Source of the DNA: Eledone cirrhosa
Lineage: Eukaryota
DNA: 64,000 bases
Assembly: GCA_964016885.1 (NCBI GenBank)
Contig: OZ024742.1
Coordinates: 91,512,001 to 91,576,000, forward strand
Direction of reading: 5' to 3'
The notes under the pieces were generated by a model. It saw nothing but the letters and a program-made list of their open reading frames with translations. It had not been told where the DNA came from and did not search any database. The stretch's first letter is position 1. The number at the start of each line of letters is the position of its first letter. Shown here in pieces: positions 1 to 64,000 of this stretch. The position numbers and the translations under genes are program-made.

Positions 1-745
1 GGCTTGTATCGAAAGTCCTCATGCACAATTCTTCATATAGTGTACCTTGAAATCTTTAGCTTCTTGGTGATGACACTAATTGACCTTCTGACGTGCTTAT
101 CGGCAATTTTCTATACCTTTCCTACAAATAAGGGTGATAAGATGGTATTAGACTCTTAGCAGGTATTTTACGTTTGGCTATGCGTAACTTTCAGGAAGGG
201 AGCAATTTCTAAATTACCATGTTCTGCCTTTAATGCAACCATTACAGGCTGCCTTTTCATATGCTGAGTTAGCTTGATGTCTCTCATCTTTTATTTGACA
301 AGAAATGGAAATTAGTTAGAAAATAGTTAGTGCTATTAAAAGACGTGTGCTCAAAGAACTATGCATCACTGCAGTAGCAGAAATATCATACTCCAAGCTG
401 TTTTCAGATGTGTAAGTATGTGCGTGGATTTTAACTGAGAAAGCAGAGTGCCGGAACACACGCAGCAAAACATTCTATCCGACTTTTTAACAACTCTGCA
501 AATTCGCCGCGTATCAAAGTATATAGATGCATGAGAGAAACACCTACATTTTCCACATGCAAATGGTACGTACCGACATATTTCGTCTTGCGTTTTATTT
601 TATTTAATGGACAGTCGCTTATTCTCTTAAAAGTAAATATGGGATATAAATAAGCAGACACATAAGTGAAAAGCCAAACACAGTACATTTAATTAAATTC
701 GAACCCCTATCGATTCTCGAATAAATCAGTTTCTTTTTATCAACT

Positions 746-1050
746 CATAGATAGAAAGGATCTCCGTCGGTTTCGACGAAGAATGTTCCAGTTGATACGA
801 TCAACAGAACAGCTTGTAATTAACGTGTAAGTGGTTGTGCGTTCCATAGGCACGTGCACTCTTTGTACCTTTAATGTAGTTCTCAACGAAGTTCAGTTCG
901 ACACAGTGTGTGTGAAAACTGGCGCTTTGAATAACAGGTTCACCTCATTTTTGCCAGCTGAGTGGAGTGGAGCAGCGTAAAATATAGTGACTTGCTCAAT
1001 GACACAAAGTAATCGAGCTCATGACATTAATATCGTGTTCGAAACCGAAT
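746..1050 (-). mobile_element. Degenerate tRNA-derived CORE-type SINE (octopus-like family 2)
   Basis: Contains ctcatttttgccagctgagtggagtggagcagcgtaaaat...gacttgctcaatgacaca, the reverse complement of a CORE-like block; related pieces at ~25860, ~28070, ~32310, ~39870, ~53900 and ~55850. Confidence 0.6.
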
Positions 1051-1484
1051 GTTTCCTTCTGTCACTACTCGGGGGACTTTGGCTACGTGCAAGTAAACAA
1101 ACTATACTCCATATATTGAGTGCATATGGAAACATATATGGATATGTGTATATCCCAATGTATGTATATATATATATAACAAGGAAGATGTAACAAACTT
1201 TCCTCAACACTTAATTTTAAATTTTTAATTCTTAATTTTTAATTCTTATTAATTCTTTTTAATTGTAATACTCAACATTCGATAAGATGGAGTTTACTAA
1301 TACATCGAAACCGGTTATATTTTATATACTTTATATACATTATAAAAGTATTTTTTAAAAGAATTGTCCCTCTCATTTTTTCAATAATCTCATTTTTTCA
1401 ATAATGTCACGTTGACGAATCAAAGTAGGAAAAAAAAAGAAGAAAAACATCCTTAAATGTATTTTCCGTGCTATTTCGAATTCC

Positions 1485-1554
<70 letters not shown>

Positions 1555-1875
1555 CACTCTTCGTTGAATGCATGTTTATTGCATCTACTATGCGTGTGTG
1601 TGACTGCTGGTTTAGCTGGCCTCCTCTAAGGTATATCTCGTTGGAGGTGTCTTGGGTGATGTAATGATAGGGACCCCAGTCCTATCATCTCATTGCTATA
1701 GCTGAGTAAACTGGAGCAACGTGAATAAAGTGTGTTGAACTCACAACCTTTTGATTGCAATGCTCTACTATAGAATCCCATGAAACACACACACATACAA
1801 ACAGACACATACACATACACACACAAACACACACCACCAACTGACATCCGTAGGGCGAGTTTGAATATAATTATT

Positions 1876-2033
1876 AAGGCGAGTTACTACAATGTACGTA
1901 CGTTTCGTTAACCCAGTGGATCAACTTGCTCAACCTGTGCCGATGAAAATGAACCAGAACAGGTTGTACAATTTGGTCATCAGGACTAACGAAATGTACG
2001 TACCTGGTATGGAGCCGTTGTAGTAACTGGCCT

Positions 2034-2034
<1 letters not shown>
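1876..2034. repeat. Imperfect inverted repeat / MITE-like hairpin
   Basis: aaggcgagttactacaa..gtacgtacgtttcgtta..caacctgt pairs with acaggttg..taacgaaatgtacgtac..ttgtagtaactggcctt. Confidence 0.65.
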
Positions 2035-2066
<32 letters not shown>

Positions 2067-2435
2067 CACACACGCCAACAAACACGCACACACTATCACA
2101 CACGCACTCACATATAAGACACAGGCACACTCACAATCACACCGAGGTACCTGTTGAGGTGTTTACATATGTTGATAAGTGTTATGATAAGGATTATATA
2201 AACAATATTGTATACAATGTGTATATATCAATGTATATATATATATCATGTATATATAATAGTGGGGGCTAAAAGTGCTAAAATGTCGACTGTCAGACGC
2301 ATTTATCGATTTTCAATGGAAAGCTTGTATCTGAGCACAATTTGTGCCAAATCAGCAAACAACGAACGTTGAACTAAGTACAATGAATGGTTGTGGGTGG
2401 TAGACCCCAATCTCTCTCCCTCTCTCTCTTTATAT

Positions 2436-2469
<34 letters not shown>

Positions 2470-2609
2470 ATATATATATATATATCTATATATATCTAAT
2501 ATATATATATATATAATATATATATATTTTATAGTCGAGACAGTAAACAAAAAACAAAAAAACAACCTGGAAGCGAAGAGGCAGTACAAATGTTAATATT
2601 AGTTTCACG

Positions 2610-2655
<46 letters not shown>

Positions 2656-2722
2656 TACATCATACATATATATAAATATACATCATACATACATATATAC
2701 ATACATGAATACATGCACGCAC

Positions 2723-2814
<92 letters not shown>

Positions 2815-2816
<2 letters not shown>

Positions 2817-3552
2817 CATATCTTGATAGGTTTGATGCCGAGTGCTGCATGGCTGAGATGAAAATAAGTGCTGCGAAAACTGAAACACTCGTCCTCTCAA
2901 TGAAGCCGGCGTAGTGCAATCTACATGTGAATGGAATTCCACTGAAGAAGGTGGTGAAGTTCATGTATCTCGGGACCGGGTTCACGAGTGATGGAAGACA
3001 CGAGGCTGAATTAAGGGCAACAAATGCAGGAGTCGGTGCAATACTACACCAGCTTCAGCATTCAGTAATCAGAAGAAGCGAGGTAGATATAAAAATCAAA
3101 CTCACTATCTTCATTTCGGTATTTGTGCCAAACCTTACACATGGTCATGAATCTTGGGTAATGATCGAAAGAATATGACTGCGTATACAAACGGCCGAAA
3201 TGAGGTTCCCCTGAAGGGTCGTTGGAGTAAAGTTACTCGATAGAGTGCATAGATCGGAGATCAGAGAATCGCTCCATGTAGAGCCGCTCCTTGTCTGAAT
3301 TGAGAGATTTTAGCTCTGATACTATGGGCCTGTGGTTAGAATGTCCCAGGAAAGATATTGAGGGCAAAAGCAACTGACAGGATACCGCGGGGTTGACCCC
3401 GAGAAAGATGTTGGATAACATCCATGAGCTGGGCTGGTCTCGCTTGGGTATCCAGCCGAATCATTGAAGACAGTTGCTTCAGACAGGACCTGCTGGAAGA
3501 AGCGTTTGAGGACTCTGCCCCAACGTCCCTCCCAAGAATAAGTAGGTGAAGA

Positions 3553-3556
<4 letters not shown>
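2815..3556 (+). mobile_element. 5'-truncated, decayed RTE-clade LINE (RT C-terminal region)
   Basis: Translates to [31 protein letters not shown] and RIQTAEMRF with in-frame stops; ends in gaagaaga; sits between (TA)n and (CT)n/(TA)n. Confidence 0.8.
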
Positions 3557-3635
<79 letters not shown>

Positions 3636-3680
3636 GAGAGAGAGAGAGAGAGATAGTGAGGGAGAGAGTGGGGAGTGCAA

Positions 3681-3757
3681 AGGGGAGTGCTAAGCTCTGA
3701 GGAATACCAACAGTATGAAACAGAGATCTAAGGGGAGTGCTAAGCTCTGAGGAATAC
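3681..3757. repeat. Short direct duplication (aggggagtgctaagctctgaggaatac x2, ~50 bp period)
   Basis: Seen directly in the sequence. Confidence 0.85.
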
Positions 3758-3853
3758 TGAATACTAACTAATACTTATTACTAATTTATACTTATTCCTA
3801 ATTAAACTATTTTCCCCTGGGAAACATTTGTCACCATTTTCTTTTCCTTTTTA

Positions 3854-3917
<64 letters not shown>

Positions 3918-3919
<2 letters not shown>

Positions 3920-4000
3920 GCGATGAAATATCAATGATGGTTGACAAATCACTGACGAAGGACTAATTTTATCATATGTAACCCATGTGCAACCACGCAG
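3918..4000 (+). mobile_element. Fragment of non-coding repeat family A
   Basis: gcgatgaaatatcaatgatggttg..atcactgacgaaggactaattttatcatatgtaacccat..gcaaccacgcag matches copies at 18.2, 29.5, 44.5 and 48.1 kb. Confidence 0.8.
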
Positions 4001-4021
4001 TATTCTTCTTTCTTCTCATGT

Positions 4022-4076
<55 letters not shown>

Positions 4077-4859
4077 GATATAATCATACGCATATATAAA
4101 GAAAAAGAAAGACAGAGAGAGTGACCGAGGGTGTTAGTGTGGGATAGTGAGGGGGGGGGGGGGAGAAAGAAGTGGCATGACGGACAGGCAAGTGAGAAGG
4201 GAGAGAGAAAAAAGAGACAATAAGAAATGAAAGTGAGAGGAAGAAAAATACATCAGACCTACTTAGCTTACTGTGGGATAGAGAGAGGTGCGTGGAGAAT
4301 GGGAAACATGAGATGGGGAAGGTGGAAATGCTGTGAAATAGACCCAGTGAGAGGCAGTAAGAGGATTCTAAATACCTACCTATATTTACTTATGTGTTAA
4401 GGTAGCAGGCCTCGATCATAACTGTCTATGGGTTTTTACCCCTAATTCCTCTTCGAGGTGGAAGCCTAGGCTAGGTGTTTACGTTCGAAGATTTGTAGTC
4501 GTCCATGCATGCAAGTCTCGCTCTTTATGCCACGGATATTGTCCATAGGAAAGACAAACGTCGATTCAGCTTGTTACCAATGTCGAACTCGGAACGAAAA
4601 AGGCCGAAAGAAATTTCGAAAGGAATTCCACCCGGTTCTCTAACAATTCTGTCAATCCACCATCTTGGACTGGTACTTTTTTTATCGGATCCGTCAGTAT
4701 GAAACACAAGTTTGACCGCAACGTGATCTTTAACTCAGAACGGAGCTGGAAAAATAACACGATGCATATACCAACATTACCAATTCACTACAGTTTTATT
4801 CAACTACGACTGAATATATTTAATGGAAAACAAAGAACAACAACAACAAAAAATAATAA

Positions 4860-5410
4860 TTTCTTTATTGGCCACAAGGGCCGGCATATAGGGGACAATA
4901 CAAAAACAGGGACAGTGAGGGTTTACATGAAATCAAGTAAATATGATATAACAAATAACATGTAACAGTAAAATTACAACAAATAAATTCCCCAATACGG
5001 AGGTACCCCCCAGGGATGATTCAGGAACCCCACCAATTCTAAATTACCCTACTCTCCAAGACCACCCAAGGAAGGCCCACATCTCTTCCCCAAACTAGCC
5101 ATCCTACAGGCATATGGTCAGATCAGGCCCATTCACAAGGGGCATTCTCGCTACAATCACCCACCTTTTAACAAATGTACTGGAGGTTATGATTCCACTT
5201 TCCTTGTGGAAATTGGAAAAAAAAACTGATGACGGATTGGCCGAAGAGAAAAGTGTCTGTCTTCAGTTCTTTCAGCCGCGTCCACAACACAACCAGTTTT
5301 CGTCTGCCACAGTCACCTGGCAGACGAAAACTGCCTGCCCTTCCCGGTCAAAAGATGCGGCGAGGCGATCTTCACGATGGATTTGGTCGATAGCGGGATC
5401 TATCCTAAAC
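4860..5410 (-). mobile_element. 3' relic of a Tx1/L1-like LINE
   Basis: Minus strand reads ..DREGQAVFVCQV..VLWTRLKELKTDTFL..RKV..KRWVIVARM.., resembling a Tx1 ORF2 C-terminus; 3' end at ttctttattggccac. Confidence 0.55.
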
Positions 5411-5454
5411 GCTATAATAGCTGTTCGGAAAAGAATCCCCGCCAGTAATGCAGA

Positions 5455-5613
5455 GAACGAAAAGGAACTTCGCAATGGCTTTCATAAATTATATGAAAGC
5501 CTACAACATGGTCCTCCCACTCAGTCTGAGACCTTCCTTTAATTATGAGTGGGGGACCATGTTGTAGTCTTTCTTATAATCTATGAAAACCATTGCCAAG
5601 TTTATTTTCGTTC
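5455..5613. repeat. Imperfect palindrome (~68 bp arms, ~22 bp spacer)
   Basis: gaacgaaaaggaacttcgcaatggctttcata..caacatggtcctcccactca versus tgagtgggggaccatgttgtag..tatgaaaaccattgccaagtttattttcgttc. Confidence 0.8.
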
Positions 5614-5814
5614 CCTTGCAGTTCCTTAGAATAACCTTATCAATTAATACCTTATCTTTTGAATTCTGCTTCTTTCCCAAATCATGGCGAGTGTCAAACT
5701 TACACCTGAGGCAACATTTGATAATACACCCATTTTACAAGCAATGTTTATACAAATGATGCCACAAGGGCACAAACAACAGTAAATATCTTTACATGGT
5801 TTCTATTTTGTTAA

Positions 5815-6135
5815 TACTCTTCTCAGGACATGGATAGTGCCAGTCAGCACTATTTTCTTTGTTTCTTGGAGAGATTGCTTTCTTGTATCCGGTCCAAATA
5901 TTTTTCAGTTTCCTTTTTTAACATTCTAAGTGCGCCCACTATCACTGGTATTGTACAGAACTTATGATGCCACATTTTCTTAATTTCAATTGATAGATCT
6001 TTATATTCACTGAGTTTGCTGAACTCTTTCAATGAGATGCTACGATCTAATGCAATGCTCATTTCAATTAAGAAACATGTTTTCTCTTTATATCAGTTAT
6101 ATCAGGTCTGTTGGCCTTGATTTTTCTGTCAGTGT
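5815..6135 (-). mobile_element. R4/Dong-like non-LTR retrotransposon relic (restriction-like endonuclease C-terminus)
   Basis: RPDI..LIEMSIA..KLSEYKDLSIEIKKMW..TIPVIVGAL..QKIVLTGTIHVLRRVL across frameshifts. Confidence 0.8.
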
Positions 6136-6308
6136 TCGCGTGGAAATCCCAGCCGCAGGGACCCAAGACATTGGGGACGATACAAAGACAAAAGAATACA
6201 ACAGGGTAGGGTTTACCTCGAGTGAAGGAAAGAGGACATCACTGAAAAGAAAACAATGCGGATAATAATAATAGAATTTGTAATAAATATAATAATAGAA
6301 AAAAATAG

Positions 6309-6388
<80 letters not shown>

Positions 6389-8916
6389 TTATGTACGTAA
6401 ATATATAATATATAAATGGCTGAAGAATCTATAGGAAAACTAAAAAAGATTCATTTATATACGAGATATTGGCGGGAAAAAGTCACAGAACTACCTACGG
6501 GAATCGATCCATGCACATATAAGTATGCAGGCATTCACATATTTACACACAAATATATTTTATATAGCTTTCAACTAAGTACATAAAAACTGTTTTTTTA
6601 ATCATAGTGTATATTTTTAATAATCTTAACTCTTCACATTAGCGCTCCATCACTTCTCCGTCCACCACGCTACAGATAATTACAGACAGGCCTTGCCAAT
6701 AAACATGAAATATTTCGACAAAATAATCAATATAGAGATAGCTAACAACCAATGGTACTACTGCTTCTTGCTGAAGTCTTGCTAGTTGTTCGCCAGTGTT
6801 TTTAAGCTAGCTTGACACAAAATGTTAGGAAAGAATGACTGCTTAAGCTATACTTTAGCTTCTCGTTGCAAACTGTCTACTGCAGTTCGTGCCATGAATT
6901 TATGTTCCGATGTAGTCGTAGTAAAGGTATACTAACAATATCGATTTATCATATAGTGATAGATTCATGTATTGAACAGAGCGTATCTGATCGAGTGGTT
7001 GAGGTGAAGATAGTCGATAGGGTGAGTGAGTGTTCGATTCCAACTATCATCAGATCCATATTGCATCTGTGGCCAAAAAACTTAAAACTCACACGGCGAA
7101 GAACACTTAATATGTTCCATTTTAATCAGAGCCGGATCCTGGGTATTTATTGCACTAGCCTAATCCTTCAAGAAGCACCACTTTCTCTTGGTTCTGCGCT
7201 CCGTTCTCGCAAATGAAATAATTTCAACTTAAAGTTTGGCAAGTTAGCAAACATATCTTTTAACACTTCTTGCTCTGACCAGACTAATAAAATTAACAAA
7301 TTATTAAACTTGCATGTCTTACCACACAATCGACACACATACGTGCCAAATCATGATACAGATCAGAGAGTCGTTAGAATGTTGGATTAAATGATTCGCT
7401 GTATTTGTTTCCCTTATTAGGCTCTGAGTTCAAATCCCACAGAGGGCAACGCTGCCAGTCATATTTTCTGTGTCGATAAATAATGTATCAGTTTAGGGGC
7501 GGTGTCTTGGCAACATTGTTAGAGCTTTGAATGCAATGATTTGTCATATCTCTTTCGGCCAGTAGCCGTTTAAGTTCTTCTTCGATGTCACTGGTTCCAG
7601 CTGTGTTGGTCTTTGCCTTTCGCTTGGACAACATCGTTGGGTGGGGAAAGGAGACTTGTATGCATGAGTAACTCCTGGTCTTCTGCAGAAACGTTTTATC
7701 AAGCTTTGCGCCTTAGCAAATAACTCTCCAGATGTAATCCCATGGTCAACCATGACCGAGTGAGATTTTCGGTTAAGAAACTAAAGTGTAAATTGATACC
7801 GCAAGGTAGACATATATCAAGGTATTAAGCAGTGGCAGTTTTTGTTGCTATTGTTCTTGTTTAGCCCCAGGTCAGTCCTTATCGAGCAAGCCTTACAATC
7901 AAAAGATGTAATCAAACTTAATCATCCCATCTTTTCTCCAAACACAGTACACATCAGAGTGCATCATCCAATATATCCTTTTTTAAAATGTTAAGTAATA
8001 TAGTATCTGGTATCAGAAAGATTTGTTGCTATTTTTAGCAGATGGTCAGGCATGTGTGATATGAGAGAAATTGGCTGTTATTTGGAGCAGATTGGGTGAC
8101 TGCAAATATTCCGTGTATTTACGAAGTTCAAAATTCCTTATTGATACGAAGAACCATCGAGTCAAGTTGAGATAGAGTCGTGTTAGACAACTAACAATAA
8201 TGCCGCTTATTCGTATCGTATCATTGGACTACATTGTCCCTATAGACATGACACTCGACTATCTGATGATGCAATCCACTTAGATGTGAATACATACAGC
8301 GAAGTAAAAATGCTTCGTCGTTCTAAACATCCATAGACATGTTTCACTCACAGGCAAATTTAGATGAAGCGCCAAAAGCCTATAATTCCACAGATTTCGC
8401 TTCTTAGAAAAGGTAGAAATTCAACGCCCAAACTTTACAATCTATCGTAAATCATAAAAACTCGGCTGGACCTGGAGTTTTCTGGGAGATGCGAAGACTT
8501 TAGCCTAAGTTATCACAAACCCGTCAACCACACTATCTCTGTCGACAGAGGAATTCTAACAGCAATTTCTTGAAACGTCTTGTGGTGACGCAATCTACAC
8601 AATGGAACCATAACAGGATTCCCCCTCCATGCGTGCAAAAGGAACGTATCTGAGTAGTTTATTATGAGACGACAATCTCCACATGATCGGTAGCAGTTTA
8701 AGGATTTTAGAAAATTATCAAAGTCATAAAGAGTATCTCAAGGAAAGCAAGCGTGATGGTTAATATTCCTGAAATACAGCGCACTAACTTGAAATACGTA
8801 TATACAGGCGCTAACTTAATATACTCATAGTGAGACTCTCTCTATATATGTGCAAATTATACAGAAACATTATTCTAATCCACGCAGTGTTTGTGCTATC
8901 ATTAATTAATACTAGC

Positions 8917-9287
8917 GGTGGATTGGCAGTATCGGTAGAGAGTCGGACGCCATGCTTTCCAGCATAGTTACGTCCCTTTACGGTCTGAGTTCAAATCCCG
9001 CCGAGGTTTACTTTGCCTTTCATCCTTACAGGGTCGATAAAATAAAGTACCAGTAATGCACTGGTTAATTGCTGGCCTTGTGCCTAAAGTAGAAACAATT
9101 AATTAATTGTTTCTACTTTAGGCACAAGGCCAGCAACTACCCAGTGCCTCACTGGTACTTTATTTTATCGACCCTGTAAGGATGAAAGGCAAAGTAAACC
9201 TCGGCGGGATTTGAACTCAGACCGTAAAGGGACGTAACTATGCTGGAAAGCATGGCGTCCGACCCTCTACCGATACTACCAATCCAC
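8917..9287. mobile_element. Tail-to-tail palindrome of two near-identical tRNA-derived SINE copies (family 1) flanked by a ~16 bp direct repeat
   Basis: Each arm has A-box-like tggcagtatcggtag, B-box gagttcaaatcc and tttgcctttcatcc..gtcgataaaataaagtaccag; attaattaatactagc occurs at 8901-8916 and 9289-9304. Confidence 0.9.
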
Positions 9288-9623
9288 AATTAATTAATAC
9301 TAGCCAGTCAAACTTGCCCTTTATGTGAATAAGCTGTCAAGAAAATAGTTTCTTAACCCACATGGTTGCCAGGCGAAATCCTTAACTACGCATATATGGC
9401 CCCCCCCTCTCTCTCTATCTGTCTATTATTTCTATATATACAACTACATAATTCAAGAGACATAGAGTTAAATAATTTTCGTAGAGGCTGCTAGCCACAT
9501 TTTCTGTCACTAAGGGTATTTTACCTAAAGATATTTTCTAAAGCTATTACTATTCAAAGTGATTTCTGCATCTAGATTCCAACATGTATATATATATATA
9601 TATATATATGTAGATAAATCTAC

Positions 9624-9773
9624 CATTATTTCTGAAGACGGCATATATATGTGTTGGTATGTATATTTAATTTTGATAGTTTGTATAATTTTGTATAATT
9701 TTGTACATAGATCTGTTGAATATACATGCCAATTCTAACACATATATATCCTAGAAACGATCGTTAAATAATG
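9624..9773 (+). ncRNA. Type I hammerhead-ribozyme-like motif with extended stem II (family C)
   Basis: CATTATTT-CTGAAGA-[~115 nt hairpin]-GAAA-CGATCG-TT-AAATAATG: perfect 8-bp stem I and palindromic stem III. Confidence 0.7.
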
Positions 9774-9829
9774 AACTTTTTTTGTTTAATATAAGGAACT
9801 GTTTCATTGTTTTATTCATTATTTTTTTA

Positions 9830-9877
<48 letters not shown>

Positions 9878-9988
9878 ATGTACCGTTTATTTTTGAGACT
9901 CGAAACCGATTCGGTAAAGGTAACCATAGTAAGTAAAGTTAATATTTTAAAATTTATTTTGAAACTTTTTCTTATTTGCTAAACCTTG

Positions 9989-10120
<132 letters not shown>

Positions 10121-10499
10121 ATTATAAATAAGAAATCAGAAACCTTTCCCACTAGCCCCCATAAAAACATACAATCGCTTAACTACTACAAATCAAACAA
10201 TGTCAATTAACAACCTTATATTTCAACTAATGCTTAACTTTATCACCAATGTCATCCTCTGTCATTAGTCTTTAATATTTGTATGGATTATATGATAGAT
10301 TTGTTTAATAAATATGCTATCTTTTCTAACCTCTTCTCATTGACCTTAATAATAATAAATACTCAAATATAACTACTGGAGATGTTTCATTCCATTCCCA
10401 TTCTATTCGTTGCCATCATTTTGATAACTTTATAGGACAAATATATATATTAAATAGGCATTAAATGCAAAAAACATAAATTTAGTTATGTCTGTACGC

Positions 10500-10770
10500 T
10501 TGAACTAGTGAGTGGATGAGAGGGCTGTGGTGCGGTCAGTATTACGTGCGTAGGTAAGGGCAACTTGAATGACGGCGGGAGGATATCCACGCTGGATGAA
10601 GCGAGAGGCCATGTGTTGAGACTGGATCTCAAAATCATGGTCCTGGTTGCAGAGCCGACGAAGACGGAGAAAAAATTGGGAGTAGGGTATAGAGGGTTTT
10701 GGTTGGGTGAGGTCGGAGGAGGTGAAATCAAGGTAAGAATGGGAGTCAGTAGGTTTGTATGTATGTATAT
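10500..10770 (-). mobile_element. Penelope-like element relic (RT C-terminal/thumb region)
   Basis: YKPTDSHSYLDFTSS..SIPYSQFFLRLRRLC..FIQRGYP is a typical PLE motif. Confidence 0.85.
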
Positions 10771-10780
10771 ATATATATAT

Positions 10781-11385
10781 GGTCGGGTCGTTGGCGACTA
10801 AACTGGCAACCCCACCAAGGTTTCTTGGTGAGGAGGGTGACTTTGGACATCCTGCAGGACTAAAAACAAAACCTGTCAAAGGGCAAAGGAGCTCTTAAGA
10901 GTCAATGGCCATCCAAAATCACCGGGAGAGATGACCCTTTAGCCTTTGTCAAGGCAGAATTCTAGGAGAAGGAAAACTCTGAGAGATGACCCCTTAGCCT
11001 TTGTCAAGGCAGAATTCTAGGAGAAGGAAAACTCTGATATAACACCTGCAACCCTGATGGTATCCAATGATGTTGACTTGTTCTTCTTTTTGGTAAATAT
11101 CATCTTGGGTTAAGAGAGTGGGACTGGCTTTGTGCAGTGCCTTTGCTCACTATAAAAGCTTCACGGCACAGGCATTGCTTTATATCTGGAGATCTCTCTA
11201 CACTTGTCGTCACATGGTACCAAGGGCCCAGCACTATGTGTCAAGAATTTTCACAGGTGTAGTGTTTGTACCAGAGTTTTCACGTCGCTGGCTGGACTAA
11301 AAGTCACACTTGTTTAGCGCATCGGTAGGGGTTCTCCTACATGGATATAAAGTAGTGGCCGTACTCGAAAACGAGTTGGCAGCCA

Positions 11386-11388
<3 letters not shown>
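10781..11388 (+). mobile_element. Unclassified repeat fragment between (TA)n tracts, with an internal 55-bp tandem duplication (10926-11035); possibly a LINE 5' UTR
   Basis: Higher-GC island bounded by (TA)n; gagagatgaccc(c/t)ttagcctttgtcaaggcagaattctaggagaaggaaaactct occurs twice. Confidence 0.45.
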
Positions 11389-11453
<65 letters not shown>

Positions 11454-11742
11454 CGTGTGTGTGTGTGTGTGCGTGTGTGAAAAAGTATATGTATGTATGT
11501 ATGTTCTTCTGGGTTTTATAATTTCACAAATTTTTGCCAATAGAGACAGAGTCAATTTCTAACATAGATACAATACTGTCTCATTGGAAGTTACACAACA
11601 TCGACTAGGTAGATATCTATGCATGTCTGCATGCATGCATGTGTGTGCAGGTATGGATGTTATTGTATGTGTGCATGTGCATATGCTTTGTATTTGTACA
11701 AGTGTATATTAAGTTATTAGATGCAGAATTTTTGGATGTATG

Positions 11743-11776
<34 letters not shown>

Positions 11777-11907
11777 TGCATGTATGTATATACACACACA
11801 CACGTATATACATATGTGTTGGTGTCTTAATGATACTGACTTCAGTAAATTATTGAGTGGGAAAACAACAGAAGGTTTATCGGTCCTATTCGTCAGCTTC
11901 GTTTCAT

Positions 11908-11958
<51 letters not shown>

Positions 11959-12244
11959 TATCATGGTAACAAGGGGAGATAATTTATCAAGTAGCTGTAG
12001 CAAGTAATTGCAGTAGCAGACAAGACGTCACCATATATATTGATTAATAACAACATTATTACGTAAACCAATACATAACAAAGGTCAAATAAACAAATAG
12101 ACTTATTAAAACATCTTCATATATTGATATATTGAACGAAAGGGAGAGAAGAAAAGTAAAAACAAATAATATAATATATCAAACAAACAGACAAACCGAC
12201 GAACAAAGCCAGCCCACATATTGGATATTTACATAATGTCCACG

Positions 12245-12450
12245 TTGTGTATTACATTCAATGATGATAAAATTCTGATGTCATTGTCAAACATAAGCGA
12301 CATCAGTTTCTTTTATAATAATAATACGGTCCTATTAATCAAACCTTTGATAATAAATCAACTGTTGTTGCAAGTTCGTATCGGTCTCCCTATAAGTCTT
12401 TCCAACACAGCGCGCTCCTTGAAGAAAGGTTATGGTGTATTCGAGAGATA
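12245..12450 (-). mobile_element. Decayed PLE GIY-YIG endonuclease relic
   Basis: Frameshifted CGKTY(I)GETDTNLQQ..SLNV can be read on the minus strand. Confidence 0.4.
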
Positions 12451-12770
12451 ATTAGAAAAAAAAAAAAAATCAAAATTTTTTATTCGAAAATGTGTGTGAG
12501 TTCGAATCTCACCAAAAGCTTTTCAATCATGCCTCTGGTCATTACTTTTTCATACCTCATCTTTGCTTAATTAGGTTGTGGTCACTATTAAATAAAGCGA
12601 AAGACGAAATATATCGTTACGATTTCGTATAATTTGCATATCAAAAATATTGTTTTCCCTTTTCATACATTAGTACACATTAACAAATGCAATACGAAAC
12701 ACAATCACAAACATACGTAGACTTACAGAAAACCACAAGGAGGGTAATATTTCTGCTAGCTGATAAATAA

Positions 12771-12990
12771 GACCGATGGAATGGCAGAATCGTTAGAGCA
12801 TCGGAACAAATGCTTTGCAGCATTTGGTTACGAACCTCTAAGTTCTGAGTTCAAATCCCACCGAGGTCAACTCAGCATTTCCTTTATCCAGGATACATAA
12901 AATAATGTACGTCATGTATTAGGGTCAATTTAATAAACTTTCACCTCCCCCCAAATGTGCTGGCCTACTACCGAAATTAGAAATTATTAT
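12771..12990 (+). mobile_element. tRNA-derived SINE family 1
   Basis: tggcagaatcgttagagc..ctgagttcaaatcccaccgaggtcaac..gctggcct..ttagaaattatt. Confidence 0.85.
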
Positions 12991-13011
12991 TTAAACATTG
13001 ATAAATTAATC

Positions 13012-15735
13012 TTGTTATACTTGGGGAGGGTCATATTTGTGTAATATTGCCAGAATTAATAACAGAACACACTCACTGTTTAGTTGGTTTTTGCTTTTCG
13101 CTTCTGTGTCTTTTATATCGGCAATCTAATTTATTCGCTCCTCAATGTTGCCATTGACTGACCGACGGTCAAAAATAATGCAGATACAATATAGACACAA
13201 ACACATATATATAGTGTATCATAAATCTTTCGTTGCACATCTGCAACATCGTCGGTGGTGCTATTGTTTCCTCCCGTTACATTGTATGTCTACGCCATTT
13301 TTATTTAGTCTGTCTATATATTTATTTATTTATTTGCTTGTTTGTTTATTTATTTTATTTTGTCTTCTTTGCGTTTGCGTGTGTGTATAGTGTTTTGTTT
13401 GATGTGTGTTCGTGATTGGGTGACTAATGTGTGTTTATATGTGTTTGTTGTTATTGTGCTTGTGTATGTATTTATTTATTTATTTATCTATTTATTTGTT
13501 TATTTATACTTCTCTTAGGTCAGTATTGTTTGTTTGGGTGTTGTTATTCCATTCATTCTTTCTGTTTAGTCTTGGCCTTCTAAGTTCTATTTCACTGGCC
13601 TCTCTGATTTGCCTATCTGCTGGGTCATTTCTATGTTTAGATATTATTATAATTTCTATGTTGTCTATGTTACCGTCGTGTCGTTGTCTGGCATGTTCGT
13701 ATAGTACTGACCCGTTTTTTCGTCCTTTTAGTTCCCCCCAGTGTTGGTCTATCCTTTCATCTATGCTACGAGCTGTCTCACCTATGTATGTTGTTGTCAT
13801 GTTTCTGCAAGTACCCTCTGTACATCTTATGATATAGACTACGTTTCTAGTTTTACAGTTTATCCGGGGTTTACCTTACATATGACACATTTCCTATTAG
13901 TACAGTGAGTTTTCTTAAAAGGGTAGGTTTTGCTGATCAGGGATTTTATGGTGGTTCCTGGCTTTTCTACCACCTTAATCTTTAAGTGGGTCTTTCTCAG
14001 GGCCTTTCTACACTGGTTAGCTAATTTCCCTCCAGGGGTAGCGTCCACAAACATGACACTCTGGTATCTCTGGTTGTCGTACCATGAGGTGGCTTTCCCT
14101 ATCTTATGTCTAGCCCTATCTAAGCTATTCCATGATTTGCTCCTGTATAATGGGCAAATTCCTTTCATGTCCAGTTCTATGAGGGTCTTATACTTCTCCA
14201 TGGCTCCTTCGTATACTCTGATTCTGTCTCTTTGGTTGTAGCCAGAGAACTGCATGCGGTTGATGAAGTGTTGGATGTGTCTTTCCATTTCTGTTGGGTC
14301 GCACATGCGGGACACATTCTTCATCACTCGTACCAAATCTGCGATCAGAATATTAAACTTAGCACTACTGGACATTGCTGAGTTTTTGAGTATCAGGTAT
14401 TTGGAGGCCATGGGTTTAGCATAGTGTGAGTGGAGAATTTGGGCTCTCTCGTCTATAGTGTTAATCCAGAGTTCCGTGTCTAATACAGGTAGTCTATTGT
14501 TAGGGTGTTTGGAAGGGAAGTCGATAGTTACAGTTATACTCTGGTGTATGGAATTAGCTATCTGCTGGATGCCTTCCATTGTGCTACGTTCTAAATCAAA
14601 CTTGTTAGTGCTCTCTAGTGGGGATGTTCTTATAACTATATTGATATCGTCTACATAACGAGAGTACATGATGAGGTCTATGGAGCTCTCATTAAGGAGA
14701 TCTTTAAGTCTCCTTTCCCACCATACCATGAAAAGGTTGGCAACCAGCTATGCTGACACCAATGGCTGCTCCCTCATTTGGGGTGTAGATCTTCTCGTTG
14801 AACTTAAATATGTGGTAGGGTAGTTTTGATACTAGCCCCTATTGCATGTGCGACCATTTTTCTTACCTGATTATTGTTTTGGGGGGGGTCCGTATAGCTT
14901 TGGTCCACCCAATCCACCTTCCCATGGGAGTCTTTTTTGCCATTGAGGTTATGGTGGGGGTCTACCTCTTATGGGTCTACTGGGGCAGAAACGTCTAAGG
15001 TCATGGCTGTCTAGGTAGTCAGTGTCGTAGGTAAGTCTAAGTAGGAGGCCCAGTTCGTCTGTGTCGACGTCGCAGAACTCCACCTCACTCTCAATGATCA
15101 TCTCCACACATTATTTCACAGCAAAATTAATGTTAATGGATGGGTACAGTGACACCACATCCATGCTGCCTATTATGCAGTTAGATAGATTCCTGTTTTT
15201 GTTGCACTCACTGATTCTCCTGAGGAGGTCCTCTGTACTGTTACATACATCTGGGGACATCTTGATTATGGGGCCTATAACCATTGAGAGGAAGTAGGAG
15301 ATCCTGTAGTTGCTAGCTATATTAGCTCCGCATACGGGTCTTGTTGGTGATCCTGTTGTCGGGTCGTCGACTGTCTTGTGGTCTTTGCGGAGCCCATACA
15401 AGGGTGGTATGCCATTGTTAGACGCCTGGAAGTTGTTGGCAGTGCGTCTGCTTGGCTTTAGGATGTCAGTCCACATCATCATGTGAGCGTTGAGGATTTT
15501 CTCTCTCCCATCATGTGTTTGTTGTGCAATTTCGCTCGTGTTGGTGATGTGGGGTTGCATATCCTTGATGTAGTTCGGCATGCTATCTATTGACATCCTA
15601 CCAGACTTATCCGTGGGTAGACATACTACCTCACCATCCCTTGTGCGCTGCTTGAGGCTAACCAAGCCTTCTACAGGTTTCCTCCCAAGTTGTTGGGCCT
15701 CTGGTCTGCTCTGTCTCTTAGTATACCGGTCTCTT
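13012..15735 (-). mobile_element. 5'-truncated Penelope-like retroelement (RT + Cys-rich linker + GIY-YIG), frameshifted, with a non-coding 3'/pLTR region
   Basis: ORF pieces 15111-15665 (PTDKSG, LYGLRKDHK, RPV, SMDVVSLYPSI), 13860-14729 (RYVDD, PVLD, CxxxxCxxC) and 13504-13860 (VVY..YIGET..R..QH..REA..PRLN). Confidence 0.92.
13210..13265 (-). ncRNA. PLE hammerhead motif with mutated core (CCGACGA)
   Basis: CCGACGA-T-GTTGCA-gatg-TGCAAC-GAAA-GATTTA; the copies at 45.9 and 47.3 kb have an intact CTGACGA. Confidence 0.6.
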
Positions 15736-15769
15736 AGTATACCGGTCTACTATTTGATAAATTATTCAA

Positions 15770-15990
15770 TGTGGTGGATTTGCAGAATCGTTAAATCATC
15801 GAATAAAATTCCTTGTGATAATCCTTCCGTTTTTTTTTTTTTACCTTCTGAGTTCGAATCCCGCAGGGCCTAACTTTTTCTTTTATCCATCTGGAGTCTA
15901 TAAAATAAATTAGCAGTCAATTACTAGTATTGATACAATCGACTTACCCATCACGCCATTTTCTTGTATTATGCCTAAATTAGAAACAAT
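15770..15990 (+). mobile_element. tRNA-derived SINE family 1
   Basis: gtggatttgcagaatcgtta..ctgagttcgaatcccgc..aattagaaacaatt. Confidence 0.75.
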
Positions 15991-16744
15991 TGTTGCACAT
16001 TAATGATAACATTTTACATAACTTTGGCACAAGATTCTTAATTTTGGGTTGTTGGGTTGGCGGAGGTGAAAGTCGATTTTATCGATTTCATTACATGTCT
16101 AGTATTTTATTTTATCGACTTCCGGAAGGATGAAAAGCAGTGATCTCGATGGGATTTGAACTGAGAACCAAAGAGCAGGTGAGGTGGAGGGGTGGTGCAA
16201 GTCATGGACTTGAAAGGTTTAAGCGGATCATAAACAGCAGCGAACTCTCAGGTTTAGGAAGGATACTGCGAATGATAAAAAAATTTCAACCTAAATAAAT
16301 TTCCCCACTGATATACATAAATTCACCCCGAAATCATAAAATTTCCATAGGCAAAATTTTAATTAATGACTTCAAGTTATCTGGTATGTGAAGTCTGCTA
16401 CCCTATTCTTACTCTAATGTGTCGTCTAGTGCCGCCTAGTGGTCCCGGTCGACAGGATGGAGAGGACGGCGAGGGAGACGAGCTGGAACAGCCACACCAC
16501 CTTGCGGGGATCGCACTTGTGGGCAGTCAACTCCGCTCCGAGAGCAGTTAGAAGGGATGTGGTTCAGGGCCCTTGAACGCTGGATGTCTCCACTACTGTG
16601 GTAGTGATGACAGTGGTGGGGTATTATTTTTGTTTGTTGTTATTTATTCCTCGTTAGCACTATTTGAAGAAGCGTATGATGAAAGTCATTGCAACGAAAA
16701 CCATCACGTACTTTAAGAATTATATCTACGATTACATTATAATC

Positions 16745-16922
16745 GTTTCTACTTTTGGCACAAAGCCAGCAATTACCCCAGTGCATTACTGGTACTTTAT
16801 TTTATCGACCACGTAAAAATGAAAGGCAAAGTTAACTTCGGCGGGATTTGCACTGGGGACGTAAAGGGCAATAACTTTATGCTGAAAAGAATGGTGCCTG
16901 ACGCTCTACCGAGACTGCCACC
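16745..16922 (-). mobile_element. tRNA-derived SINE family 1
   Basis: Reverse complement of the family consensus. Confidence 0.85.
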
Positions 16923-17628
16923 ATTTACATTTCTACTCGGCTGCTTTTTCTACCAGGTCGAGTAATTACGTAGAAAGAAGCCTTACAGTTTGATTTTGGT
17001 GACGGAAATGTTTGTCATTTCTAGTGCCATTGTTGAAGGTTATGTTGTTGTTGCTGGTCGTGATGGTGGTAACTATGCTGGTGCTGGTATTAGTGATAAT
17101 AACATTGGTATTGGAAGTAACAGTGGTGGTGCTAGTGCTGGTGGTGAGGGTAGTCGGGATGGGAGGTGTAGTGGAGGTGATATTAGTGATGGAGATGGTG
17201 ACAGAGACAATGGCGGTGATGCTCGTGTTTTGTAGGTAGTATTGGTAGTAGCAGTGAGGATAGAAATGGCGGTGATGGTGGTGGTGGTGTTAATGGGTTT
17301 CGAGTTGGTAGTAGGGCTAACATTCAAACAGCACAAATATATAAACAAACAAACCCCACTGAAGTCCAGTCTGGTGGCTTTGATAATATTGCCCTAGTGT
17401 ATGTGTTTACATGTGTGTGTGTGTGGATGTGTATATGTGTGGCTGTGAGTGTATGTTTTCTTGTGTATGTTGTGTGTATGTGTATATATGTATGTTTATG
17501 TGTGTGGTGGAAATAAGTACTTGGTCAGAGATGAGTGGAAGGAGAAAGGAGGTTAGAACATAAGGAAGGGGAGGTTGAGAGATAAATAAATAAATAAATA
17601 AATAGATAGATAGATAGATAGATAGATA

Positions 17629-17718
<90 letters not shown>

Positions 17719-17854
17719 GAGAGAGAGATGGCAAGCAGTAGGCAACTATCTTGCAGAGATGAAACGGGCAACTAAAACAGCCAGAAGTTGAATATCCCTC
17801 TCTTTCTCTGTTTTTCTCTCTTTTACCTCATATCTCTCCCCCTATATATATATT

Positions 17855-18140
17855 TCGTTTCTGAATTTGTTTAGCAAGATTCTTTATCTGAAAACGTGTG
17901 TTGAAACCGATATTGTTATACTTTGGGAGGGTCATGTTGCCAATAAGAAACACACGCACCAGTTGCTTTCACTTCAATTTATTATATATTTATAAATTTA
18001 TAAATTTACAAATCTACAAACTTATAAATTTCTGGTGAAAGCAACTGGTGCGTGTGTTTCTTATTGGCAACATGACCCTCCCAAAGTATAACAATATCGG
18101 TTTCAACACACGTTTTCAGATAAAGAATCTTGCTAAACAA
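17855..18140. mobile_element. Palindromic non-autonomous PLE-end element (family B)
   Basis: Near-perfect ~105 bp arms containing gttatactttgggagggtcat, a motif shared with the coding PLE terminus; TA tracts on both sides. Confidence 0.85.
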
Positions 18141-18154
18141 TATATATATATATA

Positions 18155-18685
18155 TATATAAATATATGAAAAAATGGCGTGCTGCGTGGTTGAAAGTGGG
18201 CTACATATGAATAAAATTAGTCCTTCATCAGTGATCTACCAGCCTTCATTGGTATTTCATCGCTTTAAAGATCATATACCTCTGGTTGGTGCGAGCAACG
18301 GCTAAAGAAAGTCGTTGGGACGCATAAAATAGGGTGAAACGAGCGAGGCATGTAAACAAACAAAGATGGTAATGCAACGAAAAGTGAAGAAGAAGAAATC
18401 AAGTCTCTGAAATCGATGAACTTGAGTTCTGTGAAATCGTAGACGAGAGATAAAGACCATCCAACCTGGGAGAAATGTGAGCGAGAAAAGGATTTCGCAC
18501 AGGTCAAACGGGAGGAAGTGATGGAGAGGGAGTAGCAGAGAGTGAGTGAGTGAAAGTGTGAGGAAGAGGCTAACTGAGAGAGTGACTGGCAGAGGGGGTA
18601 AAAAGAAAGTGAGAGATACAGAGAAAGAGGAAGCAGTAAGAAAGAAACAGACGGGTCACAGCGGAGGAAAATATATAAATATATG

Positions 18686-18686
<1 letters not shown>
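18155..18686 (-). mobile_element. Complete ~520 bp monomer of non-coding family A with terminal redundancy
   Basis: Homologous to 47590-48573; atataaatatatga occurs at both ends; flanked by (TA)n. Confidence 0.8.
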
Positions 18687-18747
<61 letters not shown>

Positions 18748-19555
18748 TTTAATACAATAACAGAGATAGTTTAAAGCTAATCTCTGACTGGTAACCATCT
18801 CACTCAACAAACATTAGGTTATATTTTAATATAAACCCAATTTAAGTGTTTGGGGTGCTAACAATATGTATTATGTGGAAAAGCCAGTTGTATTATTTTA
18901 TGAGATATAATTAAAGTTAAAATATATCTCTCTTTCCAAACAATTGTTTCATTATAAGTTTTCTACAAATTCGGAGAATATTTCCAGTTTATGTAGAAGC
19001 CTAATATACATTCATGTAAGAATATACTTAGGTGGGCGTTTATAAATCATCAGTGGAAGCCCAATAAACTTTGATATAAGAAAAACATTTCTTACCACAG
19101 TTAAAAATCGTGTCCGTTTAGTTGCTCCTTCCCGCATCGAATGACCGGCAAATTTGAAATTCCAGCAGTTTTTGACTGAGGAAGTATTATAGCGTCACTA
19201 AACGGGAAGGGGAGACAACTACGATCCACGAAAGGAGGAAAAAAAATAATATACACGCGGGTTAATCAGTTTTTTCGAAAACATTATCAATCCAACGTGT
19301 TAAGAACTCAATTGAAATTAAAAAAATAAATATATGCGTGTATAAATTACACACGCATATAGATATTTTCTTAGGCTAAAAACAGAGGTTGTACCTGAAT
19401 AAGAAACCGCATCTCGTAACCGTATTAAATACGGAAAGTTATGCTTTAAAGGGCAAATGGGAATGTAAATCTCCGGCCGAATTAAGAGTAAAATATAAAA
19501 CACACGCGGGTTAATTAATTATTTCAAAACTAATATCAATTCCTATATATATATT

Positions 19556-19609
<54 letters not shown>

Positions 19610-19976
19610 ATAATGGTAAAATGGTGATATGATGGTGGATGTAGTGGTGAGGGTGATGGTAGTTCTATTTGTGGGGCAGCCAGTGTTTGTTTATTTAATT
19701 TATTGTTTTTTTGTTTTTTTTTATGTAAATTTTCCCCTTATATATATATATATATATACAATATATAGAGAAACACACAGACACATGCGGACACATACAT
19801 AAACATAAATATATCGACTTATATCCTTGAATTAGTGGTGCCAACCTCAACCGATGTTGCTCTATGAATAACTGGGACAAGATACGAGGAGTAAAGAAGG
19901 AGTTTAGGTATGGTATATCTTATTATTAATTATATCTAATGTTTCTTCTCTCTTCATAATATATCTATATACATAG

Positions 19977-20012
<36 letters not shown>

Positions 20013-20020
<8 letters not shown>

Positions 20021-20535
20021 ATACTTTGGGAGGGTCATGTTGCCAATAAGAAACACACGCACCAGTAGCTTTCACTTCAATTTAATATAATAAATTTATA
20101 AATTTAGGAATTTATAAATTTCCGGTTGGTTGGTTGGTTCCACAACCAGATGATTGTTCATATATTGTCAAAGTTCTTTCATCACACATTCTGTGACCTC
20201 TTCAGTCCTACGCCATCTTGTTTTTGTGTGTCACACAAAAACAAGATGGCGTAGGACAGAACAAAGGAGAGGCACAAAAACAAAGAAAAGAATCCCCAGT
20301 CACTGAAGAGGTCACAGAATGTGTGACGAAAGAACTTTAACAATATACAAACAATCATCTGGTTGTGGAACCAACCTACCAACAGGAAATTTATAAATTT
20401 ATTATAATAAATTGAAGTGAAAGCAACTGGTGCGTGTGTTTCTTATTGGCAACATGACCCTCCCAAAGTATAACAATATCGGTTTCAACACACACGTTTT
20501 CAGAAGAAGAATCTTTCTAAACAAATTCAGAAACG

Positions 20536-20538
<3 letters not shown>
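20013..20538. mobile_element. Palindromic family B element with a hammerhead motif in each arm
   Basis: Arm 20013-20206 is inverted relative to 20302-20480; (TA)n on both sides. Confidence 0.88.
20298..20342 (+). ncRNA. Minimal type I hammerhead motif
   Basis: GTCA-CTGAAGA-G-GTCACA-gaatg-TGTGAC-GAAA-GAAC-TT-T(A/G)AC; mirrored copy at ~20167-20206 on the minus strand. Confidence 0.7.
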
Positions 20539-20593
<55 letters not shown>

Positions 20594-23500
20594 CGGGTAA
20601 AATTCCCGAGATCCATGGACGAGTTCTCTCCAGCGGTCTCTGTCCCTCATTATCGCTGCCATATCCTGCATCTCCAACAGACCAGTGTCTGTCCTTAGGG
20701 CATCAACATATGTTAACCTTGGTCTTCCTCTTCTAGTGTGTCCATGTAGGGGCTCCCAAAGGAGCACTGAGTGCAATGTCAACTCTGGATGTCGGTGAGC
20801 ATGTCCAGCCAAGCTCAGTCTCCTCTGTGTCACTTTTGAGCTGACTTTTGGGATGCTCCCATACAGCTCTGAGTTTTTCATCCTCAGTGTATACTGATTA
20901 ATGTTCAGAGCCATCCTCAGCATTCTCGTGTAGCACCCATCCACCATCTGAGTGAGTCTCTTGGTCAGTGTCCAAGTCTCAGACCCACACAGCAGCACAG
21001 ACTCCACTACAGCAATGAAGAGGCGGATTTTCAGGTCTCTACGAAGGTCCGACTTCCACACCGATCTCAAGCTGTGACACGCCGCCCAGGCCCTGCTCTT
21101 CCTCTCAACCACATCATCTTCCGTATTCCCAATCTTTGCTCCCAAATACAGGAAGTCCTCAACCAATTCCAGCGGCTTCCCGCCTACATTAGTGATCCCC
21201 TCTGGCTTCTCAACATTCTCTACCAGATATTTTGTTTTAGTCTCATTCATTCTCAGCCCCACACTCATCGACACAGTTTCAACCTCCCGCATCAAATCCT
21301 CTGCCTCCTTCACTGTATTTGTCACCAAAACTATGTCGTCGGCAAATTCAGCATCCGATACCTTTTTCGCCCCAACTCTCCTGCTCTGAGCCGGTGCTAC
21401 AGTAAAGCCAGAGTCCTGGTGTTTTTCCAGTGCAAGGCACATACAATAGTCCACTACGATGATAAAAAGGTAGGGAGCCAATGTATCTCCCTGGAGCACT
21501 CCAGCCAGTATCTCAAAGAACTCTGTCATCCCATCAGGTGTAATGACTTGGGCTTTGGTGTTGGTGTAGAGCAGTGATATCAGGTCCACTATCCTCTTGG
21601 GGATTCCATAAGCCTGTAAGATCTTCATCAGGCAGTAACGGTCCACAGAATCAAAGGCCTTCCTAAAGTCAATGAAAACCATGACCGCAGGAAGGCACTT
21701 TGCTCTAGCTCCCTCTAATATCCTCCTCAGCATCAGGATGTGACTGGTGGTTGATCTACCCTCTCTGAAGCCGTTCTGGTTGTCCCTGAGCTTCTCCATC
21801 TCAGGCTGGATCCTGTTAAGAATCATCCTGTTGAGGGTCTTTGCCACAAGTGACGTCAGTGAGATCCCCCGGTAGTTGTTGGTGTTAGAGAGATCTCCCT
21901 TCTTTGGCACTGGGACGATGTTACTGATCCTCCACTGATTCGGGGCAACTCCTTTCTCCAGTGCCCCGTTACAGAACCCCAGGATGATATCATCAAAATC
22001 ACACCTCTTCATCACCTCTGATGCCACTCCATCTTCTCCATGAGCCTTGCCCTCCTTGATCTTCTTCTTGGCTCTCTGAAGCTCCTCTCTGGTGAAGGGC
22101 TCTGTCTCAACATCCAGTTCCTCAAACAGCCGCCTGATCTCCCCAGTGCTCTGGGCTGTGGAGGGTGTCTCTCCTAGTAGGGTCCTAAAATGGTCTAGCC
22201 ATTTCCTCTTCCTATCCTCGGGCCCCGTTCCCTGGATCTGACTCGAACACCTTTTCTTCCTCCCTGTGATCTCGTTGATGATCATCCAGCTCTCCTTACA
22301 TCCAAATCTGTCAACCGCTCTCTCCACACTTCTGATCTTCTCTATCAGTGCCTCCTCTCTGACCTCAGTGTAAGCGGTACAGAGCTCTTCCCTCATTACC
22401 TCCACAGTCTCCATCCTCTCCTCCGTAGGATCAGCATAGAATTGGTCCCTGGCAGCTTTCAGGTGTTCTCTGGCTGCACACACTTTTGGGTTTGCAGAGC
22501 TGACGTGCTTCCCTTTGTTCTTTTTCCTCGGCACCAGGGTTTCACTTGCTTTCGCCACTGCATTGGTGAAATGCCCGTACCTCCTCGTCACACTCTCCTC
22601 AGTCCATCCAATCTCTCTCTCCTCTGACTCTCCACACAGAGCACTAAACCTGTTTCTCACTTCCACTGTGAACCTCTCCTGTAGCTTATCATCTTCCTTG
22701 AAAGCTCCCCAGTCATAGATTGTTCTCCGGGGCTGAGCCTTGCTCTTTCTTAAGCTCACACGGACCTCACTCATAACAAGCCGGTGGTCACTACCCAGTG
22801 TACTGAAATAGCTGTATGGTTCCGTGTTCAGAACACTATTCCGCCACTTTTTCCTCACCAGAATGAAATCAATCTGGGACTTGGACAGGTGCATATCTGA
22901 GATGTAGGTCCACATCTTCCCCAGATTCTTCCTAAACCTTAGGTTGGTCGCCATCAAGTTCGCCTCCAGCAGGGTGTCTCTCAGTAGTCTTCCATTTCGG
23001 TTGGTGTTGTTATGGAAGTACCAGCAAGGATCTTCACTGCCCTCCTTACTCAGATGTGCATTGAAGTCCCCCAAAACAAGCAGGATATTGTGTGCCTGAG
23101 TGGTGTTGACAGCTCTACACACCTCCTCATGGAACTCCTCGGCATTCACATTACTGTCCCCCTCGGTTGGACTATAGGCTGAGATGACTGTCAGTCTTGG
23201 GTTTCCATTGAAGGTCACCCTCAACACTCGCGGGGAGATAGGCATTATTTCCCTCACCAACAGATTGGTTTTTGCACTGAACACAAAACCCACTCCTCCT
23301 ACTGCAGCATTTGTTGTGTTCTTCACTGCCGATGTAGTGATGAGCTGGCTCTTCCTCCCGATCATCACACTCCTCACGGGCTCATCGTGTAGAATCCTGT
23401 GTTCTTGGATAGCAAGTATCTGTATACCACTCTCCTCGAACAGATGTCCCAACTCCCCTCTCTTCTCCAGCGTTCGAATAGTCCTCACATTCAAAGTGCC

Positions 23501-23680
23501 CATTTTGATGGCTCTTCTGCAGGACAAAACTGCATTCTCTATATTTGTCTCAGAGACAGCTGATCCATCATCCACTGGCCCTCTCTGTGGCTCTAAGCCA
23601 GCAGAGTCATAACGACCAGGCTGCTCCTTGACAGTGTAATTAGGGGCTCTAACCCTAGTGCTGTTAGATCGACTCTCCAT
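20402..23680 (-). CDS. LINE ORF: APE endonuclease + reverse transcriptase. Native end is ..EFYPP at ~20591; here it reads through (TA)n to 20402
   Basis: GTLNVRT, AIQEHR, SAYSPT, LGDFNA, QIDFILV, SDHRLV (APE); YRGISL, FIDFRKAFDSV, GVLQGDTLAPYLF, FADD, FLYLG, ETWTL, RRGRP (RT); likely ATG at 23680. Confidence 0.93.
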
Positions 23681-23888
23681 ATTTCTTTTCAATGGCTGAC
23701 AATACCTTACCGGCGCCACTCGAATAAGGTAGTTATTTAACCCATAAATGGAGCCCTAACAGGTACTACCACCCCGGGCCAGGGCAGACCTGGGAGTCAT
23801 GACAACTAAGGGGTAACTCCACATTCCCCACATCTCCTGAACTCCCGAACTGGAGCCTTGCCACTGGATGTAGTTTAATGTCATACCC

Positions 23889-23893
<5 letters not shown>
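20590..23893 (-). mobile_element. Apparently full-length RTE-clade LINE inserted in (TA)n
   Basis: ~210 bp 5' UTR plus a single APE-RT ORF; both ends abut (TA)n; clearly higher GC than the flanks. Confidence 0.95.
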
Positions 23894-23928
<35 letters not shown>

Positions 23929-24650
23929 AGCATTTTACCATTATCATTAACAACTTCAACACTACCACCAAAACAATTACGCGTCCTACACCACAACCAC
24001 AAGCAACATCATATTATCACCACCACCATCACCACCACAACTACCACCACCACCATCACTACCATCACCACCACAAAAAACTAAGTCAACAAAACCAGTC
24101 CCCTCAACAAGACCATCCCCATCACCAGTACCTACCACGCCCCCCTCACTAACACGAGGAGCCTAAAGTCTAACCAAGTAATCAAATTTATCACCAAAGG
24201 AGAAATGATAAAAATGGGATAATCGTTTGTAAGCCAGTAAAAGAGCGGAGGGGGTGAGACTGCACTGCATTATGACCTCCCCTCCCTTCGCCGCTTCCAC
24301 ACATCACTGTTTGGACTCCATGACCTCAACACATTGAAACAAAATGGCTGGAAAACAACATAAACAACCTGGTTACTCGCATACTTCCTTTTGTTGTTGT
24401 TTTTCTTTTAGTTTTCGTTTTGGTTGACAGATAGTTAATGATTCTTTAATGCTTTAATCGAAATAACGAGTTTTAGGAAAGAAAATTGTTAGAATTTTTA
24501 AATTTTCTTGCAAATGAAATTAGTTTGTAAGCGGCTCCCATTTGCTCACAATAGTGAGAGATGTAGATATATGAGATTAGACATATAATACAGAGAGAGA
24601 CAAATAGAGTACCACCACGGATGTACATGATAAAATGACAAGTCAGTCAA

Positions 24651-24890
24651 TCATATTGATGGCTTCCCCACAGCACCGGAGGACAGAATGGAGAAGACGT
24701 TTCCCCGGAAGACGGCAAGGGAGACGCGCTGGATGAGCCATTCCAACTCGTGAGGCTCGCACCTGCGACTGGCCAGCTCAGCGCCTATGGTGGTGAGTAG
24801 GGAGGTAACCCTAGGGCCGAGGACACCAGAAGTCTTCACTGCCAAGGGTACGACCGCAAACCTGCCGATGAGCGACCGGTATTTCGAGAT
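24651..24890 (-). mobile_element. CRE-like (RLE) non-LTR retrotransposon 3' relic
   Basis: KYRSLIGRFAVVPLAVKTSGVLGP..LIQRVSLAVFRGN resembles the PLAVET.G..QRIS.A.QRGN C-terminal motif. Confidence 0.75.
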
Positions 24891-25119
24891 GTACTGGTTC
24901 CACTTATTAGATTGCTACCATACAGAGGCACTACTTGGATTTAGTCAACCATATCGGCCACTTGAACATATTCTTTTCAATTTGAAGTGTCGTATAAGAC
25001 ATAAAACAGACTTAGACACAAACGTAACCATAGATATAGATAAACAAACAAACAAACAAACACACACACACACACACACACACACATACCCCCCCCACGC
25101 ATACACACTCACACACATA

Positions 25120-25318
25120 CATACACACACACATACACGCAAAGAAACGCACATATATGTAAAAGCGGTAGAGGTTGTGATGGCAATAGTGGTTAGACAA
25201 ACACACACACACACATACACGCAAAGAAACACGCACACACACACACACATACACGTATAGATACACACATACATATAAAAGCGGTAGAGGTTGTGATGGC
25301 AATAGTGGTTAGACAAAT

Positions 25319-25355
<37 letters not shown>

Positions 25356-25440
25356 CAAAGAAACACGCACACACACACATACACGTATAGATACACACAT
25401 ACATGTAAAAGCGGTAGAGGTTGTGATGGCAATAGTGGTG
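25120..25440. repeat. Minisatellite, 3 units of ~120-130 bp with embedded (CA)n
   Basis: aaaagcggtagaggttgtgatggcaatagtgg recurs at ~25161, ~25277 and ~25407. Confidence 0.9.
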
Positions 25441-25519
25441 ATTGTGCGTAATGAGAATTAGCTATTCGAGAGAAACACTCAACTAAGTATTGCAATATAA
25501 TATCAAATAAAACCTTATT

Positions 25520-25640
25520 TCTTCTTCTTCTTCTTCTTCTTCTTCTTCTTCTTCTTCTTCTTTACCAACCGAGGGGCTCGTTGGGCAGAATCCTGAAAAT
25601 CTCCTTCCAGCGGGTCAAGTCAGAAGCAACCGTCTCCAAC
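25520..25640 (-). mobile_element. RTE-like LINE 3' tip with (GAA)n tail
   Basis: VASDLTRWKEIFRILP resembles the 3' end of the 2815-3556 element; followed by (GAA)n. Confidence 0.6.
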
Positions 25641-26321
25641 TTTTAAATAAAAGTTCCTGAATAATGTCAAATTGCAGGCATGGAAACAAATCATACCTAC
25701 AAATTCACAATAGAGCCCGATCAACATAAAAGAAAAGATCGACAAGATCCTAGACCTCATTCACTTACCGAGTGAGATGGAGCTCGTCAATAGGACCAAG
25801 AAAACAATGTTTCCACTTGTCTTTCCATTGCTGATACTATCTACCGGTCGCAACTTTGAAGGAACAACGAGAAATAAAGTGTCTTGGATTACCCGGTCCA
25901 GGAATCGATCACGCAACCTCACGATTGCGAATCCAATACTCTAACCATTAAACCACCCGCTATCACTATTCAATATAATATGTAAACATATAGGATCAAT
26001 CGAAATTTTACAACGAGCCGTTTCCTGTTATAAACACTAACATTAGACTTGAAAATTGCTTCAATAATGTTATACGAGTAACATCTCTTCAATAATATGT
26101 TATATGGTGTCAACGTTAACGATTGGACTATTCTTATAATCGTATTGAGCACCCTATACATTGTTTCTACAAACATTTGTAAACACAAACATAAAACATA
26201 CAATCATGAATTATATTAGCGGAGTTAAATATATATATAATATATGATTTTATTTATTGTCTCCTCGGTTTCATCAGCGCAGACTCTCTCTCTCTCTCTC
26301 TTTCTCTTTCTCACTCACTCT

Positions 26322-26403
<82 letters not shown>

Positions 26404-26577
26404 TTCCATTACGTCTTCCAGCCAAAAGGCTGAGGTCATATTAGGGCACCGCCATTGATATATGCGAGTTGTGGGTAATATAAATATTTATAAAGTTGTA
26501 TATTATTATTATTATTTTAGTTTATGAAATGTTTTTAATTATTATCTCATATTTATATACATGTATAACTTTGTATA

Positions 26578-26656
<79 letters not shown>

Positions 26657-26924
26657 TATGTGTAATTTCTAATGAAATCCATTAGAAATGTCGGAAACTA
26701 AATAATATCCAATAAAAAAAGAAACAACACAACACTACTAATGCACATTCAAACCTACACATATACACACTGACATAAGTATTTGTACACACATACATAT
26801 AGAAGCACACAGACAGTCACATATACACTTAAACATATATACTGAACACACGTGTTTCCTTCAAAATTATTTATTTCGGTTCGTTCCTCTTCTCACTTTC
26901 TATCGTTCTATTACATCTTATATT

Positions 26925-26970
26925 TCTCTTTCTTATGAGGAAGGACTAATGTCCGAAATGTTAAGAGACT
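26925..26970 (+). ncRNA. Degenerate minimal hammerhead motif (PLE pLTR relic)
   Basis: tctt-ATGAGGA-A-GGAC-taat-GTCC-GAAA-TG-TT-AAGAGA; the first core C is mutated. Confidence 0.5.
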
Positions 26971-27295
26971 TTTCCTGTTGTATTAATCGTTAAGCTACTA
27001 TATTTCATCATTGTACTGTATTGTTTGCTTTTTTTTTATTTCTGATTAAATGTTGCATACAAACAAACATGTATATGTCGAAAGTCGGTGGTGCGGTGGC
27101 CGCGTATACCACAAATCAGCGTAGTATTATATATATGGGAAGGAGATGAGTTGGTGTTGCGACACCAAGCTGTTTCGGCCTGCATGTAGCAAGCCTTCTT
27201 TTTCCGCTGGGATGGCTTCCTAGATGCCAACTGACACTGCCAGGTGTCGCGTTCGAGTTTAAACATCCCTTTGTATATATATATATATATATATA

Positions 27296-27480
27296 GGAAA
27301 AAGTATGACCCCGACGGCAGAGCTCAAGCCGTTTCGATGGCTATTTCTTATAGTCCAGAAATAGCCGTTGAAACGGCTTGAGCTGTGCCGTCGGGGTCAT
27401 ACTTTTTCCTATTACCCACTCTACTACCCTAAGTATTGACTACTCTGGTGCGTTATGGTCCATCTGGTTCCTTACCACAA
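27296..27480. mobile_element. Family F element with terminal fold-back palindrome (27296-27410)
   Basis: ggaaaaagtatgaccccgacggcagagctcaagccgtttcg and its reverse complement; homologues at 29130, 35482 and 50268. Confidence 0.85.
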
Positions 27481-27487
27481 TTCCTTC

Positions 27488-27526
<39 letters not shown>

Positions 27527-28045
27527 TTTGAATGATTTGCTACTTGAACGTTAATTGCTGGGCAGTTTATTCGGACAAATAGAACACCCGTCATCTAACC
27601 GACGGAACTCCAGCACACACTTACTCAATTGCATGTGTGTAAGTGAATCTGTGTTTCTTTAACTATGTGTACTCTGGTGCCTCAATTTTATAGCCATGTC
27701 ACAAGAGCAAGAATGAAGGGTTCATTCTACTGACATGGCTATAAAATTGAGGCTTGTTTGTATAATTGCAAACGAATCGAATGTTGTTATTAATATTCGT
27801 AAATCTCAGATTACATTTATTGTATTCAGCCATGTAGAGCGAAAATTTCCTTTTATATATATATATATATATTAGAGAGAGAGAGAAGAGAGCACACACG
27901 CACACATAGTTAAAGAAACACAGATTCACTTACACACAAGCAATTGTGTAAGTGTGTGCTGGACTTCCGTCAGTTAGATGACGGGTGTTCTATTTGTCCG
28001 AATAAACAGCACAGCAATTAACGTTCAAGTAGCAAATCATTCAAT
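27527..28045. repeat. Nested palindromes: outer ~145 bp arms (27527-27672 / 27903-28045) enclosing an inner inversion (27679-27753) of family E
   Basis: Direct reverse-complement matches; family E recurs at 30115-30420, where it is interrupted by a SINE. Confidence 0.85.
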
Positions 28046-28065
28046 AGACACGTGTATATATAATG

Positions 28066-28262
28066 CAGTCCGTAGGGAGCTTCAGCACGACATCGATGTT
28101 ACAAGGCCGGCCATTTGAGTGACAGGTACAACTTCACGTGTCAGATGAGTAGAATGGGGAAACGTGAAAAAAAAGTGTCTTGCTCAAGCACACAACCTGC
28201 AGCTGGGTATCGATTTCACAGCGTTATGATCCTGAGCCGAATACCATAATAACTGAGCCGCA
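28066..28262 (-). mobile_element. CORE-type SINE family 2
   Basis: ttcagcacgac..acaaggccggccatttga..caggtacaac..aaagtgtcttgctcaagcacacaac. Confidence 0.6.
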
Positions 28263-28325
28263 CATCCAACCCCCTCTCTCTCTCTTTCTTTCTCTCTCAC
28301 GTGTGTGTGTGGGGGTGTGGGGTAT

Positions 28326-28396
<71 letters not shown>

Positions 28397-28413
28397 GTGT
28401 GTGTGTGTGTGTG

Positions 28414-28453
<40 letters not shown>

Positions 28454-28739
28454 CAGACAGATATATACACACATATATACTTATATATACACAAGTATCC
28501 ATATTATAATATGTATTTCATTCATAGAAAAAGAAGAGACGGGAATATATACATAAAGGCGACATAATCCACAAATGTTACTTTTGTTGCTGTTGTTGTC
28601 TTTGTTGTTAATGGCGTACAGTAAGAGATGTAATGAAGGCGCTGTCTATTTGTTGTTCAGCTAAATCTGTTATTATCTGGAATGACAAAGTTAGGCTAGT
28701 GCGAAGGAAGCATTGTTTGATTAAACTCTAGAAAATCGT

Positions 28740-29072
28740 TTGAAGCAACGGCAGCAACAGAAGCAGCAGCAACAACAGAAACAGCAGCCACATTACCACA
28801 ACAACAAGTTCATTAACCACAACGGTCCTAGCACTAGCATCACCACCACCACCACCACCATCAACATCAACAACCACAATACCATGGACATCACCATGGA
28901 CATCACCAATATCAACACTGCTACCAATCACCAACAACAATACTATAATCGGTCATTATGATAATCATGATCAGGATCATTATGATGACCAACGTTGTTA
29001 TCATCTTCATCAACATTATCATGATCATCATGACCACCATCATAGTCATGATTACCATTATCACAAACATCA

Positions 29073-29075
<3 letters not shown>
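28740..29075. repeat. Compound trinucleotide low-complexity tract (CAA/CAG/CAC/CAT)
   Basis: Seen directly; similar tracts at 17030-17300, 23940-24130 and 34380-34830. Confidence 0.85.
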
Positions 29076-29127
<52 letters not shown>

Positions 29128-29131
<4 letters not shown>

Positions 29132-29570
29132 AAAAAGAATGACCCCGACGGCAGAGCTCAAGCCGTTTCGACGGTTATTTCTGGACTAAATTAGAATTTA
29201 GCCAGGCTAAAAATTCTAATTTAGTCCAGAAATAGCCATCGAAATGGCTTGAGCTCTGCCGTCGGGGTCATACTTTTTCCTATTTCCTACTCTACTACCC
29301 TAAGTATTGAGTACTCTGGTGCGTTATGGTCCATCTGGTTCCTTACCACTGAATTTAAATTCATAGAAATTTGGGACTTGACTTCTTCTTCCTCACTTTT
29401 CCTTGCTTCTCCATTTTTGTTTGTTTACACTCGTGTCCCATTTATTTACGTGTCCCAACGACTTTTTTTAGCCGCTGATCGCACCAACCGGAGGTATATG
29501 GTCTTTAAAGCGATGAAATACCAATGATGGTTGGAAGATCACTGATGAAGGACTAACTTTATTCATATAT
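29128..29570 (+). mobile_element. Chimeric element: family F palindrome (29128-29282) plus body fused to a family A segment (~29362-29570)
   Basis: The first part matches 27296-27480 and the second matches 48420-48573; bounded by (TA)n. Confidence 0.8.
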
Positions 29571-29675
29571 ATATATATATGTAATTAAAAGTTTAACAAG
29601 GTTCAATGAATTCATCAATGAATAAAGTATCACAATATATTAGAAGCACTCTACAGTGGGGTTTTCTGGAGGTAT

Positions 29676-30007
29676 TAATATTACTTCAAAATATTAATAA
29701 ATATAGACATTCATGTGATCAAATATATTTTATTATACATATTTCAGAGGTACTGAGCTATTTCAACAGTACTTCCTCATCAGATAAAATAACTTGATGC
29801 CTGACATACCTTGACTATGTTGATGCTTATAATTTAGTTATGCCATGACTAAATTATAACCATCAACATAGTCAAGGTATGTCAGGCATCAACTTATTTT
29901 ATCTGATGAGGACGTACTGTTGAAATAGCTCAGTACCTCAGAAATATGTATAATAAAATATATTTGATCACATGAATGTCTATATTTATTAATATTTTGA
30001 AGTAATA
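29676..30007. mobile_element. Near-perfect palindrome (~150 bp arms) with a hammerhead-like motif in each arm
   Basis: Right arm 29903-29931 reads CTGATGA-G-GAC-gtact-GTT-GAAA-TAGC-TC; mirrored at ~29752-29783. Confidence 0.85.
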
Positions 30008-30070
30008 TATATATATAAAATATAGAGGTTTACATATACATAAACTAGACATATATATATGGACTTACTT

Positions 30071-30117
<47 letters not shown>

Positions 30118-30143
30118 ATCTGAGATTTTCGAATAGTAATAAT

Positions 30144-30328
30144 GATTTCTACTTTTTGGCACAAGGCCAGCAATTATCCCAGTGCATTACTGGTACTTTA
30201 TTTTATCGACCCCGTAAGGATGAAAGGCAAAGTTAACCTCGGCGGGATTTGAACTCAGATCGTAAAGGCCCGTAACTACATGCTGCAAAGCATGGCGCCC
30301 GACCCTCTAACGATACTGCCAATCCACC
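30144..30328 (-). mobile_element. tRNA-derived SINE family 1, inserted into family E
   Basis: Close to the family consensus; its flanks rejoin as the reverse complement of 27720-27812. Confidence 0.9.
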
Positions 30329-31193
30329 ATAACATTCGATTCGTTTGCAATTATACAAACAAGCCTCATTTTTATAGCCATGTCAGTAGAATGAACCCTT
30401 CATTCTGGCTCTTGTGTTGGCATGTGAACAGAACTGCAGACACTAATGTTTCTGGATATCACCCTTCATCAGCACAGCTCACTGTTCACCAGCCAACTGT
30501 CAGAGCTAGTGAAAATATATGCTATTTTCTATAATATAGTGACTGGTCTGCCTGATTTGTATATTAGCAGACTGGCTGATCAGTCAGATCTGCATATTAG
30601 CAGATCCACTCATCAGCCAGATTTGCATATCAGCAGACTGGCCAGTCAGTTTCCTGTATACGAGCGATAGTTCCTCTCTTCAGTTATTAGACTGCTGTCA
30701 TGCTGCAGCACAGCCTCGAAGAAGTTTAGTCGATTATATCGGCACCGGTACTTATTTCTTCATGTCTGGCATTTATATTCTCTGTCACTTCTTGTCGAAT
30801 CACCGACTTATGGAACATCCTCAATGAGTAAACCTAGACACAGACGCACATATATTAACCTTATATGTTAATACGCCTTGTGTTAGATGAAATACCGTTA
30901 GGCAAACAAAGAACATATGTTTAGAAAGCGGCGACTGGGGTTGAAAATTGAATTAGAAGTCTTGGCTGTAACTTTGACAAAATACAATAGTCCTATAATA
31001 AAGGACTATTAAGTTATAGCTCTTAAAAATAATGAAAGGAACCATTATTGGCATAATAATAGCGTGCTTGTCTGGCAATGAAAAAGTGTAGGTTCGAATC
31101 CCATGTGTGATAATCCCCATCTTTTACACAAAGTCACGGCGAAGTCATCTAATTCAATTTCCAAACTCCGCTCACCGCTTTCCAAAGATATGT

Positions 31194-31229
<36 letters not shown>

Positions 31230-31396
31230 CATATATATCGAGTTTCCATAGTTTTATTTTTCAACTTCCACACCAAAACTATGCTCTAAAGACTTGCCCG
31301 GATACCACACAGCTAGGGCCGTTTTAATTCATAGCCAAGCCCTAATCTTTCAGGTATTTGGAGCACACAAGCTTCAGCCGAGTCCGCTATATAAAT

Positions 31397-31584
31397 AATT
31401 GTTTCTACTTTTGGCACAACGCTAGCAATTCTCCCAGTGTATTACTGGTACTTTATTTTATCGATCCCGTAAGGTTGAAAGGCAAAGTTAACCTCAGCGA
31501 GATTTGAACTCAGACCATAAAAGGCCGTAACTCTTTTCTGCAAATCATGGCGTCAGACCCTCTACCGATACTGCCAATCCACCG
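31397..31584 (-). mobile_element. tRNA-derived SINE family 1
   Basis: Consensus match. Confidence 0.88.
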
Positions 31585-32144
31585 CTCTGCACACAGTGAG
31601 ACTGACTTAAGGCCAACTCCTTTTCTACGCAGCCATCATCTTCTTTACCACAATTTGCTGCACTGATATCTAGACTGTGAAAAATTCAACGCACGCAATG
31701 TTGTAATTTCTTGCATTACTGTTCCATCAAATTGTGCCGATGTTGTTCTAATTGACTACGTGTGGGTTTTCACGGCTTGCTTAACCTTTAAACAAAATCC
31801 GTATGTGTTTAGGGCACCATTTTATTGAAATTAATTGTAGTTGTCATTCCAAATTGCTTTGATGTTTTTATATGAGAACGGGGAAGCCATGCTTTTTTAA
31901 GAGCTTAAGGCCTCAAAAGGACTTAATCCAGCCCTTTTGATCTCATATTTCATTTGTAACATATATATTACATAACATATATTACATATAACATATGTAA
32001 TATATATATAAAACCTGTACAATGTATGTATAATATATATATATATATACAATATATATATATATATATATATAAATATATATTATACATACATTGTACA
32101 TATTTTATATATATATAATATACGTTATATAATATATATATATA

Positions 32145-32176
<32 letters not shown>

Positions 32177-32539
32177 CATACGTAATATATATATATTTCT
32201 GTCTCTCTTTGAGATCAGGAAATATTCAGGGAATATTGCTTCTCTCATTAGTTACTGACTCAGTAATTCTCCACACACAACACGCTAATTTTGATGAGTT
32301 GTTCCATCACCGCAATGTTATTCTCGGGAAGGTTCAGCGTGACATAGTGTATGACGAGGCTGGCCGTTTGAATTACAGTTACAGTCCATCTGAGGGGCTT
32401 TGAAACAATTTTCGTCTACCTAATATCACTGATAAGGCTGAAGTAGACCGAACTATGATATATGACATTTGTCCAGTATGCCACTCAACATGTTCGTTTC
32501 ATAGACATAATAATTGTATTTGCAAACTTCTTAAACGAT

Positions 32540-32624
<85 letters not shown>

Positions 32625-32810
32625 ACAAACACACACACACAAATGTAATGTCTAGTCTACTTTCGACGTACGGTACTCAGAAATACTATGTTGTTCTTTA
32701 AATATATATGGAAAATGAAAGATAAAATACACCACCATATATTAACTTAAACTGGAAAGTCATTGAAATTACCACCATTTGTGAGTGTTTGTGCCTGTGT
32801 CTGTGTACAT

Positions 32811-32899
<89 letters not shown>

Positions 32900-33982
32900 T
32901 GTGTGCGTGTGTGTGTGTTTGCGTGTTACGTTAGAAGTATGGTAGTGGGAACAACGGAGTGGATTGGCTGGAGTAGGTGACATATTCTTTGAAAATGTTG
33001 ATGGGTTAATGCTAAAGAGGAAACAATCTAGAGAGAGAAAGTTTGTGTGGAGGGGTTTTAAATGGAAGGGCTAAAGTGAATGAGCTTGAGTGAATTGGTT
33101 TGAATAGATGTTCATAGATGTTAGGTGGTATAGAAGTGTGAGAGAGGAAATGCTACAAAGTAAGTATTAAAGTGTTTCAATGCGATGAATTAATGAAGAT
33201 ATACTAACAATGCCAATAAAAATTCTTCATTCTTTCATTCTTTTATTCTTTTACTTGTCCAAGTCTGGTACTTATTTTATCGATCTTTTGTTGTCAAACT
33301 TATGTTGTCGGGACATAAAGAAACACACAGACAGAAAAACACACATACATACACACACATACAGCATACATGCAACACACACATTCATATGTACCCGACA
33401 TGCTTCTACACAGTTTCAGTCTACCAAACGTCACTCATACTGTAATAATGATAAATAATTCAAAATATAACAATGACGTTGACAAAAACAACAACATTGA
33501 TAGCTACAAAACAGCAACAACAATAAGAACAACTCGACTGATGAATGCAAAGTAGCCACAACAATCATAGCAACTAACGAGGGAACCTATACGCTGTCGC
33601 TTTATGGGCTACAAATGGCAGCCGCATTTCTCCAAATCATGCCTTACCGTACTGAAAATCGATGAACATATTGTATGAAAACAGCCATCCTAATCGAGGG
33701 TGTCTTTGTAGCTTATGCCATGCTTTCGGTAAGGGCTTTAGGTACTCATGTACACGCGAGCAGAAACAGACACCTTCTCGACCTTACGACACTTGATGCA
33801 ATGGAAAACCCTTAAAGAGACAGCTAGAGGGAGAGAGGACTCACGGAATGACCAAATGAGGTTTATTTTTCAACATGATCCCTGTAAAGAAATAATGCAG
33901 TTATTAATAAGAGGAGCTGAAATTAATTCAACCAAGATTTCACAGCTGTAGCATCAATCCTTTAGAGTCAGTCTATGAAATA

Positions 33983-34118
33983 ATTGTTTCTACTTTTGGC
34001 ACAAGGCCAGCAATTATACCAGTACTGCATTACTGGTACTTTATTTTATCGACCCCGTAAGGATGAAAGGCAAAGTTATCCTCGGCGGGATTTTAACTCA
34101 GACGGTAAAGGGGCGTAA
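33983..34118 (-). mobile_element. 5'-truncated SINE family 1
   Basis: Consensus match. Confidence 0.85.
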
Positions 34119-34529
34119 TGGTAACTAGATCTCGCTGAAATTTGAGCTTAGAGATCAAAGTGTTGGAAGTATTATCGCAGTATATCCTATCCGACTGTCT
34201 AATCATTATGTCACCTTACACATTGTATAATACTGTCATAAATATACAAAAAAAGATGAGGTTGTCACTGATGAAAAGCATTTGATCCCAATGCTCTCAA
34301 TCAAAGCATACCTGGGGTTAAACAACAACCTCAATAAAGGTCGGCATCAAGAAAAGCAACGCTAGAATGATAAATCAGAATCACAAGAACACAAACGATA
34401 GCAACAACTTCGACAGGAGTATCAGCATCAGCAACAACAACAGCAACAACAAATAATGATAACGACATCGAAAATAACAACAATAGCAAGAGTCCTAACA
34501 ACACCACCATCACCACCACCATCACCACC

Positions 34530-34561
<32 letters not shown>

Positions 34562-35481
34562 ACAACTAAACAGGAACCACAACAATAACTACAACCAAAA
34601 ACAAAAGTAACAGCAACAGCAACAACAATGACAGTTGGAACAGTAACGGCAACAACAGCAGTAAGAAGAACAACAAAAATAAGAACTACAACAGCAATAA
34701 CAACAATAATAACATTTTAAACAGTAACACCGAAGACAACTCTGACAACAGTAAAAAAACCAGCATCATTAACAACAACAACAATAACAATAATGACAGT
34801 TAAAACAGCAACAACAAAATCAGCAACACTTGCCAAACCAAACAGAAAGGCATAGGGTGGAAACTAAATTTAGTGACAATTTTGTCGGCGCAGTCCTCAT
34901 TTCACCCTCTCCTCACAAATGTTAAATATAAAGGGGGTTATTTCAGTTCAGATGACCCCTTTTATACATTTAGTTCACATGTTTATTGACCACCTCGAGT
35001 TCTCAATTTGTTTTTATATATTCTTCTTTTCTTCTTTTACCAAAGGCGATGTTTGGCAGAAGTGTTAGAACGTTGCGGTATTTGTTCTGTCTCTCGACGC
35101 TCTGAGATCAAATACCGTCTTTCATCATTTCTAAATCGATTAATAAAATAACAGCCCAGTGCTGCGGTTGTCTCTAGCTTCCCTCCCCACACACTCTCGC
35201 TCTCTCTCTAATAAATGGGTTGTGTTCCGAGCTGGAAAGGGATGGGCTCCGCCATGTTTAAATGCCCATGACATGTCTAATATCAGACTTTGGTGCTCAT
35301 TCCCCGACGGATGACATTTTCTTATATTCTTCCTTTCTCACTTTATATATCTTACTGCATGCATCTGTCTATCTTTCTCTCTTCCTATATTGTTCATTCT
35401 ACCCAACTACAACGCTCCTCCTCTTTCTATGTCTCCCCCCTCTCTTCCTCTCCACCCACCTTTCTCTCTCTATATATATAT

Positions 35482-35612
35482 GAAAAATTCGGAACCTCGA
35501 TGTTTGAGCTCCGACCGTTTCAACAGCTAGATCCGAACTCTTCATATTACCCACTCTATTACCCCAAGTTTTGAGTACTCTGGGGAGAAATGGTTTAACT
35601 GATTTTTACCGC
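35482..35612. mobile_element. Diverged family F fragment
   Basis: gagctccgaccgtttcaacagctagatcc followed by attacccactctattacccc aag..gagtactctgg. Confidence 0.65.
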
Positions 35613-35867
35613 CTCCATTCTGATATATATATATATATATACATATATATATGGAGAGAGAGAGAAAGGGAGAAAGAGAGCGAGAGAGATTGTTAGAGTG
35701 AAATAATCCAAGTACCAGTAATGTACTGGGTTATTGCTGACCTTGTGCCAATAGTAGAAACAATTATTTTGGTAAGGCGCGTCAAGCTCCGTGCGTCATT
35801 AAAGTCGACAGTACGCAGCAATCCAAGTCAAAGGTGTACTCCACACACACACACGCACATACTCTCC

Positions 35868-35913
<46 letters not shown>

Positions 35914-36339
35914 AGCAGAACCCGACGGGAAGATAAGAGCAGCGGAGAATTTTTGGAAAATAATAATTGCAACTCTGCATAAATATATTATTTGAAACAC
36001 GTTTATAGCCAGTGAGTGCGTGTGAATGTATGTGTGTGATATCGATATGACGGTCAACATTCTTTAAGACGTTTCCCGGGAATGACTGTAAAACAGTCGA
36101 ATGACTGAAATCAGATTAGAGAAAGATCTGGTTAATTTTTTTTGCTGTTGTTATTCATTTGCCTTGTTGAGTGTATGGAACTAAAACATCACTGCGTCTC
36201 ACCACCTTTAAAAATGAACAACAAGCGAATAGAAGAGTCCTCACATTCGTTGTAAAAAATGTTAGGCCACCCACTAAAGATCATTCACGGCAAATGCATC
36301 TACTAGACTGACCCTTTTCTTCTGGGTCAGAACATATTT

Positions 36340-36640
36340 CACTCTCCGACAATGATCAGTTCAATGGAGCAGTGCTACTACATCTAGGACAGTGAGACTA
36401 TCACATATATATTAATCCTAGAAAACATCCTGAAGAAGGTCACTCGAGTGATTGACACGGTCACTGACAGACAGGATTCAGCCCATGGACCCACATTTCT
36501 GCCGCGATTACAATAGCATCTGCTCCTCAGATTTGTCTGACCTCATGCCATCTTCACTCAGATAACTCGGTCCTAACTCGTCCATTTCCTCTTTTGGGCC
36601 CAACTCTCAAGGCACTGCACTAATCACTACGCTAAATTCT
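36340..36640 (+). mobile_element. Highly decayed LINE RT C-terminus (CR1/Jockey-group-like)
   Basis: Degenerate ME.C.YI..ILENILKKVTRVID..RDYNSICSSDLSDLMP. Confidence 0.4.
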
Positions 36641-36699
36641 GTTGAAAGACATGTCTCAAATACAAGATAGTGTAAAACAGAACGAAGAAACACAATGTA

Positions 36700-36932
36700 A
36701 CAACAAAAGTAGTCACTGAGGAGGTCATACAATGAGTGACGAAAGAGATTGGACAATCAACAAATAAACAATTATCCGGTTATTAAACTAACCGACCTGG
36801 AAATTATAATAATTAACTGAAGTGAAACGCAACAGGTGAGTGTATTTTGGCAGCATAACACTCCCAAAGTATGACAATATCTGTTTCAACACACGTTTTT
36901 CAGATAAAACATCTTGTAAAACAAATAGAAAA

Positions 36933-36935
<3 letters not shown>
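36700..36935 (+). mobile_element. Diverged family B copy with hammerhead motif (36712-36754)
   Basis: GTCA-CTGAGGA-G-GTCA..TGAC-GAAA-GAGA-TT-GGAC; ends ctcccaaagtatgacaatatctgtttcaacacacgttttcag followed by (TA)n. Confidence 0.8.
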
Positions 36936-37006
<71 letters not shown>

Positions 37007-37008
<2 letters not shown>

Positions 37009-37497
37009 AGTTAGGAACTCAAAATAGTCTGTTACAATATATGAGTGTTTGAATTTCTTTTTTACTTAAAAAACGGGCCCACGAAGGCGTTTTTTTATAA
37101 ATGTAATTTGATTGGTTATAAATGAAATTATGGTTGTCACGTGAAAAAGTTCATTAAATTTCGCGCCTGTATTTGGGAATTTATTTTGTAGCCTTTTAGA
37201 GAATTTTATGACAAACAAAAGATAATGGTCAAGAGAAATGGGATGGGAGAATTATTCTGGTTCAGTGAATATTGCTGGTGGGCTGGGGTGTCAGAATTCA
37301 GATTTTCTATTGAAATAAAGAAAGTAGAGATATGTATGTTTATTTGTGTGCTTGTGTGTGTGTGTGTAGGAAGATGATTCTATTAGTAGAAATGGGGGAG
37401 GGAGTTGTGTGTGGTGGTGGTGGTGGTGGTGGGGTTATGTGTGTTTATGGGTATTATGTGTGTGTGGGAGTATGGTTAGCATGTTAAGATGAAGAGA

Positions 37498-37528
<31 letters not shown>

Positions 37529-38178
37529 GTGTGTGTGTGTAGGGAAATTATTCCGTTAGTAGGAATATTTTTTTAATGAACATATTTTCCTTACTTATTC
37601 GTATTTGTTCTGTTGTATTGTCAGCGCAAACGTATGTTAAGGTTTATTTAGTTCGGGTTTTTATTTTCTAAAGTAGAAGGTGTTATGTGTGTGTGTGTGT
37701 ATGTGTCTGTTTGGATGGATAGCATGTTATGGTGTTGACATAATGTATATTAAACCATATTTAATGGTGGTCTATATTTTTGAATAAACATATTTTCCTT
37801 ATTTATTCGTATTTGTTCTGTTGTATTGTCAGCGCAAAGGTAAAATGGGAAGGCTTGGAATTTGGGTGTCTTATTACTTGCGCATATGTCTAGATATGCG
37901 CTTCGTGGTATCTGTCTCGTGGTTGGATCTCGTAATTGTTGGCGATGACCTGTCATTCTGTTTCTGAGTGTGAGTTTAGTTTGTCCTATATAATCTTCAT
38001 TGCATCCTTTACATTTAATGGCTACAAAATAAATTCCCAAATAGGGCATGAAATTTAATGAACTTGTTCACGTGACAGCCATAATTTCATTTATAACCAA
38101 TCAAATTACATTTATAAAAAAAAAGCCTTCGTGAGCCCCTTTTTTTTAAGTAAAAGGAAATTCAAACACTCATATATG
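37007..38178 (-). mobile_element. Truncated PLE (GIY-YIG) with inverted 3'-end duplication
   Basis: ORF 37750-38020 reads AIKCKGCNEDYIGQT..RMTGHR..KENMFIQKYRPPLN; 37038-37192 is inverted at 38020-38175. Confidence 0.85.
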
Positions 38179-38478
38179 AAAAAACAACCTGAGCCCCCTC
38201 CCCCTTGTTTGAAGAACTTTGTAACGCGAACTGGCGCGAAATTTATTATACTTATTGACCAACCAATCAAATTACTTCTCTAAAAACCTGGCGTTTCGAG
38301 CCACTTTTTTCCATATAAAACAAGTAACATTCAAAGACCAACCAGATGTGAGAAAAACCACAGACCCTCCATCTCAACTCTACTTTTGAAAAGTAGAAGA
38401 ACTGCGAAACCGGTAAAGGAACCAAATAAATATATGTATTTAAAAAAAAATAAGACTCCAGTTGCATTTTCGATTTCA

Positions 38479-38576
<98 letters not shown>

Positions 38577-39078
38577 TAAGTTAAACGAAATTTAATTTCG
38601 TTTCGTTATTTGTTTTTATCGTCTCCGTTGAACTGGTACGTACTCACGCTCTATGCAAATTAGTCTGCCCACTACTAATTTTCATAGAAAAAGCATATAA
38701 CGATATGTGCTTTTACGATTCTCTAGAGAGGCCGGAAGATAGGTAAATATTGCTGATGAGATGTAACAACATCGAAACTAGTTCAATATTCCTTGTCTGG
38801 CTTTCTGGAGAATAGAGGAAAGGTGTTTCCTCAAAAACCAGTATGACTCTAAAAACCGGTTTGTCTGTGTGCTTACATACAGAATAGCTGGACACTCACA
38901 GTAAAGTGACCAGTGAAAAACTCGGTACATCTACATATGTATACGTGTGTGTATTCATATGCATACTAGTATTTCAGTATACATATGTGGATGTACATTT
39001 TTAACTTAATTGTTTAAGCGTCAGTCATACAAAAGTGAGTTACAAACGAAACGAAATTTAATTTCGTTTCGTTATTTG

Positions 39079-39145
<67 letters not shown>

Positions 39146-41486
39146 AGTTATTTCAGAGTGTGTGTGTGACCGTATGTCTATGTGTAGATTTCGTATGAGC
39201 GGGTGAGACAATAATTACTAAGAATAACAAATAACAAAGTACATGTCCACTGGATGACCCCCCACTGCCACCCATCATCATGCCATCTTCTGTAAACATA
39301 AATGTGTTAACTTTACACAACCATGTGAATTGTAGTGGTTAGTAAAAACATTACTCTCTGACTTGTTAACATCATCACCACACCAGTACCTCTACCACCG
39401 TCACCGCCACTATCAGTACTGCTACATATTGTCTAGCAGTCGACACTTTGCCCTTTAACATTAAAAATCGATTTTTATCTACACATACACCTTAAATACT
39501 CTTTACTTATTTATACAACACACGGTAACACGTGCCGATATTGGGGCCTCTATGTGGTCAGTAGACCTGCTAAGTCTCCTAGATAATATAGATTTGATAT
39601 GATATGGCATTGACACTTAACTCCTGGTGGTGTCGTAGGGACGCCCTCATCTATTGAAACCAGGCGGATATCCTTAAAAAGACGGCAAGGTTACGGTTGT
39701 TCAAATGACTTTGGTCATAAGTCTCCTGGTCACAGAATTTTTGTCATAGGTTAGTTGGCCATATGACATAGATCATAGGTCTGCTTGTCATATGACTTTG
39801 GTTGTAATTCTCCTTGAATCGATACAACGTCTTCCTATTTCCAATACATAACGTCGAGTTAGTTATGAATGGACATCCACCGGTTTCGACGATGAGCCTT
39901 CCAGTCATTCCATCAACAGCTTGCTAGTGAAATGAACGTGTGACTGTGAATTTCACAGACACGTTGTCCCTTCAAGTACTCTTGCGAATGATACATGTAA
40001 TGGCTATGGACACGGATTCTGTCAATAAACCTATATCCTCAACCAGCTGTTGGAACGGTTGTTTACCAAAAAGTTAGTAAACATTTCAATACCATGTAAT
40101 GAAACCACTGCTTATGATTTTCAAATAAATCTGAAGATAATCAACAAGAAATTTAGTAATGTAATTTACTTTCTCATTATACATCTGGTGTTTGAAATTT
40201 AAGAAAGTTTCCTAAATAAAATCATGATGGTAGGCTTTTATGTAAATATATACACTTTAAAACAAACTTTTTTTGTTATCATAGAACTATGAACGGTTCC
40301 AGATAGTCTAATATCAAGAGGATTAAGGAAGGGTCAAATAATTTTACGGCTGGTTTCATACTTTATACAGGGTCATTAATGATTTAGGGTTTAACCACAT
40401 TTTCTAAACCAAACCACCTGAAACTACTTTTGGTTCTATACAACAAAACTGCTTGTTTTGAAATGTTTATTTATAACTAAAAACTTTCCTTAACAATTAT
40501 ATGTAAAATCGTTGTTATGTTTCCAGTGTCAGCTTGATAATGAGAGTTAACTATATTACTAAATCCCTCCTAATAACTTAATTATTTAAAAGGTTATTTG
40601 AAACACATAGGCTATATCTTTTTATTATAAATATGGCAACTAAAGGGTTAAACAATTTAGATTCTTAGATTCTTCTTCAAAGTGAGAGACTCGTAAAACG
40701 AGGGCCAAATTTTATTTGGCAATTTTATTAGAGCGAACGTCATCCTTGGATGATGATGGACAATCGATGGTAATGGGTTTCAATAGCGATAACCTTTCTT
40801 TAAGAGTACAGCTGCATGGCCAGCTGTGTATGGGTTTGTTTGTATGTGTGCTTTTGTGTGTACGCGCGCGCGTGTGTGTGTACGTACTTGTGTGTGTACT
40901 TGTGTGTGTGTGTTTCAGCTACGCACTCATTTGCCGTGTGAATATTTCAAGAGTGATGGTTGTAGCCTCTTGTAATCTCTGGATAAGTAGATCGGGAGAT
41001 TTTTCCTCTGCGGGTTGTTTAACTGGGATTTCCTGGAATTTGTGTAGTGAAAGTATTGTTTAGTGGAAGTTTGGATTAACTGGAATTTTTGCTATATATT
41101 ATTGTTTAATGGAAATCTGGATTATTAGAATATGTGTTGTGGAAGTATAGTTTAGTGCAGAGATTCCCAAAGTGGGAAGTACCGCCTAAAAGAAGGAAAG
41201 TAAAGACTAGGTGTTGGAAGACAAGATTTGGTGGTTTCTCATAAGAGCAGCAGTTTCTTATAAAACTGTCACATTTAGTTATTAAATAAGGTTTGAATAA
41301 AATAAAATAATTATTAAAATTACATATCCAATGTATAACTGTTGATCAATTTAAGAGTAGGAGAGGGTGTCAGGGCCTGAAGAAATATTTTATCTAAAAG
41401 GTTCACAAACCTTTGGTGAAATCTGGTTTTATAAAATTTAGCCTGAATTTCTAAGATGACAAATTATTATTAGTATAAATGAATGA

Positions 41487-41658
41487 CGTCGATTGGCAGA
41501 GTTGGTAGATCATTAGACAACAGTATTTATTCCTGCTCGTTAGAGTCTGAGTTTAAATCCCGTCGATAAAATAAATTACCAGTCAAGTGTTGAGGTCCAT
41601 ATAGTCTTCATCCTCACCCCTTCAATTGCTGGCCTTGTGCCAAATCAGAAATAATAAT
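41487..41658 (+). mobile_element. SINE family 1 (internally deleted)
   Basis: ttggcaga..ctgagtttaaatcccgtcgataaaataaattaccag..gctggccttgtgcc. Confidence 0.75.
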
Positions 41659-41843
41659 TATTAAAAATATATCTATTTAGACTAATATTCTCCTGTTGGT
41701 TGTTATAATCACAACGTTTTGACTGTTGTTCTCTCGACCTACTTCAGATGCTTGTTTTCTCAGAATTTCGAATGGAACTCTTTATTCAAACTGCGGGGAT
41801 AGATATGTGCAAAACATTTCAGAATATTTTTACCTAATAACGT

Positions 41844-42172
<329 letters not shown>

Positions 42173-42247
42173 AAATTTACTCCGTCGTTTATGTGTGGAT
42201 AAAGTACGTAGAGTGGTTGAATAGAATTGCATCAATATTTACCGTAA

Positions 42248-42335
<88 letters not shown>

Positions 42336-42699
42336 CTGTGTGTGTGTGTGTGTAAGAGCGTTACTATAATACATTTGTTGTATTAAACACTATATTAACT
42401 CCACTCAACAGTTTCTTTCGCTTCATGGTTCCAGGATATAAAATGAAAAGGAACCTTACATTTAAACTTATGCAAATTTAGTTGGATTCTTACGAGGTTA
42501 CATCCCATATGAGGTTTTTCCTGCACATTAATTATAGAAGACCCAGTCATATCACTAAAAGCAAAATGAAATGAAGCATCTTAATGATAAAAGCAGCGTG
42601 TCGAAACTCACGTCCTTATAACCTAGTCACACTTTGTGACACACTGAATCTTCCTGAGAATATCGAGATGCTTAAGTATTAGAGACTATTTAACCTTTA

Positions 42700-43020
42700 A
42701 TTAATATTAAACTGCTCCTTAATTTTTCGAGTTGTATTAGACGATCTATTGACTGCTATTTCTAGTGGCATTATGAGCCTGTCACATAGAACTAATATGT
42801 TAAGAGAGATTTGATCATTTAATAGTTCAACAACACAATGTGTGTCACCAGAAATGACTGTATAGGCGGGAGTGGGGATACTCACAAGACCCTGGCTGCC
42901 AGAATATGTTATGGAATGGATACCATTAGGAAAGAAGATTCGCCTCTTGAAGCTTATACAGAAAGATACATCTCTGTATGAGTTGCAAATTTGTGCACCA
43001 AACAAGGAGTCCGAATACAG
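42700..43020 (-). mobile_element. Possible Helitron helicase relic
   Basis: LCDRLIMP..AVN weakly resembles the WLCERAILAP.N motif of Helitron PIF1 helicases. Confidence 0.25.
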
Positions 43021-43119
43021 ATCCTTCCTTGATAGTTGATAGGAAAAAAGGAATGATAAGGGAATAAATAAATGTAAAAGGAATTTAAATTCTTTTTTTT
43101 TTTGTATATTTTAATGCTT

Positions 43120-43455
43120 AAAATGAGTTTCCACGATGTAATTGCTTTAGTTTCACCTCACTGTCTCAAATCAAGTCACTTGCCAGACAATTACAACTGT
43201 GACTAAAATGACTCTTTCACGAAGTAATTGCTTTAGATTCACCACACTGTCTCAGATCAAGTCACATCAAACAAGAACAACTGTGGTTTAAATGGCTCTT
43301 CCACAATATATTTGCTTTAGTTTCACCACTCGGTTTCATATTAGGTTATTTACCAGACAAGTACAACTGTGGTTTAAATGAGCCTTCCACGATGTAATTG
43401 CTTTAATTTCATCATACGGTTTCAGAGCAAGTCACTTGTCAAACAAGTACAACTC
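43120..43455. repeat. Tandem minisatellite, 4 units of ~83-86 bp
   Basis: ttccacgatgtaattgctttagtttcacc..caagtcacttgccagacaagtacaactgtg is repeated with divergence. Confidence 0.9.
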
Positions 43456-43599
43456 AGAAATTTCGAAAAATTCTGCCAGGCTCCAACAACCCTGAAGTCA
43501 CTGTTGCATGTTGTCTAGAGAAGATAACAATTATGCAACAACTTCACGTTAAGAAACACCGTATCTCACATTTAAATAGTTTCGGAGGTCAAAGTCAAG

Positions 43600-43645
<46 letters not shown>

Positions 43646-44218
43646 GTAGTAAGGGCTGCAATAACAACTGGTAACATCATTCATATTTGCCCTTCGTCAA
43701 GTATATAATTACAGAAGATAATTTGTATTTTTGGAGTGCCACTTTCAGAACAAATTAAAACTAAAACAAAAATAAACAAACTTAAAATACAATGAAAATA
43801 TGAATACTTAAAAGAGGAAAGAAAGATTCATCCGCTTCCTTCAGCTGAGGAATGAAAGACAGTAGGAAAGTAATACATGGGAAATTATATAAGAGAAAGA
43901 GAAGTAATAGTTACCTCACATTAATGAATGTCTGTGGTTTGGTAAACTGACATTGTAGGTGTGATATAGTTTAATAAGACAGAATCAAGGCTGTTGTGAG
44001 AGAAAACCACTTTGAGTGTAAAAACTTATTTTTACATGTAGGAATTGTATTTTCAATTCTATTTTGACTTGAGATAAGGAGTAAGCAATATGCAGGTAAC
44101 AGGAACTATTCTGTAGTATTTTGTGAACCCATGATTTCTACTGGAGCCTGGGGGAGTCCATCTAACTCCAAGAGAGAAAGTGAGTTAAAGGGGGAGAGAA
44201 GGGGCGTAATATATATAT

Positions 44219-44580
44219 ATGAAAAAGTGAGTCCTCATCAGTGACCCTCCAACCGTCCTCGGCACCCCATCGCCCCAAGGGCCATATGCCTCAGGCTGGT
44301 GCGAACAACGGCTAAAAAAAGTCGTTGGGACACGTAAATAAAGGGGGACATTAGAGTAACAACAAAGGGTTATAGCAACGGATAACCCTTTGTTGTTACT
44401 CTAATGTCCCCCTTTATTTACGTGTCCCAACGACTTTTTTTAGCCGTTGTTTGCACCAACCTGAGGCATATGGCCCTTGGGGCGATGGGGTGCCGAGGAC
44501 GGTTGGAGGGTCACTGATGAGGACTCACTTTTTCATATGTGTCCCATTTGCAACGCCGCAGCTCCATTATCACCATATTT
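44219..44580. mobile_element. Family A fold-back palindrome (~155 bp arms, 8 bp loop) with clustered A>G/T>C changes
   Basis: 44219-44373 versus 44382-44538 differ by about 2 mismatches; (TA)n on both flanks. Confidence 0.92.
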
Positions 44581-44603
44581 ACATATATATATATATATAT
44601 ATA

Positions 44604-44873
44604 TGTAGATAAATCTACCAAAATATACGGTAGTGTCAAATCCGTATGAAGAACTCAATGTAATCCAAATATCATGAAAAGAGATGATGTATTCAACATT
44701 TTTTCGATGAAAAAGATATATATGTGTAGGTATGTATATTCCCTCTGATAGTTTGTAAAAATTTTACATAGATCTATATGATATACATACCAACACACAC
44801 ATATATATCCTAGAAACGATCGTAAAATGATGAATTTTTTAATATAAGGAACTGTTTCTTTGTTTTTATTCAT

Positions 44874-44880
<7 letters not shown>
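44604..44880 (+). mobile_element. Family C copy 2 with degenerate long-stem-II hammerhead motif (44697-44832)
   Basis: Shares tgtagataaatctacca, the hairpin and cctagaaacgatcgt with 9609-9835. Confidence 0.8.
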
Positions 44881-44934
<54 letters not shown>

Positions 44935-45582
44935 CTGTGTGTGTGTATACACATATATATATTTATTAAAAGAATAACAACAGGGGCCAATATATATATA
45001 TGTATGTATACACGTCCACTATTGGCCTCTGTTTTTATTCTTTTAATTAATTGATTTTTGTTTTCAGATTTTAGTTTAATTTTCCGGGTTTCATATCTCC
45101 TTTAATTAATGCAACTTCTCAATACTTGGAGGCGTTCTATACAGAGACGATAGTCTACTGTTTATAGCAAATCAATCATAACCCAAGCTCTACAGAAACG
45201 ATTAGAAACAATCCACTCAGTCTCTTTAGAAACTAGAAACAGTCCATGACAATGCAAAGTGACTCGAATACTTTCTAGATGTAACATTGAACATTACAAA
45301 CACTCTTTAATACCTTTTCTAAACCAAAATGAAACCCTAAATTACATACATAAACACTTCTTCTTCTTCTTCTTCTTCTTCCAGAGTCACAGAACTTTGT
45401 TCGGGAAAACCCTACTTTATCTAGCCGGTAGCATCTACCCTCCTCCACTAGTTCCTGCTTCTTACCTGTAAGGGCTGTGATGTTGTAGGTTACAATTATC
45501 TAAATTTGTTCCCTTCCGAACACTCTTATACATATGAACGAGTGTCACACCCCCTCTTATTCTTCTCCTATATGAACATATA

Positions 45583-45654
<72 letters not shown>

Positions 45655-45658
<4 letters not shown>

Positions 45659-47572
45659 TACTTGGGGAGGGTCATATTTGTGTAATATTGCCAGAATTAA
45701 TAACAGAACACACTCACTGTTTGGTTGGTTTTCGCTTCTCGCTTCTGTGTCTTTTATATCGGTAATCTAATATACTCGGGCCTCAATGTTGCCATTGACT
45801 GACCGGCGGTCAAAAATAATACAGATACAATATAGACACAAACACATATCATAAATCTTTCGTTGCACATCTGCAACATCGTCAGTGGTGCTATATTTTC
45901 CTCCTGTTGTATTGTATGTCTACGCCATTTTTATTCAGTCTGTCTATATATTTATTTATTTATTTGCTTGTTTGTTTATTTTATTTTGTCTTCTTTGCGC
46001 ATGCGTTTGCGTGTGTGTATAGTGTTTTGTTTGCTGCGTGATGGGTGACTAGTGTGTGTTTATGTGCTTGTTGTTATTGTGCTTGTGTATGTATTTATTT
46101 ATTTATTTATTTTATTTTATTTACTTATTTATACTTCTCTTAGGTCAGTGTTGTTTGTTTGGGTGTTGTTGTTATTCCATTCATTCTTTCTGTTTAGCCT
46201 TGGTCTTCTAATTTCTATTTCACTGGCCTCTCTGATTTGCCTATCTGCTGGGTCATTTCTATGTTTAGATATTATTATAATTTCTATGTTGTCTATGTTA
46301 CCGTCATGTTGTTGTCTAGCATGTTCGTATAGTACTGACCCGTTTTTTCATCCTTTTAGTTCTCCCCAGTGTTGGTCTATCCTTTCACCTATGCTACGAG
46401 CTGTCTCACCTATGTATGTTGTTGTCATGTTTCTGCAAGTACACTCTGTACATCTTATGCTATAGACTACGTTTCTAGTTTTACAGTTTATCTGGGGGTT
46501 CACCTTACATATGATACATTTCCTATTGGTACAGTGGGTTTTCTTAAAAGGGTAGGTTTTGCTGATCAGGGATTTTATGGTGGTTCCTGGCTTTTCTACC
46601 ACCTTTATTTTTAAGTGGGTCTTTCTCAGGGCCTTTCTACACTGGTTAGCTAATTTCCCTCCAGGGGTAGCGTCCACAAACATGACACTCTGGTATCTCT
46701 GGTTGTCGTACCATGAGGTGGCTTTCCCTATCTTATGTCTAGCCCTATCTAAGCTATTCCATGATTTGCTCCTGTATAATGGGCAAATTCCTTTCATGCC
46801 CAGTTCTATGAGGGTCTTATACTTCTCCCTGGCTCCTCCGTATACTCTGATTCTGTCTCTTTGGTTGTAGCCAGAGAACTGCATGCGGTTGATGAAGTGT
46901 TGGATGTGTCTTTCCATTTCTGTTGGGTCGCACATGCGGGAAATAGACATTAGAAGACCAAGGCTAAACAGAAAGAATGAATGGAATAACAACAACACCC
47001 AAACAAACAACACTGACCTAAGAGAAGTATAAATAAGTAAATAAAATAAAATAAGTAAATAAATAAATAAATAAATACATACACAAGCACAATAACAACA
47101 AGCACATAAACACACACTAGTCACCCATCACACAGCAAACAAAACACTATACACACACGCAAACGCATGCGCAAAGAAGACAAAATAAAATAAACAAACA
47201 AGCAAATAAATAAATAAATATATAGACAGACTGAATAAAAATGGCAAAGACATACAATACAACAGGAGGAAAATATAGCACCACTGACGATGTTGCAGAT
47301 GTGCAACGAAAGATTTATGATAAACTATATATATGTGTTTGTGTCTATATTGTATCTGTATTATTTTTGACCGCCGGTCAGTCAATGGCAACATTGAGGA
47401 CCGAGTATATTAGATTACCGATATAAAAGACACAGAAGCGAGAAGCGAAAACCAACCAAACAGTGAGTGTGTTCTGTTATTAATTCTGGCAATATTACAC
47501 AAATATGACCCTCCCCAAGTATAACAATATTTGTTTCGACACACGATTTCATATAAAAAAACCTCGCCAAAC
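45655..47572. mobile_element. Penelope-like element: truncated minus-strand copy (45655-46941) fused to an inverted copy of its own 3' end (46940-47572)
   Basis: Highly similar to 13012-14311; GIY-YIG NVVYSIRC..YIGET with a CGA>TGA stop at 46348; both outer ends lie in (TA)n. Confidence 0.95.
47275..47330 (+). ncRNA. PLE type I hammerhead motif
   Basis: CTGACGA-T-GTTGCA-gatg-TGCAAC-GAAA-GATT-TA; mirrored at ~45847-45895 on the minus strand. Confidence 0.7.
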
Positions 47573-47589
47573 TATATATATATATATAT

Positions 47590-48573
47590 GAACAAATGGC
47601 GTGCTGCGTGGTTGCAAATGGGTTACATATTGGTATTTCATTGGTATTTCATCGCTTTAAAGACCATATACCTCTGGTTGGTGTGAGCAACGGCTGAAGA
47701 AAGTCGTTGGGACATGTAAATAGGGGGAACGAGCGAGACAGTAAACAAACAAAGATGGTAATGCAACGAAAAGTGAGGAAGAAGGAGTCAAGTCCCTGAA
47801 ATTGATGAATATAAGTTCTGTGAAATCGTAGACGAGAGAATAAAGACCACCCAACAGGTCAAACCGGAGGAAGTGACGGAGAGGGAGTAGCAGAGAGTGA
47901 ATGAGTGAAAGTGTGAGGAAGAGGCTAACAGAGAGAATGTGACTGGCAGACGGGGTAAAAAGAAAGTGAGAGATACAGAGAAAGGGGAAGCAGTAAGAAA
48001 AAAACAGACGGGTCACAGCGGAGGAAAATATATAAATATATGAAAAAATGGCGTGCTGCGTGGTTGCAAATGGGTTACATATGAATAAAATTAGTCCTTC
48101 ATCAGTGATCTTCCAGTATTGCAACCACGCAGCACGCCATTTTTTCAGATATTTATATATTTTTCTCCGCTGTGACCAGTCTGTTTCTTTCTTACTGCTT
48201 CCCCTTTCTCTGCATCTCTCAGTTTCTTTTTACCCCCTCTGCCAGTCACACTCTCTCTGTTAGCCTCTTCCTCACACTTTCACTCACTCACTCTCTGCTA
48301 CTCCCTCTCCATCACTCCCTCCCGTTTGACCTGCGCGAAATTCTTTCCTCGCTCACATTTCGACTAGGTTGGATGGTCTTTATTCTCTCGTCTACGATTT
48401 CACAGAACACATGTTCATCGATTTCAGGGACTTGACTCCTTCTTCCTCACTTTTCGTTGCATTACCATCTCTGTTTGTTTACTGTCTCGCTCGTTCCCCC
48501 TATTTACGGGCCCCAACGACTTTCTTTAGCCGTTGCTCGCACCAACCAGAGGTATATGGTCTTTAAAGCGATG
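47590..48573. mobile_element. Family A composite: monomer + partial tandem unit + inverted monomer
   Basis: Head-to-tail junction at ~48040; inversion at ~48118. Confidence 0.88.
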
Positions 48574-48645
<72 letters not shown>

Positions 48646-48859
48646 ATATATACAAATGGAAGTACAGCATATTCGAAGCCAGAGCCTGAGCTAAGCCGAC
48701 GAATGCTTTCAGCAGTGCAGCCAAGCACTCGACAAGGTATAGGACCTCAGAGTAATAACATACAGTTTAAAGGGCTTTGCAAAATGAAGCCAGCGACCGG
48801 TAATTCAGCCGGGGTCCGTAGCAACGAAAGAACTGAATAGTGAGAAAAAAATTCATAAA

Positions 48860-49490
<631 letters not shown>

Positions 49491-49492
<2 letters not shown>

Positions 49493-49640
49493 AAGGCGGG
49501 TAAAATTCCCGAGATCCATGGACGAGTTCTCTCCAGCGGTCTCTGTCCCTCATTATCGCTGCCATGTCCTGCGTCTCCAACAGACCAGTGTCTGTCCTTA
49601 GGGCATCAACATACGTTAACCTGGGTCTTCCACTTCTAGT
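49491..49640 (-). mobile_element. 150-bp 3' tip of the same RTE family as 20590-23893, retaining the TAG stop
   Basis: Near-identical to 20590-20738; (TA)n on both sides. Confidence 0.95.
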
Positions 49641-49738
49641 ATATATATATATACGTATATATATATATACATATATATATATACGTATATATTTCAAGCA
49701 TTCGTCGGCTTAGCTAAGGCTCTGGCTTCGAATATACG

Positions 49739-49770
<32 letters not shown>

Positions 49771-50215
49771 TATATACATATATATATATGTATATATATA
49801 TATACATATATATATATATACATATATGTATATATATATATATATATATATAATTTACAGATACGTAATTCCCAAGATTAAGCTTAAATCCTTCCAATAC
49901 TTTCATAGAGCTGATTTTGCTGAAGACTAAGAGCACAGCCGTGACTAAAGGTCTGTGAATGTTATGTATGCTCTCATAATGAAACGAATTCTAAAGATGA
50001 TTGCACTTTATCCATATAGAAATATGAATAATTTTCCTTTTACTATTTATTGTTACATTTTCAAAGATACATTGTTGTATTAACTAAATTCCCCTATCCT
50101 GGTCAGGGTGTCAGTTTTGGTGGCAAATGAGGCCTAAAAAGTTTGAAAACCTAGCGTATACCACCATATATATATATATAATTAGACGTACGCACGTATC
50201 TCTCTCTCTCTCTAT

Positions 50216-50269
<54 letters not shown>

Positions 50270-50574
50270 AAAAGAGTCAGGACTTCGACGGCTGAGCTCC
50301 GGCCGTTTCGACAGCTAGATCCGTACTCTGGTGCGTTATGGGCCATATAATATGTGGGTCTGTCAGTGTATGTATCCAAGACGACCGACTGAATAAGCAA
50401 GCGGATTTTTTTCACCTCCCATTTTTTTTCCTAATTTTCCCCCGTTCCTTCTTCTTATCACTAAATCAATATATATATATATATACGTATATATATATAT
50501 ATACATATATATATACGTATATATTTCAAGCATTCGTCGGCTTAGCTGAGGCTCTGGCTTCGAATATACGTATA

Positions 50575-50610
<36 letters not shown>

Positions 50611-50656
50611 CATATATATATATGTATATGTATATATACATATATATATATATACA

Positions 50657-50696
<40 letters not shown>

Positions 50697-50855
50697 ACAG
50701 ATACGTAATTCCCAAGATTAAGCTTAAATCCTTCCAATACTTTCATAGAGCTGATTTTGCTGAAGACTAAGAGCACAGCCGTGACTAAAGGTCTGTGAAT
50801 GTTATGTATGCTCTCATAATGAAACGAATTCTAAAGATGATTGCACTTTATCCAT
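49641..50855 (+). repeat. Direct duplication (~830-840 bp period) of a TA-rich module with a hammerhead-like motif (49914-49997 and 50754-50837)
   Basis: 49852-50014 equals 50692-50854; CTGAAGA..AGAGCA..TGCTCT..GAAA-CGAAT-TC-TAAAG. Confidence 0.8.
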
Positions 50856-51211
50856 TTCTCTACTATTTTTAAATCTATCATCTGCTAAAGTAGTAGTGTC
50901 CAAAACTTTAAGACTCTTTTTCTGCCATTTCAAGCGTTAAACTAATATATTTTTCCCTGGTACTGTGCCGTTTGTCTTGTTATTTTTGTTATTTCTGTTT
51001 ACCTCTTATATATACATTTCATTTATACTTTTATTTATACTCTGCACACTACAACCGTCTGAAACTGTAGTTGCACTCTTATATAACACACACACACACA
51101 TACATAAATATAATATATATGTATGCACACACATACACATATATATATATATGTATGCACACACACATATATATATATATGTATGCACACACACATATAT
51201 ATATATGTATG

Positions 51212-51266
<55 letters not shown>

Positions 51267-51928
51267 GCATATGAAACCAAAAGGTTTACCACTTGGTCTC
51301 ACATATACACATTTTAAATTATGTATGTATATATATATATAATATATATATATATTATATATTATGTAACATATATATATATGTGTGTGTGTGAATATGT
51401 GTGTGTTTAACAATAATCTGCAATATATAACACAATAAGAGCAAATGTCTTTCTTTTAGAGGAATCCCTCTATCGTTAATGTTGTTTTTTCCGGTTTAAT
51501 ATCCTTGACCGATATCATTAGCTGGACATACTCCCTGATCGATGACACCGTCCTTACTAATCCTGTCCACTGTTGCGCCGCCTTTATCGATTTGTATTGA
51601 GTCATCATCTTGTGTTGTCACATTGATCCTGCCCCCCCTCTCTCTCATATACAAACGCGCGCACACACACACTCATATATATGTATGTATATTTATTCAA
51701 ACAGACAAATGTATATGTATACAAGCATATAAATACTAACACGCACACACAAACATGTATGTACCGAGCTAATGTAGAGGCGTTGTTGGACAGTTTCCAT
51801 AGTTTTGGTCGGTGTGACGTCATCTACCTGTCATTTACGCACAAGATGTCTCGATGTAAGAAGTTATATAAACATACGCTTTCACCCGATATTGATTCAC
51901 TTACTAAGGACAGACTATAGACAGACAT

Positions 51929-51964
<36 letters not shown>

Positions 51965-52319
51965 AATAGGGGCGCACAGGACAAAGGCAATGGGAAAAAC
52001 AACGGTATATATATACATATATGTGTGTGTATCTATGTTTGTGCCTACATAACTGCATGCATACATGTAGCCATATGCGTAAACACGCATATTTATGTAT
52101 GTATGTATATATATGTTTACATATTTTACAACTAGCTTGTCCAGCTGTCTTTCCTTTTTCCAAGAAAAAGAACATTTATTGATCTTTTCAATAGTCTATG
52201 TTAATATTTATGTATTCACATATTCATACGTAATTATCCATAGATCTATCAATCGATCCATGCACCCAGCAATCCCACCAAACATCCATCAATCTATCCC
52301 TGCTTTGCAGTATAGAGTT

Positions 52320-52480
52320 ATGGCCAATTACGTTCTGAGCTCTAATCTCGCTGAGGCTAGCTTTGCCTTTCATATTTACGGGGTCGAAGAATAAAGCACC
52401 AGTAATGCACTGGCGTCGATTTAATCGACTTTCCCCTCCCTTTCAAAATCGCTGGCCTTTTGCCTAAATTAGAAACAATT
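52320..52480 (+). mobile_element. SINE family 1
   Basis: Consensus match. Confidence 0.8.
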
Positions 52481-53536
52481 ATTAATTTATTAATTGTGAT
52501 TTGAAGAATGTTAATGAAATTTATGGTCAGCTCAGGCTTCTGTCTGCTACTTGTACCACGGTCGAGTTGTCAGCGACTAAACCAGCACATCAATAGACAT
52601 TTGCCTGGTGAGGATGGTAAATGAACGTCCGGCAGCACCAAAACAAGAGTGTTAAACGGGCGGATGAATTCCTCAGAGTCAACAGTCATCCACACCATCT
52701 ATGGATTTAGTAGCTTCACCAACGCGCAATTGGCCAAGTGTGGTGAGTACGGCCATATCCCTGGCACGACCAAAACAAAACAGAAACCAGTGAAGGTCAA
52801 CCAGGGAGGGTTTCCTCCAACGTGAGTAAAACGGCGCTGGATTAGATTGGATTTGAATGATAAATTAATATAAAACTTAATATTATATAAGTTGTGGCGT
52901 ATACGTGAATACAAGTGTTAAATTAATATATGGCTGTTAATGTTATGTAACCAAATGTGTTTGTATACAAGATTACTAATGTTAAATAAGAATAAAGCTG
53001 TTAATTTTACACAATGTATTGTGTAGTATAAATAACAACTACTGTTAAATAAGTATAAGGCTTTTAATGTAATAAATTTTGTTGTATACAAAAGTATTTT
53101 TTCTTGCCAGTGTGTGTGGTGGGTAGGATGAAGGAAGGAAGGATCGGTATGGAGAAATGAGAAGTTCGGTAATACAGAAACCCTGTTCACAACCTCACAT
53201 CCAGGGAGAGACACATATTAGTGTATGCTATTTCTAATCAATCATATATCAATGTGATCCATTAGCGAGTGATCAGAACTATTGATTGCTGGTGAGTGTG
53301 TAATAGTCACTTAAATCGACCAGATTAGGCGACTCGTACTTATTACCTCATCTTATGTGAAAAACTATATAAACACGCTAAAATAAACAGTTTAGTATGG
53401 TAAAATCAAATGCAATTTCAAGAGATATGTTGGCTGTTGGAGAGCAAGTAATTTATTTAATGATAATGTGCCATGTAGTATGATCATTTTTGTAGCTCTT
53501 GATGCTGGCAATAACCTTGTGTAGTTTCTTTTGCTA

Positions 53537-53680
53537 AGGTGGCGAATAGGCAGACTAGTTAGTGTGTCGGATTGAAAATGCCTCGGTATTCGTTGTTGCG
53601 CTCAAATCCTACAGACGTCAACTTTGCCTCATCCTTTTGAGATCAGTAAATAAAATAGTTGTCCAGTGCTGGGATTGATT
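53537..53680 (+). mobile_element. Decayed SINE family 1
   Basis: aggtggcgaataggcagac..caaatcctacagacgtcaactttgcctcatcc. Confidence 0.6.
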
Positions 53681-53897
53681 TTTCCTCTATATTGCTTGAT
53701 CACTTTACTTTCCTTTCTCTTGAAGAATTTGTCTGTGTTCCGATCTTAACAGGTACGGGTTCCGCCAGATTTAAACCACTAAAGATACGGTGTGCGTCAT
53801 GACGGCGCCCTACGAGTCCAAAAAGAGTTAAGGCCTCCTTGACTTTACCTAATGTTTTACTGTTTGCTCTTTTTCCTTCTGTTCAAATCTACTAACG

Positions 53898-54230
53898 ACC
53901 GCAAGCATGTTTGCGTGATTAAGAACGTCAGGTCGCATCGATGTGGTTCCGAGATCGATCACGTACCGAAATGTCTAAGGAAAGAGACTTTACCTTAGCC
54001 TCGGTTAGGCCCGAAACATGTGAGTGAAATTGAGTTGATAAAAACTCCGTGGAAGCCCGTCAGATGGATTGTACCAATAAATCAAACATCATACAATCTT
54101 GTTACATATTGTGTCAAGCTGATTCGACTTGAGAATTACCTTAAATGCACACGAATCTGTAGAAAACAAACACATTCACGTTAATTTCATGAGCTGACCA
54201 TTGAGTTAATCAAACGGCTTATCTTCGAAA
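53898..54230 (+). mobile_element. Decayed CORE-type SINE family 2
   Basis: tRNA-like head; tail gagaattaccttaa..cacgttaatttcatgag..gttaatcaa is complementary to 746-900. Confidence 0.5.
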
Positions 54231-54250
54231 TCAATGGCTATTATTGTTAC

Positions 54251-54410
54251 TACGAGAGTCGGCCAAAAAGTTTATATGCGGACCAAGATACTCTCATGGA
54301 ATGGCCAAATGAGGTTTCTTTTTGAACAATGCCTGGAAAGAAACAATGCAGTTATTAATACGAAGATCCGAAATTAATGTATGCATGATTTCAGTTTTAA
54401 CATTACACCT
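54251..54410. mobile_element. Mariner-like MITE fragment
   Basis: TIR-like start TAcgagagtcggccaaaaagtt; the internal part is shared with 33838-33960. Confidence 0.45.
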
Positions 54411-56564
54411 TTGTGATTATGAATATTACTCTTAACACAAGTATTCCTACTGTTTTGTTCTACTTGAAAAAAAGAATAATAATTGTTCAAGGTAAGCTTA
54501 ATAAGTGTACTTAGCTGATGAAATCTAATATTAACGGATCAGAGTAAAGTACATCCTAACAATGAAAAATTAATTGTGAAATAAATTTTAATTTTTTCGT
54601 TACTATATTTCTAAAGTAAGACAGCCCGTGTTCTCAAACCATTTTGATAGCAATCAAGAATTTAAAGAGTTTAGTAAAATAATTTAATTTCGCATTGTTT
54701 ATTTGGTGTTTTGAGCATAGCTTACCAAATGTTCTTACATAAAATTATGATGGGAGGTTTTTAGATGATAAAAATGCTTTAGAAGCAATATTAATGAAAG
54801 ACATTGATTTCCAAATAATTTTGAAAATCACAAATTTGGAAGGATTTATTTATATAATCAACTAATTATTAAGCTTTTATTATAGAAAATTAGAATGCTT
54901 CAGAGAAATATAAATACTTTACATTTTGTATGAGAGAATCGGAGAGTGGGTGCTTTGGTACCAAAATAGTTAATTTTAAATTTTAAATTTCTCTATTATT
55001 AGATTCACTACTGTTTAGTTTTTGTTTTATCTTTCCAATTAAGAGGCAAATTTAAATTCATTGAAAATTATGTTTTAATGTCATTCTGTCTGTAGATCAT
55101 CACCTACACAAACTATGCCACAACTAGCTGGGTCACGCATCACAACTCACTCATCACGCCATCAGTGTGTTGATGATGGTACTAGTGATGAGTTCGTAAC
55201 CGTGTAGATCTGAAAGACACACCTGGTAACCTCTAAATAATAAACAACAACAATGCAATAAACAATAACGACAACACGATAGTCATTTCACAGTTTATTT
55301 ATTTATATTCTTCTTGACCATAAGAATAAGACTAGCTTAAAGGTTTCATACAGCAAAAACCATGTTTAATGTGTGTGTATGTAATTATAAGAAATACTGG
55401 AATACGAAATAGGAAGATTTGGAGTGTGTGTGTGTGTGTGTGATGTGTTTCTATATGTTAATTTTTTTTTCAAAATAATAAGGTCTGGTTATTGACTGGA
55501 AATTCGAATATTAATAGGTCTAAAACAAGACCTGGCAAGAGGACAACTGTGTCTCTTGGTAGAGATGTACAATTAACAATATTAAATTGTCTCCCTGGAC
55601 CAAACAAGGTGGGATCTCTGACCCTCTTGTTATTTAAACATGTAGAATTAGCTATATTAAAGTGGACAACACAAGGTTAACAACTGTATCCCTTGATACA
55701 AATGTATAATTTCCTAATTTACTGTTGGAAAAAAGTACAAAAACAAAAAAAAAATTAATAGAACTTAATGCTTTATGAGTAAGAGTTAGACTTGTCTATT
55801 TACACCTGTTTACTCGTGCATAGATTGGACACAGCCACTATCTTATAAGGGTTTCGCGGGCGTTATACGATTGCGAGCAAAGGACTCTTCCCTGGACAAA
55901 GACATCTGTCCGTTGCAGGGCTAACCCTCATCCCAGCTGCCGCTGGCACTCCTTTTCGGCTGAGCAAACTGTAGTAAAATGAAATGAAATATTTTTCTCA
56001 AAGTCACAACGCATCAACCGGTCTGGAAATACAATCCACGACTTTAAGAATGTGAGTCCCAAACCCTACCCTCTCTGCCAAGCATCTTCAAAGTTTTATA
56101 GCTAGTTAAAATAACAATATGGGAAAGGGTCTCAAATAAAATTTTAAAACTGTGCCCCACATCATAGATATAACCTAATCTAGTGTTATACTTATGACAG
56201 TCAAATAAGATACACTTCTTTTACTCTGTATATCAATTTTGTGGAGCGTGGGGAGAATTATAAAAATATGAAGTAGCGACAATAAAAAATACCAAAAACA
56301 AACAATTAAAAATTAGACAATTAAAAAAAAAACTTTGGCACCAAGTCAAAGATTTTAAACTAAATATTTCAAAATATGTTTTGCTTTACTAACGAATCTG
56401 CCAATAGATAGTACTAAATAATATGGCGAAATCAAAAGCTCATACATTGACATGTGTGCTTCTTTTATTCTTGATGTTATTGGAAAAGTAAATTTAACTA
56501 TAGACCGTGAGACAATTAATAATGATAATAATAATAATAATAATAATTATTATTATTATTATAA

Positions 56565-56800
56565 TGATTTCTTGTATAGGCACAAGGCCAGTAATTTTTT
56601 TTTTTTGGGGGGGGGGCATTAAATCGACCCAGTGAATTACTGGTGCTTTATTTTATCGACCCCGTAAGGATGGAATGCAAACCTCGACCTTTCGTCCTTA
56701 CGGGGTCGATAAAATAAAGCACCAGTAACGTACTAAGGTCGATTTAATCGACTTTCCCCTCCCACCAAATTATTGGCCTTGTGCCTATACTAGAATTATT
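56565..56800. mobile_element. Palindrome of two 5'-truncated SINE family 1 copies with tails pointing outward
   Basis: tactggtgctttattttatcgaccccgtaagga / tccttacggggtcgataaaataaagcaccagta; AAT/ATT tracts on both sides. Confidence 0.88.
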
Positions 56801-57191
56801 ATTATAATACTAAGATAATAATAAACAAATAAATAGAAAAAAAAAAGAAAAACAGAATAAGAAGAGCAACAACAGCAGTAGCAATAACAGCAGAAGTTTT
56901 TTCGTTAATACAGTTAGTTGTAATTGTGTAACTTCAGTTTCTTCAAAATCCATAGGAATTCTCTTTTTCCGCATTTTTGTGGAAAGAAAGAAAAGTTTGA
57001 ACCGATTGCATTTATTCTTATGTATATTATTGATACTTATTTTAACTATTTATTAACAATTAACAACAAATTCGACTTCAAAATGTCTTGCGCTCAGAAC
57101 ATAAATAGAAAAAATTAATACAAAGCATCTAGTCGAGAGATCCAGCTTTTCTACCGACTATACCACACTCATTTTTTTTCTATAATTTAGG

Positions 57192-60100
57192 TCACTTTCT
57201 TCTTGTTTTATTGGATGCAGCAGTTTGATCCTGCTCGTGTATTTTCTTGTGTGCAACAAGGTTACTTCGTGTTCGAAACGTTACAGAGCATTTTTGACAT
57301 TTTAAGGTTTCGACGACTGTGTGCGCACGTTCATGTGCCATTAAATTTTTACGTTGAGAAAAAGCTCGTCCACATGTGGCACAAACGTGAGGCTTTACCG
57401 CAGTATGCGTGTAAGAATGCCGCAACAAATGAGTACTAGATACGAAGCCCTTCTCACATACATCACACTTGAATGGTCGTTCGCCTGTATGCCCACGAGT
57501 ATGGTAGAGTAACTGGGAAGGTTTCTTGAATTGTTTTGAACAGTATTCACACCGAAGTGGTGGTCGCTTTTTCCTTTTACGAGATGTTATTTTAGATTTG
57601 CCACGATTAACATTCTTGGTTGATTTACTACCTTTACTACCTCTCTGTGATATGATATGTTCCACATGTGATACGATATCGCCAACATTTTTTGTGATAT
57701 TCTTATAAGAATCAAGATTTCTAGAAACTACTGTGGTCTCAGCGGTTGATTCTAACTTCGAAATGGCACAATCATCATGAATGCAATCTTCGCCAAGATT
57801 TAAATGTTTTTTGTAAAGCTCTTCAGATTTAGATGTCTTCACGGTCGAACGCGTTTTTCGGTGTCTTTTCTTATAATTCGATCCAGTTAAATGCATTTTC
57901 ATTTGAAGGTCTTTTCTTGAACTTGTTTCCTCGGCATCATTATTCATTGAGAAGCGAACATTTCTATTTATTCGACGCTTTTGTTTCGGAGATACATTAG
58001 TATTTTTAAGCATTCCATTTAGTGATGTCTTCGTGTCAGAATTGAGAGTATCCTCTGTATATTCAGTAGACTGTAATGACTGAAAGTTGCTTACATTATT
58101 CTGCAGCCTACAGCAGTCCACCACTAAAGTTTTTCGACTGTCACCAGTGTTTAATCTATTAGTTTTCATGTGCTTCCGTATCACTGGAAGTTTGGAAGAC
58201 GTAGAGTCCCATATCTTTAATAAGTTAGCGTTAGATTTAGAATGCTGAGGAAAAGTGGCATCTCTGTAATTGATGTTAGAAGTTCCTGAGCCGTTTTCCG
58301 ATTCTATTTCATTTTCCTGAACTGTAGTCGTCTGAAACAGTATATCGAATATATTGTTGTTCCCGTCAATTATGTTAAAGTTTTCTTCTTCCTTTAAAAG
58401 TTTTGTTGTCTTGAGAAGAATCGGATCCTCTTCAAAATTAATAGACTTGATTTTCAGTATCTCTCCCCCTTTCGAAGACTTCCGTTTCTTGTTTACCACT
58501 GTTGTTAATTCAGATGACAAACGACAATGTTTTGCACCGTTGTCAGTTATCAATTGTTCTTGGTATACACTTTCGTTTTTACCATCTTGAAACCGGCTGT
58601 CATCAGTTGTAAGTTCATTAAATGCTATCACCTTCTTCAGCTTTGAAATATCTAGTACTTCCGTCGTGTTGATTAGTTTTAATACATTGCCTTCTTTAGT
58701 ATTTTCTTGCTGGAATGTCAAGTTGTAATTCCTTCTGGAATGTGGCTGAGATTTAGATTTCTTAAAAGAATTGACATTCGACGTGTGTTTTCTTTCATTA
58801 GATTTATCTAAGGAGCCCATGATGTTGGTGTAATTCTCTGAATGGTCATTGCTTTCAGCAGTAATCATCTGAACTTGACCAAATAGATCGGGTTTATCAG
58901 CCTTGTTTCGTGCATGTCGGTTATATTTTTCTCTTAGTCTCTTATTATCGTTAATATCGGGAGACGTTTCTTTTGGACTTGACAGTAAAACTGATCTCAC
59001 CATCCAATCGAAACAACTATTGTTATCATTATCATTATTTAGATTGATATTTATTTTTGAAATATAATTCTTAAATGACGTTTCCATTTTCAGAACTTTT
59101 TCTTTTGAAAAACAGCATTTGGAGGATTTATTTTTAAAGTCAGATTCAGGTAGCATGGAGCGAGATCTTAACGAATTAGAATATACTTTAGTGATTATAG
59201 AACCACTCGCCGAAGAACGATTTCTTCCCCGGAAGTATTTATTTTCTTTTAATTTGCTGATTTTTCTCCTTGCTTTAGAGCTGTCTTCTGAATCAAGTAT
59301 TTCGGACATCTCAATATCTCTATCGATAAACATGAGATTTACATCTTCATCCGTGCAGGGCTCTGTCGGAAAGGTACGTTTCAATGTTTTACGTTCTTCA
59401 GGAGTTTCAGCGTTAATTGTAAGTTTTGTACTGTTTCCAGATTTGTTTGTACGATGGATATCTTTAACTTGATTATCGTATATTTTCTTTGTAGTTACAG
59501 ACATCTTTGATTGAATATAAGCTTTCTGATTTTCCTCCTCATCTTTCTTCTGTTGATTCGCCCTTCTTAAAATAATAGCTCTTTTGGGTTTTATAATTTT
59601 CGATTGGTTACGCTTTTTAAAAGAAGAAATGCATTTTTCAACAGGGGGTTCTGACTTGGTGAAAATTCTGTTATGGTCCAGGTCGACACTACATACACCA
59701 TAATAACACCCTCTTTTTTCACTTACAAGAGGCAATCTCGACGACTTTCGGCATGAGCTTCTGGTATTTGATTTCACAGGTGAAACCTTTGCTATATCAT
59801 ACCCACTCTCCTCCGTTCCGTCTGGTGAGGTGTGTTCTAGTGAGACATGAGTTACTCTTTTTCCTCCATTACTGGTAAATAGAGAATTTGAATGATTTTC
59901 CGCAACATTTGAATCACTTTTATCTCCTCCCAGAAGATATTTTGAGTTCTCCGAAGCGTTTGTATGGACACTTACAAAATTGAAGAAAATATCTTCATCA
60001 CTTTCTGTCCCCAAACCCATGATATAATCCCCTGTGCTTTCTTCTACGAAGCCATCATCACTAGTAGAGGACAACGTCGCCAGATTATCTGCATTTTCTA

Positions 60101-63100
60101 TATTGCATTTTCTCTCCTCTTTCTTACTTCGTGGTTTCCTTACAACATTAGTTCCTTTGATATTATATTTTCTTGGTCTACCAACGCTTTTTTTCTTTGG
60201 TTTTCCCGCTAAACTGGTATTACAACTCATATCATATACCTTTTTATCGTGAACTATTTTCCTTTGCTGGCTTCGCCCTGCACGTCCGGATTTATTAGGC
60301 GTCTTAGTGAAATGCTCTTCTTCCATCATTGCCATTTTTCCCACGGTTTCAAAATATGCTGCTAGCTTGGCTTTCTTCGCTTCTATATCCACTTGGTTTG
60401 TGCTTTTACTCGCCATTTGTTTCATATCAGCGCCGCCGCAAATATTTCTACTGATAACAAGTTTTATGTTTCTATATTCATCAGCACGACTAGTGAGGAT
60501 GATTTTCACCAATTCAGTGTAATCTTTTGTAAATTCATTTCCATCTAGAGGGTCTTCACCGGTGGGTCGATCTCTTTGGATGCTTAACGCGTCTATATCT
60601 GTCAAAACAGTTTTCTCCGTACTATTTTCGTTGGATACATTTTTTGTTTCTGTCGCATTTTCTGAAATATCTGTTGCTGTTGCTGCTGATTGATGCTCAA
60701 CATCTTTATTTCCGGACGATGATGCGTCTGTTTTTATTTCAGATGTCTTCAATAGAATTTCTTTAATACTCCGATATCTTTCAGCGCTGCAGTTCTGCAG
60801 ACCCTGAACAATGTTTGCATAACTTATGAGAAAGTTGTCAAAATCAGATTCAGTTTTTGATAATTGGGATTTAATATCTTCGAAACAAAGTCTGGCATTT
60901 TCCATTATAGTTGGATTGACATTTCCAGGTGTAACTTTTTTCTCTCGAAGTGGAGGAGGAGGAGGGAGTTTAAACAAAGGTGGGGGTGGGGGAGGATAAA
61001 TAGGTAAAGGTATACATGGTCGAATCATGGCAATTGGAGACGAACTTTTCTTTTTGGAAATATTACTTCTGCTTTGCTTATCAAATATTACTGTTTCTCT
61101 TCTAAAAATTTGAACAGAGCGTGGGTGACGCTCTTCCACCAATTTAGTTACAGTTTTAGATGTATGTTCTGGTTTTGTCTGCTCTGAAACACAAGTTACA
61201 TTAGATAATTCAGCAGATGAGAGAACCAGTTTCAAAGAATCTTCAGTTACATTACATGAATCATTAAGACTGTGTTTGCCATCTTCATGTGTAACTGTCG
61301 GTTTATTGATAGAAACGCCATTTCTACTCGACGGCCACATATTAGGCGAGCCACTATAATTTGATAGACATTTTCTAATTGAAGATTTTTGCTGAGATTT
61401 ATCTTTTGTCGATTTAAACAGTAGATAGGGACATTTCCACGATGCATTATTTGTTTTCTGACGTTTATCTAGCTTCTTTTTTAATTCTAAATATGATTTC
61501 ATCTGTCGTTCCTCTTGGCTCAGATTTGAACATTCATCACACCAACCATTTGCATCTTCACTATTTTCTCCTAACTCTTTTTTATTGGTTAATTGCGACG
61601 GAGCCTCTGAAACATAAATATTTGTTACGTTTTTATTATCATCATCTAATTGTGCGTTACAATCTGAACTACTCGGAACATCACTATGTATTCGAGAACC
61701 TTCATCCCCGTTCATTTCACTCATATGTTTTTGGGAATCATTTGAATGATTCAGAATAGTTTCAATAACCGTTTGGCTACAAGCTGCCTGAACACTTTTT
61801 TCATTTTCATCTCTCTTTGGATTAATTTTAATTTCAGTCTCTGGTGTGGTTACTACTTCATTTAGCGAATCACACACTTGTTGAATACTTTCATCTTTTC
61901 CATCCATGTTTGCATTCTTTTTAATTCTACTTTTAGACGTCTGTTTTGCTTGCAATGCTGTGTTCATTGATGTTTCTCCTTTGGTTTCTTCGTCCAATCG
62001 TGGCGTTTTGCGTGGTCGTCCACGTGGTCTTCGAAAAAGTTGTTTTACATCTTTGGTTTTTCCAGTACTTGAGCTTACAGTTGTATTCGCTAAACCAATA
62101 TTCACCAACTGTTTTTTACTGGAACACTTACCGACATCATAAAGATTTCTGGAATTAGAATCCCAGTTATCAATGAGCAAACTCATCAATGGCCTACCAT
62201 CATTATTTGATTCTGAACCATTGTCATATTTGAAACTATTTTCTTTTTGAAGTCCAGGTTTCTTTACATATTTACCTTTGTTGATTTCGAAATCACTGAT
62301 CGACTCAGCAAGCTGATAAGCTGTTTTTGATGTGCATCGGTCCGAAAACCTTTTTGTAACTTCTGGATCATAAAATGAAATTTTCTTTTGTTCTGACACC
62401 AACGCTGACGAGCCATTTATAGACCCAGCACTCTTGCTTCTTCTTTTGGGGGTATGTGGATTACTATCGATCCGTGAAATCATGTCCGTTGCGTATAAGG
62501 TTTGTCCCGGAGAACATTGGTAGGTTGCCCTTTCACTTGGATATCTTTGGCTCATAATTCCACTTTGTGTTGTAGGATATACATGGGTGCAAACTGGATG
62601 TTTTAGTGATGAACAGATGCCCTCACTTTGATTTTTGGAATACTTCATTTGGTTATCATATTGAAACGCTGACTTATAACCATCGTTTGTAGACACAGAT
62701 GTAGCATAAAAGGAGGTGTTGGAAGGGGTTGGATTAGGGGACATATTGATATGCTGGTTGTTCGCAGAATGGTGGGTCATGAAACGATCTGGCGTTTGGG
62801 TAGTATTTCCAAAATTCGAGACAAGCTTTTCGATATAATCATTCTCTTTTTGAACATTATTCGCAGAAGTTATAGACGCAGCATCCTCAAAGCTTTCATC
62901 AAAGGCCGAGTTGTAATCGTGGTAGTAGTCAAGATCATTTGTCAGGAGACTGGCCAAGAAAACAGGATCATAATCTGAAAGCAAGAATGATTCATCAGCC
63001 ATCATGTCCGCCGATTGATCTCCCTTAGACCCATCAGGTGTTAAAAGGTGCTTATCGTCAACTAAACCGGGCTCAAGAACGTCATTATCTGAAAAAATAA

Positions 63101-64000
63101 AATTGGAATCATTAAGATCTTTCAAAGGATTTTCTGCTCCACACCGCTTATATTTTGATATTTGCTGAGCGATTGAAGGGTCGTTTATGTTTTGAAAATC
63201 TTTTCCAGTTTGTTCACGAGGAACTGATGGATATTCTGACAGAAAGCAATTACCTTGAGACGCTTGTGAACTGACTGAAGGTAGACTGCCTGTAGTAAAA
63301 GCGCTCAAATTCGGACGCTGAATATTATCATTTGTTATTGATTTTGTAGTCATTACCATATTATTTTGCTCATTATGTTGAAATCCTATATTTTGGTTTA
63401 AAAGAGGCTGAGTGATGTTGTACAACTGCTTTTGCAGAAACTGGCCGTTCTCGGAAACATTTCCATTATCTTTTGGTTCAGATGTCGGCGCCGATAAACT
63501 GGAGCGGATTTCTTGTTGCTGGACTAGGTGACATAGTTTTGCTGAGCCTCCCATATCTTTGTCGACATTCAGCAGGCCACAGGAATCATTGCTAGTGGGT
63601 ATTGGAAACCACGGTATAATGCTTTTAAAATTATCTTCATGAATATTTTCTGTGTTATAATGGGATTGTGTAAGCGATTTCTCTGAATTATTGGCAGGTT
63701 TGAAAGATCTATGCATATTATTTGCCGTAGAACCAACTTGTATATAATTATTCGGGTTCAGGCTAGATTGATTCTTTCTGTTGATTTTCTTTTCTTTTAA
63801 AGAACTTTTCGAAAAGCGAGACGTTTTATTACAGACATCATTTTCAGCATGGTTTCTGACTTGATTTTGTTGTAGATATATATTGGAATTCGATCTCTCA
63901 TTAGTACTGTTGTGTTGTGATGTGGGCTCTAATCTTGGTTGGAAACTGCTTTCGGTCAAATATTGTTTTGGTGAGATTCCATTGTCTGTTCTTACATTCG
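57192..64000 (-). CDS. Large AT-hook / C2H2 zinc-finger protein (4 C-terminal fingers); terminal coding exon, 5'-incomplete in this window
   Basis: Open frame of >2260 codons that stays open past the TTG at 63959 to the window edge; RRPRGRPRK (~62010-62035), VGRPRK (~60170-60186), a poly-Pro stretch, and four CxxC-x12-HxxxH fingers with a TGERPF linker (~57240-57555). Confidence 0.93.
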   Translation of the reverse strand, partial: NVRTDNGISPKQYLTESSFQPRLEPTSQHNSTNERSNSNIYLQQNQVRNHAENDVCNKTSRFSKSSLKEKKINRKNQSSLNPNNYIQVGSTANNMHRSFKPANNSEKSLTQSHYNTENIHEDNFKSIIPWFPIPTSNDSCGLLNVDKDMGGSAKLCHLVQQQEIRSSLSAPTSEPKDNGNVSENGQFLQKQLYNITQPLLNQNIGFQHNEQNNMVMTTKSITNDNIQRPNLSAFTTGSLPSVSSQASQGNCFLSEYPSVPREQTGKDFQNINDPSIAQQISKYKRCGAENPLKDLNDSNFIFSDNDVLEPGLVDDKHLLTPDGSKGDQSADMMADESFLLSDYDPVFLASLLTNDLDYYHDYNSAFDESFEDAASITSANNVQKENDYIEKLVSNFGNTTQTPDRFMTHHSANNQHINMSPNPTPSNTSFYATSVSTNDGYKSAFQYDNQMKYSKNQSEGICSSLKHPVCTHVYPTTQSGIMSQRYPSERATYQCSPGQTLYATDMISRIDSNPHTPKRRSKSAGSINGSSALVSEQKKISFYDPEVTKRFSDRCTSKTAYQLAESISDFEINKGKYVKKPGLQKENSFKYDNGSESNNDGRPLMSLLIDNWDSNSRNLYDVGKCSSKKQLVNIGLANTTVSSSTGKTKDVKQLFRRPRGRPRKTPRLDEETKGETSMNTALQAKQTSKSRIKKNANMDGKDESIQQVCDSLNEVVTTPETEIKINPKRDENEKSVQAACSQTVIETILNHSNDSQKHMSEMNGDEGSRIHSDVPSSSDCNAQLDDDNKNVTNIYVSEAPSQLTNKKELGENSEDANGWCDECSNLSQEERQMKSYLELKKKLDKRQKTNNASWKCPYLLFKSTKDKSQQKSSIRKCLSNYSGSPNMWPSSRNGVSINKPTVTHEDGKHSLNDSCNVTEDSLKLVLSSAELSNVTCVSEQTKPEHTSKTVTKLVEERHPRSVQIFRRETVIFDKQSRSNISKKKSSSPIAMIRPCIPLPIYPPPPPPLFKLPPPPPLREKKVTPGNVNPTIMENARLCFEDIKSQLSKTESDFDNFLISYANIVQGLQNCSAERYRSIKEILLKTSEIKTDASSSGNKDVEHQSAATATDISENATETKNVSNENSTEKTVLTDIDALSIQRDRPTGEDPLDGNEFTKDYTELVKIILTSRADEYRNIKLVISRNICGGADMKQMASKSTNQVDIEAKKAKLAAYFETVGKMAMMEEEHFTKTPNKSGRAGRSQQRKIVHDKKVYDMSCNTSLAGKPKKKSVGRPRKYNIKGTNVVRKPRSKKEERKCNIENADNLATLSSTSDDGFVEESTGDYIMGLGTESDEDIFFNFVSVHTNASENSKYLLGGDKSDSNVAENHSNSLFTSNGGKRVTHVSLEHTSPDGTEESGYDIAKVSPVKSNTRSSCRKSSRLPLVSEKRGCYYGVCSVDLDHNRIFTKSEPPVEKCISSFKKRNQSKIIKPKRAIILRRANQQKKDEEENQKAYIQSKMSVTTKKIYDNQVKDIHRTNKSGNSTKLTINAETPEERKTLKRTFPTEPCTDEDVNLMFIDRDIEMSEILDSEDSSKARRKISKLKENKYFRGRNRSSASGSIITKVYSNSLRSRSMLPESDFKNKSSKCCFSKEKVLKMETSFKNYISKININLNNDNDNNSCFDWMVRSVLLSSPKETSPDINDNKRLREKYNRHARNKADKPDLFGQVQMITAESNDHSENYTNIMGSLDKSNERKHTSNVNSFKKSKSQPHSRRNYNLTFQQENTKEGNVLKLINTTEVLDISKLKKVIAFNELTTDDSRFQDGKNESVYQEQLITDNGAKHCRLSSELTTVVNKKRKSSKGGEILKIKSINFEEDPILLKTTKLLKEEENFNIIDGNNNIFDILFQTTTVQENEIESENGSGTSNINYRDATFPQHSKSNANLLKIWDSTSSKLPVIRKHMKTNRLNTGDSRKTLVVDCCRLQNNVSNFQSLQSTEYTEDTLNSDTKTSLNGMLKNTNVSPKQKRRINRNVRFSMNNDAEETSSRKDLQMKMHLTGSNYKKRHRKTRSTVKTSKSEELYKKHLNLGEDCIHDDCAISKLESTAETTVVSRNLDSYKNITKNVGDIVSHVEHIISQRGSKGSKSTKNVNRGKSKITSRKRKKRPPLRCEYCSKQFKKPSQLLYHTRGHTGERPFKCDVCEKGFVSSTHLLRHSYTHTAVKPHVCATCGRAFSQRKNLMAHERAHTVVETLKCQKCSVTFRTRSNLVAHKKIHEQDQTAASNKTRRK

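Follow-up and report, generated by a model that had tools for sequence, protein, structure and literature searches.

Penelope-like insertions are described as carrying 5´ truncations, partial tandems, an inverted 5´-truncated copy at the 5´ end and a one-sided tail, with TA repeats as targets (PMC8557442). The purified Penelope-type enzyme is reported to cleave and extend both target strands and to initiate inside the RNA (PMC11167929), so that two arms arising from one RNA in a single event are conceivable. In lizard and Xenopus tropicalis, Penelope RNAs are reported to rank with the repeats that ADAR edits most heavily (PMC5625713, PMC10636886), and a 2016 review describes a role of ADAR in retroelement subfamily evolution and mutation as undetermined though logical (PMC4982230). 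Our literature search, which covered part of the subscription papers, found no report of genomic ADAR footprints in endogenous retroelements. Here, we describe copies of a Penelope-like element that bear strand-specific A>G clusters in assembled DNA, starting from a palindrome in a window of 64,000 nucleotides on contig C3 of a 3.0 Gb genome.

The palindrome noticed in the original prediction is real, with its left boundary at 44217 instead of 44219. The near-perfect inverted repeat spans 44217–44538, and its arms differ at two positions (44296/44459 and 44303/44452) around a center of 8 unpaired nt (44374–44381). The left arm (44217–44381, minus strand) is an inverted 5´-truncated copy of a non-coding Penelope-like element, the 3´ end of which enters a TA repeat. 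The right arm (44382–44585, plus strand) is a direct 5´-truncated copy that continues past 44538 with a tail of roughly 50 nt. In the sequence, TA repeats occupy both insertion junctions, at 44209–44222 on the left and 44583–44605 on the right. Comparison of the arms places an additional A>G in the left arm only (44296, minus strand) and a C>T at a CpG in the right arm only (44452, plus strand), the latter likely an ordinary post-insertion mutation. Comparison with other copies reveals one more A>G in the right-arm tail (44541, plus strand), outside the extent of the left arm. Elsewhere in the window, the family has another head-to-head insertion at 47573–48574, which is older and rearranged and lacks an A>G cluster. 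A second hairpin repeat family of roughly 150 nt lies in TA repeats beside palindrome-family copies (29131–29283, and also at loci L093 and L130).

The element consists of units of 630–778 nt, which are often in tandem. With offsets counted from the motif start at window position 44469, 101 of 125 local copies have a nearby 3´ end, and 96 of these 101 stop at +70 to +75 or +121 to +127, where they enter TA repeats. The 95 5´ ends of the local copies are scattered from -1 to -638. Inverted 5´-truncated copies adjoin direct ones in 24 head-to-head pairs of the local sample. A constant 3´ end, 5´ truncation to varying lengths, partial tandem units, an inverted copy at the 5´ end, a tail on one side and TA microsatellites as targets are all Penelope-like features, and we regard the element family and its architecture as established. 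From the truncation polarity, that is, fixed 3´ ends and scattered 5´ ends in the genomic copies, we infer that the strand bearing A>G is the transcript strand. The strand polarity is indirect, because the local loci yielded no autonomous partner with an ORF: among their 174 open frames, judged by eye, none encodes a reverse transcriptase plus GIY-YIG joined to the unit.

Other open or broken frames are present in the window. Broken frames at 13507–15746 (minus strand) contain RT-like and GIY-YIG-like motifs by eye, with no Pfam match, and probably belong to another Penelope-like family, to which inverted arms at 45650–47536 are related. Locus L101 contains a piece related to this family with a canonical-looking hammerhead, again by eye. 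The window also contains a LINE whose open frame of 1,117 aa has an endonuclease and a reverse transcriptase domain (20405–23755, minus strand) and an uninterrupted 2,268-aa frame that ends in C2H2 zinc fingers (57195–63998, minus strand).

The original prediction compared positions 44245–44288 with the copy at 29.5 kb (29420–29568, plus strand) and counted 15 substitutions, comprising 10 T>C, 4 A>G and 1 A>C and mirrored in the other arm. The counts are exact; judged by its sequence, that copy is the wrong reference, a member of a different subfamily from the palindrome. Searching with the right arm recovered 40 further copies (94–95% identity), and the nearest copies (among the 28 fetched, L003–L030) differ from the palindrome almost only at two triplets, so nine of the substitutions are ordinary subfamily markers. 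These nine (44467, 44474, 44476, 44492, 44495, 44497, 44500, 44508 and 44510 on the plus strand, mirrored at 44288–44245) comprise all four A>G, the A>C and four T>C, and all are common to a natural copy of the nearest subfamily, L004. The subfamily-specific pattern has 485 matches genome-wide, many of them in solo copies, and the idea that all 15 changes record editing is therefore lost for these nine. At G000:C2:54546566-54565570 and beyond, this subfamily forms a tandem array, with at least 26 units spaced about 730 nt apart.

Six of the 15 changes are private to the palindrome. The T>C changes at 44265–67 and 44274–76 in the left arm correspond to A>G at 44488–90 and 44479–81 in the other arm, and all six are A>G on one element strand in both arms. 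In the right arm the cluster (44479–44490, plus strand) converts two AAA triplets to GGG; its left-arm mirror (44265–44276, minus strand) reads CCC at each triplet on the plus strand. The mixed picture of A>G and T>C arose because the inverted arm was read on the plus strand against another subfamily. The exact six-G form has two exact matches genome-wide, which are the two arms of this palindrome locus only. With a background of 13 A>G per 4,207 A, the probability of at least six A>G among 30 adenosines is about 5e-10.

In the predicted secondary structure, six of the nine markers make up three pairs that change from U-A to C-G; these lie in two helices, in which 98% of cells are paired across 19 distinct rows, and two more markers form a weaker predicted pair; since the few subfamilies are related, this covariation represents only a handful of events. 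In all subfamilies, the region 44465–44520 (plus strand) contains hammerhead-like pieces in the order helix, UA, helix, GAAA, CUGAUGA, with two crossing, covarying helices. CUGAUGA (44514–44520, plus strand), near the 3´ end of the element and without an Rfam match, is presumably the first half of a hammerhead core. The region is possibly a dimeric or pseudoknotted ribozyme variant. The edits strike the GAAA of this region, and the right-arm triplet 44488–90 destroys the GAAA conserved in the family. Rfam returned no match at the gathering score in 6 loci, and its 108 weak matches include no hammerhead. Assignment to the non-LTR retrozymes is not supported: no type I hammerhead was found in the units of these loci, and the core-like pieces depart from the standard arrangement and show no stem II.

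To score clustered A>G genome-wide, the unedited 24-nt motif and edited versions of it were searched in the assembly. The unedited motif has 5,969 exact matches, and five patterns that each require two to four A>G have 4, 7, 7, 7 and 11 matches. Pooled, the latter are 16 copies at 12 loci on 8 contigs, with several subfamily backgrounds; the search patterns spanned offsets -3 to +45, and the sample consists of copies edited within that span. A T>C control pattern and an A>C/T transversion control pattern, both of the same design as the second of the five A>G patterns, have 0 matches genome-wide. For scoring, the column majority of the nearest unedited copies served as the reference and the searched sites of each locus were removed. 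L144, a local duplicate with a G-run expansion, was excluded, leaving 15 of the 16 copies. At L144:1060-1080 an eight-G run stands at an edited site, in a duplicate of the L145 arm, and apparently reflects slippage after editing.

Of the 457 A in the 15 copies, 71 are changed to G, and none of the 556 T is changed to C. The 44 changes other than A>G are 17 C>T (of 412 C), 12 G>A (of 345 G) and 15 transversions. Scored in the same way, 116 unselected copies have 11 of 4,235 A changed to G, with no copy having more than one such change, and 33 of 5,072 T changed to C; within the motif the A>G rate of these unselected copies is low because most were fetched by the intact motif. Every new locus from the two-site searches has at least three further A>G. 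The five loci from an independent downstream pattern are weaker, with 22 A>G versus 29 other changes, the latter mostly from two old copies. Some loci are perhaps not independent events, since five have G at +23, +27 and +39 in common, two of these being searched positions. The A>G changes keep to the element strand in copies of either chromosomal orientation (4 forward and 3 reverse in one pattern, 7 and 4 in another). They are concentrated at -5 to +90, where 63 of 302 A are changed; the figures fall to 7 of 112 for -60 to -6 and to 1 of 39 past +90, and farther upstream 2 of 184 A are changed in the first seven loci. The strand-specific A>G at 12 loci and its confinement to the 3´ 100–150 nt of the element are established. 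The original prediction assumed that both strands were edited, which is at odds with the complete lack of T>C on the element strand.

The sequence context of the changes resembles that of ADAR. With the searched sites removed, 45 of 146 adenosines with a 5´ A or U are edited, versus 18 of 156 with a 5´ G or C (P=6e-5); counting each site once, the rates are 0.34 at 18 A/U sites and 0.11 at 15 G/C sites (P=5e-4). This 5´ A/U bias is established. Depletion of 5´ G alone is significant at -5 to +90 (11 of 102 edited versus 52 of 200, P=0.002) and not significant over the wider interval of -60 to +112 (P=0.18). Recurrent hot spots lie at -1, +10, +20, +21, +27 and +39 and include an isolated A after U (-1, edited at 7 of 12 loci), while the A after G at +16 and +41 are cold (0 at each). 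Invertebrate ADAR editing is reported to favor a downstream A; here, a 3´ A ranks highest with all sites included, and the preference is gone once the searched sites are removed. Depletion of upstream G is described as an ADAR mark across animals (PMC5625713), and coleoid editing sites are described as preferring an upstream A and occurring in adjacent runs (PMC8891338); that the host is a coleoid is an assumption of the original prediction. The adenosine-deaminase domain PF02137 is found at 4 places in the genome, and one deaminase exon is closest to human ADAR2 (E=3e-102), which establishes the presence of an ADAR2-like gene. The ADAR2-like deaminase domain lies in two long coding blocks at L170:1246-2067 (G000:C6, 13.64 Mb), and three further deaminase loci are on C1 and C25.

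We consider it likely that element RNA edited by ADAR was reverse-transcribed into the germline and that retrotransposition fixed the edits in DNA. In such a pathway, ADAR would deaminate adenosines on the element RNA, a Penelope-type reverse transcriptase supplied in trans would read inosine as G, and a single edited RNA, inserted once, would have given rise to both head-to-head arms of the palindrome; the insertion would have taken place in the germline or in the early embryo. We infer a germline origin because the assembly contains these copies and some of them are old and have since mutated further. Arm homogenization or a second cycle, invoked by the original prediction, is unnecessary, because head-to-head copies are a normal form of a Penelope-like insertion and both arms would come from one event.

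The double-stranded substrate that ADAR would use is not explained by local structure, which is not supported as a candidate. The local monomer fold is ordinary (z of -1.1 to +0.6 in 4 copies), edit counts do not track predicted pairing probability (rho -0.03), and no internal complement was found within the unit. Because the monomer fold fails to explain double-strandedness, we guess that an inverted or antisense copy paired with this region over a long stretch; inverted copies are common in the family. The original prediction proposed a test for enrichment of palindromes, and edited loci show no clear excess of them: they account for 3 of 12 edited loci and 9 of 67 comparison loci, counted by hand among the first 100 of the 5,969 unedited-motif matches (P=0.38), and 9 of the 12 edited loci have no adjacent inverted arm. 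At all three edited head-to-head loci (44296 in the window, L094 and L145/L146), the tail-less inverted arm has one extra A>G compared with the other arm; in these three cases, two reverse-transcription passes over one inosine-bearing RNA may be recorded. Sharing of rare variants between the arms of unedited palindromes was uninformative, because duplicate loci sat among the neighbors. Private variants common to both arms were seen by eye at L009 and L012.

Among the rival explanations, the most credible, itself unlikely, is error-prone reverse transcription, in which the element's enzyme inserts C across from A in the first part of cDNA synthesis, as might happen when dTTP is scarce, without any deaminase. 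It shares with RNA editing the prediction of sense-strand A>G and would also produce a preference for A runs and changes near the 3´ start of synthesis; the counts of 38 of 164 A at -5 to +45 and 25 of 138 at +46 to +90 fall on its side. However, the hot isolated A after U and the cold A after G do not fit this reading, and in the last 22 nt before the tail end only 1 of 39 A is changed. Nucleotide-pool bias favors G:T wobble errors (G>A and U>C), and the T>C expected from such errors is absent (0 of 556). A DNA-level process, either adenine deamination on one strand of an insertion intermediate or clustered mutation after insertion, is very unlikely. ADARs are cited as able to edit the DNA strand of RNA:DNA hybrids (in PMC12925331), yet deamination of the cDNA strand would leave T>C on the element strand, where none is found, and post-insertion mutation would be neither common to both arms nor tied to the orientation of the element.

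An artefact of sequencing, polishing or assembly deserves marginally less credence than that. Mismatch clusters can be artefacts (PMC2873906), and the genomic reads offer nothing decisive at the edited bases: in 4 of the 9 listed runs compared with 43700–44378, the X1 and X2 contigs match 43700–44238 unchanged, two reduced-representation runs barely touch the flank of the 44217 palindrome, and the best run matched only 0.15 of 26 sampled words. A low share of sampled words is expected, since the rare variants of a high-copy repeat are lost from assembled contigs. Three observations make an artefact unlikely: the changes keep to the strand of the element whichever way it lies in the chromosome, they occupy identical element positions across 8 contigs, and 9 of the 12 loci are not hairpins, having no adjacent inverted arm. 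GC-biased conversion between the arms, which the original prediction offered as its alternative, or simply a GC-rich subfamily, is the least credible reading and has next to no chance of accounting for the clusters. The subfamily reading is true for the nine markers. For the six private changes both versions are refuted: the six-G form is restricted to the palindrome locus, the transversion pattern has no match, T>C is lacking, most edited loci have no second arm, and conversion is unable to create alleles absent from both arms.

The core of the original prediction, that ADAR editing reached the DNA through reverse transcription, is supported by the 12 loci, the strand-specific A>G and the ADAR-like 5´ bias, and more firmly than by the palindrome alone, with nine of its 15 changes given up to a subfamily variant. 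More generally, it is likely that ADAR acts on retroelement RNA ahead of target-primed reverse transcription and in this way deposits heritable clusters of A>G at a measurable rate, affecting about 0.3% of the copies of this family. If this is true, edits made in RNA pass directly into inherited DNA through the retroelements of the animal itself, and the copies are a fossil record of germline RNA editing, an RNA-level counterpart of DNA editing by APOBEC. In animals that edit heavily, Penelope-like families at large should then reveal such footprints, and these would make germline ADAR activity, its sequence preference and the double-stranded part of Penelope-like RNA before insertion testable from assemblies alone. 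The genomic effect is small here, 16 copies versus about 6,000, with no sign that editing shaped the subfamilies. In an 86-copy tree (midpoint root, 18 columns skipped), the internal branches carry 11 A>G, 10 G>A, 18 T>C and 15 C>T, with no excess of A>G.

Compared with the Penelope-like elements and non-LTR retrozymes as they are described (PMC8557442; PMC11167929; bioRxiv 10.64898/2026.07.22.740005), the element has in common the 5´ truncation, partial tandems, inverted copy, tail, TA targets and non-coding tandem units. Unlike those described relatives, it combines units of 630–780 nt and a tail of about 50 nt, and neither a canonical type I hammerhead nor a linked ORF was found. The hyper-editing described in lizard and Xenopus tropicalis was seen at the RNA level only, whereas the changes here are in assembled DNA. 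ADAR hypermutation of avian retroviruses (PMC12925331) is similar in that A>G clusters in a terminal or inverted-repeat region were attributed to ADAR and seen after reverse transcription; those reported cases are virus isolates, whereas the present ones belong to a non-viral retroelement and recur in its endogenous copies throughout the genome of the host. The APOBEC DNA editing described for vertebrate LTR retrotransposons (PMC4866542; PMC2873906) likewise yields strand-biased, one-type mismatch clusters in rare copies relative to their subfamily, made in the transposition cycle and fixed on insertion. That system, as reported, involves G>A changes by a DNA cytidine deaminase in vertebrate LTR elements, with 19 invertebrate genomes as a negative control; in contrast, the clusters described here are A>G, were likely made on RNA and belong to a non-coding Penelope-like element.
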